From Basidiobolus meristosporus CBS 931.73 (lineage: Eukaryota > Fungi > Basidiobolomycota): DNA of 64,000 nucleotides. Both the position numbers and the translations under genes were made by a program. Location of the stretch: NCBI GenBank assembly GCA_002104905.1, contig MCFE01000006.1, positions 1-64,000 on the forward strand, read 5' to 3'. How positions within the stretch are numbered: the first letter of the stretch is position 1; the number at the start of each line of letters is the position of its first letter. Below are positions 1 to 64,000 of the stretch, one piece after another. A model generated the notes under the pieces. The model was not told the origin of the DNA, did not search any database, and was given only the letters and a program-made list of their open reading frames with translations.

Positions 1-324
1 ATATCGGTGCTACTCGGCGTAGATCAACTTATGAATATGGCGAGAGCGAGTGTTAATATCATAGGAAACTGCCTGTCTTGTGTGGTGGTTGCCAAGTGGG
101 AGCGAAGGTTTCGTACTGAGCCCATATCTACCTCAACTGTAATCTCTACCGCCTCGAAAGACTACGATGAGGATGCACACAATACTGACAAAACAAATGA
201 GATGGAGAAGGGCTCATTTAAATCAGACCACGAGGGTTCCCAAGATTATCACCTATCAAGCCAAAGCTCTCAGAATCACGACCGTGAAAACATAAACATC
301 AAGGAACATTCTATATCCGTATAA
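1..324 (+). CDS. 3' end of a dicarboxylate/amino acid:cation symporter (DAACS/SDF family, GltP/DctA-like); 5' part lies outside the window
   Basis: LLGVDQLMNMARASVNIIGNCLSCVVVAKWE matches the TM8 signature of the family (DctA-type [20 protein letters not shown]..VVAKW), followed by a polar cytoplasmic tail. Confidence 0.85.
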   Translation: MSVLLGVDQLMNMARASVNIIGNCLSCVVVAKWERRFRTEPISTSTVISTASKDYDEDAHNTDKTNEMEKGSFKSDHEGSQDYHLSSQSSQNHDRENINIKEHSISV

Positions 325-699
325 CAACCACTATGCGAAGCACTCCCATTAGACAATAATTGTCCATTTTTGTCGAATTGAAATAGATATCTTTGTACTA
401 AATTCCTCACAACCAATTAAGAACACTGAAGATACATTGAAGTATTAATCTGTATTTGTAACATTCATTGATGAAACCTCAGCACAATGTACCAGATGGA
501 ATTTGAGATAAAATTTACACAAGACCAAAGGATATATAGAACAGAAAGGAAAACGAAACACTGTGCCAGAGGAGACCAAACCCTGTTGAATACCTGTTTC
601 GGTGCTGCCAGCTTCTTCTGCATTTGGGGTCTTGGAGCTTACAACACTAGTGAGCATGTGCGTTTCGCTAACGATTTAGTTAGCACGAACGTCTGATGC

Positions 700-1915
700 C
701 TCAGGCGATCTTAAGGGAACATATGGCCTATATATCAAGCCTTTGTGGACAATGCCGAATTCAAGCAAGAGACTCAAGGGGTTAAGAGAGGTGTGCTGTG
801 GAGAGAGTACACCGATTTCCTCCTGGTGAGTTCTTGGCCAAATTACATAACTGACCTAAACCTAGCTATTTCAGCAAGAGAGACATAGCCTATCCCAACG
901 TACGCAATCTTTAGGAACGAAGCTCACAGAGATAGAGCAGCCGGCCGCTCTATGCGCCCAGTCCATTGTAGTGTTATTCCGTTTTATAGATATGTGACCA
1001 CAAAACCTGACCACCTCAGGGTGCGAGCGAGTGCGGATCTCCATACGAACGGCTTTTAAACAGCATCCTCAAAGGCGTGTTTCTCTTCCTCCGTCCACTC
1101 ATGGTCGATATATGGTGTTTCAGATGTCTTCCACTAATAAACAATGAGAACCCATTATTAAAAATAATGAAAAAAGGTGTGAAGCCGAAGCCAATATTGG
1201 CGCTCAAGTTTAGCTTACCAAGAGTATCTTCTGCCACTGTGTGTAAGCTAATAAAAATCAACAATTACAACGTTATCACCCAGGAATTTGGCACGCCGAG
1301 TCTCACCCGAAATATCGGAAGGGCCAAAAGCGGAACGTCTTCAGAACCGTGTTCCCCTCTCCCTCTACTTGAGTACGGTCTTTGCGGAGACGACCGCTAC
1401 AGTCGCATTGAATGGTTTGAGCCCAGCGAAGAAGAGCCAAATAGCGTATGGCTGTTGTTCTTTTTGGAATGAACAAACCTACTGAGGGCAATAGTCGCCA
1501 CAGGTATCGCATATGTGTAATATCTCAGTCAGATTGAGTACAACCTCCTTCTCTGTTACGATGAATTCGTAGCGAGCGATGAGAACCTCACGGACATGCT
1601 CGGGGACTGGAACAGGCGTAGCTGGGCTGCATCCGCCGTAGGCGTGTCTGGGACATCGTTAGGGCGGTGATACCATGCGAGGCGCACATGAGTGAAACCT
1701 CCGTTGGCTTTTTCTTTGTCATTGAGAGGCGCTGACGGTTTCAATGGGGACAGAAGCTGTATGATACGAGCGACTGAATATGGAGTGCAGCCCAGCTCGA
1801 TGAACAATAAACATGGTCTGCGTGAAAAAAATCGGAACCTAGTTAGATTTGACTTTAAAGGTCTCTGCAAGTATTGGCCTCGTCACCGTTCTGAATGGTG
1901 ATATAGTCGTTCATC
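700..1915 (-). pseudogene. Degenerate SNT2-like (BAH-PHD-ELM2-SANT) chromatin protein pseudogene with frameshifts and internal deletions
   Basis: Manual translation of the minus strand in shifting frames gives, in the expected order: DHVYCSS/LGCTPYSVARI..VRLAWYHRPNDV (BAH), VPEHVREVLIARYEFIVTE..CDTCGDYC (BAH end/PHD start), WPFRYFG then RLG.KF (ELM2 start), EWTEEEKHAFEDAV*/AVRMEIRTRSHPEVVRF (SANT), and a Cys-containing segment. Stops and frameshifts lie between motifs. Boundaries approximate. Confidence 0.6.
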
Positions 1916-2828
1916 GTTGTGGTCTGTTAACAAGCCCTCACGGGGCGGATAGCGGGGAAATAAGGATAGGGATGGTTAAACAAACCAAAGATAAAATCTA
2001 TGGGTATGAGTAGCAAATTCCCAATATACATATTAGAGAAGGGCATGGATATCCTACCATGTGGAAATGTGGAAGTAGAAGGACAGGACGCCGGGGAAGG
2101 CTTGGTCAACGAGAGTAGGTAACTGCGATTCGAACCCCGATATCCGGCCTTTACGCAGTACCTAAGTTCTCGCACTTGGCTTCTTGTACTTGGGTCAACC
2201 TCCCACGTAGCTGAAACAACCATGTTAACATGTATTTTATAGACAAAAAATGTAGGTATATCATGAGAGAAAAATAAACATCACAATAATAATACACAAG
2301 TCCTATATATAATCATACAGGGAAACGATCGAAAAACGCTGTCTCTCAGACACAAGGATTATACCCCACTACTAACAAAGCCATAAAAACCCTCAAATAC
2401 TATGTAAGTAAAACCTAGGTTAACGTCGCTCAGCTAATAACGGAGCATTAGTAACGAAAACACATGTGATGGTCGCTGGTATCAACGTAACAAACATAGG
2501 GGATCATCCTTCGTTCAAAATGGTCAAAGAGATAATGCCAAATAAAGGAAGCAAAGCAGAAAAAATGGGTATATTGCTTCTAAACATCTTGCCCAGTCCT
2601 CAATTACCCTTACAAACTGCATACACACTGATTTTTCGCACTACTACTACACACTTGACATACTTGGGTCGTCAAAGCCTTTTCAAACGACGTAGGTGCA
2701 GACAGTTTTATTGCTCAAAACTGTGACTTGACTGAATCGTTTGTTTGGTAGCCTAAAGATTGGTATTGTGCATAGATCGATTGCATACCTACAGCCCAAC
2801 ATGCGGGATTTTGTGCAAAAAACCGAAC

Positions 2829-4192
2829 TTAGATTTCAGCAAAAGCAATAGTTTCATTGATCGGGAGATGGACACCTGGATTAGTGAACTCCTGACCAAC
2901 CTGAACGTTGGCTTCTTTTCTAAAGACTAGGGCACACGAAGATCCACCGAAGTGGAACGTTCCTAGCTCTTGACCACGGTTGACATGCTGTCCTTCGTAC
3001 ACGGTGGCCTGGCAAGAGGAGATCTCGGTCATGCCAATGGCGATAAAACACATGAGACCGATATTCTTATTGTCGGCATCAATAAACAACAGTTGGCGAG
3101 CGGCGGTGTTGGCGAAGAAGGTGAGGGACCTCAAATAGGGGGGAACCTCGCCTTCAGGGGTATCTTCTCCGATGAGAGATGGTGCTTGGGCGAAGTAGGT
3201 GCCGGGAACGTCGACAATTTTCAGAACAGTCCCGCTCACGGGCGCGTGCCAGCGGTGGTAGCCGGTAGTGTTAAGGAAGGACTGAATGACAAGACCGCCA
3301 ACAAAGGAATCAACGGACTTGTCACCAGCGAGAAGGTGAACGAGGGAGTATGCTTCATCCTTGATGAACAGTTCGTCGGTCTTTTTGACTTCGGTCTTAA
3401 TGGCGTAGAGTGCTGACTCGCAGGCCGAGCTGATGCAGCGAAGGTCTTGAATATCACCGGTGGGGCGATCGATGGCGACGTCGCGATAGCGGCGTGTGAA
3501 AAAGTCTTCGTATGATGTAAAGCCCCAGGCAGGGGCATTCGGGTCACAAATAAAGACATCCCAGAATTTCCTTTCAGATTCGTATTTCTCCATCATTGCG
3601 CCAACTGCCTTATCGCTGAACCAGCCTCCGTTGTTGGCGTTCAGAGTCGAAGTTGACTCAGGAGACAAAAGGTACAATTCCCAAGTCTTCATCATCTGTT
3701 TGAAGTGGTAGTTGAGGGACTGCTTTGTAAATGCAGACAATCCGCCTTGGGTATTCATCACTCGAGCCATGATCATGTACATTGGTGGCCCAATGCTGCC
3801 AAAGCTGGGTGCCTTGCGGAAGATATCGTTGAACATGAGGAGCATCTCCTGGTAGCTTTTCGGCTAGAAAGGTTTGAGAACGTGCACAAATGCTAAAAAA
3901 ACTTCGCTGTACTCACAAATTCTGTCATTCCATCAAACATGCGCACAATATCGGTGAATACGACAGCGTCGCCCTCAATGAAAGCCTTAAACTCCTGAAT
4001 GGGCTCGAGAAGTGGCGGCATGTCAGGGGCAGTGGTATATGGTGTACCAGGGCCGGGCATCCTCTTGGCTTCAGGGTGAATCCTTTTGTGGAGATCGGAC
4101 ATCCAGTCATCGTAGTCTTTCTTACTTGCAGGAAGCCATCCAAACCGACGGAAGTCCTCTATGGAAGGACGTAGAGTAGTGGGTGAAGTCAT
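2829..4192 (-). CDS. PsiD-clade pyruvoyl-dependent decarboxylase (phosphatidylserine-decarboxylase fold; L-tryptophan decarboxylase-like), 436 aa, 2 exons (3917-4192, 2829-3863)
   Basis: Joining the two ORFs over a 53-nt GT-AG intron (3864-3916) gives a continuous frame ...DGMTEF|PKSYQEMLLMFNDIFRKAP.... It carries YHRWHAPV and the self-cleavage motif FHFGGSS, plus motifs I recall from Psilocybe PsiD (LEPIQEFKAFIE, GPPMYMIMARVMNT, VPGTYFAQAPS, PPYLRSL, IGMTEIS). Confidence 0.9.
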
Positions 4193-4399
4193 ATTGTTAG
4201 TTGGAGATGGAACAAGGGTTGTCCAGAGCCAACACCTTTATAGCATCTGGAGCAGGATGTCCTGAGCGGTGTCTGGCCCTTATGCAAGGCGGCCTATTGT
4301 AACTTTTTCTAAGGAGACATGATATTTCACGAGAGAATGCTGTAATACTACCCTCTTGGGAAAACTTATTCAAGTGTTCCCACAAAGGTTCCTTACACT

Positions 4400-5700
4400 A
4401 CTAGTAATGTACCAATACGATGCGTGTTGTACAATCTAAGCCACTATTATCTTGTGCATAACATCTAAAAAATGGTTTTGGTAAGTACCTTTGAAAGGCA
4501 TTTGTGTTCAAGCGGTTGGTGTGGATTGTTGTAGCTCATGGTACGGATAGAGATAGAGTATCGCTAATAGGTACTAAGAACAGGTTCATTCAAGAGGGAT
4601 TTCAAGAACTAGGTCAAAGGAGGGCTCAAGGGTATTTACCAGGAGCTGGGATCGATAACTAATAATTGATCTTTCTTTACCTACCTCGAACCTTTACCCT
4701 CGGCCCAGGCTTAACCAAGTGTGTACAATAGTGGGCACTAGAATTCTTAGGTAACGTTAACTGGCTTTCAGGATCCAACTGTAACATACTTCCCTTCTTA
4801 AATGGATTCTTCCCCACAAGAGTCATCAGTTGGACAACAAAACCGCACAGGTGTTTGTCCATTTGGCAATTTTTAGTCGATCTTGGTGTACAAAGTCTTG
4901 TTTCACAATTCCTGGTGGTGTTGATAGCTGATATGTGTAGGATGGTCGTTGTTCTTTTACAAAGTATGGCCCGCTCCAATGTGGCTCGAACATATTCCTC
5001 TTGTTCTGTACTAGAACCCATAATTCAAGACCGATCAGGTTATTGTCAGAATTCCTATCCTTGTCTTTGATTTGTTGTGCTTGACTGGCTAGCTTGTTGT
5101 CAACATCATAACAGGCATGGTCCATCTCTTCTGGTCCTCTTCTGCAAGACTCTTTGTAGTCCTCATTGATATCTAGGCCCCAAAGGTTTGGTGGGAGGGT
5201 ATTGCCAAGTATCATCAATTCTATGCCATATACCATAAAGAATGGAGGCTTATTAGTGGCACAAGCAATGCCTGGTGTGAGAATATGTCTCATCTATAGG
5301 TGCCTCTATGGACATATATGATGAGCATCTGACTTATCAGTCCATTAAGACTTTCACTAGCTCCATTGGTGTGTAGGGTGGTATGCTGATGTTTTTGGGA
5401 TGATCAATTGCATCTTTTTCTGGATTAAACTCAAGACCTTGTCAATAAAGTTTACACCTGCTGGTTGAGATTTCTTTTGACCTAACCCTAAGCTGTAACC
5501 TCAAGGAGTAACAGTGCCCCATTGCATTAGTCACCTAGAACAATGTGGATAGGTTGGATTTGCCCTTGTGTAATGTTTTGTAGATACTAATGTCTATGAG
5601 AAGATCAGCCATAGAAGGCCAGCAGAATCAGATTTGCACTATCTGCCTTGCAGCATACCTTGCAGTCAGCTTTCAATATATCAATTAGAAAACCACTGGA
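4400..5700 (-). mobile_element. Degenerate Ty3/gypsy LTR-retrotransposon integrase fragment
   Basis: ORF 4826-5293 contains the GPY/F-type integrase C-terminus (FEPHWSGPYFVKE..YTYQL..G..VHQDRLK). An upstream frame gives HTTLHTNGASESLNGLI, a decayed version of the HPQTNG..ER.N core motif. No LTRs identified. Confidence 0.7.
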
Positions 5701-5879
5701 TTCATTTTTTCATTATCACTTTTAATATGTTTAGGACTTTCACCCTAATGCCTCAAGAACAACTACATATTTTACCAAAATTATAATATTCAAGGTACTC
5801 AGCTATAGCTGTAGGGTTCACTCTAATACCATGGAAGTATTTTATTTACAGCTAAATAATCTGGCCTACATATTGACAA

Positions 5880-6215
5880 TCCCCAAGAGAAATCTCAAAC
5901 TAGGAATTTTTCTGATTTTTAGCTGGTATTCTGCTTGTATTCTTATGGTATGCTGCTTGTATTCAGATGGCATTTTTCTTTCAAATTTTCAGTTTCAACT
6001 TTTGGTGGAAAAAGTGAGCAGCTGATTACAAAACTTGGCATGAATGCTAGTTTACCTAGTCTCCTCCTGGAGAATATCTGCTTGGCAGCCCAAAAGCTAG
6101 TATCTGAGAACTCAGAGTTGTCAGCTTTGAGAAGCCTGAAATTTACCTTTTACTGTGTTGATATTCTGCTTGCCTTTTCTCAGTTTCATTTCTTAGAGGA
6201 TATGTTTGTATGTCA
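5880..6215 (-). repeat. Dispersed repeat, copy 1 (inverted relative to copy 2 at ~12650-12945)
   Basis: The reverse complement reads ...ttctcaaagctgacaactctgagttctcagatactagc...ccaggaggagactaggtaaactagcattcatgccaagttttgtaatcagctgc...cagaataccagctaaaa, which aligns by eye with the copy at 12.7 kb. Confidence 0.8.
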
Positions 6216-7907
6216 GATCTATTCCCTGGCACAATCCTAGTAAATAGCTCCTTGCACAATAGGATCAAGTGTATTGTCACATCTTATGCAAGTCATGCTC
6301 CATTTGGTGGTCAAGACTAACCATTGAAATATAAAGATGCATCTGGTAGGTGAAATCCTGCAGGCACTTGATTTAATGCACCCCATCCAACAATTGTTAT
6401 TTTAATCATACTATGGGTATTTTGAGCAATTGGCTTTACATCTAGTATAGCGGCTAAATGAGTCACTAGCTTAAATACTTTGTGTATAGTCTGCAAATTT
6501 TGGAATAGTATGTCTGAAATCCTGGCCTGGGTTTTCCAACAATACTTTTGCTAACTATGAGGTATTCAGGACATGATGAAAACCCAAAATTTCCAAAGGC
6601 CCCCAAGCTAGGTTCATATCCTCTTGAAGCCTTAATATAGGTATTTTTTTTGTTGACTTTGCCAAGATTTTAAAGTATAAACTTCATTTTACACTCAACT
6701 TATCATTCATTGTAAGCCTGACAATCTAGTAGATGTCTAAATAACTGCCAATAGAGTTATCTGTTTCCCAGAGACTGTTGTATCCAAGAGAAAAGTGGAA
6801 TTCTAGCGTTATCTGAGAAAGCAGGGAAGATATTGAAAAGAATGTTGAAAGAATTTTAGCAATAAAGGAAGTACTTGGTAGTGCAAGTATAACATATAGC
6901 TTTTGCTTCATAACATATTTTATGCAAAAGTAGTGCTCAAACTATTATGTTGCCTTGCAGGAACAAGCAAGAATTTCATGTTTAAAGGTCCCAGATGCTT
7001 GTGTGTCAAGTTTGGAGTTGTTTGGACAGCGCTGAGATGCTTTGTGTGCTGTAGGAGCTTTAAGGACATTGGAAGTGATTGAGAGACTAAGTTGAATATG
7101 TGCTTTATACTCAATGAACTATGGAATATAAGATTGGTATTTATACTTTTTCACAATCTTGGCAGTACAAGCACATAAAATATTTTTAGCAAGGTCCCAG
7201 AAGCCTGTGTGCAAAGTTTAGCATGCTAGGTGCCATAAGCTCTGGAGGTTTCATTACTTTAATTGGAAGCTGATGAGACTGGGGTTCTTCAGCATTGTTT
7301 TATTGAATTGCTGATTATACTCTTGGACCAGATATGTTGTATTGAACTTATAGAGCTTAGCACAGGCATTACAAGCTGCATTTGCTAGGGTGAAAGCCCG
7401 CAGAGACCAGTCACAGAATAATTCCCAGTGCATATTCTTGGAAATAGTTTCCATGTAATGCATTGTTGGTAGAGTTCTCACAAGATGGTTGCTGCTTTTC
7501 AGAAAAAGTAAGCTCAAACCTAATATTTACAATAACAGGCTCAGTAGAGCAAGTCATATATCTGTCCATCTCAAAGATCCTAGTTTTTAAGGTCATAGCA
7601 TGTTTTGTTGCCTCAAAGGTATTTGGCTTAGATTTAAACTGTTGCAAGATTCTAGGGAGTATTAAAGTTAATTTGAAGAACTAAAGAATTGCATGATATT
7701 CATTTGCAGCCTTATTGAGTACAAGTAGAGTACTTATACTATTAGAGAAGCTTTGTGAGACAAGGGATTCACAAAATCTCAAGATTTGTTGCAGGAAGCT
7801 GTGGTCAAAGTATGGGGGTTTTTGGATAAATTTGAAAATATTTATAACTATCAGACCTTTACTAATTTTCGGAATTTTGATAATATCTTATGGACTAAGC
7901 CATTGGT

Positions 7908-8069
7908 AAATAGCTCATAACTTAGCAATAAACCAAGTAGAGCCTTACATTACAAGAATGGTTTAGGTGTAAACTAAATACTTGCTACAAATAGTTCATA
8001 ACTTGGCAAACAGCCAAGTTGAGTCTTATGTTATATAAATGATTTATGTGAAAACTAAATAGTTCCAGC
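7908..8069 (+). repeat. Two imperfect tandem copies of an ~81-bp unit
   Basis: aaatagctcataacttagcaataaaccaagtagagcctta... at 7908 and aaatagttcataacttggcaaacagccaagttgagtctta... at 7989. Confidence 0.8.
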
Positions 8070-8843
8070 ATTAACAAAGGTGTTTTTGTTGTAAGTTTTT
8101 TGAAGATATTGGAAGTGGTTGGGAAAATATGTTGATTGTGAGGTTTTCATATGATGATTTATTGAATGCAAAGGTATAAGTACTACGTTTACATGGTCAT
8201 GGCAAAACAAACTTGTATAGTGTGTTTAGGGAGTTTGTGGCTGTTCGGACAACTCTGAGAATTTTCATGTTCCGAGTACCTGATATTTTGGTGAAAATAG
8301 TGCAGTATTGACAAGAAATTTGGTCAGGATTCTCGGAGATTTGTAGGTAATGATCTTTGTAACTAAGTTAGGTGAATATTTAGGTGTAATTACCAAATTT
8401 ATAAGTCTCATTCTGTTGTTTGCTGAATACTCATGGTCAGCTGTATTGACTCTTTTTCAATTTGCACAATATAATCACATTTTTTCTACACGTGCATATT
8501 ATGGACAAAACATTGAGTGTTCTGGTCCTATTTGTTTCAGGGAGTCAAGGGTCACGATCTGGGGGTGTTTTTCAGGAAGTCATGTTTTATCTGCACCAAG
8601 TGAAATCAGTACTTTCATCATTCCATAGTGATGCTATTGATGTTGCTATTCAGTAGCTTGTAACTAAACAGGGTTACCTTAGGTGAAATAGGCGTAGGGA
8701 AGCAAGAGAATTGCAATTTGGGACAAGCAACTCATGAGAAATTGGAACTTTGAACCCATTTATTGGAAGTAAATACCTTAATGTAATAATCAAATACAAT
8801 GAAATCCTCCCCAAATGAAGCACCCCATGTATACAATACTTTC

Positions 8844-10330
8844 CTAAAGCTTCGCCTTCACCTGCACAAGCTCACTTCCATTCTGGAGCAGCTTGGCAGC
8901 GTCGTTAACCATGTTGTCCACAATCACCTTTGCAGGGAGAACCTCGTTAATGAGCGCGGCTACACGGCCAATCAGCCAAGGACGCGTCTCCATGAAAATT
9001 TCGGGGTGTTGCTGAAGGTCGTGCTCGTAGGGAAGAATACCCTTCGATGTGAGCTCCTTGATCTCTGTCTGGCGGTTGTTGTTCCTAAAATCTCAGTACG
9101 GTTAGGATGTCAAACACTGGCTATTTGTGAGAGCGTTTCTTACCAGTTATCGACATATTCTGTCCTGCGCACACGTAGAGGACGTCCAGTGTAGATAAGG
9201 GTTGTCACGGCGTCTTCGTAGCTTGCGCTAAGGAGTTCCTCCTTGTGCTTCTTTGGTGCGCCAGCTTCCACGCTGGCGACGAAGCGAGTACCAACCTACG
9301 AGAAGAATTGCAATTTTAATATAAATGTAATTAAATGCGCTTCTTTTTCTCAGTCAAAACATACCCAAACGCCAATCGCTCCGTACATGAGGTTCGCGGC
9401 GAGGCCACGACCATCATAGATAGCACCGGCGGCAACAACGTATACTGGAGCCCCGGTCAGTGGCGACTTGTGGCCCTTTACTGCGTCAACACAGGCGGGA
9501 ATGAGGATTGATTGCGGGATATCACCGGTGTGTCCACCGCCCTCTCCCGCCTGAGCGCAAATTAGGTCGACGCCCTGCTCGAGTGCCTTGGGAACATGCT
9601 TCGGGTGACCGACCATCTAAAATTCGTGCAAAAAATCATATTTACTAAAAAAGAAACATAGGAGTAGCCGATGCGGGTGCATACGTTCATGACAGGAATG
9701 CCAGCCTTATGTAAGCGCTTAACGACATGCTTTGGTGGAACACCGACGGCGCAAACGAAAAGGGAAGACTTCTCATCGATGATGATGTCAATAAGCTCGT
9801 TGAGCTGACCCTTTTGATAATCGTAGTTCGTCTTGCGCGCGCTACCACCGACTTGGGGAAGGAGAAGGTCAACACCGAACTTACCGTTGGGGTCCTTCAA
9901 ATGGGACTTGAGCTCGTGAATCTGCACAGATGGGTTAACAAGGTAAAAGCCGCAGCATTCACACTATACAATCACCTGAGAACGAAGAACTCTGAACAAC
10001 GAATATTATTATGTCAGTAACTGTTTAAAAGAAAGCGTTTAACGCGTAAACAAAGCGGTACGCACTTAGGAGTGTATCTAGTGCACAGAGTTAGCTCAAT
10101 GACTTGAAAAGTGCCTGGAATTGTTTACTTACCCATGACCACCAAGGACACCAATACCACCAGCATTTGTAACAGCCGCTACGAGCTCGGGACCTGCTGC
10201 AACGTTCATCTGACCAATATCATCAGCCTTCCCGAATGTCTCCAAAATTGAAAGATATACTTACGCCCGCAAGCATGATCGGGTGCTGAATGCCGAAGAG
10301 CTCGGTGAGGGGTGTCTTGATAACGGACAT
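8844..10330 (-). CDS. Nitronate monooxygenase / 2-nitropropane dioxygenase family flavoprotein, 350 aa, 8 exons, C-terminal PTS1 (AKL)
   Basis: Exons 10265-10330, 10133-10209, 10066-10077, 9976-9991, 9685-9921, 9365-9616, 9144-9295 and 8844-9084 sum to 1053 nt in frame. Motifs: HPIMLAGMNVAAGPELVAAVTNAGGIG, AQAGEGGGHTG, VVAAGAIYDGRGLAA, VWVGTRFVAS, TGRPLRV. Confidence 0.92.
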
Positions 10331-11699
10331 GGTTGCTTGTGTGAGGAGGGGAAAAGGTGTGGAGCGTAGTTAAGGTTCAAGAAAGAGAGAGCGTGGTCCG
10401 GTTTAAGTTGGTTAAGAGAAGACCCGGCTAAGTAGCGGACGGGGGCGGCACTGGTCAGAAAGCAGGTGAAACCGGCGCCCGGAATTACCGGAATTGCGGA
10501 GTAAACGAGGCCAACAGTTGGGCTCATGCCCCTTCCGTTGGCATCATGCCATCAGCCACCCAAGTACACTGTCTCGGGATTGGCTGCATTCAAACACATG
10601 AGATAAGTGAGATATGATATTAGTGCGCTATTCTCAGACGTTCAATATAACTTCCATCAGTAAGATCTAGTTACATCTTGAAGTCGACATTGGATATGGA
10701 ATTGAACATTACATTAGTCCTTAAAAATTAGCAATGAATGGACAAGAAAATGCCAGTCTTAAAGCTAATGGGAGAATTAAAGATGTCACCGGGGTGTGAG
10801 TTACAGAACAGTCATAATTATCATTACAGTGCAGAGATTAGGTGGTTAGCATTCAAATCAACACAAACAAGAAACTGGAGGAGTAGCAACAGTTGTGTTA
10901 CGATGCGGCATATTGACATAGTGATTCTCAATTGCAGCGGTGTTAATTACAAGCCGAGGCCGGAACTTTCGCATACGAACCCATTCGCTTGCCGTGGGCA
11001 GTTGAGCGTCCTCAACTTGATGACTGGTTTGAGTGGGGCAAGGAGTGAACAATGGGAGATAATTAGCCATTATATAGCCCATGGCAGACAATTCCGAGTC
11101 TAGGTCAAGTGGCTCGTGGAAAGGATATCAAGATATATAAGAAGCCGGCAGAACTTGAGTTAACTGTAGGAAAGTGTGATGGAAAAGTCAAAGTGGCCAG
11201 AATAGAAAATGCAAGTTGGATAGTTGATTACGGTGATAGTTAGGATATAGCGGGAGAAGTTTAAGGAAAGGTTAGTGACTTGTCAAGTGAAAAGTCGGGG
11301 ATCTTACCACTGTTGTGGCTGGTTACTCCTTATATAGGATATTGGCAGATATGCATTCATCCCAAGACAAGAATTCAATCGAAGTCTCCCGCAATACCCT
11401 CTGTCCTGAATCATATCAATATGTGGTGGCATTTCTATACCAGACATTATGGTCAGTAGAATCAAAATCATTGGTCAAATTGGGGGGAACGTGTGTCTGG
11501 CTGAGCTTTGGTTAGTTCTAAATACAAGCATGACCCCAGACTTCGGAAGAAAACGATGGTAGTGGCAACTGGTTGATCGTCTATTGCCACTATTACTTTT
11601 GTTTGTTGCAGCGGGAGGACAAATATCTGAAATGGAAAGTCAACTCCTATCGGCGAACCGCAGTTGTCCCGCTACAAAAGGAAGGAATGGCTACTCGGT

Positions 11700-14400
11700 G
11701 TCTTATGATTGCCTCACATGCTAGGAAATTCAGGTAATATCGGGTATCACGATGCATAATTAATTTACGCTGGTGATCACAGTCCAATGTTGGCAGTCAG
11801 GCTTTTTTGGAATCGCGTAGGTGGTTGATGCAGCATGTGTGGTTCCTTATAGGCTCATGGTTATTTCATTACTCAGTGGTGCAGTGCGATAAATGCCAGT
11901 TTTTTAACTACCCAAGCTAACAACAGTACTAATGGAGTTCAGCCGTATATCGATTTAGACATCATAAGACAATGTGGACAAGGGGACGAATCTCTTCACA
12001 TGTTACGATAATTGGTAGATTCTGAATAATATTGTTGCAATCTCAGAAACCGTCGAAACTCTACTACAAATTGTATGCTGACCAGCCTTCACGTTCTAGT
12101 TATATCAAGGCAATTTGAGTCTCATGATGACCTGTGATTCACGACTAAAACCAATGTGTTCTAGGTTCTCCCAGCAAATGTATCTTATGGAGAATTCTAC
12201 CAAAGAGGGGGCAATACCTTAGAATTACTGTCTATGTAGCCAATCATAGTAGTAATGCGCAAAATCACCTACATAGACAATCTGTTTACAACACAAGAAA
12301 AAAGCTCACAAGCCATGCCAGATTAAGTGTAAACTCATCTAGCGTATAATTCAGTAATTGTTTAAAATCGTTTTAAAATGGGTAACTCAAGTAGTATTAG
12401 TATGAGACAGAATCAATGCCCTGAATTTCTTGTGTCTTCAGATATCCCTATCTAATTTCAAAGGAATCTTCAGCACCACTGCTTAAGCAACTTTGATTTG
12501 GCAGTGTTCCTTCAGATGTGTCCCAATATAGTCCTTGTAAATGTATAATTTGTTTTTAAATGTTAACCAAATTGCACAGCCATCCAGGACCTTGCCTAGG
12601 ACCAAATAGCTATAAGAAATACAATGATCCCAGAACCCGTTTATTACTTTTCCCTAAGAAAAAAAATAAGAAAAGACCTGCAGGATACCATTATAATATC
12701 AGCTGAATTCCAAGTTTCTCAAAACTGACAACTCTCAATATCTCAGGTACTAGCTGTTGGACAGACAATCAGTCATATTTCCCAGGAGGAGACTGGGCCA
12801 ACTAGCATTCGTACCAAATTTGGTAATCAGCTGCCAACTACTTCCACCAAAAAATGCAGGTGAAAATTTGAAGGAAAAACACCAGCTGAACACCAGCAGA
12901 ATACCAGCTAAAAGTCGGATGAATTCCAAATTTGAGACACTTCATAGGGCTTTGTATATAAGCTCGTTGTTTGAGGAAAACTTCACTAATACACATCTCT
13001 GGAAGCCAAGCCATCCAAGGGGTGTTGATGTTTTTCAGAATTTCATCTGACTCTTGGAACCCTGCTTCAATACTCCCCTGATAATTTATGAATGAGGAAA
13101 TCGAGGTAACCAATGAGCAAGAGTGATCAGGTCCTCAACGTGGCAAAAAAACCACGAACTATCATAAATTTAATATGAAATAGAGCCAATCATCCCAGCA
13201 TTCTCGCACACAGGTTTATGATGATATACCGCATCAATCTCTCGATGTTAGGGGGGAGTTCTCAAGGTCCATTCCCCAATGGCCCAATCAACTAGCCTTT
13301 GAATCATCTTTCAAGTTGTGTCTGTGAAAAAGAAATTTCTTGTTTAACTCGAGAGCCAAGCATGGATTAATAAGCCTCACATCCATTTCTTATGCGTACC
13401 AGACTTTCCAAAAATGGTATCTCGGTCTTCTTGTACAAGAATCCAGAAGCCACACAATTTTGGGCATGCACGTAACATGGAGCGATATCCAAGTAATCGC
13501 TACATATCCTAGGAAATCCCATCAATCTGAACAGGTGCAACTAGAGAACGGCCAATGAATACATGGAAACAGTGGAATCTTGGTGCAAGCTGACACTTAC
13601 TTCCGCTCTGTAAGGACCAGATAATAATGACATGTCCTAATAATTAGGATACACCAGAATACCCAAGTGAAAATCTATACTTCAACAGAAAATTCCCATG
13701 ACAACAACACCTGAAGAGACCTGCGAATCAAAGGTGTCGGAGAGATATATTGATATGGTGGCTAGCAGGCGAACTTGTAAGGCAACAATTCCTGTTCAAC
13801 CTCAACCTAACGGAGCCTTCACACATCTTCTGAATCAATATGATGGTAATGAAAAAAGCAGGCCAAGGAAACCGGTTCAACTAGCATGCCCAAGTCTGAA
13901 CGCTGTAATGGTAAGATATCAATAATGATTGATGTGTTGGTTTATCGACGTTAAATCTCCCATTAATAAGATCTATTGCAACACTATCTAAATCCTCATG
14001 TGAGAACCATTTTCGGAGAAATACACCATATGGGAAATGTGACACTCATCAAATCCAGGAATGACGAAATGGCAAGCAATAATGTTGTTGACATCTGTTC
14101 ACCCCTCTGGAGTTCGATTGACAATCAGTTTGAAGCATACAGTTTATCACAGAACCCCATCATGGCATCATCCTATTCTCAAACGCAACATATTGCCCTC
14201 AACCACGGAAACCCATCACTTTCCAAAAATCCAAAAGGTGTGGTTGTGGATGTGGATGTGGTCTAGGGGCCGAATGGTTACCTGACCCATCTGTGCTTCT
14301 AAAGTAGCCAGAGTCTTATAATTGGGTAAGCTAACATCACCACTGTTGATCTAGAGTGTACCTGAAGTCTACCATTGGTAGCTATAAAACAACATTGAGA
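11700..14400. other. Gene-free decayed repeat/pseudogene-like tract
   Basis: No coherent ORF and many in-frame stops; contains repeat copy 2. Origin cannot be assigned by eye. Confidence 0.35.
12650..12945 (+). repeat. Dispersed repeat, copy 2
   Basis: ttctcaaaactgacaactctcaatatctcaggtactagc...cccaggaggagactgggccaactagcattcgtaccaaatttggtaatcagctgc...cagaataccagctaaaa, same family as 5880-6215. Confidence 0.8.
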
Positions 14401-14727
14401 AATTTCAATTGATGGCTCAAATCCAATTAGAGAACATTTATATAGCTTATTTCTATAAGCTTAAGAATAAAATCGGCGTATGCGATTTATCCGTCCGAGT
14501 CCTATTGGAAAATTTCTCCATTAGATCGCTACTTTAAATATACATATTTATTCATCCACATATTAGTACATATAAATTAACCGCCCCTCACCTGAGGAGC
14601 ATTTTGGTGCTTATCATATTTCATCTACCCTTCGAGGCTACCTATTCTGGAGTATCTCTCTCACTCTTAACCTTTGTCGTTATTCTCTTCTTCGAAATAG
14701 CCACATTTAGATAGTTCGAACTTTCAC

Positions 14728-16014
14728 ATGGACAAGTTCAAGGAGGTTCAGCTTATCGAGCTTGGTGGCAAAGAGAGTGACTTCGGAGGCTCCACTGTTT
14801 CTTGTAGTGGGAGCAGTGGATTCAGCCTCGAAGAGAAGAAAATACTCCCCCAAGAGAAATACCAATTATACAGATTCGAGGACATTCCGGATTACCTGAA
14901 AGATAACCCATTCATTCACACAAGGTATATTGCATGTTTGTATATCTATCACGTAATTCAGTTTGAGGCCGTATAGTTTTGCCGCTGTCTAACACACTTC
15001 ATATTCATACTATAGGTATCGCGCATATTACACTTATAGGGAAGCTTTTGGTAGTCTATTTCGAATTCACAACGAAACTGGTGAGCGTTGATCCCTCATG
15101 CCTTGATACCCTTGACACCTGCTGATCTCCGTGCTGTAGGGAACATATGGACTCACTTGGCTGGCTTCCTGGTAGTCTTGTTATTGATTATGCCAATTCA
15201 ATATAGCTTCTTCTTACCGAAGGAGGCTAGTCTCTTGGACCGAGTGATTTTTGCACTATTTCTATTGAGTGCTGCCAAGTGCCTCTTGTGCTCTTCATTG
15301 TTTCACCTATTCATCGGATGCTCCAGAGACGCATTTAAAAGATGGGGTTGCTGGGACTACAGTGGAATCAGTACATTGATTTGTGGATGCTACTGTATCG
15401 TCGTCTATTATGTAAGTGGGATCCGTTTTGAGTTCATGCTGGCGCAATGTTATTCATATTTCTCAGTGCTTTTACTGTGACACCTTGATACGCAACATTT
15501 TCCTCGGGGTTATATTTGCGGTGAATTTCACCGGCATCATTGGCCCGCAAACCTCTGCTTGGTCTGAACCATGGTTCCGCCTATTCCGTGCCGGTATTTA
15601 CTTACTTTGCGGAATCGTTAGCACTGTACCGATTCTGTATTGGCTGTGCAAACATGGTATACCATCGACCATGGAGCTAGGACATGCCACCAATGTACTG
15701 GGGATTGGATGGGGAAGCCTTTTTGCTCTGGAGATGTGTATTTGGTTGGCTGGAGTAGGGGTGTATGCATGGCGTTTTCCCGAGTGGTAAATCACCCAAT
15801 ATTCTGATTCATCTTTCTAATTCTAACTCGTTTGCACAATAGCTATCTACCTGGAAAATGCGACGTTTTATTCCATTCCCACCAGATATGGCACACACTC
15901 ATTGTACTTGGCGTATTAGTTCATTATCAGCTATCGCTTCAGTTGCTGAAGTGGCGCTTGTCTGGCGTCCCAGGTGGTGGTTGCTCTGCGCGCACGTCAC
16001 TTTTTTCTGCGTAA
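14728..16014 (+). CDS. PAQR / hemolysin-III family membrane receptor (IZH/AdipoR-like), about 5 exons
   Basis: IPDYLKDNPFIHT.YR, HNET.NIWTHL, S.LFH, WDYSGISTLI, FPE...PGKCDVLFHSHQIWHTL motifs joined by GT-AG introns. Confidence 0.9.
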
Positions 16015-17893
16015 GCCCAATTCACATGCGAATGACGGCTTTGTCCACTCCAACACACTCAATGAAACAATCCTCTTTTATATTTATCTACTTCGTGGAG
16101 CCTATGACCTATGAGCCTCCTGGCGATTTTATTCTCGAAAATCCCAAGGGGCCACTTCCATGGTTGAATGTGTGCGGCTGTTTATGCACCATTAACTAGA
16201 GCCCGCATCACCACAAAGCAAGTAGGTAGTGTTTAAGCGAATGTCGAGATCCAAAATCAGTTTTGTAATAAACCCCAGTAGATATATACGTCATTCCTTC
16301 CGAAAGATGAGCCATGACAAATTACTTTCTCCCACCACGGTTATAGTAGTAGCTTGTATCCAGATTTTGTGATCGTTTCTCATTAATCAAATCAATTCCT
16401 GTATTCCATTGGTCTTACGAATTACAGTGTCACTCCACTGAGCTCCAAATGGAGTTCAGGTCGAAATCTGCTAAAACCCAGTACTTAGCCACCTGATGCG
16501 CCATCCTACGAAGCTTCGAATGAAGATGAGAGAAGCACCAACCAGTCTAATTCGTTAGCCGCGAATACAAGCGAATCGGATCTCACCCTCAATGGCAGAT
16601 ATCGAGACTCACTAGGAATTTCGCCATTTGGTATCAATAAGTACTATTGTGGTTAATAATATATAATCAACGCTTCAGTGGTAGGGGGAATGAATAGTAG
16701 CTAGATTGCTAATGATATATCGAAGGGTGTGGCTGATTGTCAACGTAACTTTTACAGTAAAAAAGATGTATTCCATCAAGTATTCAAAGGAGGCATATGC
16801 TCTAAATATGATACAAGACATCCCACTTTACCATGATTGATGGTGTGTGCAGAGGTCTAAGGTTCAATGGTTGGTGACAAAGTTGTCGCTCCTACATATG
16901 AACACGGATATGTTGATACCGATGGCTCAGGAGGGAATATTATACCTAGCCTTCATGTTCGCACTCAGCAGGTGTTTCATAATGTCTAGGGTTGGCATTC
17001 CCATGAAATTAGCTTTGCAGGGAAAATAAGATTCCAATAATATCTCCGTTACTAGGAGAGGGGACTTCGGACAAAAATTATGTAGGTTCTGGTCTATAAC
17101 CCAACTTCATACTATTCGTAGAGCCTCGTTTACGTGCACAATTACTACATGACCTTACATTAGATATCCCAACTACCTGAATGTTCCCTTGATATTCATG
17201 AATCTTGGGAGAAGTGTGAAGGCTTGGGCCCCTCGCATTGTGAGTGGATGGAGCTCTTTAAAGTGAAGCACTTTTCATTGGACCTGTGAAGTTGGTTGAA
17301 AAGGTAGACTACCTTAGATTTGGGAATCGACTCTATGGAAGTCGGATTATTCAGTCGTAGATTTCATGGCCATATATATTGAAACCAGGACGTTTTTTCT
17401 TCCCAACATGTATCTTGTATATCCTTACTTATGCCCTTCGATTCGCAATCCGTAAGTAGTTTCTCTAGTGAAGCATGTGCAATAATAGTGTGCAAACAAG
17501 CTAAATACTGTTGTATCAGAGTTGCAAGTTCAATGGCTCCATCAGTTTCAATGCGTGTTTTCACCCTTATGACATGATCATCGTACATCAATAAACTGCT
17601 ATAGAAAATTGGAGATCTAAGTGCGTGCCAGTTGATCAACAATAAGCTGATATACTAGAGCAATCTAGTGTTTGCTGTGGTCTATTTGTGCATGTTTTCG
17701 ATCATGCAAGTGATACTTCAAAATACTTTACCTGCCTGTGGATCAACATCGCCAAATAGACATGAAAAGTGCGTACTGCTGGTAGAAAAAAGTATATATT
17801 GCAAGTGCTTTCTCTGAGAAATGATCAACTACCCTCTATTGGAACATAATATATCCACCAAACTTTTCTTGTTGAACTATATACCATATCAAC

Positions 17894-18654
17894 ATGCGTT
17901 TCTTAGGTACTGCTTCCGTTGCTCTTGTTTCTTTGCTTCTCGCTTCGTCACAAGTGACTGCCGCCACCTTCTCCAAGCGTGCTCCACCTCTCGGTGTGCA
18001 AATCAGCCAGTGCAATGTCAACAACGTAGTAGCAGTCACGTTTGACGATGGGCCAGGCAGCTTCACTATGGAGCTTTTGGAAAAGCTCAAGGGAACAAGA
18101 GTGACTTTCTTCTTGGTTGGACAAAGTAAGTGAGGTGGTACATACTACCAGTTGGTGCAAAATCAATTAACACCATTTTAGACGTTGAAAAATATCCAGA
18201 TGTCGTACGAAGGATGTACAACGATGGCCATCATATCGCATCCCATACCTACTCTCATGCCAATCTGAATGAATTGGATGAGAACGGGGTCATTCAGGAA
18301 ATGACTCGTACTTCTGACGCCATCAATAAGGCCATAGGGAAGCGCCCTAGGTATATGCGATGCCCGTACGGAGAATGCAACGATAAAGTTTTGGCTATAC
18401 TTAGGAGACTTGGTTATAAGGTCATCTACTGGAACCTTGATACATTGGACTGGCAGACCCTAAGTACCCAGAAAACCATTGATACCTACAATGCGGTTAG
18501 TAATAAGAGAAATGGCAACTTCATTTCACTTCAACATGATATCCACAAGCCTACTGTGGATGCTGTCCCAGGCATTCTCAACAAAGTCCGAGATGCTGGA
18601 TACAAAGTGGTTACCGTCCCAGACTGTTTATCAGACAATGGTCTCTATGTTTAG
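17894..18654 (+). CDS. Secreted polysaccharide (chitin) deacetylase, CE4/NodB, 234 aa, intron 18126-18181
   Basis: Signal peptide; TFDDGP, SHTYSH, RCPYG, DTLDW and LQHD motifs; spliced frame intact. Confidence 0.93.
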
Positions 18655-20400
18655 GTGAGGTGCGAATGGAAATGAATAACCCTAGATTTAAATATATATC
18701 ACAACACTTGATTCTTTTCAAATAGACTCATTGTATCTATGACTACCCACGAAACGAAATAAATACGAAATATGAAGCCAGAATTGAGGTTTATATTGCA
18801 TGATGCTAATCGTCAATGTTGAATCTCCGTAGTGATCAATCAAGTATACTGGAGTGTTTAGCAAGTCAAAATATCATTTGGAAACGATCGTCAGGTGCAA
18901 CATTTACCTTTCAAAATATTCGGGCCTGTGTGTCAGTAGCATTGCTACATATTGCTTTTCTCTTTTTCTCGGCGTTGTTTCTCCGATGTCATTTGATAGA
19001 GCAAGAAAACCAACATCCAGGCCTATCTACCCTATAATACTTCACATCACCATCAATAGGATATTTACAACTTGGCAGCAAAAATACTTGAGGATTAATG
19101 TGATAGGTAGTATGGATAGATAAGAGCTGGCTATGCATGTTGTATAAAACCGTGTCGGAGGAATGCGCTCATGAGGAGTACCCTGATCAATATTGTGGCT
19201 ATTGTTGAAAAGGTTGACTGAAGGGTGAGTTTCTCATTTAGATGCTTCCCTCAAAAGGTGGGTAAAAGTATTGTGGTCAGTTTTGAAAAAACCTTTGGCC
19301 CTTCCATGGTTTGGATATTCTTGGACACTTATGGTGATGCTCGGAGCCATGAAAGCTTCGGAAGTTCAGATACTCAATGTCTTGGGGAGATATTAAATGA
19401 TAGATGTGCTAAGCGTTTATATTAACTCTGTAATGCTTTAGTAACTTTCCAGCACTTAATATAATATCAGGGTAAGTGAGGTACATGATACTACGAAAGA
19501 AACCTCGTCAGAGAGTTGGTCCACCGCTTGCTAAGCTTAAATGTTCACAGCTCGCCCTGTGTCATCCATAGAATCTCACCTTGTTCATTGGAGAGTAGGG
19601 CAGTGCTGAAGTCTGGTGAATCATCCTCCATTAATTTGGTTTATAATAAGTGCAGTGACTGCTAAATATATATTTATCCAATATTTGCATTTTGGCGCAA
19701 GCTCCTTTCGATCTATGTTGTGATTAGTCTAATCATACCCTATGAAGCATATTCATATGCTATGTTGATCTGATGACTATAAAGTTGATTATATTTCCCT
19801 GACTGTTACGTCAGCAACATAAAATACTGAACACGTAAGAGCCAATTCACAATTGGTGAACCCCATGACTCCAAATAAGAATCAGCTACACAAAAAATGC
19901 CCTGAGCAGCATAACCTCATATCCCACAACATGGGATACCATGGCTTGTGGCTTGGTTGTGTTCCAAGGATCCCTGGAGTCAAACCAACGAGTGATCTTA
20001 TGTGTGCAAAAACCCAGATACACTAAATGGTCAAACATGTGTGGGAGAAAAAGAATGCATTACATTGACACAACCAAGAAACACCATTACAATATAGGTG
20101 GGGTAGAAGGCTACAACATTGGAAGATCTAAAACCTGGCCTATTCCATGGCTATTCTTTTGCCCCATTATACTTGTTTGAACACCGGTTCAATGTGAGGA
20201 TTTCAGCAATTGGTGATTGAATCACGAGATTTCAGACTCTATTCCTTGAATGTCCACACATCGCATTGACTGTTTAGCATGTTCAGTTTAAAAAGAATGG
20301 CTTCCCTATAAGACTGCTCCATCCGACCTTATTTTCCCTTCGAACAGGTTTACATTTCGTAGATCGCTCTTTTCCTATTCTCTCTAATACATACCCAATA

Positions 20401-22187
20401 ATGTCCGGAAGTTCGAGTGTGAACAACCAAACATCTGTTGCATATGGTCGCCTTGAAAACCTGACCAAAACTCTAGGGGCCTCCATGAGAAGACCTGCGA
20501 TACCTAATACATCCAGCAATGGTAGGTTCAATCACGTACTTGGTCGATGTTCATGGATCTAAATACCCTTCCATCTTCAGTGATACCCTGGAACAAGCAA
20601 TCATACGTCAACAAAACCCAACTAAATCCAGTCTACTTTCTTCAGCGCAGCGCTAACGTATTCTCAAACAAGATTGCCGTCAAGATGGACGAGCTGACCT
20701 ACACATACACAGAGCTCCTTGAGAGAGTTCACAATCTGGCTTATGCTCTACGCCACGAAGGAATTCAAGCCGGCGATAGGGTGGCTTATCTATCACCCAA
20801 TGTTCCTGCATTGTTTGAAGGCCACTTCGGGATACCATGTCTAAGAGCCATTCTAGTAGCTATCAATTACCGTTTGAAGTCTAGCGAGATCGAATATATA
20901 TTGGAACATTCCGGCAGTAAGATTCTCTTCGTGGATTGCGATTGCTACTCCTTGGTATCCCATCTGGAAGGGAAATTGAAAATCATCCGAGTTGACAGCA
21001 GTGGTCGTCAAGATGATCCCTATGAGCGATTCCTAGCCAATGGAAATACGTTGAATCGTGGTTGGGAAGAGTTGGATTTAATTGGCAATGAGGATGATAC
21101 TATTAGCATTTGCTATACAAGCGGCACTACAGGTCGCCCCAAGGGAGTCATGTTTACTTATCGTGGGGCCTATGTCAGCGCATTAGGCAACTCACTAGAA
21201 GCTGAGTTGAATTCCGAATCGGTAATGATGTGGACCTTGCCTCTTTTCCATTGCAACGGTTGGACATTTCCCTGGGCAATGATCGCAGTCGGTGGGACCA
21301 ACGTTATGGTCAGAAAAATGGACTACGGCTACATCTGGAAAATTCTGTTGAAAGACAAGATAACGCATTACAACGGAGCGCCAACCGTTCAGATATCGAT
21401 AGCGAATCATCCCTCTGCGCATAGATTGCCCAAACCAGTTAAAGTAACCGTAGCAGGCTCATCGCCTTCACCAAATCTTATCGCTAGCATGAAGCGATTG
21501 AACCTTATACCCGTACATACCTATGGCTTAACAGAAACTTACGGCCCTTCACTTGTATCTCGTTGGAAACCAGAATGGGAAGCACTTCCTGAGCATGAGC
21601 AAGCCAGGCTGTTGGCACGACAAGGCCATAATTATTTTGTCACCGAAGAAACGAGAGTGGTCAATTCAAAAATGGAAGATGTTCCATTTGACGGTAAAAC
21701 CTTGGGAGAGGTTGTAATGCGAGGCACTATGGTTATGAAGGGGTACTTCAATGATCCCAAGTCCACCGAGGAAGCGTTCAAAGGAGGCTGGTTCCATTCT
21801 GGGGATATTGCAGTTCGCCATCCAGACGGGTATATTGAGCTACGAGATAGGAAGAAAGATATAATCATAAGTGGTGGTGAAAACATCTCCACCATCGAAG
21901 TGGAGCAGATCATTAATGAGCACCCTGCAGTACTTGAGGTTGCCGTAGTCGCCATACCAGATGAACAGTGGGGAGAAAGGCCCAAGGCATTTATTCGTAT
22001 TCGAGAAGGAGCTCAAGTGACCGAGGAAGAAGTCATAGCATTTTGTAAAAAATTCATGGCTGGCTACAAGTGTCCCGCTAAAGTTGAGGTGGTCCAAGAT
22101 TTTCCCAAAACAAGCACTGGGAAAATACAGAAATTTGTTCTACGTGCCAAGGAGTGGGAACACTTGGGTGCCGTCAAAATCAAATAA
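20401..22187 (+). CDS. AMP-dependent acyl-CoA synthetase (short/medium-chain, AAE-like); first exon 20401-20521, intron 20522-20580
   Basis: YTSGTTGRPKG, HCNGWTFPW, YGLTETYGP, GWFHSGD, DRKKDIIISGGENIS, PKTSTGKIQK. The upstream exon splices in frame. Confidence 0.93.
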
Positions 22188-23062
22188 ACCTCCCATGTAG
22201 CAATAGTAATTGACGTTACTTTCCAATTCCCGATGATCCACACGATCCAGGATTGTGGTAAATTTACCCTGACCTCACTATCTTTTCCCCTGAGCTGCTG
22301 AGACTTGTACAAGCTGATCTGGCACTCCGACACAGTACCAGCTAGTCTGACTCACTATTGGGTTTACGTTCGCACAATACTTCACACGAATCTTGAGTAA
22401 CATGCTACCTCCGACTACTTGTGAAACCATACTTGGGATCACGTGGGAAAACGGCACCTACATGACATTGAAAGAACTCTGTTGACAACACGTGATAGGT
22501 GAAGCCTCATCACCATGAAGTGAGCAGTGATGTGGGTGTGAAGTCTTGGACATGAAACCAATCCACAGGGGGGCAGAATAGGCACGTACCATACAAAATT
22601 TTCACCGATAGCGAACTATGTGGCAATAGAGAGTAATTTCATTGGCTGTCACAGCTAATCCTCTACTTCCACACATGGGGAAACATCAGTATGGGCAAAA
22701 TCCTCAGATATTCTATGGTTGTGGAATTGAAGTGGGGTACTGGTGTATTGGGAAGATGGTTGAATAATACTTGGACTGGATTACACCAAATTTATAAAAG
22801 CCATATATTACACATTTTGTTTATATAGAAATGTTCGGAAACGACACCGGGAGCAAAATTGGCTTTTGATTTTGAACACTTGTAGCGTTCAAGACACAAT
22901 AAGATATTAAAATACAGGCAAAACCCAAGTAGAAGATTGTATGTTTGACGTGTGTGTGCTAGTATGTGATGCGGATATTAGGGAAAGGTGTTTTTGTGTG
23001 ATTGTTCTATATATAAAGGAAGGTAGAGTACAACGAATAGTCGATAAAAAACACTGGGCGCT

Positions 23063-23650
23063 TTACAGACATGTTCCCAAGGGTGGTAATGTGCAATCCC
23101 CCAAAGTTCTCCGCTTTCGAGTGTATACTTCGTCATGGGGTGCTTCGGATTTGTGCTTACGGGGCGTGGCCTCGTCACCGGGAGGTGGTGTCAATGGCGC
23201 AAAAGTGGCAACAGGATGATTCAGATCAGTGGTTCGAACAATCCATTTCACCTTGGGCACTTCCGGGAAGCTTAGAACACAGTCAAACATCCATTCATGT
23301 AAACCAATATACTCGTCAAGGATGCTCAGATTACACAGATATGCTAACCGCACATGGTCGGTTACGACTCGAGCAAACCCAATCTGGCGTGCTGCATAGG
23401 CGGAGTGAGGGCTGGTTTTGCTAGGAGAGGAATTGGGAACAATTATATAGAGGCCAAAGCACAGAGAGTGCTCAAGCACCCGTTTGAAATCTTGAAAAGC
23501 CAGAGCTGTGTTGTTGGAGTTGGATTTGACGACAAGGTTGTAAATGAAATTCAGATCCAAACGACGAGGGTCGGTGCTTATGAAGAACGAATCACGAAAC
23601 CATGTGTAGTAATTTTGTACAGGGAGGGACGATCCAAAGTCATAATTCAT
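23063..23650 (-). CDS. GNAT-family acetyltransferase-like protein
   Basis: ISTDPRRLDL, SLCFGLY, QIGFARVVTD..AYL are typical of a bacterial/fungal GNAT subfamily; the acetyl-CoA loop looks degenerate. Confidence 0.8.
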   Translation of the reverse strand: MNYDFGSSLPVQNYYTWFRDSFFISTDPRRLDLNFIYNLVVKSNSNNTALAFQDFKRVLEHSLCFGLYIIVPNSSPSKTSPHSAYAARQIGFARVVTDHVRLAYLCNLSILDEYIGLHEWMFDCVLSFPEVPKVKWIVRTTDLNHPVATFAPLTPPPGDEATPRKHKSEAPHDEVYTRKRRTLGDCTLPPLGTCL

Positions 23651-26600
23651 TATCTTGAGAACAAAAAATAGAAGATACGGTTATCAGGATTAACGACTGC
23701 TAACAGAAACCGCAACAACGGAATCTTCCAACGATATGTACCAAAGTAGAGAGTGGTAAGGAGGTGAGCTCTAGAAGAGGACAATGTACGAGCAAAGCTC
23801 TACAATAATTTATAGCAAGGATTATAGTTTATCAAAAAAAACTCTAGGAATCAATTCGGGGAAATGTATGGTGAGTATTTTATATATAATCATCATCCCC
23901 AAATGGTTGGGATGAGAAATCTCGAATGGACAGAAAAGGAAAGTGATTCTTGCGAAACTTCCACGAGACTAGTCAGATCTTTGAGCTCGACAGGATTCGT
24001 TTCCTTGAATGGAAGCATCAATGTATGCTGTTGATTCTTTCCATCGATTCGTGATTCTTTTAGGCGAATGCCGCATTGAATGAGCACAGAGGCACCTGAA
24101 TCTATCGCGATTCTGCTCTCACATAATCCGCATCATTGAATCGAACCGTGATGGTTACCAATATTAGCCACTGCCAAAGAATTGAATCTGACTGCATTCT
24201 GACAATCGGTTGCCATCCTATTGTAATTGTAATCAGCCCGGATATATTCATGAGGATTTTTAATTTACCTGCCAATTCAAGAAGATATTGAGCTTCCTTC
24301 ACGAGATTTCATTGACGGGCAGAGGAAAATGGCATGAACCCATTTGCATACAATAGATGCAGTGGTAGATTGGTCCGGTAGGCATCCAATTTGAACACGC
24401 AATAATCAGATGAGCTTTGTACAACCGCCAGTCAAATATGCACAATCAGGCAGCACATATGTTTTAGATGTGTTGTGGACTCTGGTCTTCTATTTGTTCT
24501 AAAGCGGGGATAATCCAGTTCGACGGATTGTTTGACCAACTACTGGATCATGCATATCAACCCTGCCCATATTCACATTAGGTGGCTTAGGGAGTACACA
24601 ATAGGTCTAAACTGTGGTTACTTTCAGCACTGCTGAGCCAGAGCAATACTAGGGCACAAACAGGTTTAGCCAAAGTCCCGTAATACCCATTTGACCTCAC
24701 AAATCAAGCAATATTTGGCTACATCACACGCTGTTGTGTGATGTTTTCAAATTGTGCAAATGACGAATGAGTCATGGATGAGAGTTAGCCTGAAGGCATA
24801 TATCACTCCCATAGCTAAATTGATCAGCTCGTTGTATCCTTTAGTTGATCATATGAAGCACGGGATTTGTGGACCCTTTGAAATGGACCTAATGTTATTC
24901 TAGGAGCGTGCCAAATCTATTAAAGAAAGGAAGCACTATGCCTATGGTCTGAACCCATGGTTGCACTACACTTCAATAATGGAAACATCACAATTCTCAG
25001 CTGCGATCACCAGCTCTCTGTGCATTCCATACGATAGGTTACCTATTTTATATATATATACTTGTACCCACTATTTAACCCATTTAGGTCATGAAAGTAT
25101 TGGTCAGTAATCAAAGCAGTCTTCCGTCTCCCTAAATGTAAACCAACGAAGGACAAACGTTCAGACTCTCTCTGACCTATGTGAACGTGAACACAATTTA
25201 GAGCTAACGTGGTATCATCTTATGATATATTCCAGCCTCTGCGTACCAATGTATGGATTTCTAGCAACGATTAGACTAAATATTGGCATTCATGTGACAT
25301 GCAGTGTATACAGTAATACAAATGACCCTAGGAGTAGGAGAATAAAGAAGCTCCAAATTTCTATCAGTACAAAATTAGATATGCCTATTTAGTGGCACTC
25401 GGATGATACACTATATTGAGCAACATCTATTGCTCCGAAGTCAATGATTAGGCTCGAGTAGGGAGTAAGACCTTGGGTGGTGCTGGTGGTTTGATGATAA
25501 CTCTTTTCTGGAATTAATCTCAGAGAAGTATTGCGGGGGCAGTTTGATGTTGAATAGTTGATACGTTTATCAACCAAATTGTGATTCTTCCTGAAACTCA
25601 CTCAACCGGCTTCAATCGGTCTAGATACGAGTGCGATTGGTTGAATACTACTGGGGATGTACTGTGCTATCCTCATAACAATCGCATCAACTCGGAATGT
25701 ATACCACAATATTGAGCGATCTGTATCAGCTCTTGCTATTAGTATTTTGAGCCATGATACAGTGCTACATCACCGCTCCTCAGTCCCCTTGTACTTGCTC
25801 CTTGAAGCTTACCAGGGAACCCTGAGCCTCTCTGTAAGAAGCAATACCATCATTGGTGGGAATTAAGGATCGAATCATGCCGTGATGATAATGACAGGGT
25901 ATTGAATGGCACACTAATCGCTTGCGTTCGGCCGTGGCTGCGTTGCAATATTTCTAAAATCCATAATCCGAGGAAGTGGAGTTGGAACACCTAATGATCA
26001 GGAGCTCTTGCCTGCGGTGATTTTAATTAGAATGACCAACAACAATCAACAAAGTCCCATGGGAAATGCCGTATTGTTTGACTTTAAAGGGGTACTATAT
26101 ATACAATGTGGTAGTCGAATGACAAATCCACAAACGGTGAATGGGTCATTAGATTGGCTAGGAAATGGATCCACCATCTCCGAGGCAAAAATTCTGTCAT
26201 ATGATTGTTCGTCATGATTCATCAAATATACTATTATGGGTGCTCCCTTACAAAATAGAAATGGTGAAGCTCGCCATTGGGCATGGAGGTCGAGCAGTTC
26301 GAGAGGTTACTATAGCCATGATATCGTGTATGTGTCATCCTAGCCATCCACCGCACTCTGCCTAGCAAGATGAAGAGCCGCCACAAACTTTTCACGCCCG
26401 ATGTCCTCGCTGGTATATCGGCCACTTTCAATTAGCGCAACCCGGCCATATACATGTTGCACCTCACATGAATACCAGCCCATCATGGCATCTGAGATAC
26501 ATTTCAGGCAGATTTATCAGACTTCCACATGATGGCACATCACTGCTTGGATCGTATGTAGTAGCACCATCAGCGAAAAGATTACTGTAGAGGGGGGTTT

Positions 26601-27244
26601 TGACAATTCGGTGAATTCTAGGGTCGACAATGCTTGGTTTGTGCAAACACTGCAATATCCAATACATTGTCAATTCTATATACCGACCCCATTTCCTCGG
26701 AGCCACTCATCCCTAGCCACAATCTGAGAAAAGCCAAATCATCTGAGCCAGAGAAAACAATGGTGAAAACAATCAGCATCTAATAATCTTCTTGATTCAG
26801 CAAAGGAAACGTGGAAATATGCGGCGGCTTTTATGTGTACATGACTGCATAGAATATTCAACAGCACGGGCAGTTAGCCTAAGATCCAATCTGTGGATTG
26901 AGATGTCATTGAAGCGAATCCATTCATCTGATCAACATAACTAGAGCAAATAGAATCCCATTCGAATGTCCACATATAATACATTGCATCAATTGATTGA
27001 TTTGAATTGTTTACCACTTTCCCTATGAAATCATCATTTCTTATATAACAGCGTTTTTTTCGTGAAACCTGTAACATACTCGTTTTTTTCCGTTCTTTGA
27101 CTCTTTTTCCATACTTCGCGACGTGACGCGTATTAATTTCCTTTTGACCACTCCATACCACCTTGTCTGATATTTCCTTTCCTTCTTAAGCAGCTCTAAT
27201 ATAGCATTCACTGTGTTTCTCCCTTACAATTCAACAATACAGAC

Positions 27245-29691
27245 ATGGGTTTCAATGAATGGGAGGGCGAGCCAATCGTTCAGGTTAATCTGGAGAATTT
27301 TAAACCCGAGGATCTCAGTCCACCGGGTTCACCAGACCCACTTTACGAAAGCTGGGATAATGATAAGCAACGGGTAAAAAGGGAGCAAAGGAGCTTCAAC
27401 GAATATAACCATTTCTCTCAAAAAGAATGGTCCTGGGACCGCCTCATAAAAGTACCCTACTCAAAGACTATGATGTTATTCTTGTTTCCTGACTAACGGT
27501 TGCCTTCGCGCTACTCTTAGGAATGCACTAATCTTCAAAAAAAGAATTACGACCTGGAGCTTCGTAATTTGGTCATGCAGGAGCAATTGTTTCGCTCTAG
27601 AGCAGATAACGTTAGGGAGCTTATGAAGGAGGTTGTTACTGTTTTTACGAAACGTTTGGTTCCCACCACAATACTTATCTTCTTATTCCCAAATACAGTA
27701 CTACGCCGATAAAGAGTTGATTAACGATTTAAATAATGAGCAGAAAAAGCAGTCTAAACTTTTCAAAGAAGCACAGGAGGAGATAGCCATTCTTCGAGAA
27801 AAGGTTAGAAAGCCTTGTCCACTTCAGCATGGAATGTCGGAAGAAGAGCAAAGTCAATACAACCTAGCCCTTCGTGAGGAAAAGGCACTTCGACGAGAGT
27901 TGGGTATTCTGAGAGAGCGACTCAGTAACAGTAACGCCGAGCTTCAAAGTTCTCAGGAGGAGTTGCAACAAATACGTGCTGATTTTGATATGTTGCAACG
28001 TAATTTTGATGAATATAAAGAATCCACCGACAATAGGGTTAGCGACGCTCTTGCATTAAAAATGCAGATCGAGGAAGACTTCATGATCTTAAAGGAGCAA
28101 CACTCAGCGCTCATAAATAATACGCCAGCTACTAAAGAGGAGGTGGTGGCGCTGCGTGAAATGCGAGATAACGCGTTGGAGGAGTTGGAAAGATGCCGTC
28201 AAAAGTTAACCGAGGTTCAACACCAATTATCAGCTCAAGAAAAATGGATAGCGAAAGTTCAGATTGAACGCGAGCAAATGGAAAATTCACGAAACCGTCC
28301 ATCATCTGGCCACATATTCACGCCTGAAACAGGCTCACAAGAGGGTTCTACATTTGGTTCCAAGGATGCAGATGTCGAACATTATGCTCATTGCAAATAT
28401 AGAAAGGTATGTCACTTCGCAATGAACGTGGTAAGCTTGCAACCTAATACTGGATATATTTGAAAAGAATTGTGAGATATACAAGGACCAGATAGCTGAG
28501 CTGAACATGCAAGTCATTCAGTACAAACTTTCATATATCAAGACTGAAAATCAAATCAGAGAATCGGATAGTGAGATTCATGCGGTATGTTTATTCGGTT
28601 AGGATTGCCATGAAACGTTACTAATTGGACATGTAGTTGAGGCAGAAGTTAATTGAGGCTGAGAATCTATCGCAACTATTGTCTGGTCACGTTCATGAAC
28701 TGGAAGAACAGCTGGATAATAACGAGCGCGGTAATACTGAAGCTGAACGTTCGTATAGAAAAGAAATATTGAGACTCGAAGAGGTAACATCCATAGCAAC
28801 ACATCAGCGTGATTTTTACTAATTCTTTGTAGGAGCTCTCAGTGGCCATGGCCAATCTCTATTCGAAAAATCCCACCGTAGCTGATATGCTTACAGAGCT
28901 ACAATACCTCAGAAGTCAAGTAGAGGAAAATGCCTCACGGTCAAAAACCTTAAAATCGCAGGTCGCTCAAGAAGCCATTAACCGTATGACTGCTGAATCC
29001 AAAGTGAAGGCTATAGAGCGAGATCTACATGATAAATACATGGACAACATATTTCTGCTGGAACAGGTACCATTTGCTCACCAAACGCAATACTATGCAT
29101 TATTAATTAAACCCGATATAGGATCTGGAAAACAAAGATGTAGAAATCGCGCGATTACGAAGGAAGTTGGCCAACTTCGGTACCACTCAATCTTCACCTC
29201 CGTCTCCTAAGGATTCCCTACATTACAGAAGGGTAAATATATGAAACTCCCCGTGCAGTTGTGCGGTTATTGATCATTCATCATGCCTAGTCGTTACATG
29301 ACATGAAACTCTCCTATGGATCACCCAGAGATACACTCCAATATCGCAAGGTATGGTACCTACGAACAACAGTGCATATAGTACACACGATTAATTCGCC
29401 ATACCTGCAGTCGATTCACGATATGAAACACTCGTTTACTACACCACCAAGCTACTCTAAAGCTCATTCAGAGTACGAGATACCAAAATCTGCACTCGGG
29501 GTAACCACTTAATGTATAATCCCATAGATGTTCCTGTATCTAATTAGAGTTTTCAGGATGCAAGCTTTGTACGGGAGCCTTCTAGTTACCTTGAGCGAAC
29601 CAGTAGGCGTTATGAGGTATGCATCGTGTCGCTCATTCATGAAAATGGAGTTATTAATGCATTACATCAGGATCGACGAGATGTCTCCTGA
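27245..29691 (+). CDS. Multi-exon coiled-coil protein with a centrosomin (Cnn_1N/CM1)-like N-terminal motif (Mto1/ApsB-like)
   Basis: The spliced N-terminus reads LQKKNYDLELRNLVMQEQL..DNVRELMKE, resembling CM1 (LKKENFDLKLRIYFLEE.L..SVKELLKE), followed by long heptads. The 3' exon structure and end are approximate. Confidence 0.55.
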
Positions 29692-30269
29692 TATGCCAAT
29701 CTGGGCGCTGCAGAGTAATCCCACGATACACCTTACATATATATTTGTAAACTAAATGCTAATATGGATAGATATGAGGGGCCGTAGATACTGATCAAAT
29801 CTTGCTATTTTAATGGTGTAATCTATAGCGGGCTGGTTGTAAATAGATTCAAGCTAGAAAGGTCTAGGAAATTAGGTTTATTTTTGAATTCGTTTCATTT
29901 ATCAAACCCTAGATGATATTCTTCCATATACGAGTGCTCGAAAACCATTTTCATACTAACGAGTGTACTAATTGCAAGTAAAGCCTTACTACGAATTGTT
30001 CCAGTGTATTTTGACTCATATTAGTTACAGTGCATTTCATAGCTGGTACAGATGAATAGTATCGTTGCCGTACAGGATGTACAGCGGTGCACGCTAGTAG
30101 CCTATTGCATCCGGTACGGAAATATTAAGCAGAGCGCACTTTCCATGGTGATTGTGTATCAAATTGGAAGAATACATATAGTGAATTCGGAGTTTGGGAA
30201 TTAGAATTAAATATTGGGTAAATTAATCCAATATCATTGATTCATTTCATTTAGCTCAAAGTATATGGT

Positions 30270-33200
30270 GATGTCAACCGGAGTTTATCCAAGCTGGTAC
30301 ATACGAACATTCAGACTCTACTTTCAACCGATTGATACTTGTGCAGTAGTTCGCCTCCGGGAAAAATCTTCATCCTACTGCTCCAAGCAGTCTATTATAC
30401 TACACACAAGAGGGTAATTTAGTTACTACCGGTATTAAATGAGTTTTTGTTAATTCTAGACTCCATAATCAGTTTACTTATGCGGGGCAAAGACAAAATG
30501 ACTGTCCTTCGAGACAGTAGTGACAATAAAGCGTTGACCAAAGTCAATAGAGCTAGAGTAGAACCAGGTATTTATATTGATGCTATGCATATTTCTTACT
30601 TATTGTCCGGACCGATAACCCGTGCCCTTAAGGCCGTATACGCCTCGCCCTTAATATGAAGCCTCGAAGTAAGATAGTGAAGATAATTGCTTGCGGGGGA
30701 AAATGCTAATTGAGGTAGTAGACCCAACTTCACACCTAAATCGGACAAAGGATTCTGCAAAAGTATTGTCCAAGAGATCTAAGCCACTAGTGTCCTTATG
30801 TTCTTCAGTCAAGCCCAAACAACACAGCACTATATCTTCGGTATACGAATTGTTGTGGCCAATTTACCCAAGAAAATGTACTAATCCTTATTCAACACTA
30901 GACTCAGCGAGTCAGTAAACCAGATCCTCCTTGTGTATGGATCAGTGACGAAGATGAGCTTGGTAAAGTTAAAACCGATAAAACCTATGTTTTCCATGCA
31001 GTCTCGATATTCATTAATTGAACCGAAGAGATTTTGGCTGAGCATAGCTTTATAGAGGAGACCCGAGGTATAATTCCTACTCGAAGTCCTTGAGGACCTT
31101 ATCACATTCAATCAGTTAACAGCTTAAATCCACACAGATAAGTGCAAAAGCAGGTCTTCAGAAGTATGCAAACGCACATAAGCACCTGCGATTTGATGTT
31201 GACTAATGGATGTATATTTTACCAGCTTTCTGAAAACTTGAGTAGAACAGTAAATCAAGAATGTGACCACAACCTGAATTTACTGGAGGAAAGGAACACA
31301 TGCGATACCATGTCTTCCAAGGTATGTTTTTGTCAGATGTAATTCATTAGCCGCAGACTCCGACAGATGCTCACTATGTCGCTCGGCCCTGTATTTTGAT
31401 ATGGAGGTTGAGGGAAATGTACAACATGTACCTTGTCCTCGGAGACCTGGTGTAGGTCTTCATAGCCTTGTTATAGGATGTAGGCATTATGATGGTCTGT
31501 CAAGTCGTCTCCTACTTAGTTACGATGAGCAGCATATAAATCTGTACCGTAATTGCTCCGAGCTTATTGCCATTCCTCTGAATCAAGTGAATTCTTTGAA
31601 GGTGAGTTTATTTATTATTAAAGGCCAGACCATTAATGTATCTCACTCGGTGTTTGAAGTTCCATAACCAAGCCACTCCGTATTTTTTGGTATTTGAAAT
31701 CAAGTCTCGCTTGAAAGATCATGAAGTGTCGAACTATTTCAATGAAGGTACAGCGATATGCTTGATTCAAGGCTGTCGACATAAATACTCAAGATATACT
31801 TTATCTGGAAGACCCGCTGGCAACCAAAACCCAAATCCTTTGTTGTTGCAGAGATCCCCTTGACGAATTGATTGGCGATTTTGAAAAATTCTCTCAGTTT
31901 ACATGCAGCACACTATCGTACGTATGTCCGAATGGTAAACAAGCTCCTCAAGAAGTGTTGACTCCCATTGTATGCTAGAAAATTGCAACGTGACACACTA
32001 TGCGATGAGGCAATCAACTGCTCTGTGTACGGTATAGATCATTGCAAAAGTATGAAACAGCACACTTAACCATGCCTACGTTGTTGTGTGATATATATAG
32101 GCCTACTAAACTTGTGCGAAATGATCAGACTTCAGAGTATGGACGACACATATTGTTTCATCAAACAACAGTCCCTAATCAGTTACACTCAAGTCTCTTG
32201 CATTATCCTTTAAATCACACCAATTCCCTGGCAATAACAAAGGATGACCTTTCTCGGCTTACAAAGGGGGAATTCTTCAACGATACACTTATTGAGTTTT
32301 ACATGAGGTAAACTGTGATGAAATGGACGCATTAGCTATGGACGCTAATCAAAAAGTCATATTAAGGTACTTGTACGATCAGCTTGTGGAGAGCAATAAT
32401 CGACTATCGGCGAAAATACATTTCTTCAACCCGTTTTTTTACCATCGTCTTACTCGAAGGACCAGGTTGGTTAGGATAGACACGCCTGTAAAGCAGAGAC
32501 TCAACTATGATTGATAGGAATATCTACGAGGAGATCAAGAAATGGACATCCAAGACTGACCTTTTCGAGAAAGATTTCATATTCGTACCGATCAATGAAA
32601 AGTACCCATGGTATATGAATTTCTTTCTGATGACCCAAAAGGCTAACTGCTCTTCACCGGGTCTCAAGTCTACATTGGTACTTGGCGCTCATATGCTTTC
32701 CAGAGCTTTTACTTGATGGTCCTCATCCGGATAATGATCAAATGCCCAGCCATCCAAGAAGGTTTGACCCAATTTTAGATGAAACCCTCGGTCTTTGCAC
32801 TCATTCCATCGTTCTCTAGCTCCAGGATTATTATCTTCGATTCGCTCAATTCGCGACATGCAAATGTGTTCGCAGTTCTCAACACATACTTGCTAAACGA
32901 AGCAAAGGAAAAAAAGAAACGCAGAATCAGACAGCCAGCAGAGGGCATCTATGCAAAGGCAAGTTCATGGAGAAATTCAATGCTATAGACCATATGGTGG
33001 ACAATACTTACCAACTCATGAAATCTGTAGGTCCCTCGTCAAACCAATCATTGTGATTGTGGAGTGTATCTACTGCAATATGTAGAAACATTTCTTAGCA
33101 ATCCAACGAGATACCTGGAGCTTGTAGAGGTTAGTCCTTGCTCTCCTTGACGATAGCAATCATCACTGAATAGCTGCATATCATCAGAATCAGGTGGATG

Positions 33201-33313
33201 ATGAGGACGCTTGGTTCTCACAATGCGAGATTAGCCAAAAACGCGAGCGAATCCATCGCCTAATATGTAAATTGGCCCAAGGGTTCCAGAGGGAGGAGCT
33301 AATTGAAGATTAA
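30270..33313 (+). CDS. Ulp1-family (C48) SUMO-specific protease, ULP2/SENP6-7-like, many introns; start approximate
   Basis: [59 protein letters not shown] and [17 protein letters not shown] give the His-Asp-Cys triad plus the oxyanion Gln. Confidence 0.88.
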
Positions 33314-33503
33314 CAATGATGATAGTGTATGTGGTAATATATCCTTAGAGAGCGAGTCTTTTTATATATATATATATATGGAAGTTCTATGCTGGGCGAT
33401 GATTACCAAATATAACGACTTCGGGTTGGTTTAAGTGGATTGAGTTCAAGGAAATGTTTAATTAGGAGGAAGGTTTTGTATATGTCTGCAATCAAGCCTC
33501 TAA

Positions 33504-34510
33504 CTAGTAGTCGCCACCATAATCACCGCCATCATCCCCACCGAAATCATACGAATCGCCGCCATTGTAGGAGTCATCATTGTACGAGTTGTCATTGTAT
33601 GAGTTGTCGTTGTAGGTATTGTTTGTTTCATTAATTGTGGTGTTGGTGGTGGTGGTTTCGTTCGTGATGTACGTGTTGTTCTCGTTGATGATCACTGTGT
33701 CTCCTCCATACATACCACCGCCACCGCCGCCCCCACCATAGTGACTATGGCCTGGTGAAAGTATTGATCCCATCAAGTAACCGGCGCCCAATCCAGCTAT
33801 GGCTCCGCCCGCAACCCCACCAGCCATCTGCTTCCCGGAGAATTTCTTGTCGTTATTTGCGGGAATCACGGTAGTATGTTGCATCACTGGTGGTGGTTGA
33901 CTGTAGGGAGCATATCCAGGATAACCGCTCCGCTGGACCTCGTTCGAGTAACCGGTATTCTGTGGTGGAGGGTAATAAGCTGAGGGGGGTTGCTGGGTGT
34001 GGTATGGATAGTTGGTTGGTGCAGGATAGTATGAAGGTGTTGGTGCTTGGGAGCCATATGGTGGCATGCTGGGTGGTGGGCCAATCATTTGATTGTTGTA
34101 GGGTGAGTGTACTTGAGGAGGAGCGGGTCCAGGGCCACCAGGATAAGCTCGAGTACCATAATCGGGGCTATGTTGCTGCTGTAGCGGTGGCGGCGTCGGG
34201 GTGGAATAGCTATTGGGCATAGTGGGCTGCTCGTGCATAGGCATCGGCATAGAAGGGTTGCCTGAGGGCGGATAAGGGCTTGCATTAGGTTGCTGATTAG
34301 GGAAACCGTACGGAGGTGGAGAAGGATCAGCTGAGCTGCCTCGTGGGTCAATCCAGGTAGTAATCTGACGGTTGTGATCAATGTCTATGGAGAATGAGTT
34401 AGCGGATACCTAAAGAAAAGTTGCAAAGTGTAAGGGATATTACAGTAAGTTTTTCCGTCAGGGGTGACCCTTTCTTCCCACCCCGCCGGTAGAGGACCTC
34501 TTGATGACAT
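33504..34510 (-). CDS. WW-domain, Pro/Tyr-rich, Gly-rich low-complexity protein (WWM1-like), 315 aa, intron 34385-34443
   Basis: The spliced N-terminus [33 protein letters not shown] is a canonical WW domain; the frame continues into ORF 33504-34250. Confidence 0.85.
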
Positions 34511-35137
34511 CGATGAACTGGGTAAGATAATAAGTTGCTTCAACAGTGTAAGCTTCTTGTCCCATCCCCGACTTTATGAAGGCCACGTACACTCAATCAT
34601 GTGAGTAATTAGGCGATTCTTACAAATAAGCCAATGGTGCCATTCGGAAATGGTTGTTCCACTGGAATCTCTATAGAACTTCCTTTCTAAATAATTCCAG
34701 ATTGCGACCATTTCCCCAAGAAGGGCTTGTTTAACATGGCCTTGGCATCTCTCATATTCAGAATGTATCACTGGGTAGATTAGATCCATGTAACATTGAA
34801 GATATAAACAAGATCCTTGCGGATATTGTCATTTCGAATTGACGGAGGCCAGCGACTCGATTGGTCCGTCGTTACTACCCATTACTAAACTATCGAAAAT
34901 TGCGATTGCGACATGTGAGATATTAGCCGGGTTCATATCAGCAATATTGTTACTCGGCTAATTACATCCAGGGTTTTTAGCGAGTCACTTACTCGGTGGA
35001 GATAGCAATGTTCCGTACCAACCATTAAATCTAGACCACTCACTTTATGTAGAAATCTTTGAAAACAACAGAGTTGAAAGGTACTACCTGGGTGCGCAGC
35101 AAGACTCAAAGTGAGGATGGTCGGGTGGAGAAAGCCT

Positions 35138-35663
35138 CTATTCCATTTCCATATCGAACATGTCGGTGTCCTTGTGCTCTGAAGCCGGGATAAACGTTAG
35201 CCACGGTGAACAAGCCAAAATCCGCATACTGTCAAGTTCTAACCTTTTCTGTAGTTCTCCTCCTCTTCCTCCTCCGCATCACTTTTTTCTTTCATGGTTT
35301 CCAGAAGCGAGGCAGGGGTGAAGGAGTGTTGAAGATGAGAAGTAGCAGTAGAGCCTACAGAAGCGCGAGTAACTCCAGGGATAAAGGGGAGATTAGTAGG
35401 CGGGGTTCTAGCAAGTGGAGAATTGCGCAAGTGCAGGAGTGTGCTACGGTCGTATATGATCTTAGTGCCTAACATGTACCAAGTCGTAAGCGTGATGTAG
35501 AATTCAAACTAGAGAGGCCACACTCACCACCGGGGGTGGTTGAGAAAATCGTGCCGTGGGGAGTCGTGCTATAGTCAGCGGGAAGCGGAGTACCAGGCTC
35601 AGCTCTTCTAACTGAGGGGATATCTCTAGCAACTGAGAGACTTGAAGAGAGACGTGTTGCCAT
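35138..35663 (-). CDS. eIF4E-binding protein (4E-BP family), 133 aa, 3 exons (35528-35663, 35244-35468, 35138-35178)
   Basis: [40 protein letters not shown] matches animal 4E-BP, including YxxxxLphi; C-terminal FDMEME is TOS-like. Confidence 0.92.
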
Positions 35664-36568
35664 TATGAAATATTGGTTCAAAAAGGGGTAGAGCTGTTTG
35701 CTTAGGCAACGGGGATATACAGAGAGAAGTCTAAAAGGGAAGCTTCTAGCGGAGGGTAACTATCTCTGACTGGGAAAAATAATACAACGGGTCAAAAGAG
35801 TCCTAACGAAAGAAAGGGCGAAGAATGTGACTGAGCTAGCACATGAAGTTATAGGCAAGGGGTGAAGGTCAAGTGATTTTTCTTTCGGGCAACGAAAATT
35901 CCAAATTTACTAGTCACTATTTTTGATAGAACAGGGAAAGGTGTGGATCGAGGTAAGCAAAGCCATGCTTGGTTACCCGAGCCAATTAAGCGCCTTAGTC
36001 TTTCGAAGATCCATTCATCGGTTGAAGAATTTCGTCAACTGCCTAATCTATGGACAATTTGTATCGATGATTAATCAGATCTATGTAGATGTGTTCTCGC
36101 ACTGATAACATGATCATTCCTATCAAAGATGGCTGCTGAATCCTCAAGTGACCAACGAGATGCCTATAGTTACATATGCCCACTGATTGTGATTGTATGG
36201 CATTGATCTCAAGTACATGTTGAATTACGCAAGTGCAATGAGGGTCCAGAGTAGTTGTCACTTCTATTATGATGAGTAACCATGAACATGCTCAGAGCAA
36301 GTGCCTCTGTTGCAACCCCGTTTCTGGCAATGCTGCATTCGATACGCCTAAGGATACAAAGCGATCAACTGACAAATAAGACCAGTTACGTCGTCTCGAG
36401 ACACCTAACCAGGGAATATGTTGGATCATGTAACTATGCATCGCTCAAATAGGTCAAATCCAAGGTAATCTTCGGAATGATTAGTAGCTGATCTTCGGGT
36501 GGCAACTTCGCAAGTGGTACTGGTTTGAACTTCTTTTATTTACACTAGCAATGGGGCAGATCACATAA

Positions 36569-37476
36569 CTACGAAGTTGCGGTCTCCGAAAACTCAATAA
36601 AGGTACTGCGCATTTGGGTTAGTAAATCCGCGTAACTGCTATAGGTGGCAGCAAGTGTGGTAATCTTCTGGTTGATCTCATCCTATATGCAACCTTGTCA
36701 ATAAACCATTTTGAAGCGGACGGAATGACGCATTGATTTTACCAATTTCAAATCACTTAATTCAGCGCGATCCATCCATAAGATATCTTGTAAATTTTCA
36801 GGCAAGGAGGAGACAGTCTTATTGATGGCAGGTATAAGCTCGGTAAGTTTTCTAGATGAAAACGATCTTTGGTGAGTAGCTGAGTAGGTTGCAAAGCTTA
36901 AGGAGTTATGTACTGTTGGTATTCCGCTTCGAGAATGATGTATTCTCCGGTGTATGGCTCCTTGATGCGCTTCATGAGGCTTTGTCGGTCAGATATAATA
37001 TGATCAAGGTGGGTTTGAAGAGATGCCAGCGTATTCACTTTCCTCCCTTTACATCGCTTAGTATGGCTGTTAGGTTGATGTTTAGAAGACAGCTGAACTT
37101 ACCTAGCTCCTCCGAGCCAAGGATATCACTGGCTTGGTGAAATCTTTGGGTGCCGATGATCTTATGTCTAATCTGTTCAGTAACATAAGTGACTGCATAA
37201 ATAACACAACTGTAGAGACGACCGTACCTCATTGATTTCATTTTCGAGGTCTAGTGAGTGTTGGATGTGATCAACTAATGTAACCGAAGAATCTTCCGCA
37301 ATGTTTGCCTCTGTGCGTTTGTCCTAGGAAGTGTATTAAGATCTCAAGATTGAAAGAATTCTTAGTAAAGTAGGTTTTACCATTTCTGGAAGTTGTAAAT
37401 TAAACGATGAGGCCAGCCTAAGCACACCCTCCAGTGAAGAGGGGTTTTGTGGAGGGATACAGTGGTTTGCAGACAT
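36569..37476 (-). CDS. HAUS augmin-like complex subunit 2 homolog, about 6 exons
   Basis: Manual splicing gives LQTHLDHIISDRQSLMKRIKEPYTGEYIILEAEYQ, resembling HAUS2 (SHLEAVLKEKRSLRQRLLKP....LPIEAVYH). Missed by the ORF track. Confidence 0.6.
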
Positions 37477-37983
37477 CTTCAGAGATAGTATTAACGAACC
37501 TCTATGAGAAGCGGTGGTTTTATGAGTTCGCCCAGACGGCAAATGGAATAAATTGGTGTTGGATAAACATAAACAACCGAAATCACGTGACACAGTATTT
37601 TACTCGATCTGCGTGCTGAAAAAGGCTACTGGTGCCAGCAGCAATCAGACTAATTTTGTTTGGCTTCCATAGCATTTTAGTTTATGGTCGAAAATAGTCG
37701 ATGCTTGTTTACAACTTTTTTAATTTCAATCTGTTGGACAGGAATATAGTCAAGGATCAGAATACAAAGGAAGTGAAAATAAACCAGTTCAGCCGTCGGA
37801 ACGTCGGTAATTGATGATTGGGGATTGATGAAATTCTATCAAAAGCTCCATGTATAAAGAACAAGTTCAGTGGATTGTGTGATGGGAAAGTAATGAAAAA
37901 AATTAAAGGTTGAGGTACATATGATTTCAAACCATAAAGCCTTCACATCGATACCAACATGTTCAGCAGATGCCCTGGTTACT

Positions 37984-40900
37984 TTAGATCACTTGATTTC
38001 TTGAAGGTGTAGGGACTAGAACCTTTCTGGCATGATATATTCTATTCGCAAGATTATTTACATTGGCATCCATCTCAACCACCTGCCAAGTGAACTCCAC
38101 TCCAAACATGAGGTTGATGGCGTATACTATTTTTTTAGCATCGGCTTCTTTGAGTCCGTCGAAATCATCCTCTGGTTGCTCTGGGAAATGAATCTGGTCA
38201 AGGGCTAAGCAACGTTGAATAACTGGGAAGAGTGCACTCTGGATTTCCTGTGGGGTAGGCTCTGGGCTTGAGGTACTGGCAGTAATTTTGAAGGGCTTGG
38301 TGATGGCCAATACCGAATACTTGCCATCATGATGGTATCTGAATTCGTAAGTTCCAACCTCCCAAGGCAACTTATCCACAGAAAATACTACCTCTCCAGA
38401 AACCATGCTAGGTGCAGTCTGGTTGGTATTAATCGACTCTTCTGCACTGCTCTCTTCTTCATCATCAGCATTAGTGACGTACAGATAACGACCCTTGGAT
38501 GGGATTGAGGTAATATTGTCCGAGGCGTTGGCACCAATCTTGTACACTCCAATCCAATCCTCCTTTCCATGGTCACTTGGCGCCGACCAAGAAAGTTTGA
38601 TAGGCTCTCCGAGGGAAAAGGTAAGATCTTCTGACACCAAGGATGGCTGAATAGCCAGCGAATATTTCAAAGACTCTTTGCGCTCAAGGGCCTTTTCTGA
38701 TGTTAATCTGGCCTCGACTATCTTTACTTGCGACTGTGTGATCAAGCTTCTGGTTTCAGAGATGATTTCTTGGAGCTTTGGTTTCGCTTTGTCAACAATG
38801 CCAGCGGTTTCTTCCACCACTTTTTCGGCTACTTTCTCGAAAGACTCTGTAACTCGTTCGACAATCTTCTCGGCTGCTCTAGTATTCATGACGATCATCT
38901 GAATTTCCGGAGTTTCCTCCAGTCTCTCTCTAATTGGCTTGGGAATAAACTTGGCGGTCTTGACTGATCTGGTAAGTCCGGCCTCTTTGCGTATGGTGTT
39001 TCCGTATAATTTGCGCATATGAGGGGCTTCGACATATTGCAGGAACAAGAAGCTCGAAATATGTGAAAACAGGGCAAGTCCATAAATTATCATGCTATTA
39101 CTCATCAAGGTAATGCCCCAGAAAGCGGCATGACCAATCAGTTTCTCTGGGTTATTCAAGAATCGATAGATTCCGGTATAGCAAAGCGTGGCGGGGTATT
39201 CGTCAATAAAGAAATCTCCATAGAACCAACCGAAATCCCCCAACACTTCGAACACGGATACAGAGGCCCAGATATGCAGGGCAATCAATAGCAAACCAAA
39301 GGTATGACGAAGCAATACTGCACCATATGTCCAATCAACTGGTAAGTTGTACATCTTGATCGCGACTGCAAGGAAAGATACATAAGTCATGCTCAAAGAA
39401 AGGTTATATATGCTAGAAACAAGATGGTCAGTTCACCGACAGGAATGCAGCTCCTCAATCACGACACATACCTCTTCCAGCTCTCGAATGCATCCCTGTT
39501 AGTGCCGCCGTACTTGATGAAGTGCTTGGTCCAGAATTTTGAAGTGCTCTGGAAATGCAAAACGGCGCCTAGCACATAATTGTGGATCAAACGCCAGGCA
39601 AAGCATTGAACCACTAAAAACCAGGTAAACACCCGTTCGCCACCATTGGCCAATAATGGTACGAAGACGCCACCGTAAAGAATAATTAAGACAATAAACA
39701 GATCTGTCGAACGAAAGAGATCGAAGTTTTTGAAAACTATCAAGTCACGGCGGAAATACGAATTGTGGATGTCTCTTGCCGCATATTGGTCTAAATCGAT
39801 CCCAACAGACTTGCTAAGATCACTGTTGTTGGTGGCCTCCGCTGCTGCCCGGCTGGCGCGTTTAGGTAGACGTGGTGTTCCATATATTTTATCGATGTCT
39901 ACGACGGTAAAAGAGGTTAGATTCCAATCCAAGGTTGAATAAACAGAAACCAAAACATACGAGGGTTTTCCACAAAATGAAGAAACGCAAACTGAGCAGC
40001 ATGTGCCAGCAAACTAATGTACAAGACAGTGTAACTTGCTGACATCAATGCGGCCCCATAAAAGCCAATATAGCCTACTGAATACATTGGATGTGGGGCC
40101 ATTTCAAACACGCCGTCGAACGTTAGAGATTGCTCAATCAGGAAGAAGAAGTCGCCCCAGTCTAATGAATATTTGTAGGTTAACATCAAGAGAAATTAAT
40201 CTGTTGTCGAGAGCGGAAAAATCAATACATACACCATGCAAAGTCTTTCACAACTCGGTGAGCGTCCATCTTTACCCAGAGATTGAAGACTATCAAAAAT
40301 ACACCGACAACCCATCTTAGGATATTGAACAGAAGGCCATAGCTTTCACCGCCTTGAACGAAGGACAACGCAAAGCAGAGATAAGAAGTAAAGTCATTGA
40401 CTAGAATGAGATCTACTACTTGGCGGAAGAGGAGCCAGGTATTGAATTCTATAGGAGTAGACTTGATGGGATGCATGACTTATGTTAATAACAGCATTCA
40501 AAGAGTGATGTAACCATAGAATTTACCTCAAAATCGTAATCATCGCCCATCTTGGAAGTTAGTTCTTTCTTTAGCCAACGGTAAGCTTTTCCACCTTTCT
40601 TGGGCTCGAATATACCCTTCTTGCGGGCTAGTGATACCAATCCTCGCTTGTCACTCTGGTTTTTCAACAAGAGGCCCAATCCAAGATTATAAGCAGTGCG
40701 CCATAGAAGGAATATGACAAGGAAAAAATATTTCCGGAAACCACTGGGTAGTATAAAAAACAAAAGGGCTTGGAAACACAAAACACCCAGAGTTAAGTAA
40801 TCAAACGCCGACTTTTCGACATTAGGATCAAACAAAGTGGAAAGCATGTCTGAAGTGGCTGGGACTTTGAAAACTATATTCAAAAATGGGGGAGGAACGA

Positions 40901-41131
40901 AGTAAGTTTCATGAGATATTCTGATGCGGATTACTGATATAAGCAAGTTGTGCCAAATTGCCGTTGCGAAAGTACTGTTGAAGTACCGAAAGTTTACATA
41001 CTTTTTCCAGAAGGAGTCTTTCCATATGTGACCTCCGGTTTATTCTTGTCCTGCTCATCCTGGTCAATAGTGGCCTTGGGAGGGGCGGCCTCTGAATCTG
41101 GGGCAGACGAATTTCGTTGTTTCAAACTCAT
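37984..41131 (-). CDS. CHO2: Phosphatidylethanolamine N-methyltransferase (CHO2/PEM1), multi-exon
   Basis: [41 protein letters not shown] and [30 protein letters not shown] give the duplicated PEMT domain, plus a C-terminal beta domain ([24 protein letters not shown]). Confidence 0.93.
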
Positions 41132-42469
41132 GGCCTGGTAGTAATATGAACGTAATGCTGTTGAAGCAATTGCGTATATCAGGAAATTGTTAACCTAGAG
41201 AAATACAAAAGGAACAACGGGCTAGTGGGGTTCGCCAGGTAGATAAGGATTTTCTAGGACGGTTTCTGGAGCAAATTGAAACCAAAGAAGGAAATTCAAG
41301 TCGGATTGTGCCTATTGGAGTAACATGTGAAAGTAAATGATGCTCTGAATCCAATGCTAAGCCATGTTCAAATCAATGAACAAGGAATGTTACAGAATGA
41401 AACATTTGTTTGATCGGGAATCACTAAGTTGAGAAGGTCGCACAGAGGTACAGACTACGTGGTTGTATATTGTGCTGAAGAGCGCCCTTCAACGTAACAG
41501 AGTAAAGGTGTAATTATCTGATGGGCTGGAATAGAGTCGGCTTTTGTTTGACATGCAGTATAGAAAATTTCCCGGGAATTGCTCAGGACCTTCAAACAGA
41601 TTAAACAAGCAATACAATGTCAATAAAATGATTATCTTCAATTAGCACTCTTGATGTTACAGCTGACATATATGGCAAGCATTCCGGTAAACTCGACGTG
41701 TTAAATTAATACTAGCCAATTTTTGCCTCATGATGTTTAATCAGTGAGGATCACGTCATTTTACAACCTGACTTCATAAGTATAACATGCGAAAACGACT
41801 GGAAAGTTCCTTCACCCATGATGGTGCCAGAATGAAATATATAATCTCGACCACATTTGATTCAGAGATAGACACATAGATGGTTATTACATGATTTCTT
41901 CGCTATGTTTGAGATCGATTCAACTTAACATGAAGAATAAATTAAGCCCGCCACCTATCAGTAGCTGCCAGGTAATATCTCATATCTGGTGTGTTGGTTA
42001 CTATCACTCGTCCTACACGCCGGTCCGTGACCTCAAAAGCCATCGAATGGATGCCTTTTAGTGGACAAACCAATAGCTATTGTGCCTAACATTGCAACCC
42101 ATAGCCATCCTCTAGACTAATTTAATGCTGCATATCATACGATGTATGCTCTGTCCCGTCTACATGGCATATTTTCTAGTGTCAATCTTTACAAAAACTG
42201 ATGCGGAGACAAACACACATTTCCTTAATCCTTTGAAGTGAATTAAATTCGTCATAATTTATGAGTTTCTTCACTACATTGCTACCGACAGAAACAGAGA
42301 ATAAACCTCGCTAGATCTTTCAACCCTGGTCCATTGGGGCTTCAGCAATTAAACCTAATAAATTTACTTTTCATGTAGTTTTATTTGCAAACTAGTTCAG
42401 ACTGCTGATTGTTAATTCAAACAGACAAGCAACGGCTATACATATTGCTTGCATCAGGAGTGCAGCTAC

Positions 42470-42900
42470 TTACTGAAAATTGATCACTAGATGAACTTCG
42501 CCAACTGATTTACCACTCTTGTTTTGCAAAGTATACCATCCGTCGGCGGTGCCACGAGCAGCTAGATCACCAAGAGTAACAATGGTGCTGCCGACCTTGT
42601 CGGTATCCAGACCAGCCATCTCACGGTCCAAAAGTTCGATATGAAGCTCATTGTGGCTAGAGTCAAACTTCAAATTGAAAGATTCGTTGATAACTGGATT
42701 GGGGTCATTCTTTTTGGCACTGGTCTTCTCCTTGGAAGTGATACCATGGCCAGTGTAGAGTTTGAAAATGGGATCGATTTTGTCCAGGAGATCGTTGTTC
42801 TTTAAGTTACGGCCTTCGACTACAAAAAGGTGATATGTTAAAATGGTTCAAAGTAGGATACTGTGAGCGGCTACTTACCAACTGTTACTTGAATGGACAT
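42470..42900 (-). CDS. Small single-C2-domain protein, 123 aa, intron 42820-42878
   Basis: MSIQVTVVEGRNLKNNDLLDKIDP..NPVINESF..LHIELLDRE...DKVGS..GEVHLVINF is a C2 fold with Ca-binding Asp positions. Confidence 0.85.
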
Positions 42901-43573
42901 CTTGGGATATTAAATTGAAACTATGGAAAGCCATGGAATAGGATGGGGATTTTATAGTGTCGTCTAAGCCACCAAGCCGTCGTCAAACAACATGAGGTGT
43001 GTACGTAAACCCCTTGTAATAGTGAACACTCATTTCCCACCCAGCGTTATGGTCTTCACTACTGTATGCCCTAACTTTCATAGCGGAATAGTCTAGAATG
43101 CTCACGTCAGGTAAGACAAGAGCATACGTCAAAGTAACCCAATAAGAACAATGTCCTCACAAGCAACAGCATTTATTTTAAAGATATATTTCTTGGTATT
43201 AGTAGTGACGTTCATGTACGACATATATAGTCATCACACATTCATATTGATTGTGGCCAAGCAGCAAAATGAATTCACATCAAGTAAGAAGGATTGATGA
43301 TACTACTACATGCGATACGCCATTTTACACGCTTAAATTGGTACTCTCTCAGATGATCATTAGTGAATAGAAAGCAGAGATGATCCTGCATTATTCATGA
43401 GGAATACTAATTTTCAAGGCTTGACATGCATCTTAGAAGCCATTAAATGCAGGATCATCAAAGATGCTGAATGAATCCACGCGCTACCGTGCTTTTACAG
43501 AACCAAAAACACGCTATAAAAGCCACCGAACTTGGATTGAATTTCATAAGTTTAGACGCTCCTTCCAATCAAC

Positions 43574-44098
43574 ATGCATTTCTTACGTATCATTGCTATT
43601 TTCTCTTCCCTGGGAGTATTCCTCCAAGCCTTACCTCTACGTGACTTTAGAACGAAAGACTTGGCATCAGACAGATTTCATGATCTGGCTGAAATACGCA
43701 TCACGAAAGGTGATGGAGATGACCATAATAATGATGGAACTGGTGGTTACCTGGATTTCCAATTCAAGAATGGCCAATGCACTGATTGGGCAGACGCTCG
43801 TTACTTTGAATTGACTGGTCACCATATAGATTGGTCTGGTGATGCTTCATCCTGGCCTCGAAAGGCCAGGAAATCTACAGGTTGGGTAGTATCAGAGAGA
43901 CCTCAAGTCCCATCTATTATAGTAATTCCGCCAAGAGCTCAAGGTACAGGGAGTCCAGGACATGTTGCAATTGTAGAGGAAATAAATTCGGATGGTACCG
44001 TATATACAAGTAACTTCAATTACAATGGTGGCCCTTACAAAAAAACTTTTGCCAACTTCCATACCGATGACGGAGTATATTTCATATGGCATGAGTAG
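43574..44098 (+). CDS. Secreted CHAP-domain (Cys/His amidohydrolase-peptidase) protein, intronless, 174 aa
   Basis: Hydrophobic signal peptide; GQCTDWA (catalytic Cys), GDASSW, GHVAIVEEINSDG (catalytic His), SNFN. Confidence 0.9.
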   Translation: MHFLRIIAIFSSLGVFLQALPLRDFRTKDLASDRFHDLAEIRITKGDGDDHNNDGTGGYLDFQFKNGQCTDWADARYFELTGHHIDWSGDASSWPRKARKSTGWVVSERPQVPSIIVIPPRAQGTGSPGHVAIVEEINSDGTVYTSNFNYNGGPYKKTFANFHTDDGVYFIWHE

Positions 44099-47000
44099 TC
44101 GACAATTGACACCCATACCAGTACATCCTGGTAGCAGTTCCTATTTCATTTTTACGCATGTCTCTCAGTTAAGCAAGCAATGTCAACGCATTAGTAAATT
44201 GAATACAGTATTTTAATTGCGAATAAAGTAAGCCATTAAATCATAATTTGTTACTTAGCGCCTTTGATGTTCACATTTAAACTGATGCTAAAAATTTCTA
44301 TAAGAGGCATGGAAGTGCTTTGCTTGTGGATTAGTTACTTCAATCCTCTTCACTTGATAGGGTGCAGCTTCACCGAGTAGAATGAGGGCGAGTATGCTTG
44401 ATACATCTATATAGACTTCCAAGAGTATTGCACCTCTATGCCAATATGTTACGTTTGATGCACATGTGATATCGAGTAATACACATGGCGCTATCGCTGA
44501 TCGTCAGTCCAATGGCACTAATAATTGTTATTATAGTTTTGAGTCAGCGTTGTGCTGGTTTGTTATATCAGCAAAAGAGCACCTAGTGACTGCAATTCCA
44601 TTCAATACCAATGTAAAGTAGCTGATGTTGTTCGAGTAATTATTAGATATAAAAATCGACATGGAGGGACCAAGAAACTAATGATACTTCGAATGTTAGG
44701 AATTACTGGAAGCATCTAAAACCAACTACAAATAGTTCTAGGAGGTTTGGCAAAATCTGTTTACTTGATTTCTGCGTCGCAAATCCTGCCTCTCATATCA
44801 ATAGTAGATACCGGACGACCTGTAGGTAATAGTCTGCTAGATTGCTGGAGATTACCTGCTATATTAAACTAGGGTCAGCGTGATCATCACCAAAGGTATG
44901 AGTTGGTCAGGAGTAGGCACATAATGTTAATGTACGTATATTCAAAGTCAGAAATATTTTTAATAATACCATTTTTCTATTTAGTATAGAATTAAAGTGG
45001 GCATATCTTAAGCACTATATTTTTAGATGACTGATGACTTCAAAAGGTCTCCTCAATATTTCTTGAAATAGGCTTGCTTTTTGCATTAAAAGATCATCAC
45101 GGAGCAAATGATGGGCTTCAGTCATTTACCTAGGCTTGAAAATATAACCGAAGTTGGTTTGAGACCTCATCCGAGATAAAGAGATGTTAAGGAATTTGAT
45201 ACACATGCCGTGTATCCTAAATCGTCTTATTCGATAATGAGTATAATATTTAGTCTCGTATGAACTTGATCATTTTGTGATTTTAATTCTTGGGGTTGTT
45301 GTATATATAGAACTACTGTCAAATGAGAAAACTTGGAATATATGAACACCACTCCAAGAGTGTCCCGAAAGTGGTTCGATGATATTTATTTGTATACAAA
45401 TAACAGACGTTCTCAATTTATTAAACTGTCTTTTATTACTGTTAAACATTCAGGCTGGCATTTTGGACTTATACTTCAAGAGCATATAACTGTGCGACTA
45501 ACAGCAAACGAAAAGATATTCCAGCTTCGTTTTTCTTATCGATTTTAACAGACAAAGGTGACTGACGAACAAACTTTGGTGTTTAGCTCAAACAATGATG
45601 TACGCATATTACGAATTGAGCGACTACTGTTGACTAGTCAACTATACATTCATTGCGCAATCGAACTATTCTCATAGAGGCGATGTTGATCCTTCAAAGA
45701 AACAATCTTCATTATGCTATAATAGGTTCATGACTGCTTAAATGAGATATGTATACCAGTTGCCAGTAATCGCTTGGTGGCAGTACAACTCTTACCAATA
45801 TTTTGAGGATAGACAATTATATTGTTATAAATAGTATGTCCAACATTAAATCAGTGGATGTTTATTTTAAAAGTATGAATCTTCCAATACCAGAGTATTA
45901 GGCATGTCTCACAGTAATTTATATTTTTGAGCCGTTTAGCCAATAGCTGTGTCTACTTCACGATTGATGCAGATATGAACAGATAAATGGAGGAAATCAC
46001 AAATTAATTCGTACGATAGATCTAGTTTCAATAATTTGGAAATACCACTTACTTCAGGCTGCAACTTTCATTCAATTTTACTATTTACTTATGGGCTGTG
46101 GTACTGTTTTTCATCCATTTTGGATTAGCTTGGGAATGGAAACCCTGTGCTCATATATACAGGAGTGGGGCATGGACAGGGAATGATGATGGTATGTATG
46201 CTTTACTTTGCTGACTATCAGGACGGGATTGTTTTTTCTGCCGTCAACCCTTCATAGAATCAACAGCGCATGGATTTTGACACGAAAACATCAAATTTCA
46301 AAGCCCCACCTCACTCCTGCATTATCTCCTGGACATGAAACTTCGCATTCGTTTTAAAGTTGCCACTTGAATTGGGATTCCTTGATACTGTTAACAACCT
46401 TGAGATTATTGGTTCTACTACATTACGACCAAACCTATCGGAAACCCAAGTTTGCCACCTTTATTTTAAACTACTTTTGGATACAAGATAATATAAAACA
46501 ATGTTCATACGTGACACATCAAAATTTATCCAATATGTGAGGTGTATATTTTGCAGTAGTGATCCCTGCATATTTGATGCACAAGTCTCTGTAACAAGTA
46601 ACAATCCCCCCTATCGGGCATTTGTCTTCATCTCTAGGCATTTTGTGACTAGCAAGGCTTACTTCGATACTGTCTGAAGTATTCGACATCTGTATACTTG
46701 AATAGCAACTCAATAGATTTAATGCAAATGGCTATAAGGACATTAACACAATATCCTGTATTCCATATTTCAATATAGTCGATTCCGTGTAATAGAACAA
46801 GGTATTATAATAATTAATATAAGCTTGTAATGTTGTCTTACCTGCTCCATATTTAACCCTTTCAAGTCGGCCCTTGAGGCTTTCACTTGCATAGTAACCC
46901 TACTCTCATGAACTGTATACTCTCCTTTTAAAGGTTGATAATTTACTTGCGTTACTTGAGCAATACTATTACTTTTCTACTTGATACTTTTTCAATTCAG

Positions 47001-47175
47001 CTGCTCTTGGGTCGAAACTTTAGCCATCAACTCCATTTTTCCAAGTTGCTATAGTTTATACTAGTCCCTACTTCCAAACAACACTTCCTTATTAAAAGAA
47101 ATTTCTCCTGATTGCCCAACCAAACGCTATTCCGGAAACTGAGGGTTTCTGAACGAATTCAACTCTACCAACAAT

Positions 47176-50100
47176 ATGTTGAGTCTACACAACGAAGAAC
47201 CCAACACAGGTCGGGATGAGGCATTAGTATTTCCCTCATCTCAACCAAAGGAGACCAACGGATTAACGTTTTCGCCAACGTTTCATTGCGTCCAAGAAAA
47301 AGTGGAGCACATGTCCTTGTTGATTCGTCAGGTACATACCCAACAGCAAACTTCAGAAGATGCTGTTGTTGAAGAGATTCGAGATCTCCTATTGGAGCTT
47401 CAAGGCTGTTTACCCCAGTCAATTGAAGCAGGCTCTAAGCGTAAACCAAAAGAAGCGGTGACTTTACAGGAGCAGACATCTCCTGAGGCTTTCGAGGATT
47501 ACACTCTGGCTAGGGAGATTTTGAAACAAAGGGTGAGAAATATTCGACCGCTATTGAATGACTTTGAACAAAGTTTTGGTCTGTTAAAATCGAAAACTGC
47601 AAAGGATACCAACTTGGAGTATCCATCTGCGGCGGCGAAAATCGATGGAATCGAGAAGTCACTCGAAATCGAACGTAAGAGAGTGAACGGCCAACTTACG
47701 TCGGGCGAAAAATACTTGGGACGAGTGGAAATCCTCGAACGAGAGGTTTTGAGTAAAGTGGCGGCAATAGAATCTCAAATCATGAGTAATTCCACCTTAA
47801 TAGAGGCTGACAAGTCCTTGATTGAGGATCAATTTACGCTGTTCCACGAAAGTTTCAAGTCACTAATTCATGTGAAAGAAATTCCTGAGCCAGAGTATCC
47901 ACCACAATCTCCGAGTCTACCATCGTTACAAGAAGATGTAGAGTCGGTGGAATCTAGCCACAGGGAGGTGGAGCTCATTGAGGCTGCGCAACGTGAAGAC
48001 GAGCTCACAAATACTATCCTTGTTTTGAACCAACAATTCGAGGAAGTCCAGAAACAGCTCTTTGAAAGCCAGCAGCACGAGACATTGCTTCAGAGTAGTT
48101 TTACAACAATCCACGCTGAAAACGTACAGCTGAATCAAAAGAATGAAGAGTTGATGAGAGATATCAGTGAAATGGAGAAGAAATATGCCGAATCACTGCT
48201 GGAGGCTCAATCACTTCAGTCTAGTTTTGAAAATGAGATTTCCATTTATAATGACAAAGTGATGGAGCTTGAGGAACAACTTGGGAACACTCAGATTTGC
48301 CTGAAGGAGTACGAAAATCACGAAGCCCACTTTTATTCTATGGCTGGAGCTTGGAATGCCGAGTTCAATGATATTAGAAATGCCCTTAGTGCAGCTAGCT
48401 GCAAAGAGATGCTTCTCGATTCGTTAATCTCTACCATGTTTTCTCTTCAAACTGAAGAAATTCAAGACGAGGAAGCTGAGACCACCTCCAATGATACCGT
48501 GACCATTGAAGGCCTAAATCAGCTGTTGGAGGAATTGAAGTCCAGCTTAAAGGAATCTAAGGATAGAGAGGAGTCGTTATCACTCATTAATCATAAGATG
48601 AATACTGAGTTGGAAGATGGAAGGATTCACCTCCAGCTAGTGGTTGAACACGCGGAAACCCTAGCAGACAAACTTCAAAAAGCCAATATTGGTCAGTCGT
48701 ACATCGATTCTGTCCATGAAAAGCTAAGAGATAGAGAATCGATAATAGCCAACCTTGAAGAGCAAATCTCTAACTTCGGCGCAAAAGAAACCGAGATGAT
48801 CGATCAAGTCCGAGTTCTGTCGGCGGAAATCCAAAATCTACAACAGAAACTGTCAGATCTGAACAAAGAGCGAGAGCAAACAATTACCCGTATGGTAGAT
48901 AAGCACGAGCTTCAAGACTTGCAAGAAGAGCTTCTCAGGACCCAAGAAAAATTAGGTACTGCCGAGGCTAAGGAGCTTGAGCATAATCAAATTGTTGCTC
49001 AGCTGAATTTTGAGCTTGAAAAGACGAAGGGTGTGCTTGACAGTGCATTTAAAAAAGTGGAGTTGTTTGACGCGACCATCCGGGACCTTAGCCTACAGTT
49101 AGAGGATTCTACAGCCAACGATATGGAGAGTGCGGATATTGTTAATCTACGGTCAGAGTTAGATGAGACCGTACTGCTACTTGCCCATTCAACTGAGAGA
49201 GAAGCGGAGCTTGAAAATACTATATCACAGCTTCGATCAGAGCTTGAAAGATTGGAGAAAGAGACACTGACCATAAGGAGCATTGGACAGGAGGAGAAAT
49301 CTGACCTGGATTCGAGTGAGGTTGAAATGAATGAAGACATGATGCTAAGCACTCTGTATGAGCTTAATCAAGAGTTAAACTCAGCCAGACAAGTCCAGTT
49401 CAAATACGAGTGCACAATCAATTTACTTGAGTCGGCAATTAGGGATAAATCGTTGTTTGAGGAGAGTCAGTACTCGCGTATTTACGAGCTTCAAAGAGAG
49501 CTGGAAGGGTATGATCACAAGGAAAAAGAATACCTGAAAGCTATGTTTGACTCCAAGTCAGAGCTCGAGAAAAAGAACCAACACTTGTTGGAATACGAAA
49601 CCAAGACACGTTTGCTAGAAGCGTATATTAACGAAAGCCTAGTACTATCCGAAGAAAAGGACAGCACTATCTCACAGTTAACGGAGGAACTTGCTACTGC
49701 CGAGATAACAGAAAACGAACATCGCAAATACTTGTTTGATGTCATCGAAGAGCTCAACCAAGTAACACTAACACTAGTGGAGCAAGAGAAATCAACTTCC
49801 TTGTTCGAATCATCTGTTTACGAAAAACTATCAGAGATCAAGCAGTTGAGCAATGCTCTCCCATCTGAAGAATTCGTATATGTTTCTCGGGCCGATTTGG
49901 ACTCTGTGAAAGAACGAGTTTCTGAACTTGAATCAGCAATTGACGCCCTTCGGGATGTTGTTGATTCCAAGAACCTGGAAATCCAAAATCTTCAGAACGT
50001 GCGTCTTGACCAAAACTCTAGCTTGGAGGAGCTTAATAAGGCATTTGCAACATTCATTCGCTCCCTCAAGAAGTATAAGGTGACCATTCCCAGCGAGTGT

Positions 50101-52308
50101 GAAGAGTTAGTTGCCCGTGAAAATGGCTCAGTTTCATCAGGTTTTGACGCCAAGAAATATATCTCTTCTATAAATGCAGTGTCAGTCGCGACAGAATCTT
50201 GGATCGTTGAAAAACAGACGTACCTCGGGTTGAAGGAAGCTGAGCTGGCCGAGTTGACGAAGACAACCGATGAACTACAACAGTCCTTGATAATTCAAAA
50301 GCAGCAGACGGCTGAGCGAGAGGCGCTTGTGATTCTTTTACAGAAAAGGGAGCACGAGCGTGTGGATTCAGGATCATCATCAAGCCCTACCACAAATGGT
50401 CAGGAGATGAATAGGAGCATATCCGCCGATTCTGTCGACTCTGATGTTGGTAGAGATGATTCAGCTTTAGCACATATCGATACAACTCACATCATGATTC
50501 CTGAGAAACTGGAGGCCATTGATATCAACAACTCAAGAAATAGCGTGTCGAGTCTTGATCACGACCGTGATTCTGCCGTAGCTCTAGATGATGAGTCAGA
50601 TGGAAGTGAGAACCGAAAGGCGCTTCCTTATTCGACCTCGGATTTAACCAACAAGTTGGCGGAGGCAAAGGCGCAAATACGCATTATAAAGGCTTCTCGT
50701 AGAGACATGGATGATCAATTACAAATATTCAAAAGCAAATTGAAGGACACCCTGGAGAAATTGGTTATTTATGACATTAATCCAGAATCTCTGGAGGTTT
50801 TCGTAACTGATATCAGTAGCACGCTGGAAGATCCTACCTCTCACATTGGAGACATCATTACATGCTTAGATAATCCCAAGCTTATTCTAGACACCAAAGA
50901 GGAATCTCGACGATTAACCTTTGGAAATATATCCGACAATACCACTACAGGTGATTTGAATTCAAAGCAGAGCGTAGCAACAAGAGGTCGCGCTTCTACT
51001 ATTTCTGGTAATAGTGTTCATGAAATTTCTAAACTCAAGAAAGACCTCAGCCTTTATGCCTCTGAGGTTGAGACTCTGAAGCTACAAAAGGAAAATTACG
51101 AAAAACAATGTCGCAGTTTCCAAGAAAACATCATGACATCGCAGACTCGGGAGGGTAAGCTCAATAGAGAAGTCCGAGAACTTCGGTCACGACTGGAAGC
51201 TCATAAAGTTGAGTCGATGAATGCCCTTACCGCACTTCAGGCGAAATATCGCGAGTCACTAGCTGAGGTCGAAGCCAAATGCAAACAACAGGTCGAGGAA
51301 TTGGAGAAGGAGCTATTCGTTGCCAAAAAACGAATCATTCGGCTTAAGGAGCAAGTCAGCTCAACGGAGAAAGTATGTGCCGATGCAGTATCTCTTACTG
51401 AACAATTAGAGACTGAATTAGCGCGTACCTGGAAAGAAAAGCGAACTGCAGAGAAACAACTATTGGAGTCTCAGCAACGATGCGAGGACTTGGGTAAGGA
51501 TCTTAGAGCTAAGGAGTTGGAGCTGATTTCACAGAAACAGTCCTACGATGCCAAGATCAAGGATATGGACCTGAAAATTCGTGACAAAGTGAAATCAATA
51601 ACAATCGCCCGCAGAGCAACAATTGTTAATTCTCCTGAAAAAAGAGGAAGCTTCTATCAACAACTTCGGAGCAAATGGACTGGAGGTGCTATTGATGAGT
51701 CTTACACCAGCAATCCGAAGGCCGTTCAAGAATTAGAAGTTCGTTTCCAAGATGAAGTGGATATGCACGTGGCAACCAACAGGTTGCTCCAGTCTGAATT
51801 GGCTGAAACTCAAGGGAAGAATGCCGAGTTGGAACAGATTAAGGAGGCCATCGAGACTCAACTCGCTGAATTACGCATCAATTATGATCAATCCGAAAGA
51901 ACTTTGGCTAAACTCAGGCGCGAGGCTGATGAAAATCAACGAGCCACCTTAGTTTCTCTTCAAAGAGCTCAGACTGAAAAGCAAAGCTCAGCACGTATCG
52001 AACTGGCAAATATCCAGGCCGAACGAGCATCTCAACAGCGAATCATATCTGAGCTCAAAAAGGAGTTATCCAATTTGCGTGATGAACAGCATGAAAGAAT
52101 GAAGGAATTGACAAGTGCCAAACAAGAAATCGAGGTTTTAAAGAGACTTTCAAATTCTGACGAAAATGAAGGAGTTTCTTCAATACTGGAGGTTCTCACT
52201 AGAGAAAAACTGATTTTGGAAACGAAAGTCAATGAGCTGGAAACCGAGTTAGATGATGTCTTGACGAAGAACGTGGATCTTGCAATGCAATTAGCCGCTA
52301 TCAAATAA
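47176..52308 (+). CDS. Uncharacterised 1710-aa coiled-coil protein
   Basis: Single uninterrupted 5.1-kb ORF, E/L/K/Q-rich heptads with Ser-rich breaks; no catalytic motif recognised. Confidence 0.85.
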   Translation: MLSLHNEEPNTGRDEALVFPSSQPKETNGLTFSPTFHCVQEKVEHMSLLIRQVHTQQQTSEDAVVEEIRDLLLELQGCLPQSIEAGSKRKPKEAVTLQEQTSPEAFEDYTLAREILKQRVRNIRPLLNDFEQSFGLLKSKTAKDTNLEYPSAAAKIDGIEKSLEIERKRVNGQLTSGEKYLGRVEILEREVLSKVAAIESQIMSNSTLIEADKSLIEDQFTLFHESFKSLIHVKEIPEPEYPPQSPSLPSLQEDVESVESSHREVELIEAAQREDELTNTILVLNQQFEEVQKQLFESQQHETLLQSSFTTIHAENVQLNQKNEELMRDISEMEKKYAESLLEAQSLQSSFENEISIYNDKVMELEEQLGNTQICLKEYENHEAHFYSMAGAWNAEFNDIRNALSAASCKEMLLDSLISTMFSLQTEEIQDEEAETTSNDTVTIEGLNQLLEELKSSLKESKDREESLSLINHKMNTELEDGRIHLQLVVEHAETLADKLQKANIGQSYIDSVHEKLRDRESIIANLEEQISNFGAKETEMIDQVRVLSAEIQNLQQKLSDLNKEREQTITRMVDKHELQDLQEELLRTQEKLGTAEAKELEHNQIVAQLNFELEKTKGVLDSAFKKVELFDATIRDLSLQLEDSTANDMESADIVNLRSELDETVLLLAHSTEREAELENTISQLRSELERLEKETLTIRSIGQEEKSDLDSSEVEMNEDMMLSTLYELNQELNSARQVQFKYECTINLLESAIRDKSLFEESQYSRIYELQRELEGYDHKEKEYLKAMFDSKSELEKKNQHLLEYETKTRLLEAYINESLVLSEEKDSTISQLTEELATAEITENEHRKYLFDVIEELNQVTLTLVEQEKSTSLFESSVYEKLSEIKQLSNALPSEEFVYVSRADLDSVKERVSELESAIDALRDVVDSKNLEIQNLQNVRLDQNSSLEELNKAFATFIRSLKKYKVTIPSECEELVARENGSVSSGFDAKKYISSINAVSVATESWIVEKQTYLGLKEAELAELTKTTDELQQSLIIQKQQTAEREALVILLQKREHERVDSGSSSSPTTNGQEMNRSISADSVDSDVGRDDSALAHIDTTHIMIPEKLEAIDINNSRNSVSSLDHDRDSAVALDDESDGSENRKALPYSTSDLTNKLAEAKAQIRIIKASRRDMDDQLQIFKSKLKDTLEKLVIYDINPESLEVFVTDISSTLEDPTSHIGDIITCLDNPKLILDTKEESRRLTFGNISDNTTTGDLNSKQSVATRGRASTISGNSVHEISKLKKDLSLYASEVETLKLQKENYEKQCRSFQENIMTSQTREGKLNREVRELRSRLEAHKVESMNALTALQAKYRESLAEVEAKCKQQVEELEKELFVAKKRIIRLKEQVSSTEKVCADAVSLTEQLETELARTWKEKRTAEKQLLESQQRCEDLGKDLRAKELELISQKQSYDAKIKDMDLKIRDKVKSITIARRATIVNSPEKRGSFYQQLRSKWTGGAIDESYTSNPKAVQELEVRFQDEVDMHVATNRLLQSELAETQGKNAELEQIKEAIETQLAELRINYDQSERTLAKLRREADENQRATLVSLQRAQTEKQSSARIELANIQAERASQQRIISELKKELSNLRDEQHERMKELTSAKQEIEVLKRLSNSDENEGVSSILEVLTREKLILETKVNELETELDDVLTKNVDLAMQLAAIK

Positions 52309-53527
52309 TTTGATCAACGCGATCTGGTTGCCTCCTCAATGTACATGACAATCCATTTTCCATATTATATATACTTAAGCCTCTCGAACGGACCCAAACC
52401 ACCATTTTAGTGCATAGGCAGGAGGAAGATCAAGCCTAGAACCTTATATGTAGATATAATATAAATATTTAAGTTTCTATTATCGTATGTATGATTATTA
52501 TTTATCTATTTAGATACCTATAAATTCCAACGAATTCACTTAGAACACAAAATCCACCATTGATATGATTATATTCTTGGAGATGATTACTGCCCAGTCT
52601 TTACTTGACACGCTAAGCCTGAGCGGCCAGCATCAATGGAGTTATGAATCCATGGAATTTTGGTCAAGTGGTGAATCGAGTCAATACTGAGATATTAAAA
52701 AAGTGATTTGGTGTTGAATTATGGATTGAAAATATATATTTTGGATACTTTTGATTGAACTTCATACAATCAAGTCTGAGATATTTCATATCCTATTATT
52801 TCCACAAATCTGGAAAGACAGTACTAGGAGAACATGTTGCTCATATTCTAGTCCAAATCTAACAAGTGTACAATCACATTATATAAATATTCAGGCGTAA
52901 TACAACATTAAGTAGAGTACCATCTTTTCCGAACACACTGCTGTTACTTCAGAAGTAGTTTGGAAGTGTCTGTACGAGACAGGCTTGGTAGCCAGGGATG
53001 TAATTTTGTATGTCTCGTTTGGATTTCAGAGCAGGACCTGATTAAAGTATATAGCATTATCTTGCTAGTGTGTATAAAGCAGCTGGTACGTAATCTAGCT
53101 ATCTCTACCTAAATATTCCTATGTAAGGAGAATGGCTGTACATACTTGTACTGTAAAAAATAATCCAGAGAAAGCTATTGGGCATGCCATGTAAAGCGCC
53201 ATGTACCTTGTCCAAGTATGATTCAAATATTAAATCATCTGTAGGGCCCTTGAAGCTAACCATAAGTGACTTCCAATTTATTATATGACATAAGCTTGTA
53301 TGCCTCTAATCATGTAGTTAAACAATAAGGTCTTACATGATGTTTATTATCAAGTCTCCTTATTGGAAGCTAATGGAATAGATCATATTGACATGATATT
53401 CTATACTGTGTATCCAGCCATCGTATTATTGCTCACAAAGTAATAGAGGTCGAAAGATTGTATAGAACTAAGTAACCTAAGCATTCTAGATCTGAATAGA
53501 TTTTATCAGCCTCTAGGGACTTCTAAA

Positions 53528-55639
53528 TTACTGAGGCGACTTGCAGACCTCAGCAATAATTTGCTTTGCTCTTTCATATCTAGCAGCTTGCAATGGACAC
53601 ATTGCAACCTCTCGGGGTTTCCCTCCAGAAAGGTTTTGAATCTTTTCTCGAACCACGTCATAGCTGAAAGATTGGAACCTTGCGTTCATTTCATGAGGGC
53701 TGGTGTTTGGTGCAAAATTGGCAATTAACCAAAAACCCCATTCGTCTACTATGGACAACAACGTTGCTAGGAGTAACATTAGGGCATGAATCAGTAGATT
53801 ACCAATAGAGCTTACACATGCTACATCCAATGGATGTGTCATTTGGGAGTGGTTACTGGTAAACGGCATTAGCGAGAGGACTTTCATTAAGGGATACTTT
53901 CTCTGAATCTTCTCTATGGTATCGGAAGGAACATGCGAATGAAGAATTAAAATGTCACAACTACCAAGTTCGAGAGCGGTCTGCAAATCTTTTGCTGGGA
54001 TTACACTGACATTTTTGTTATCCTATAAGAGTAAGCATAAGAATATGGCAGCAAGGAAGTGAGATCATGTCACATGAGGGGATACCTGATTTTCTTTCGA
54101 GTCATCGGCAACAATTAATACAACGAGCTCAGTTTCACAAGACTCCATTAGGTCGCTTATAATCGACTGAAGCTTCGCAGTATCTTGCTTTTTTTGAGGA
54201 TATAATCGCCGGATGCCAACCATAGAGCGGAGCACCACTCCTGTGCTTTGATATCCAGATTTCAAGTTCATTCCTGTTTGCAGGAGCGATAGGAACCCTG
54301 CTATGTTGTTGCAGGACCATACACCTTCTGTGAAACTTGCACCCAATGCTAATGTCGGCTTCTCTTCAAACACCCATTTAGTGAAGAAGGTGTAGCTAGT
54401 TAAGTGGATCGTAAAATCAGGCTCTGTTTCCCTTGTGGGCATGTAGTTGACATAGATCGGTTTTGCAGATGGCTCTGGCATAAACAGCATGACGGATTTT
54501 TTCTCGTGTATGCAGGCTTTGTGTAGAAAGTCCACAACTACTCGAAATGCATACCTATCATGCTAATACATCACTACTTGCTCGCATCAGGTAATTCACC
54601 ATCACTTACCTCTCGAGAAAGGTTGCTTGCTGTTTTACAATGGTTTCTTCTACTGGATCAGGTCGAGGATATATCTTCAGGCATTTTCTATATGCTAAAA
54701 GGGCTGCTTCGTACAGGATACGTGGGAATGTCAGGAAAGCTGTAATCGGATACCGGACTAAGATGCAGCATAGTGTAAAGCTAGTAAGCGGGTACTGCTT
54801 TCCGTTGAGTATTGCTACAAGTTTTTTGATTTCTTGGGTTTGGTACCCATGTGTTGCTTTCAAGGAACTGTCTTCATCAGCATTTGCATAAACAATGATT
54901 TTGATGTCGTGATAGCCAAATTGGGGATCTCGAAGGTGAATCTCATAACTTCCATTTCGATCATTGAATGGAGATACATGGAAAGAGCGATGGATTTTGA
55001 AAGTTGCATCATAGCTTCAAGCACAAGACAAATTAGAATGGAATTTCGATTTCCTGGAAACCTTACTTTCACATACCCCTTACGCGGTTTCTCCATTGCC
55101 TTGCTGTTGTCCAAAATATAAAGGTGCTTTTCCCCGAATGTGTTGCTGACCTCTAAAACAACGATTTGAAGCTGCTTTGTTCCATCTATTTCACAGCAAT
55201 AACAGTAGTATATGGATAGAGGATTGAAGGCGTATCCAAGAAACCTAGGTGTAGTTACTAACTCAATGCTTTGTATCCTTTCGGTGGAAATTCCCTAAAT
55301 ATGCCACATACATTAGTATAGATATCTGGTGTAATTCAAACGTTGAAGACGCACTCGCTCATGAAGCCTATACAACAGCTTTCTCTTTAAGGTAAAATGT
55401 CTCCCTTCTTTCACTGGAACGTCACCCAAGTAGTCCTTGTACCATAAGGAGTAAATACTCCTTCGGTTATATCCAAACAGCAGATTGCCCCAACTTGAGT
55501 GGCTCTGTGAATCCTCTTCCAATAGATCCAAATTCACCCCAAAGTAGAAAACATCATATGCAAAAGAATGCTTAGAGGGAAGGAATCTCGCGTGATATGT
55601 TTTCCCAAGGTATACAGTATGCGTCTTTGGAAGTGGCAT
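53528..55639 (-). CDS. DUF1365 (COG3496; UfaO-like) protein with long C-terminal extension, multi-exon
   Basis: YLGKTYHARFLPSKHSFAY, TTPRFLGYAFNPLSIYYCY, VLEVSNTFGEKHLY and TFPRILYEAALL..K.LKIYPRP are DUF1365 motifs. The 3' exons splice in frame (..KENQ|DNKNVSV..). Confidence 0.85.
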
Positions 55640-56377
55640 ATTGATTGACAACTTGGTGCCGCTTAGGGCTACTTGAATATTTTCAGCGGGATCTGTGACT
55701 TTCGAATTTGCAGAGTATCATTGGCCAAATCCACTGACGGGTAAGAATCGACCTGGGTAACATGGATAGTGATCAATCAATAGAGGATCGATTTCAAGGA
55801 TTAGGTGGCTTGTACTTTGTGTTCAATTTTCCAGGCTCCGGTGATAGGTATAGACTCCTCATCGGCGATACTGACCAAAAATAATGGATCGGAAGTCCCT
55901 TTAATTAATCACGTTCAACCAATATGGTTTGTACATCATCATTGAGATGGTTTGATAAGTAGTGAGCATCGCCAAATCGAAAGTAGCTATTTTCGATGCC
56001 GATTTGGTGACCTCCACCTTTCTTGATATAGCAAGCACTGTATTGAAACTAGGAGCATGAGTCAAATTTCAGTCACATCGATCTTCCAGTTATGAGGTGA
56101 ATATCTGATCTGGAGTTGTTTCAACACCGCATTACCATGATTTCCTTCCAAGATAACCATCGTAGGTAACCACAATACTGAACTCGTGCAGAAACAAATT
56201 CTTGCGATGTATGGATATAGCTTTCAATTATCATCCGTAGTTCAACATGAGCATTTTCAGACCGTATTTTCAGATCGGGGTGATTGCTCATTCTGGTTAC
56301 AAGGCCGTTTAGTATTTAATTGATGCCTGTCTGACAATCCAGCGCTCAATCATCACCTCCAAGCGCACGTTGTACAC

Positions 56378-57879
56378 ATGGATCTTAGCAAGAAGAGCAA
56401 AATTTTAGGAGCTACAGAATGGTTGGCCCTGAGTGCAAAAAATTTGGTGGTGAACTCGTCGTGGAATCCTCTAGTTACCTTTGGTACCAGTCTTCTAAAG
56501 AATTTCTATACTTTCTACTAACGAAGGCGATTCTGTAGCCCGCAACCTTGTCCTGGAGCTTATGAGCAAGATTGAAAATGGGCATATCTGTATAATGACA
56601 AAAGACTATATCTACGAATATGGTACTTGGAAGGAGGGAAGTGATATGAACGTGAAGGTCAAGGTTCTTGATGACAAATTTTGGATCCGTTTATTGATGC
56701 TAGGAGATTTGGTAAGTATATCTAGTATGATGAGCAAACAAGATGTGCTAACACTCACTTAGGGCTTTGCAGAATCCTATATGTACGGTGAGAGCACAGT
56801 CAACGATTTGGTATCTCTCGTTAAGGTATCCACTGTTGTTTTCGTCTTCATTTGGAACCATATTCTGATCTCTGTGGTCTCAGCTTTTTGTAGCGAACCG
56901 CGAAATACTGAATGATGTACAAACAAAACACTCTACAGCAATGAATATTTTCAACTCGATTATCAACTCGCAGTTTGTTAACTCCATTGCGAACTCTATT
57001 CATAACATCAGTGCTCATTACGACCTAGGAAATGACATGTTCTCTTCGTTTTTGGATGAGACGATGACTTACTCCTGCGCCATATTTGAAAATGAACAGG
57101 AAAGCCTCAAAGATGGACAATTACGGAAACTACACACTATGATTAGAAAAGCTCGGATTACATCTGCAGACCATGTCCTTGAAATTGGGACCGGTTGGGG
57201 ATCATTCGCAATCGAAGCTGTCAGGCAAACCGGCTGCAAAGTTACAACATTGACTTTGAGTATTGAGCAGAAAAAATTGGCAGAAGATCGGATTGCTGAA
57301 GCTGGCTTCACTGACAGTATCACGGTACTCCTATGTGACTACCGTAATATTGAGGCCCATCATCAGTTTGATAAGATTGTTTCAATTGAAATGATCGAAG
57401 CTGTAGGCCACGAGTTTCTACCTACTTTCTTCAAAACGTGCGATCAACTGTTGAAACGGGACAAGGGGATTTTGGCTTTGCAGGGAATCACCATGCCGGA
57501 GTCAAGATATGACAACTACTGCCATTCGGTTGATTTTATCAAGAAGCACATATTTCCGGGCGGTCATTGTCCTTCTGTGACTGCATTGATCAATGCCGCC
57601 AACAAAGGTTCTGAAGGCCAACTGATTTTGGAGAATATGGAGAATTTTGGACCCCACTATGCTAGAACTCTCAGATTATGGCGTCAAGAGTTCCTGGCTT
57701 CCTACGACGAATTGATTGAAAGTAACCAAAACCCTGTCTATGATGACGTTTTCAAACGTAAATGGGAATATTACTTTGCCTACTGTGAGGGGGCTTTTAT
57801 CACCAAGACAATCGGGCTTGTGCAGATGGTGTTCACAAGAATCAACAACACAGAATTTCTAGAAGGTGTACCCCTCTGA
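56378..57879 (+). CDS. Cyclopropane-fatty-acyl-phospholipid synthase family SAM methyltransferase (Cfa/UfaM-like), 449 aa, 4 exons
   Basis: Exons 56378-56483, 56527-56711, 56763-56825 and 56884-57879 are in frame. Motifs: NISAHYDLGNDMF, MTYSCAIF, VLEIGTGWG, DKIVSIEMIEAVG, FIKKHIFPGG, HYARTLRLW, WEYYFAYCEGAF. Confidence 0.95.
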
Positions 57880-58211
57880 ATTTAGACCGTCTCGGAAATT
57901 CTGTAGTCTTATATAATCATTATAAATTTATTAAATATCTAAATAATATAAACCACTACGTCAACTCCATAAACTTACATCGCTTGGTATATTTCACATG
58001 AATATTCTAGTCACAGATAATTTCTCCACATTAGCATGATCATGTCAAGTATTGAATAAATGTTTCAAGCTGTGGCCCACGCGAAATAGTAGCAAACCCA
58101 ACGGCAAGCGCTTTCGTAACTAAATTTACCATTTTGTATCATGTACATTCGTGTATATCACTAAACAAATATACACTTGGTTATTGCCATTCCGATGATA
58201 TTTTATTGAGC

Positions 58212-59811
58212 TTAGTTCTTGGCCTTGTAATTGGCTCGACTGGAAGGTTTTCCTGGCTGTCGACCTGTCAGGAACATGTACAGTAGGGATACTCCCCATA
58301 AGATCAATGCTAACATGATATCGAAGTACCTGAACAACTTTCTGTTTAAGAACGATGCAATACCTTTGGGGGTGTTTCGAATATGAGTGGCATCAATAAC
58401 CTGGAAGGGTGGGGAGGCCCCTAGTTTCAGTGCCACTTTTAGACCAGATGTAAGACCATCTTCGTGGAACCCATAGTTCGTCCATGCTCCACAGAATGAC
58501 GTGTCAGTAGACTGAATCTTGTGAAGCTCTTTTTGAGCTTCAATTAGTCCTTTGTTATACGTAGGATGCTCATAGAGGTATTCCCCAATGATCGATTCCG
58601 GCTGAGGCTCATAAGGGGGATTTAATGTTACGAAGACATCGCCGTATTTTTCAGTATCAATTGATTGTAGGAGGTTCATCCAATATGTCAAGGCAACGCT
58701 ATTGATACTTGAGCCATTAGAGTCCGATGTGGCTAGATAATTCCAACTCGTCCAGGCCTTTCTTCGGATTGGCATTAAAGCGCGATCACAATGCAAAAGT
58801 GCTCTGTTTTTGGAATACAGAACCTTACTGAGAATATCCTTCTCCGCATCAGTTGCTGAACTCCCTAGTATTCGGAGTGTCTGATCACCATGAGTAGCAA
58901 ATACCACGTGATCATATTCATCCTCCTTCCCAGTGCGATCTTTCACGATAGACTTTCCATCAGCAGTTCGGGTAACGGAAATTACTTCTGTTGAAGTACG
59001 AACATCCTTCAATTTTTCAACGACTTTCTTGACATAGTTACGGCTTGAAAATATAGTATTAGATGGAGTGCTGGACAATACACTTGTGATATTTGCTACG
59101 TTACCTTCCGTTCTTGACGGTTAACCATTGGGGACGGTTGGTAATTTGGAGTAGACAATGGTTGTGCATGAATTTGATTAGGGTATAAGCGGGAAACTCC
59201 AGACTACACTTGTCCGGAGGAGTAGACCAGATCGCAGCCGTCATGGGCAACAGGTAGTTTCTTCGGAAGGCTTCCGAGTAATTTCTTCGATCAAGAAATT
59301 CTCCAACAGTTAGCTCACGATCAGGATGGCCTTCAGGTAGGGCTATGATATCGGTAGCTTCGAAGTTGAATTTTATTATATCATACACAGTCCGCCACAT
59401 ATCAACTGAGGTGATATTTTCATGCTGTGCGAACACAGTAAGCAAGTTGTTCCCGGCCCACTCGAATTTACCCCTGTCTCTGGATACGGAGAAGGACATA
59501 TCTGAATTGATGTACTCCACTTCAAGATGCTTGAAGAACTGCAATAGGTTTGGATATGTGAGATTGTTGAAGACGATGAAGCCCGTGTCTACAGGGATTT
59601 TGCTGCCAACATTCTTTGGCTTTGTATTCCCCATTTCTCCTGAGGACCGGGTAGCAATGGAACAGCTTGGAACGCAATAATCAACGGTGTGTGTATGGCC
59701 ACCAACGTAATCATCCTTTTCATATAGAGTCACCTCATGGTTGGAGTGTTCACTCAACGCCCAAGCAGCTCCTAGACCGGAAATTCCAGAACCAATTATT
59801 GCAACTCTCAT
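58212..59811 (-). CDS. FAD-dependent oxidoreductase (COG2907 amine-oxidase-like; UfaD-like), intron 59044-59104
   Basis: MRVAIIGSGISGL (GxGxxG), GGHTHTVD, VDTGFIVFN..TYPN, MSFSVS, PMTAAIWST, WTSWNY, YEHP and FCGAWTNYGFHEDGLTSG; C-terminal hydrophobic anchor. Confidence 0.92.
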
Positions 59812-61043
59812 GATTCTAAGCTCTCGTCGTACGTCCTCTGAATCCAGACTAACCACATTTTATATGCCTTGGCAATATCCGATTTGTATTCCCCTGCCAA
59901 AGCCACCCTCCCTAGTCAACGAACATTACCGACTCATCAAGCTGGTAACAATCACGATCGATCGATGGAAGCAACCATGATATGGTAAGTTTGTGATATG
60001 ACAAATTCAGTGAATGCCTCGCAATCGTGAGGCATGTAGCAAAATCTTCGATATGGATCCCGTTGTCGGTAATAGAAATATGCCAAGACTTCGTTGGCCT
60101 ATTTGAACCCCTGCAACCATTACACCGAAATATGGAATGTTGTATACAAACATCAACGATGCTAGAATATCCTATACCAATATATGTCATATATTCCGTG
60201 ACTATGTGTCAAATTCACAATTCGAGTGCGTAATATTGCCGAATCTTTTGCGGGATTGGAAAATGATGAATAATATGGATCAGGCAGAAGCTTAGCTTAG
60301 TGCTGAGCTATCCGGAACATCATTGTAAACTATGCAATGTTATTTATATCTAGAATTACTTTGCAAATGCTCGTAGGCTATCTTGCGCGCAGCACGTTTT
60401 GGCAAAACCATCAAGCATTGGGATGAGGTCATTTCTTCATTGAAATGCATCTTCGTACAAAATATAAGATATATCTTTTTTGTTTCCCTTGCCTTCTCAA
60501 GGATGATCACAACCATCCAGATAAAGTGCGAAGTATATAATTGGAAAGATCATTTGCCGAATTTGATAGAAGACCCATCCAACGCTTGCCGCTGCTATAC
60601 CACACGAATATGTTGTGTTATGCCCTTTTCATTGTGCCCTGACCCTTTCGATGACATTGACTATTTTTGACTTCATATGGTTGGAAATCCTTTCGTTGGC
60701 AAAAAATTAAAATAGTGTAATATTTATACTTTATTAATTGTATCCACAACTCTGATATTTGGACTAATTGACATGGTTCATTCTGAAAAGGAAACATAGG
60801 CACTCTCTCACGTCTTCAAGCGCTTTAGTATCCAAGTATGCTCAAAGTAGCCAATACAAATTTGGTATCTGGTCACATAGACATTTGTATTTATCAGAGA
60901 TTCTCAAAATGGAAACAAGAAGAGAACATAGGGGGATGGAGATTACCAGGTGTCAAAACCTTCACATGAGTGACAAAAATGCATCGATTTATATGGCCCG
61001 AGCAAACAATCAGCTCTTTTGGAAAAATAACTTGAGGCATGCT

Positions 61044-63617
61044 TTAGAAAATGTAGTAGTCTTGAGACATAGGTAACGTATGTGCCGGCTCACATATGCA
61101 AAGTTCACCATTTGCATACACTTCTTTTGATTCAGGATCTACTCTAAGTTCAGGCATGGCATCGTTGTGTATCATATGTTTTTTGGTAACATTACGGCAA
61201 TTCTTCACAGCAACCGGTTTCTTATTAAGTTTGTAACTCTCGATTTTACCAGAATCGATAGCTGCCTGACTGGTTAGGATAACGGAACCATATCCAACAC
61301 CATGTCCACGAGCTCCATACATTTCACGGCCGATCATAGGCTCAGGCGTAGGGATAGAGCCGTTAGCATCTCCAACAACAGCCCATGGGATGATTCCACC
61401 TTTGATGATTAACTCAGGCTTCGTTCCGAAGTTAGCTGGAGTGTACATCACCATATCGGCCAATTTTCCTACTTCAATGGATCCGATGATGTGGCCTGCT
61501 CCGTGAGCAATCGCAGGATTGATTGTGTATTTGGAAACGTATCTCTTCACTCTGAAATTATCGTGTGTACAGTCTTCTTCTTCTCCGGGGCAACTTAAGT
61601 GACCTCTTTGTTGTTTCATCTTATGTGCGGTTTTCCATGTTCTGGAAACAACTTCACCCACTCTACCCATGGCTTGTGAATCTGACGATATGATACTGAT
61701 AGCACCAATATCATGCAAAATATCTTCAGCGGCGATAGTTTCCTCTCGGATACGCGACTCAGCAAAGGCAACATCTTCAGGAATATCTATACTCAGGTGA
61801 TGGCACACCATTAACATATGTAGATGCTCGTCTACAGTGTTGACAGCGAATGGCCTAGTAGGATTTGTGGAAGAGGGGATTACACAGAGTTCGGAACAAA
61901 CACGGATGATATCTGGAGCGTGACCACCACCAGCACCTTCTGAATGATATGTATGAATAGTACGGCCTTTGAATGCTTCAATGGTAGCATCAACAAAACC
62001 AGATTCATTTAAGGTATCTGTATGAATAGTTGTTTGAACGTCCATCTCGTCACAAACACTCAAGCAGTTATCAATGGTAGCAGGAGTAGAGCCCCAGTCC
62101 TCATGAAGCTTTAGTCCAATGCATCCAAATTCGATTTGCTCGCGAAGAGGAGCAGGGTCAGAACAATTTCCTTTGCCAGTGAAACCGAAGTTTAGCGGAA
62201 TGTCGTCAGTGGATACCATCATATATTCAACATGGAATGCGGCAGGCGTGCAAGTAGTTGCTTTACTACCAGTATTAGGTCCTGTTCCACCACCAATCAC
62301 TGTGGTGATTCCACTACTCAAGGCTTCATAACACATCTGGGGACAGATAAAGTGGATGTGAGTATCCACAGCACCGGCCACAAAGATGTTTCCTTCACCA
62401 GCAAGTGCTTCAGTCGAAGCACCAATGATCATTCCGTCAGTTACGCCGTCCATGATGTCAGGGTTTCCAGCTTTTCCAATTCCAACAATGTATCCGTCTT
62501 TAATACCGATATCCGCTTTGATAATGCCGCTATGATCCACGATAATGGCATTGGTAATCACCAGGTCCAGACAATTATCATTCAAGGTATGGGTGGATTG
62601 TCCCATACCTTCACGTATGACTTTTCCTCCGCCGAAGACGCATTCATCACCATAAACCGTAAAATCCTTCTCGATTTCAATAAAGAGGTTGGTATCGCCT
62701 AGTCGGATACGATCGCCGACAGTTGGACCAAACATATCCTTATAAACAACTCGTGGGATCGAGAAGGGGATGGGTGGAGCAGATTCAAACTCCTGCTTGG
62801 CATGGCGGAATCCACGCTTTTCGCATGTCGCGATGATTTCGGGGATTCGCTTCTCGTCGTATTCGCCAGTAGCGATATTGTTTCCTCCTGATATATATTT
62901 CTTACCGCCAATCTTCACGAGGGTTACGGTTTTAGAATCACCTGGCTCGAAACGAACCGAAGTTCCAGAAGTAATATCCAGTCTATATCCATAGGCACGG
63001 CCTCGGTCGAACTCGAGCTCACTATTTGTTTCGACGAAATGGTAATGAGAGCCTACCTGTAACATGACGAACATTAGAACATTGGATGGATTAATCAGCA
63101 TTATACTACTCACCTGAATCGGTCTATCACCCATGTTAGTAACTCTGAGGGAGATTCTGTCTCTGTCTGGGACCATGATAATGTTTCCAGGTCGTGGAAT
63201 AACTGCACCTGGTAAGCTATATTCATCTACAGGTAATGGTACAGGGAATGCATCCATCTTGGGGATCGGGAAGAAACTGCCATACAGAGCCAATTCAAGA
63301 TTCCCATCGTCCGTACAAATAGGGTCTTGGATAGCTACCAAGAATGTACCATCTCTGAACGTACCCTCCACATGCACTTCGTGTAGAGTCCCCAATACGG
63401 AGGTTAAAACGTGGCGACGACCTAACAGATGTCTACCTATATCCATAAGCTCAGACACGCTATGATTTCCATCCCTGATGAATTCGAGTATTTGTGAAGC
63501 AATAAGTGCAGTCGCTTCCGTGTGGTTGAGTCTCACCCCTCTGGCAAGACGTTTCTGGGCGAGAAAGCCGACCTGGTGAATAATCAACTTGTCTTGCTCT
63601 CTGAAAACAAGATTCAT
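61044..63617 (-). CDS. URE1: Urease, single-chain eukaryotic gamma-beta-alpha fusion, ~838 aa after removing a 57-nt in-frame intron (63057-63113)
   Basis: [78 protein letters not shown] and SSDSQAMGR include all Ni ligands. Confidence 0.97.
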
Positions 63618-64000
63618 AGTTCCTAGAGTACTTCGAGAGAGATTATGACACTAGATATGAAAAGGATGTATATTAGGAAAACGATGTGGACAGCCAGCTA
63701 CGGCTAGCAACGAGCAAGAAGAGAATATATGCACTGTTCTCATCGCCATCTTATCTTAATATATATATTTCTTGTGCTTGTAATACCAATCATGTGACAC
63801 TACTTGAAAACAAATCCATATGCTAACGTAAAGGAAATAAAGAATCCACAATGAAATTTCACAAGATCAAGTTTTAGCAAACAAGTGTTGGATTGAATCA
63901 CCAAAAATTCCGAATTTGGGTTAACTGATGAATATTATCTCTAGCAGATACAACTCCCCCACTAAGCAACCCACCGGCTGTACATTTTTAGATGGCAGAG

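Follow-up and report, generated by a model that had tools for sequence, protein, structure and literature searches.

The 64,000-nt window analysed in the present study carries two intact neighbouring genes on the minus strand (Table 1), namely a PsiD-like gene (4192..2829; two exons and one intron, 436 aa) and a gene of the NMO family (10330..8844; eight exons and seven introns within 1,487 nt, 350 aa), which are oriented alike and separated by 4.65 kb. Both are represented among the NCBI proteins of Basidiobolus meristosporus CBS 931.73, as P0001 (PsiD-like) and P0277 (NMO-family), on the same 268,249-bp contig, and every exon translation matches these records unchanged; over the two NMO micro-exons P0277 reads GGHGYTPKVLRSQIHE. 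A taxonomy look-up places the host among the early-diverging fungi, which disposes of the possibility, raised in the original prediction, that it is itself a basidiomycete. Host-type genes lie on either side of the pair, the assembly placing an SDF symporter, HlyIII, a deacetylase, a urease and other genes on the contig that holds the two foreign-looking genes, and the window contains no Ns. The NMO-family gene had been described as intron-rich against its surroundings; since the remaining large ORFs in the window are each uninterrupted over 1.6-5.1 kb, the contrast is real in this window. A pseudogene said to abut the pair was not identified, the sole hint being a sub-threshold BAH match at 1556-1870.

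Table 1. Features of the two-gene locus, with positions in the window
Feature	Position	Strand	Evidence
PsiD-like exon 1, residues 1-92, including Trp19	3917..4192	-	tblastn of P0001, 100% identical over residues 1-92
PsiD-like intron, single, 53 nt, GT..AG, separating codons 92 and 93 in phase 0	3864..3916	-	Sequence reading and tblastn
PsiD-like exon 2, residues 93-436 and stop; PF12588, PF02666	2829..3863	-	Pfam; P0001 100% identical
AT-rich spacer, 30-44% GC, degenerate repeat DNA without long ORFs	4400..8800		GC profile and ORF scan
LTR-retrotransposon integrase C-terminus relic (Integrase_p58_C / SH3_Tf2-1 type)	4826..5293	-	Weak Pfam match, E = 0.008
Dispersed repeat of ~300 bp, copy 1, between the two genes	5878..6196	+	Inverted relative to copy 2, identity about 80%
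NMO exon 8, residues 271-350 and stop	8844..9084	-	Exon match to P0277
NMO exon 7, residues 221-271	9144..9295	-	Exon match to P0277
NMO exon 6, residues 137-220, carrying the FMN/catalytic core and its GGH motif	9365..9616	-	Pfam PF03060, 43.5 bits
NMO exon 5, residues 58-136	9685..9921	-	Exon match to P0277
NMO exon 4, 16-nt micro-exon, ..VLRSQ	9976..9991	-	Exon match to P0277
NMO exon 3, 12-nt micro-exon, ..YTP..	10066..10077	-	Exon match to P0277
NMO exon 2, residues 23-48	10133..10209	-	Exon match to P0277
NMO exon 1, residues 1-22	10265..10330	-	Exon match to P0277
NMO 5' flank, GC-rich (about 50-56% GC against 36% immediately outside it)	10331..10600	-	GC profile
Dispersed repeat of ~300 bp, copy 2, past the NMO gene towards host genes	12654..12952	-	Repeat pair with copy 1

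A rise in GC content is confined to the two genes with their 5' flanks, at 2.8-4.4 kb and at 8.8-10.6 kb. GC3 reaches 0.51-0.60 in the PsiD-like gene and 0.60-0.82 in the NMO exons, against 0.34-0.52 in the 16 other ORFs of the window, and the excess consists chiefly of C-ending codons, with C3 at 0.37-0.41 for the large exons and at 0.16-0.35 for those other ORFs. The environmental PsiD-like homologues that are 70% identical have a GC3 of 0.65, close to both Basidiobolus genes. Of the compositional bias claimed by the original prediction, the GC- and C/G-ending-codon part thus holds, and the CpG part is weak, the observed/expected ratio spanning 0.75-1.17 for the two genes and 0.55-1.1 for the other ORFs. 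In a similar manner, the transposable-element relics proposed to separate and flank the genes were recovered between them as the integrase relic, which in the atlas resembles clusters of integrase C-termini at scores of 0.93-0.95, and the flanking part comes down to the one 300-bp repeat pair.

Predicted products of the two genes

In the PsiD-like protein, Pfam recognizes PF02666 (PS_Dcarbxylase, 116.5 bits) and PF12588 (PSDC, 81.3 bits), both over the cut-off and in agreement with the precomputed domains of P0001, and the PsiD structure 8x4q matches it at E = 2.6e-130. Through residue mapping, the triad Glu241/His295/Ser400 was matched to E242/H296/S403 of PsiD, and Trp19 to the autoinhibitory Trp27. 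The cleavage motif GGSS lies at 398-401, where bacterial-type homologues carry GGST, and the FHFGG stretch at which the PsiD beta chain stops in 8x4q is present too. Altogether, E242, H296, S403, GGSS, Y117, F289, L290, Y338, T374 and W27 of PsiD are kept, and L112 is replaced by Ile. The roles of these residues are taken from PMC11929908, and those of the triad and of the GGSS self-cleavage motif, which stands in place of LGST/GGST, also from PMC6121855. By its sequence, the gene product is a PsiD-type, pyruvoyl-dependent decarboxylase, the proenzyme of which would cleave itself between Gly399 and Ser400, with Ser400 converted into the pyruvoyl cofactor. We infer that the substrate is most likely L-tryptophan or a related aromatic amino acid, which the enzyme would turn into the amine; the pocket residues are kept in distant family members too, and are therefore no proof of tryptophan specificity.

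The resemblance to PsiD of Psilocybe cubensis (PDB 8x4q; PSD superfamily) extends over the domain pair, GGSS, the Glu-His-Ser triad, the pocket residues and the N-terminal Trp plug, at 54-57% identity. Unlike PsiD, however, the Basidiobolus protein falls outside the clade of psilocybin-cluster PsiD (Psilocybe/Panaeolus) and groups with PsiD-like paralogues of the non-psilocybin kind from Pleurotus, Moniliophthora and Ceratobasidium. The scanned ORFs of the window contained neither PsiK-, PsiM- or PsiH-type genes nor kinase or P450 domains, and a psilocybin biosynthetic gene cluster was rejected on the grounds of these absent partners and of the position of the protein outside the psilocybin clade. 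Methyltransferases do occur in the window; they are of the PEMT and CMAS types and lie distant from the PsiD-like gene.

As for the second gene, exon 6 by itself reaches 43.5 bits against PF03060 (cut-off 28), which is also the precomputed domain of P0277, and the product belongs, as judged from this domain, to the FMN enzymes of the NMO/NPD (PF03060) family. By PDB similarity, it comes closest to enoyl-ACP reductases of the FabK type and to a 'nitroalkane dioxygenase' from Thermotoga (E about 1e-36), and matches the characterised class I NMOs more weakly (about 1e-21). In length and in the core variant AQAGEGGGHTG, it equals a group of 350-aa Agaricomycete orthologues (PF03060) filed as '2-nitropropane dioxygenase', which spans Agaricomycete orders and is 72-79% identical to it; unlike that group, the Basidiobolus gene belongs to a non-Dikarya fungus. 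The motif had been called a mushroom-type variant, and rightly so, considering that it occurs in about half of 221 collected relatives and that every named carrier is an Agaricomycete.

Tree placement of the two proteins relative to Agaricomycetes

Separate trees were run for the two proteins, as the original prediction had advised, and both maximum-likelihood trees nest the Basidiobolus sequence in Agaricomycetes. In a word-indexed search, no other early-diverging fungus appeared among the best 120 matches for either protein. The named proteins among the best 120 PsiD-like matches are all Agaricomycete (at most 74% identity) except for three: two belong to Xylariales, and the third is a fragment identical to Pleurotus but filed as Clostridium perfringens. 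Environmental sister sequences, 82-84% identical, form an exclusive clade with the PsiD-like protein, and the careful tree puts it in clades supported at 96/87 and 99/94 with Pleurotus, Ceratobasidium and Moniliophthora. Rooted with eight bacterial-type GGST homologues, the tree retains it deep inside Agaricomycetes (99/98, 94/92, 100/100 and 100/100), and the alternative in which the Dikarya sequences are held together is rejected by the AU test (delta lnL 62.5, p = 9.2e-5). Furthermore, the position and phase of its intron are common to six environmental homologues (L001, L002, L003, L004, L006 and L008). Rooted nesting with the alternative rejected is the pattern of horizontal transfer, and provides strong evidence that this gene passed from an Agaricomycete into Basidiobolus. 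This transfer was already flagged by Reynolds et al. 2018 (PMC6121855), in whose TDC tree (Fig. 3C legend) the branch of the B. meristosporus PsiD homologue is labelled as putative HGT, and is no novelty of ours; gene, organism and inference are identical. Neither the adjacent NMO-family gene nor the structure of the locus nor the position of the intron is mentioned in their paper, and the present tree goes beyond it in being rooted and tested.

For the NMO protein, the named proteins among the best 120 matches are Agaricomycete throughout (72-79% identity), ascomycete relatives stand at about 50%, and environmental sisters, 88% identical, form an exclusive clade with it. The careful tree sets it beside Boletales (92/93) in the crown Agaricomycetes, and this pair is nested under nodes (96/94, 100/92, 97/85 and 99/95) whose order agrees with the species tree of Agaricomycetes. 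In ORF fragments that share 90-96% identity with proteins of Agaricus, Athelia and Marasmius, breaks fall at residues 136|137, 219-221 and 271, where introns 5, 6 and 7 lie in the Basidiobolus gene, a sharing that is read from the ends of ORFs. With constraints framed after the tree was seen, the AU tests returned p = 0.099 for the 350-aa Agaricomycete group held together, 0.081 for all Agaricomycetes and 0.044 for Dikarya. Topology, distances and inferred intron positions concur in suggesting an Agaricomycete origin, with the AU tests no more than marginal. Hence, of the basidiomycete block claimed by the original prediction, the PsiD-like part is well founded, and the NMO part has a marginal test behind it.

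Those marginal values are also what speaks for vertical inheritance, by which two ancient fungal families would have survived in Agaricomycetes and Basidiobolus alone, disappeared from all other lineages, and evolved very slowly: with Basidiobolus outside Agaricomycetes, the NMO tests do not reject it (p = 0.08-0.10). For the PsiD-like gene, the test above does. Moreover, the Basidiobolus NMO protein is nearer to the crown orders (77-79% identity; patristic distance 0.42-0.55, against about 2.9 to ascomycetes) than the Cantharellales/Trechisporales orthologues are (71-79%; 0.57-0.68), and vertical descent would therefore need an implausible slowdown of rate together with losses in nearly all other fungal lineages. 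The shared intron positions, the intron-rich mushroom-like architecture and the deviant codon composition tell against it as well, and we regard it as very improbable.

Probable residence in the host genome and proposed route of acquisition

Mushroom-like composition and relatives would also be expected if contaminant Agaricomycete DNA had been mis-joined into a Basidiobolus contig, and contaminated records do exist in the PsiD-like family, the "Clostridium perfringens" fragment being practically identical to a Pleurotus ostreatus protein. The foreign-like DNA, however, forms two gene-sized patches 4.6 kb apart across AT-rich retroelement debris, so that a chimera would need four false joins. 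Of the two copies of the dispersed repeat, one sits in the spacer and the other past the NMO gene, towards the host genes; the gap-free window and the host-type genes at both ends of the pair on the 268-kb contig also argue against a misjoin. No named Agaricomycete comes closer than 74-79% identity, and each gene forms an exclusive clade with its own environmental sisters (82-88%). An artefact of assembly or contamination is accordingly very improbable. In our judgement, it is probable that both genes reside in B. meristosporus and derive from Agaricomycetes through fungus-to-fungus transfer of genomic DNA, introns included.

Under this preferred reading of fungal transfer, Agaricomycete genomic DNA with its introns would have entered the Basidiobolus lineage, both genes arriving by one event or at one integration site, and the spacer would afterwards have been filled or eroded by retroelement DNA. 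Co-transfer is plausible, and one event or site is the more economical because the genes share a strand, are only 4.65 kb from each other and have GC3 raised alike. The competing thought, that two independent transfers from different Agaricomycete donors landed within 6 kb by chance or at a permissive repeat-rich site, is a serious if clearly less probable one. It draws on the different nearest lineages, Boletales for the NMO gene and Pleurotus, Ceratobasidium and Moniliophthora for the PsiD-like gene, on the separation of the two GC-rich patches by AT-rich repeat DNA, and on the lack of linkage elsewhere: no NMO gene was found on any of the 30 environmental contigs carrying PsiD-like homologues, and no linkage of the pair was found in the sampled Agaricomycetes. 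Against it stand the improbability that two rare foreign genes become adjacent by chance, their common strand and orientation, their similar GC3 (0.58 and 0.60), and the broadly similar distance of their environmental sisters (82-84% and 88%). In addition, the trees do not firmly fix the NMO protein as sister to Boletales (92/93; AU not significant), and the two gene trees are therefore without true conflict.

Nevertheless, with the nearest lineages differing and no Agaricomycete linkage, a single donor segment is no more than plausible. We consider it unlikely that one Agaricomycete chromosome stretch carrying both genes was integrated and kept under selection, supplying an early-diverging fungus associated with guts, dung and arthropods with a mushroom-type way of making tryptamine-class amines, and that the environmental relatives at 82-88% identity (P0002, P0003 and P0287) represent the same island in other Basidiobolus species. 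The same lack of linkage, on the environmental PsiD-like contigs and in Agaricomycetes, leaves the small indole/nitro-compound metabolic module of the original prediction without support, and nothing points to the PsiD-like and NMO-family enzymes working jointly. The listed Agaricomycete species with both proteins have them on contigs of differing size, with the exception of Mycena latifolia, whose PsiD-like copy on the 2.49 Mb contig comes from a distant clade.

We found no published report of the NMO transfer or of its adjacency to the PsiD-like gene. Horizontal transfer from bacteria to Basidiobolus has already been discussed for the genus, and there, as is proposed here, foreign genes became fixed in the genome; in contrast, the donor in the present case would be another fungus, and the genes carry spliceosomal introns at donor-type positions.

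Gene models, host and composition

Sequence searches were run with single exons first and then with the annotated proteins P0001 and P0277, both of which agreed with the window exon by exon. P0001, the PsiD-like protein (NCBI K493DRAFT_201776, B. meristosporus CBS 931.73, 436 aa, on a 268,249-bp contig), matched exon 2 of the decarboxylase gene (2832-3863, minus strand) at 100% identity. P0277, a 350-aa "NPD-domain-containing protein" of the same strain whose contig has the same length, was reached by aligning the exons of the NMO-family gene to a Lactifluus protein. The match to P0001, together with the NCBI taxonomy, which places B. meristosporus in Basidiobolomycota, rules out a basidiomycete host; since the species lies outside Dikarya, the objection that the mushroom-like genes are simply those of a basidiomycete falls away.

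Features of the PsiD-like and NMO-family genes and of their surroundings in the window
Feature	Position	Strand	Remark
SDF symporter end	7-324		
PsiD-like exon 2	3863..2829	-	
PsiD-like intron	3916..3864	-	53 nt, GT..AG, phase 0
PsiD-like exon 1	4192..3917	-	92 codons
Integrase C-terminal relic	4826-5293	-	in spacer between the two genes
NMO exon 8	9084..8844	-	
NMO exon 7	9295..9144	-	
NMO exon 6	9616..9365	-	84 aa
NMO exon 5	9921..9685	-	
NMO exon 4	9991..9976	-	16-nt micro-exon
NMO exon 3	10077..10066	-	12-nt micro-exon
NMO exon 2	10209..10133	-	
NMO exon 1	10330..10265	-	
HlyIII/PAQR gene	~15.1-15.8 kb		
Polysaccharide deacetylase	~18.1-18.65 kb		
AMP-binding enzyme	20.5-22.2 kb		
Urease	61-63.6 kb		

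The exon-by-exon model confirmed seven introns (54-74 nt each) in the 1.5 kb that the NMO gene spans, as originally predicted, and the contrast drawn with the neighbourhood also held, other ORFs of the window running 1.6-5.1 kb without interruption. The two consecutive micro-exons (12 + 16 nt) are backed by P0277, which reads GGHGYTPKVLRSQIHE there.

Both genes had been described as richer in GC and CpG, with C- or G-ending codons. Raised GC3 was indeed found (PsiD-like exons, 0.51 and 0.60; NMO exons, 0.60-0.82; 16 other ORFs of the window, 0.34-0.52) and the excess came from C-ending codons in both genes, the CpG enrichment being only slight. At 200-bp resolution, GC was elevated only across 2.8-4.4 kb and 8.8-10.6 kb, and the spacer of 4.4-8.8 kb held 30-44% GC and no long ORF. 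A pseudogene said to adjoin the pair could not be recognized: Pfam scans of 20 further small flank ORFs gave nothing except a sub-threshold BAH match at 1556-1870.

A 300-bp repeat occurs in two inverted, ~80% identical copies (5878-6196 and 12654-12952), which bracket the NMO gene together with 2-2.6 kb on either side, and no further copies were present in the window. The pair may stem from two ancient insertions of a short element, or may mark the eroded termini of a larger mobile unit. A composite transposon carrying the NMO gene between these arms was considered and left aside, with the arms only ~80% alike, their ends fuzzy and no clear target-site duplication.

Ancestry and predicted activity of the PsiD-like protein

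Apart from its own record, the named proteins among the best 120 matches of the PsiD-like protein were all from Agaricomycetes, with three exceptions, and the top ones came from Moniliophthora roreri (74%), Pleurotus ostreatus (73%) and Ceratobasidium (72%). Closer still were two JGI environmental proteins, P0002 and P0003 (84% and 82% identical), while true PsiD proteins shared 54-57% identity with the Basidiobolus protein. In a careful ML tree (58 rows, unrooted), Basidiobolus, P0002 and P0003 formed a clade (paired branch supports, 100/99) lying within a clade of 9 rows that takes in Pleurotus and Ceratobasidium (96/87), itself within an 18-row clade including Moniliophthora (99/94). Because an unrooted tree cannot demonstrate nesting, we added as outgroups eight intronless bacterial-type homologues from metagenome loci, bearing a GGST motif and 33-42% identical. 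In the rooted tree, the Basidiobolus clade lay beneath successive nodes of 99/98, 94/92, 100/100 and 100/100 within the fungal family, and a topology holding the 34 Dikarya rows together was 62.5 log-likelihood units worse and rejected (p-AU 9.2e-5). The intron after codon 92, in phase 0, occupies exactly the same position in six of the environmental loci (L001, L002, L003, L004, L006 and L008). Horizontal acquisition of this gene, as originally predicted, is thus borne out by rooted nesting and by the rejected constraint, and its transfer from Agaricomycetes is strongly supported. It had already been published as putative: in the legend to Fig. 3C of Reynolds et al. 2018 (PMC6121855), B. meristosporus is named as one of the branches with putative HGT in the tree of PsiD homologues.

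Several further observations concern the same family. The two Xylariales (Ascomycota) proteins among the best 120 matches, P0030 and P0052 (62-63% identity), nest in an Agaricales clade beside Dendrothele (100/98), in agreement with the Eutypa branch in Reynolds et al. 2018 (PMC6121855), and on this phylogenetic placement we take them as a second cross-phylum transfer within the family. In Moniliophthora roreri, PsiD-like paralogues number at least six (P0004, P0018 and P0019 among the listed matches), three of them on a single 128,849-bp contig, which points to tandem expansion in a lineage close to the Basidiobolus copy. Another match, P0061, a 250-aa partial protein on a 753-bp contig filed under Clostridium perfringens, is practically identical in the tree to the Pleurotus ostreatus PsiD-like protein, and is almost certainly fungal contamination in a bacterial assembly. 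Finally, ten loci (L014-L017, L019, L021-L023, L026 and L028) encode intronless bacterial-type homologues, 33-42% identical, with FHFGGST replacing GGSS; their contigs range from 27% to 64% GC, several coming from human-gut metagenomes, and they represent a prokaryotic sister family of the PsiD-like family.

As to activity, the solved beta chain of PsiD (8x4q) aligned with the decarboxylase at E = 2.6e-130, and the FHFGG stretch at which that chain ends is found in the window protein too. The P. cubensis PsiD triad Glu242, His296 and Ser403 corresponds to E241, H295 and S400, the GGSS processing motif is kept at 398-401, the autoinhibitory Trp27 is matched by W19, and the pocket residues Y117, F289, L290, Y338 and T374 are all kept, with L112 replaced by Ile (functional roles as described in PMC11929908). 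Because motifs and triad are conserved, the protein is most likely a self-cleaving pyruvoyl decarboxylase: the proenzyme would cleave itself to yield the pyruvoyl enzyme, which would then decarboxylate tryptophan or a related aromatic amino acid. Only the motifs are observed; the substrate is our deduction from them, and the mapped residues, which distant members of the family have kept as well, do not fix specificity. With the catalytic features of PsiD all kept, the decarboxylase may nonetheless be regarded as a testable candidate for tryptamine production outside mushrooms. Membership in a psilocybin cluster was rejected on the window ORFs scanned and the trees.

Ancestry of the NMO-family gene

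Word searches see only proteins of similar length, so that single exons miss full-length relatives; the 84-aa exon 6 was therefore run in an exhaustive search of representatives, in which the full-length named ones were from Lactifluus and Mycena. With P0277 as query, the named proteins among the best 120 matches were all from Agaricomycetes, of many orders, at 72-79% identity, and the mushroom-type character that had been ascribed to the NMO motif was borne out. A JGI environmental protein, P0287, was 88% identical; its 1,206-bp contig, too short for introns, is probably a transcript. The second protein is a predicted FMN enzyme of family PF03060. Among solved structures it comes closest to FabK-type enoyl-ACP reductases and a Thermotoga "nitroalkane dioxygenase" (~1e-36), as compared with ~1e-21 for characterised nitronate monooxygenases.

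Agaricomycetes carry two paralogue groups, one of 350 aa (including the Basidiobolus protein) and one of 354 aa, the latter 59-68% identical. In a careful ML tree of 57 rows, the 350-aa group tracks the species tree from Cantharellales through Trechisporales and Hymenochaetales to the crown, where Basidiobolus and P0287 (100/100) stand next to Boletales (92/93) beneath nodes of 96/94, 100/92, 97/85 and 99/95. Basidiobolus is 77-79% identical to the crown orders at patristic distances of 0.42-0.55; for the Cantharellales and Trechisporales orthologues the values are 71-79% and 0.57-0.68, and ascomycete relatives are ~50% identical to Basidiobolus and lie at ~2.9 from the crown orders. In AU tests on groups chosen after the tree was seen, p was 0.099 with the 350-aa group held together, 0.081 with all Agaricomycetes and 0.044 with Dikarya. 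Horizontal acquisition of the NMO gene, the other half of the original prediction, is therefore upheld by the crown-nested tree and the distances and stops short of formal proof on these weak, post-hoc tests; by its sequence relationships, transfer from Agaricomycetes appears well indicated.

The intron positions may also be shared. Among ORF fragments from environmental fungal contigs, 43 begin at P0277 residue 135-138, and similarity stops at 219-221 in 10 and at ~271 in 8, the ORF continuing beyond; in several of these fragments, identity to Agaricus, Collybia, Athelia and Marasmius proteins is 90-96%. Judging from ORF ends rather than from aligned DNA, introns 5, 6 and 7 would lie at the same positions as these breaks, and the three positions are not present together in every relative.

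Integrity, linkage and meaning of the locus

The main alternative to transfer, an assembly chimera in which mushroom DNA has been misjoined to the host contig, is argued against on several grounds. It would require four false joins around two gene-sized patches in a window without Ns, on a 268-kb contig with host-type genes on both sides, and the repeat pair ties the spacer to the host side; moreover, the closest named Agaricomycetes are only 74-79% identical, and each gene has exclusive environmental sister sequences.

Whether the two genes arrived together is a matter of roughly even odds. A single event, or a single integration site, would fit their spacing of 4.65 kb on a shared strand, the raised GC3 common to both, and the fact that each has its own environmental sisters at a broadly similar distance. 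Acquisition in separate events would fit the closest lineages, which are not the same in the two trees, and the foreign-like DNA, which forms two distinct GC patches. The pair had further been proposed as a small indole/nitro-compound module, a reading that we rejected. An NMO gene was found on none of the 30 environmental contigs bearing PsiD-like homologues, and, among the matches listed, species with both proteins have them on differently sized contigs, except Mycena latifolia (a 2.49-Mb contig, with a PsiD-like copy from a distant clade). Therefore, there is no evidence for a conserved unit.

Literature searches returned nothing on transfer of the NMO gene to Basidiobolus, nor on its lying next to the PsiD-like gene. 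The PsiD-like transfer is not new; added here are the second gene, the anatomy of the locus, a tree that is both rooted and tested, and the intron position in common with homologues. The original observation is largely right, and the pair is a further two-gene case of an already known type of event. Basidiobolus is usually treated as a recipient of bacterial genes, and cross-phylum transfers from fungus to fungus that keep introns are far less documented than bacterial ones. Two neighbouring, intron-bearing, mushroom-like genes point to the passage of chromosomal DNA between distant fungi, which share dung, litter and arthropod habitats, and the locus can be used for testing how transferred DNA is integrated and ameliorated. 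Elsewhere in the window, at 53528-59811, lie ORFs of CMAS-type methyltransferase and amine-oxidase type, unrelated to the pair.

Follow-up and report, generated by a model that had tools for sequence, protein, structure and literature searches.

The genome of Basidiobolus meristosporus CBS 931.73 was found to carry a psiD-like gene that is transcribed and spliced as modelled. We consider it probable that this gene encodes an expressed, functional pyruvoyl decarboxylase of the PsiD (TDC) branch, and that it came, with its intron in place, from an Agaricomycete related to the paralogues of Pleurotus, Moniliophthora and Ceratobasidium. PsiD itself is the L-tryptophan decarboxylase of the psilocybin cluster (Fricke 2017; Reynolds 2018; Meng 2025), and in Psilocybe it catalyses the first step towards psilocybin. 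Because the Basidiobolus gene stands alone, with no psilocybin cluster, the expected product would be tryptamine or a close arylalkylamine and not psilocybin.

The DNA analysed was a stretch of 64,000 nucleotides, positions 1 to 64,000 of contig MCFE01000006.1 (hereafter, the window). A first-pass annotation, made from the sequence alone, had described in it an intact, spliced gene for a protein of 436 amino acids, and this description was borne out by the gene model, the features of which are as follows.

2829..4192, minus strand: psiD-like gene, 436-amino-acid product, one intron, no internal stop codons
3917..4192, minus strand: exon 1, codons 1–92, with the ATG at 4192; carries Trp19
3864..3916, minus strand: intron of 53 nt, GT..AG, phase 0, between ...MFDGMTEF and PKSYQEML...
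2829..3863, minus strand: exon 2, codons 93–436 (344 codons), plus the stop codon at 2829–2831
3597..3860, minus strand: PF12588 (PSDC) domain, residues about 94–181, E 2.8e-25; includes the pocket residues Ile116, Pro118 and Tyr121
2889..3509, minus strand: PF02666 (PS_Dcarbxylase) domain, residues about 211–417, E 1.6e-33
3255..3257, minus strand: His295, the first His of YHRWH, which aligns with PsiD His296
2937..2954, minus strand: HFGGSS motif, residues 396–401, with predicted self-cleavage between Gly399 and Ser400 and Ser400 as the predicted pyruvoyl precursor

The two domains were assigned by a Pfam run on exon 2. Their arrangement, PF12588 followed by PF02666, and the length of 436 amino acids are those of the PsiD/TDC clade (about 420–450 amino acids). 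The motifs quoted in the first-pass annotation, including the HFGG/SS site and YHRWH, were all found in the translation, which contains GPPMYMIMARVMNT, FLNTTGYHRWHAPV, GTYFAQAPS, PPYLRSLTFFANTAARQ and HFGGSS. The protein is 100% identical to the B. meristosporus CBS 931.73 protein K493DRAFT_201776, which bears the UniRef name PsiD-like domain protein. By sequence, the closest solved structure is that of Psilocybe cubensis PsiD (8ZIA/8X4Q), with an E value of about 1e-115, whereas the bacterial phosphatidylserine decarboxylase structures (PDB 6L06/7CNW) were matched at 3e-7. Together with the GGSS motif, a TDC signature (PMC6121855), these values agree with the earlier view that the protein is of the PsiD type rather than an ordinary phosphatidylserine decarboxylase. 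It shares with Escherichia coli Psd (PDB 6L06/7CNW) and with yeast Psd1 and Psd2 the pyruvoyl-forming, self-cleaving fold (PF02666) and a Gly-Ser cleavage site; unlike the canonical Psd enzymes, it has GGSS in place of LGST, an N-terminal PF12588 domain and an aromatic pocket.

The splicing of the gene was evident in a 1223-nt contig of sequencing run X3, from another sample of the same study. This contig spans positions 2862–3863 fused to 3917–4112, so that exactly the 53-nt intron is missing, and it has 0 mismatches, a word depth of 611 and an Illumina adapter at its end; the flanks adjoining the gene are uncovered in this run. The kind of the run is labelled 'DNA?', which is a guess, and we infer that the contig is cDNA because the intron is skipped exactly, only the gene is covered and the contig ends in adapter. 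A search of RNA runs for the psiD-like sequence listed none, and run X3 came up when the kind of run was unrestricted. The cDNA-like contig omits precisely the predicted intron; therefore, splicing takes place as modelled and the gene is an expressed one.

The relationship of the protein to its family was evaluated by pairwise identity and in a tree. Over exon 2, the nearest named proteins are from Agaricomycetes, namely Moniliophthora roreri (74%), Pleurotus ostreatus (73%) and Ceratobasidium (72%), and the identities to the cluster PsiD proteins are 57% (Psilocybe cyanescens), 55% (Panaeolus) and 54% (P. cubensis). The highest identities, 84% and 82%, were to two proteins (P0002 and P0003) encoded on JGI metagenome contigs (L001 and L003, respectively), and no known fungus exceeds 84%. 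The JGI identifiers of these contigs are Ga0596954_0003985 and Ga0596954_0031779, from samples 3300073844 and 3300073938. A metagenome scan for closer relatives gave a best match of 70% identity, and none nearer than the L001 and L003 proteins.

The tree, a maximum-likelihood analysis of 68 rows under LG+C20 PMSF, was rooted on six distant members of the family. The Basidiobolus protein groups with the two metagenome proteins (100/99), Pleurotus is the sister of this group (99/79), and the successive enclosing clades bring in Ceratobasidium (95/86), Moniliophthora (98/94) and Paramarasmius (100/99). These belong to a subclade of 43 rows that also includes marasmioid, omphalotoid, phalloid and Xylariales sequences, and this subclade is sister (95/91) to one of 7 rows that contains the cluster PsiD proteins, Athelia and Mycena vulgaris. 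Both subclades together comprise 50 rows and are united on a long stem (0.96; 100/100). Three alternative placements of the Basidiobolus trio were rejected in AU tests: outside all Dikarya sequences (delta lnL 109, p 7e-82), with the PsiD/Athelia/M. vulgaris subclade (delta lnL 76.5, p 1e-4) and with the three cluster PsiD proteins (delta lnL 144, p 6.6e-7). The first-pass annotation had placed the protein in the PsiD clade. This stands for the broad TDC clade (100/100) and fails for the narrower group, as neither the tree nor the AU tests united the protein with Psilocybe and Panaeolus PsiD. As judged from these comparisons, the protein belongs to the TDC clade in which PsiD lies and is not a psilocybin-cluster orthologue, because of its position in the sister subclade and the AU rejection of the PsiD groupings.

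In comparison to P. cubensis PsiD, the Basidiobolus protein has the same two domains, nearly the same length (436 versus 439 amino acids), GGSS, the catalytic His, an intron at the same phase-0 site, 13 of 15 pocket residues and a Trp at the N-terminal autoinhibitory position. It differs from the cluster PsiD proteins in its sister-subclade position, the lack of psi neighbours, Thr instead of Val at position 292, and a host outside Dikarya. The likeness to the paralogues of P. ostreatus, M. roreri, M. perniciosa and Ceratobasidium is closer in these respects, as they share its subclade, its intron site and its pocket, including the Thr at 292. The Pleurotus, Moniliophthora and Ceratobasidium paralogues are uncharacterised, and are named 'L-tryptophan decarboxylase PsiD-like domain-containing protein' in UniProt. 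They occur in mushroom-forming Basidiomycota, often in multiple or tandem copies (the tree holds eight distinct Moniliophthora sequences, six of them from M. roreri, and two psiD-like genes lie in tandem on locus L005), whereas the Basidiobolus copy has transposon debris beside it and belongs to a genome outside Dikarya. Among the 120 best matches, B. meristosporus was represented by this protein only.

The residues of PsiD that take part in self-cleavage and catalysis are Gly402/Ser403, His296, Leu290 and Phe398, and its indole pocket is formed by Leu112, Pro114, Tyr117, Phe289, Val292, Tyr338, Leu339, Met373, Thr374 and Ile376 (PMC11929908). His296 is required for both self-cleavage and activity, as the H296A mutant is dead, and Trp27 is autoinhibitory (PMC11929908). 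In an alignment, 13 of these 15 pocket and catalytic residues were identical in the Basidiobolus protein. The two changed sites are PsiD Leu112, which is Ile116 (a conservative change), and Val292, which is Thr291; residue 292 of PsiD shifts onto the indole ring in the 2025 P. cubensis structures. Thr is found at this position in 41 of the 43 members of the Basidiobolus protein's subclade and also in Athelia. Thr371 and Met370 match the residues that bind the indole NH, and Trp19 is the counterpart of the autoinhibitory Trp27. By comparison, at least five of these pocket and catalytic sites differ in the distant family members used as the outgroup.

The structure of the gene, its expression, its family, its place in the tree and the conserved residues are shown by these data, and for the substrate, the product and the biological role we infer the following. 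By analogy with P. cubensis PsiD, the proenzyme would cut itself between Gly399 and Ser400 with the assistance of His295, and Ser400 would be converted to the pyruvoyl group. L-Trp would then be bound to this group as a Schiff base, CO2 would be lost and tryptamine would be released, with Trp19 of the N-terminal helix probably plugging the pocket as a built-in brake. No characterised enzyme of the 43-row subclade, nor of any PsiD-like protein outside the psilocybin producers, was found in the literature searched; therefore, it is the conservation of the pocket that points to Trp as the substrate, and on this basis the synthesis of tryptamine by the Basidiobolus enzyme appears likely.

To evaluate the locus in which the gene lies, we looked at sequencing runs, neighbouring genes and base composition. 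Two DNA runs (X1 and X2) yielded one independently assembled Logan contig each, of about 13.6 kb, which runs through the gene and both of its flanks and past the start of the window. A repeat at positions 5728–6121 is present at 20 to 45 times the contig depth in both runs. Since the contigs join the gene to this high-copy repeat, the gene is embedded in the Basidiobolus genome's own repeats. The 268,249-bp contig that carries the psiD-like gene also carries a urease gene (61044–63617), the best matches of which are B. ranarum proteins (79%, 69% and 68%), followed by a B. meristosporus paralogue (67%) and then by Mucoromycota (64–66%). The GC content of the window is 41.8%. Taken together, the B. 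ranarum/zygomycete-type urease, the Logan contigs across both flanks and the GC content identify the recipient locus as native DNA. The host was described earlier as an apparently non-mushroom fungus, which is correct because B. meristosporus belongs to Basidiobolomycota, outside Dikarya.

The DNA upstream of the psiD-like gene is AT-rich (37% GC) and contains the high-copy repeat as well as a weak remnant of an integrase. Beyond this AT-rich stretch there is a six-exon gene of the nitronate monooxygenase (NMO) family (approximately 8847–10330, minus strand), so that the order at the locus is SDF transporter, psiD-like gene, transposon debris and NMO gene. The GC3 of the NMO gene (0.55–0.66) resembles that of the psiD-like gene. 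Its exons encode 51–88 amino acids, and the ESM Atlas matches of exon 4 were generic NMO clusters, mostly bacterial and lacking usable taxonomy. No NMO gene was seen adjoining the psiD-like genes at the M. roreri, Pleurotus and metagenome loci.

The larger ORFs of the window encode an acyl-CoA ligase, a PEMT (phospholipid methyltransferase) domain protein, a cyclopropane-fatty-acid-synthase-like methyltransferase, an FAD amine-oxidase-like protein, the urease, an HlyIII-family protein, a polysaccharide deacetylase and a CHAP-domain protein. An ESM Atlas look-up of the AMP-binding ORF returned bacterial-type clusters, a result that is uninformative as a test of nativeness. When psiM, psiT, psiH and a partial psiK of P. 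cubensis (locus L008) were compared with the 64-kb window by tblastx, there was no match at E≤1e-3, and Pfam scans of 16 larger ORFs and four NMO exon pieces found no P450, APH or Methyltransf_10 domains. The location of the gene outside any psi cluster, as had been proposed, thus holds for these 64 kb.

Several lines of evidence bear on the route by which the gene reached Basidiobolus. It is nested with strong support in a distant donor group, and the vertical topology is the one rejected at p 7e-82. The site and phase of the intron are common to the genes of M. roreri (53 nt, after codon 92) and P. ostreatus (69 nt) and to those on L001 and L003, and the second intron of P. cubensis psiD (49 nt) has the same site and phase as well. 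Because the intron site matches that of the Agaricomycete genes, the gene would have moved as genomic DNA and not as a processed copy. The GC3 of exon 2 is 0.60. Nine other ORFs of the window were scored, of which eight lie at 0.40–0.48 and the remaining one at 0.52, and the Agaricomycete-type homologues have values of 0.59–0.73. No B. ranarum protein was among the 120 best PsiD-like matches, although B. ranarum proteins are present in the database. A further run with the same species label (X4) gave no contig of ≥90% identity on the gene, and such contigs do not prove absence. We interpret the shared intron site, the raised GC3 and the native-looking urease as support for horizontal transfer from an Agaricomycete to Basidiobolus.

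The source contigs of the two nearest metagenome proteins have GC contents of 48% (P0002) and 54% (P0003). The named relatives of a carboxylesterase adjoining P0002 on L001 are all from Agaricomycetes (Hermanssonia, 64%; Amanita, Marasmius, Agrocybe and Gymnopilus), and Basidiobolus was absent from the matches of this carboxylesterase. The Agaricomycete-only neighbour on L001 and the GC contents speak against P0002 and P0003 as Basidiobolus paralogues, a reading that we rejected. As judged from this one neighbouring gene and from GC content, an unsampled Agaricomycete near the donor is the most likely source of the two contigs. The dN/dS ratio between the Basidiobolus gene and its nearest relatives is 0.08–0.10, and the gene has been under purifying selection. 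The corresponding dS, about 1.2, leaves two readings: a transfer that was not very recent, or an actual donor that is unsampled.

We considered two other explanations for the presence of the gene. Contamination by a basidiomycete contig, or a chimera formed in assembly, would account for nearest relatives that are all of the Agaricomycete type and for a GC3 unlike that of the neighbouring genes. However, two assemblies made independently span the gene, its flanks and the high-copy repeat, the urease of the same contig is of the Basidiobolus/zygomycete type, the GC content of the window is 41.8%, the transcript from the same study matches without a mismatch, and no known fungus comes closer than 84%. 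Contamination or chimerism is unlikely, and the probability that we assign to it is very small. Least probable of all the explanations is vertical inheritance from an ancient PsiD-like gene of fungi, with loss in nearly all non-Dikarya lineages. The size of the family would allow for it, as 2520 cluster representatives combine PF12588 with PF02666 at E≤0.001, but the AU test rejects a placement outside the Dikarya sequences, and B. ranarum is missing from the 120 best matches. Moreover, the identity to Agaricomycete proteins is 73–84%, as against 64–66% between the urease and its closest non-Basidiobolus relatives, those of Mucoromycota. We therefore retain acquisition from an Agaricomycete as the preferred explanation of the gene's origin.

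With the same origin, the enzyme might have another chemistry, acting on another amino acid or a substituted Trp (for example 5-hydroxy-Trp, Phe, Tyr or N-methyl-Trp) or having reverted to a lipid substrate, in which case its product would be something other than tryptamine. This we regard as unlikely, though deserving of some weight: no member of the subclade is characterised in the literature searched, Thr stands at position 292 where cluster PsiD has Val, and PsiD itself is tolerant of several tryptophans with ring substituents or N-methylation. Against such a change of substrate are the identity of 13 of the 15 pocket residues, among them Thr371 and Met370 at the indole NH, and, for the lipid in particular, GGSS in place of the LGST of lipid PSDs and the difference in E value between the bacterial PSD structures (3e-7) and PsiD (1e-115). 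It is highly improbable, in our estimation, that the protein is a true psilocybin-pathway PsiD, the gateway enzyme of a pathway that in Basidiobolus and related fungi is dispersed or has gone unrecognised; this is the proposal of the first-pass annotation in its strong form. Membership of the TDC clade and the retention of the PsiD pocket are compatible with this idea, as is the report of psilocybin in Massospora without psi genes. It is opposed by the AU rejection of grouping with cluster PsiD (p 7e-7 and 1e-4), by the failure to find relatives of psiM, psiT, psiH or psiK in the 64 kb by tblastx or P450, APH or Methyltransf_10 domains among the ORFs scanned, and by the apparent lateral arrival of the gene from a non-psilocybin subclade; furthermore, Basidiobolus is not closely related to Massospora, in which no PsiD orthologue was found. 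A decarboxylase of mushroom origin that probably acts on Trp remains our preferred interpretation.

The presence of this gene and its putative HGT origin have already been published. In Reynolds et al. 2018 (PMC6121855; Evol Lett 2:88), the RAxML TDC tree of Figure 3C is described as 'indicating putative HGT branches', and the legend names B. meristosporus with Eutypa lata (Xylariales) and Phallomycetidae, which is the sole mention in that paper. The branch most probably represents the same gene, because only one B. meristosporus protein was present among the 120 best matches. No other mention of the B. meristosporus homologue was found in the literature searched, and Tabima et al. 2020, whose subject is HGT and secondary metabolism in Basidiobolus, mention no decarboxylase. 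What is added here to Reynolds et al. 2018 is the structure of the gene, the shared intron, the transcript, the mapping of residues on the 2025 structure, the AU tests, the contrast in composition and the closer environmental relatives. A one-line published observation is thereby firmed up, and no new question is opened.

Boyce et al. 2019 reported psilocybin from Massospora and found no PsiD, PsiK, PsiM or PsiH orthologues there. The relevance of the Basidiobolus gene to this case, suggested in the first-pass annotation, did not survive the analysis, as the gene appears to be a lateral acquisition from mushrooms; it is therefore no stand-in for an ancestral entomophthoralean pathway and is silent on Massospora. 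More generally, the idea that early-diverging fungi have a hidden psilocybin pathway gains nothing from the psiD-like gene.

The life of Basidiobolus includes gut passage in amphibians, reptiles and insects, with dispersal in dung. The strongly constrained enzyme may make tryptamine or a derivative that acts on serotonin-type receptors of the host or of invertebrates, with effects on gut transit or behaviour, and the NMO gene, whose GC3 is likewise raised, may have arrived together with the psiD-like gene and may modify the product; we put this forward as a speculation that is more likely to be wrong than right by a wide measure. If true, this would resemble, in ecological terms, the case of gut bacteria that produce tryptamine, as well as what the dung and insect hypothesis proposes for psilocybin.

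Basidiobolus has earlier been noted mainly for genes gained from bacteria. The psiD-like gene would represent a clean case of a gene that passed from mushroom-forming fungi to Basidiobolus, across distant fungal phyla, and because it encodes an uncharacterised member of a family that is used for the biotechnological production of tryptamines, its substrate range is of practical interest.

Lying 4.6 kb from the psiD-like gene, on its upstream side, is a gene for a nitronate monooxygenase (NMO) that is flanked on both sides by inverted copies of a high-copy repeat:

8847-10330, minus strand: NMO gene (PF03060), six exons
5728-6121 and 12775-12952: two mutually inverted copies of the high-copy repeat

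Exon 4 of the NMO gene matched PF03060 with an E value of 3.5e-11. It was found that the GC3 of this gene (0.55-0.66) is similar to that of the psiD-like gene and differs from that of most other scored ORFs in the window (0.40-0.48, with one at 0.52), and the NMO gene may have been co-transferred with the psiD-like gene. The word depth of the repeat in the Logan contigs (assemblies of public sequencing runs) was 2000-4400, whereas that of the contig around the repeat was 96. The second copy is inverted, 6.7 kb away, and 81% complementary over 132 nt.

When contigs of run X4 (a different study, likewise labelled as this species) were compared at 90% likeness or more over window positions 1000-6900, none was found on the psiD-like gene, contigs being no proof of absence; only repeat fragments were matched, at about 6035-6068. 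The missing match could mean that the psiD-like gene is absent or diverged at the strain level.

The psiD-like family tends to duplicate locally in the donor group, the Agaricomycete lineage, as seen in Moniliophthora roreri DNA (L005) and in a metagenome contig encoding a close relative of the psiD-like gene (L001):

L005 4037-5412 and 9769-11168: tandem psiD-like genes of M. roreri
L001 4902-5635: another psiD-like copy, degenerate, located 2 kb upstream of the intact gene

The 68-row tree contained six distinct M. roreri sequences and two from M. perniciosa.

Elsewhere in the window, we identified the following:

20547-22187, plus strand: intronless AMP-binding acyl-CoA ligase ORF, 546 aa
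43574-44098, plus strand: CHAP-domain ORF (PF05257, E 2.4e-15)
47176-52308, plus strand: unbroken ORF, 1710 aa
56941-59856: cyclopropane-fatty-acid-synthase-like methyltransferase (PF02353, E 8e-80) and adjoining FAD amine-oxidase-like ORF
61044-63617, minus strand: single-chain urease

The closest ESM Atlas clusters of the ligase ORF were bacterial without exception, and it may belong to the set of bacterial-type genes that is a known feature of Basidiobolus. CHAP is a peptidoglycan-hydrolase domain usual in bacteria and phages; this ORF sits on a fungal contig. A Pfam search with the 1710-aa ORF gave no match.

At least two urease paralogues were found in B. meristosporus and at least three distinct ureases in B. 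ranarum (79%, 69% and 68% identical to the window urease), numbers that are consistent with extensive gene duplication in Basidiobolus.

Follow-up and report, generated by a model that had tools for sequence, protein, structure and literature searches.

A gene cluster in the fungus Basidiobolus meristosporus with the three protein families of the bacterial furan fatty acid pathway

Furan fatty acids, which occur in fungi, plants, algae and fish, are potent scavengers of radicals. To our knowledge, the genes for their biosynthesis have been proven only in a few bacteria; among eukaryotes, candidates have been proposed solely by homology, in Arabidopsis. In Rhodopseudomonas palustris, the genes RPA2571-2569, encoding UfaD, UfaO and UfaM, are sufficient for synthesis of 9M5-FuFA (PMC7380195), and the operon-type methylase of Halomonas gives 11-methyl-12-octadecenoate as its product (PMC12089945). 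The chemistry proposed for Rhodobacter sphaeroides comprises methylation, desaturation and O2-dependent furan closure on phospholipid-bound chains; in this organism UfaM is encoded outside the operon, whose resident CFA-like gene, RSP1089, is dispensable (PMC7380195). An earlier note on the DNA described here drew its comparison with R. sphaeroides. The families and the proposed chemistry are the same, but with UfaM unlinked and RSP1089 dispensable there, R. palustris or Halomonas is the better bacterial model. A literature search returned no paper on the fungal cluster that we describe below.

Within the window (the whole 64-kb stretch of Basidiobolus meristosporus CBS 931.73 DNA that was analysed), a DUF1365 gene, a CFA-family methyltransferase gene and a COG2907-type FAD oxidoreductase gene adjoin one another, all intact and all intron-bearing (Table 1). 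The gene models are homology-based, and every splice junction in the three genes is crossed by unbroken homology; the four introns of the DUF1365 gene are all GT-AG and 55-63 nt long. Our model of the FAD gene is identical to the deposited protein P0121. The deposited models of the other two genes are shorter, that of the DUF1365 gene having 303 aa and ending within intron 3, and that of the CFA-family gene having 391 aa and starting at 56595. We prefer the longer models because their C-terminal and N-terminal modules, respectively, are conserved in other fungi. Given the head-to-head layout of the DUF1365 and CFA-family genes, the region between their start codons is a plausible candidate for a shared promoter, while the CFA-family and FAD genes converge, with 332 bp from stop to stop. 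The earlier note had described three adjacent, intact, spliced genes, separated by ~740 bp on the divergent and ~330 bp on the convergent side, and these estimates were borne out (738 and 332 bp), as was its assignment of the products to a UfaO-type DUF1365 protein, a CFA/UfaM-type methylase and a UfaD-type COG2907 FAD enzyme.

Table 1. Coordinates of the genes, exons and protein modules at the Basidiobolus locus, numbered from the first position of the window.
Feature	Position	Strand	Size or residues	Remarks
DUF1365 (UfaO-like) gene	53528-55639	minus	623 aa	
DUF1365 gene exons	55639-55355, 55294-55077, 55014-54610, 54554-54086, 54022-53531	minus		stop 53530-53528
DUF1365 domain	54610..55639	minus	about aa 1-300	predicted closed beta-barrel
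Lipid-binding-type module	54260..54554	minus	about aa 303-400	start of extension; like CFA synthase N-terminal domain, SCP2 fold
Hydrophobic segment	53720..53830	minus	aa 524-560	C-terminal module of extension; from hydropathy scan
Intergenic region	55640..56377		738 bp	between divergent DUF1365 and CFA start codons; candidate shared promoter
CFA-family SAM methyltransferase (UfaM-type) gene	56378-57879	plus	445 aa	
CFA-family gene exons	56378-56483, 56539-56711, 56763-56825, 56884-57879	plus		three introns
COG2907-type FAD oxidoreductase (UfaD-type) gene	58212-59811	minus	512 aa	
FAD gene exons	59811-59105, 59043-58212	minus		one intron

The same three families stand side by side in bacteria, in line with the operon parallel drawn previously: the order FAD, DUF1365, CFA was found in 77 of 80 loci. 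This bacterial sample covers alphaproteobacteria only, and R. pseudopalustris, a close relative of R. palustris that is among the loci, served as proxy for the characterised UfaM/D/O. Whole or partial clusters are also present in five further fungal genomes, as the earlier note had guessed. Rhizophagus has FAD, an unknown gene, DUF1365 and CFA; Calcarisporiella has DUF1365 and CFA, with a second methylase copy away from the cluster; Dimargaris has DUF1365, a CNMT-like methylase and FAD; and the chytrids Phlyctochytrium planicorne and Batrachochytrium have FAD, DUF1365, CFA, a CNMT-like methylase and DUF1295. The head-to-head DUF1365/CFA pair recurs in Rhizophagus and Calcarisporiella. Together with Basidiobolus, linkage is seen in six fungal genomes belonging to five deep lineages. 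While the dispersal of the genes in Cordyceps, Phlyctochytrium arcticum and Pseudohyphozyma would be expected if their adjacency were coincidental and the three had unrelated roles, the recurrence of that adjacency across these six genomes and in nearly all of the bacterial loci makes such a coincidence very unlikely. In Dimargaris and the chytrids, the additional methylase of the cluster belongs to the coclaurine-N-methyltransferase type (6gkv, E 1e-37), which has been equated with FufM, the maker of dimethyl furan acids (PMC10940516). There is no FufM-type gene within the Basidiobolus window, and no DUF1295 homologue was found in the 80 bacterial flanks.

Synteny and phylogeny, which had been proposed as checks, showed conserved linkage and a single fungal clade for each family. 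The fungal FAD, DUF1365 and CFA families are each monophyletic (SH-aLRT 97-99), and the topologies of the FAD and CFA trees roughly follow the fungal phylogeny; the three families show old vertical inheritance within fungi. In the CFA-family tree, for which E. coli Cfa was the sole outgroup, the fungal and operon-type bacterial enzymes form separate clades. A recent bacterial transfer into Basidiobolus was considered and rejected, given the introns, the fungal best matches and the fungal clades in all three families. As to the earlier description of the cluster as operon-derived, an operon origin is no more than plausible; the fungal sequences of each family form a single old clade, and gene order is only partly kept.

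The CFA-family protein consists of a CFA synthase-type N-terminal domain, alignable with those of fungal and bacterial homologues, and a CMAS catalytic domain (Pfam CMAS, E 7.7e-80); a protein atlas search with the methyltransferase returned generic CMAS clusters only. Identity is 58% to the Rhizophagus orthologue, 33% to the operon enzyme of R. pseudopalustris and likewise 33% to E. coli Cfa. At 32-33% identity to either side, the protein stands no closer to E. coli Cfa than to the operon-type enzymes, nor the reverse, and its product is not assignable by similarity alone. Of the residues that make up the bicarbonate site in E. coli Cfa, Cys139, Glu239 and Tyr317 are retained, but the bicarbonate-binding His266 is replaced by Gln, as it is in 24/24 fungal orthologues and 8/8 operon-type bacterial enzymes examined, and E-A-V stands in place of the E. 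coli E-H-V in all of these except Coemansia (EHV). The protein scores 227.5 bits against the NCBIfam model of the Cfa equivalog (NF008686), which has a 400-bit cut-off, and thus departs from a canonical Cfa both in this score and in its incomplete bicarbonate set. The Gln signature is presumably also carried by the oxidase-fused enzymes of cotton and Sterculia.

These features bear on whether the methyltransferase might be a true cyclopropane synthase, with the FAD and DUF1365 proteins processing cyclopropane acids, to cyclopropene or chain-shortened forms, or stabilising the synthase. The three retained bicarbonate-site residues are compatible with this, and oxidase-fused plant enzymes do make dihydrosterculate, their activity being reduced, without being abolished, by removal of the oxidase domain (PMC3132707); Cfs1 of Coprinopsis, a member of this family, is also annotated as a cyclopropane synthase (PMC10282164). 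However, the exchange of His266 for Gln is shared with operon-type enzymes, of which those of R. palustris and Halomonas give methyl-alkenes, and no cyclopropane acids were obtained from the operon-type enzyme of Agrobacterium or from the GhCPS3/Arabidopsis clade (PMC3132707). The FufM-type methylase that accompanies the cluster in chytrids and Dimargaris fits furan acids better, and a literature search did not yield any record of these fungi producing cyclopropane acids. On balance, we regard a cyclopropane synthase as the less likely, though a serious, alternative.

The FAD enzyme combines a Rossmann motif for FAD binding, located N-terminally, with a domain of the amine-oxidase type (Pfam NAD_binding_8, E 1.1e-14, and Amino_oxidase), and it resembles the operon homologues over its full length, sharing 45% of residues with its Hoeflea counterpart and 43% with that of R. 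pseudopalustris over about 450 aa, as expected of a UfaD. The reaction that defines UfaD is the desaturation of 11-methyl-12-trans-18:1 to the 10,12-diene. Its relatives bear the JGI label 'predicted NAD/FAD-binding protein'. A C-terminal hydrophobic tail (aa 472-497) was detected. Of 13 fungal orthologues scanned, 12 have such a tail, and four proteins of bacterial length all lack it. The FAD and CMAS parts are not fused as in plants, being encoded by the separate, convergent genes described above, 332 bp apart.

In the UfaO-like protein, an extension that is specific to fungi lies C-terminal to the DUF1365 domain; fungal relatives of the protein are mostly 500-780 aa long. Both halves of the domain are recognised by Pfam DUF1365 (PF07103), at profile positions 2-72 and 176-235, in exons 1 and 3, and the protein has every residue that is invariant among 39 aligned sequences, His24, His152 and the V-S-P-F motif among them; identity to the R. 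pseudopalustris counterpart of RPA2570 is 30%. The genomic context is also that of UfaO, the adjoining genes being those of the UfaD-type FAD enzyme and the CFA-family methylase. The domain was modelled by AlphaFold2 with a mean pLDDT of 89.5 and a pTM of 0.90. Foldseek and a wide VIA search found no clear solved relative of this fold and weak barrel analogies only, the best being nitrobindin, Rv2717c and OlmO-type barrels (Z 5.7-6.3). Since these matches are weak, with Z up to 6.3, we did not infer a function from the fold. DUF1365 has been listed as a hypothetical haem-binding family in a computational preprint.

The extension begins with a lipid-binding-type module that matches residues 28-117 of the CFA-like protein in profile-profile comparison (probability 95.6%, E 1.3e-8). 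In the predicted model this module has block-mean pLDDT values of 82-97, and fold comparison ranks the Aquifex CFA synthase 7qos first (probability 1.00, E 0.011), with SCP2 domains next. A Pfam single-sequence scan of the extension gave no match; its likeness to the CFA N-domain and SCP2 is detectable only by profile-profile and fold comparison. A degenerate methyltransferase domain was looked for in the remainder of the extension and not detected. Further downstream, a module with the motif ...ANFA...P..., which aligns with fungal orthologues, surrounds a hydrophobic segment that probably serves membrane association, judging from its hydropathy. Some DUF1365 orthologues have an N-terminal membrane anchor; an upstream exon that might encode one in Basidiobolus was rejected, the intergenic region having no hydrophobic ORF.

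We consider it somewhat more probable than otherwise that the three genes constitute a fungal UfaM/UfaD/UfaO module leading to a methylated furan fatty acid; the chemistry, substrate, cellular location and co-regulation of this module are what we infer. The substrate would be an unsaturated acyl chain that is modified while ester-bound in a lipid of membranes or lipid droplets. The CFA-family enzyme would add the methyl group of SAM to the cis double bond and release a methyl-branched trans-alkene with no cyclopropane ring, the FAD enzyme would desaturate the methyl-alkene to a conjugated methyl-diene, and the DUF1365 barrel protein would close the furan ring with O2, yielding a methylated furan fatty acid that may scavenge radicals or singlet oxygen. 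The tail of the FAD enzyme, and the fused lipid-binding module and hydrophobic segment of the DUF1365 protein, could represent adaptations to eukaryotic membranes. In Chlamydomonas, CFA, CNMT-like and DUF1365 genes are co-induced by singlet oxygen (PMC4067076). Synthesis of a furan acid is supported because furan fatty acids (9D5 >> 9M5) have been published for Pleurotus and about 20 other fungi (PMC9883336), because the active-site signature of the CFA-family protein is common to operon-type methylases, unlike E. coli Cfa, and because a FufM/LIME-type methylase occurs in the chytrid and Dimargaris clusters. On these same grounds the earlier note's reading of the locus as a source of furan or methyl-branched acids is partly supported, though it is tempered by the cyclopropane acids that plant oxidase-fused enzymes make.

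The bacterial substrate, cis-vaccenate, is scarce in fungi, and Mts1/Smt1 enzymes have N-terminal transmembrane helices. The first of these points would suit a module that acts on another lipid, for example a sphingoid base, or that stops at a methyl-branched or conjugated acyl chain and never forms a furan; so would the occurrence in fungi of several CFA-like orthogroups, including Mts1 C9-methyltransferases (PMC10282164; PMC11993586), and a DUF1365 domain without known cofactor or mechanism. The Basidiobolus CFA-family protein and most of its orthologues, however, appear to lack the Mts1-type N-terminal helices and to have a soluble CFA synthase-type N-domain instead, a hydropathy scan having found no hydrophobic helix in the Basidiobolus protein or in most orthologues, and the linkage to DUF1365 and FAD genes parallels the bacterial acyl-chain pathway. 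A different lipid or an earlier end point appears less likely, and we retain a furan fatty acid as the preferred product.

More tentatively, all of these observations could be read jointly: early-diverging fungi may retain an ancestral cluster that is the genetic basis of fungal 9M5/9D5, in which the form of UfaO, possibly haem-dependent, arose from a DUF1365-CFA synthase fusion. In its chytrid form, the cluster so envisaged has five genes (UfaD-, UfaO-, UfaM- and FufM/LIME-like, and DUF1295), and the eukaryote-specific fusion remnant in UfaO keeps only the lipid-binding N-domain. The three genes and their linked fungal orthologues are the best current candidates for the genes of fungal furan fatty acids. 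A conserved fungal cluster with all the families of the bacterial pathway, and in chytrids and Dimargaris a second methylase, provides a short, testable gene list, with entry points in the well-studied fungi Batrachochytrium, Rhizophagus and Cordyceps and candidate parts for the production of furan or branched fatty acids in yeast. It is also an example of a metabolic gene cluster maintained since early in the evolution of fungi, and it adds to the UfaO family a previously undescribed domain architecture, DUF1365 plus a lipid-binding module.

Compared with described systems, the Basidiobolus methyltransferase has the two-domain architecture of E. coli Cfa (N-terminal lipid-binding plus CMAS) at 33% identity, but differs from it in Gln for His266, E-A-V for E-H-V and a score below the NCBIfam cut-off, and the E. 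coli cfa locus has no FAD or DUF1365 partner genes. UfaM (RSP2144), UfaD (RSP1091) and UfaO (RSP1090) of Cereibacter (Rhodobacter) sphaeroides belong to the same families as the Basidiobolus proteins, but UfaM is unlinked there, whereas the Basidiobolus CFA-family gene adjoins the others. In R. palustris (RPA2571-RPA2570-RPA2569) and Halomonas (ufaD/ufaO/ufaM) the three families lie side by side, as in Basidiobolus, and the methylases of the R. palustris type have the exchange of His266 for Gln in common with the fungal enzyme. In contrast to both, the Basidiobolus genes are interrupted by introns, run in mixed orientations and have separate promoters; the FAD enzyme bears an extra hydrophobic tail at its C-terminus, and the DUF1365 protein has an extension of ~320 aa that includes the lipid-binding module. 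The oxidase and CFA families are likewise associated in Sterculia SfCPS and cotton GhCPS1/2, but these synthases are fusions and proven cyclopropane makers (PMC3132707), and no involvement of DUF1365 is known for them. Arabidopsis AtUFAMD1 (AT3G23510), AtUFAO1 (AT1G30130) and LIME1/AtFUFM1 (AT4G33110) are eukaryotic homologues of these families, found on lipid droplets, for which a role in furan fatty acid synthesis is proposed and unproven (PMC10940516; PMC13247531); the plant FAD enzyme and methylase are fused and no cluster has been reported, whereas Basidiobolus has three separate, adjacent genes.

Gene models rebuilt from the sequence, with homology as the sole basis for their splice sites, bear out the earlier note's description of three adjacent intact genes and give the same ends and spacings that it had reported. 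The start codons of the DUF1365 and CFA-family genes are divergent across 738 bp, a stretch that is a candidate shared promoter, and the stops of the CFA and FAD genes are convergent across 332 bp. Pfam agrees with the families assigned there, calling DUF1365, CMAS (E 7.7e-80) and an FAD-binding enzyme of the amine-oxidase type. The methyltransferase exon finds its top hit, at 100% identity, in a deposited B. meristosporus CBS 931.73 protein from contig MCFE01000006.1. Judged against the rebuilt models, two of the genes are truncated in the deposited annotation: the deposited DUF1365 model (303 aa) terminates within the intron 3 donor site, ~320 aa short, and the deposited CFA model (391 aa) begins at an internal Met, which costs it 54 aa of the N-terminal domain. 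Three observations favour the longer models: most fungal DUF1365 relatives measure 500-780 aa; exons 4 and 5 of the DUF1365 gene encode the two modules of a C-terminal extension, both of which align with fungal relatives; and the methylase N-terminus aligns with Rhizophagus and other orthologues through the first intron. No further lipid genes were found among the genes flanking the cluster in the window.

Features of the Basidiobolus locus (window positions) and of loci from other organisms (L handles)
Feature	Position	Strand	Description
DUF1365 gene	55639-53528	minus	five exons, four GT-AG introns of 55-63 nt, 623 aa; rebuilt from sequence
CFA-family gene	56378-57879	plus	four exons, 445 aa; rebuilt from sequence
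FAD gene	59811-58212	minus	two exons, 512 aa; deposited protein P0121 identical
Part missing from deposited DUF1365 model	53528-54609		
Part missing from deposited CFA model	56378-56594		
First ~100 residues of DUF1365 extension	54260-54554	minus	
Upstream flanking gene	47176-52308		1710-aa coiled-coil protein
Downstream flanking gene	61044-63617		urease; intron-bearing
Rhizophagus gene between FAD and DUF1365	L003:3676-5722		632-aa protein without Pfam family
Dimargaris xerosporica cluster	L093:8980-18408		
Phlyctochytrium planicorne five-gene cluster	L092:7340-18164		DUF1295 = membrane protein
Batrachochytrium dendrobatidis five-gene cluster	L094:1646-11856		DUF1295 = membrane protein
Hoeflea DNA photolyase gene	L008:6550-8004		overlaps start of FAD, DUF1365, CFA operon

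Compared with E. coli Cfa, the Basidiobolus methylase keeps Cys139, Glu239 and Tyr317, carries Gln where Cfa has the bicarbonate ligand His266, and reads E-A-V for E-H-V. Gln occupies the His266 position in 24 of 24 fungal orthologues and in all eight operon-type bacterial enzymes aligned, that of Rhodopseudomonas pseudopalustris included, and E-A-V is found in every aligned fungal and operon-type enzyme except that of Coemansia (E-H-V). The Basidiobolus and R. pseudopalustris methylases both score well below the NCBIfam Cfa-equivalog cut-off. This signature and these scores place the fungal methylase, by sequence, in a subfamily associated with FAD and DUF1365 partners. Another substrate or end point for the module is a less likely rival; for one such identity, the sphingolipid C9-methyltransferase Mts1, the lack of N-terminal transmembrane helices in the Basidiobolus methylase and most orthologues would speak against membership, such helices being an Mts1 trait.

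Membership in the subfamily leaves the product unfixed, because the methylase is 32-33% identical to E. coli Cfa and, equally, to operon-type enzymes, and because the oxidase-fused synthases of cotton and Sterculia make cyclopropane acids; enzymes of the GhCPS3/Arabidopsis clade and the Agrobacterium operon-type enzyme, however, yielded none (PMC3132707). Cyclopropane-type products are a less likely but real rival. Of the candidate end products, a methylated furan fatty acid has the most support, with chances slightly better than even, and the three genes very probably form a single acyl-chain-modifying module homologous to UfaM, UfaD and UfaO.

Fungal members of two of the families have features of their own. 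Scanning found a C-terminal hydrophobic helix in 12 of 13 fungal FAD orthologues, that of Basidiobolus included, and in none of four bacterial-length proteins. The DUF1365 domain is modelled as a closed beta-barrel (pLDDT 89.5) with no clear solved relative, the best matches (Z ~6) being nitrobindin, Rv2717c and OlmO-type barrels; a computational preprint puts DUF1365 down as a hypothetical haem-binding family, which is no more than a lead. When profiles were compared, the opening ~100 residues of the extension matched the N-terminal domain of the CFA-like methylase (probability 95.6%, E 1.3e-8), and their model finds its best fold match in Aquifex CFA synthase, with SCP2 lipid-carrier domains next. 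On these profile and model matches, the barrel of fungal DUF1365 proteins is directly followed by a predicted homologue of the CFA-synthase N-terminal lipid-binding domain, with an SCP2-like fold. In the metagenomic proteins P0429 and P0433, DUF1365 is joined to a CFA synthase N-domain (Pfam DUF7884) and the beginning of a CMAS domain, and the fungal architecture could be a remnant of a fusion of this type; of the CFA-synthase portion, the N-domain alone was recognised in the Basidiobolus protein. Many fungal DUF1365 orthologues (proteins P0242, P0244, P0246, P0247, P0249, P0251, P0254 and P0394) have a hydrophobic N-terminal helix; the Basidiobolus protein has none, its hydrophobic segment being internal (aa 524-560).

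Orthologues of all three families occur in chytrids, Zoopagomycota, Glomeromycotina, Mucoromycota, Ascomycota and Basidiomycota. In the trees that the earlier note had proposed, each fungal family forms a single clade (SH-aLRT 99 for the FAD enzymes, 97 for the methylases and 99 for the DUF1365 proteins), and the branching of the FAD and methylase trees roughly matches fungal phylogeny; this marks the genes as ancient and vertically transmitted within fungi. Fungal monophyly and these topologies rule out a recent transfer into Basidiobolus.

Similar gene sets, thought possible in other fungi, are indeed clustered, wholly or in part, in Rhizophagus, Calcarisporiella, Dimargaris and two chytrids, so that linkage holds in five other fungi but not in Cordyceps, Phlyctochytrium arcticum and Pseudohyphozyma, where the trio is dispersed. 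The order in Rhizophagus irregularis is FAD, an unknown gene, DUF1365 and CFA, the last two head-to-head like the Basidiobolus pair. DUF1365 and CFA are also head-to-head in Calcarisporiella thermophila, where a 104-aa gene, possibly a mis-called exon, is called between them; of two CFA paralogues there (loci L004, L010), the protein P0012 alone pairs with DUF1365 and the second lies outside the cluster. Dimargaris xerosporica has DUF1365, a second methylase, a DUF938 methyltransferase and FAD together, and its CFA orthologue maps to another contig, too short for linkage to be judged. In P. planicorne and B. dendrobatidis, FAD, DUF1365, a second methylase, the CFA orthologue and a DUF1295 protein lie within ~10 kb. 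With 6gkv as its best solved match (E 1e-37), the second methylase found in the clusters of the chytrids and Dimargaris belongs to the coclaurine-N-methyltransferase type, a family that includes Arabidopsis LIME1, 38% identical to bacterial FufM, which converts monomethyl to dimethyl furan acids (PMC10940516). No FufM/LIME-type gene was found within the Basidiobolus window.

Furan fatty acids have been reported from Pleurotus eryngii (9D5 >> 9M5 > 7D5) and, according to a survey cited in the same paper, from ~20 fungal species (PMC9883336). Among the genes that singlet oxygen induces in Chlamydomonas by a SAK1-dependent route are CFA1, one resembling coclaurine-N-methyltransferase and one for a DUF1365 protein (PMC4067076), and for Cfs1, a CFA-family member of Coprinopsis, strong induction by blue light has been reported (PMC10282164). 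The existence of eukaryotic homologues as such was pointed out in 2020, and the Arabidopsis proteins received their names in 2024 (PMC7380195, PMC10940516, PMC13247531); our literature searches found no published description of the fungal trio or cluster. The interpretation in the earlier note is, as a whole, partly supported, and the cluster opens eukaryotic furan fatty acid biosynthesis to direct testing.

That the same families form bacterial operons was confirmed: among 80 loci, all alphaproteobacterial, obtained by scanning genomes with a DUF1365 profile, an ORF and BLAST survey found FAD, DUF1365 and CFA in that order in 77. Derivation of the fungal cluster from a bacterial operon is plausible because this order persists in chytrids and Rhizophagus, the loci compared being alphaproteobacterial and fungal. 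On a Hoeflea contig, a photolyase gene, the FAD enzyme, DUF1365, a CFA-like gene and an MFS transporter follow on one strand, and the photolyase overlap hints at a light-related operon. In Halomonas the ufa genes are consecutive (n = 3), and the operon-type methylase yields 11-methyl-12-octadecenoate in E. coli (PMC12089945). Rhodobacter sphaeroides, previously taken as the model, shares the families but not the linkage, as its UfaM lies outside the operon and the operon's CFA-like gene RSP1089 is dispensable (PMC7380195). The Basidiobolus proteins are 43% (FAD), 30% (DUF1365) and 33% (methylase) identical to those of R. pseudopalustris, one of the 80 surveyed loci; in its close relative R. 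palustris, RPA2571, RPA2570 and RPA2569 (UfaD, UfaO and UfaM), which were used to complement the R. sphaeroides ufaM ufaD ufaO triple mutant, suffice for the 9M5 furan acid and its intermediates (PMC7380195).
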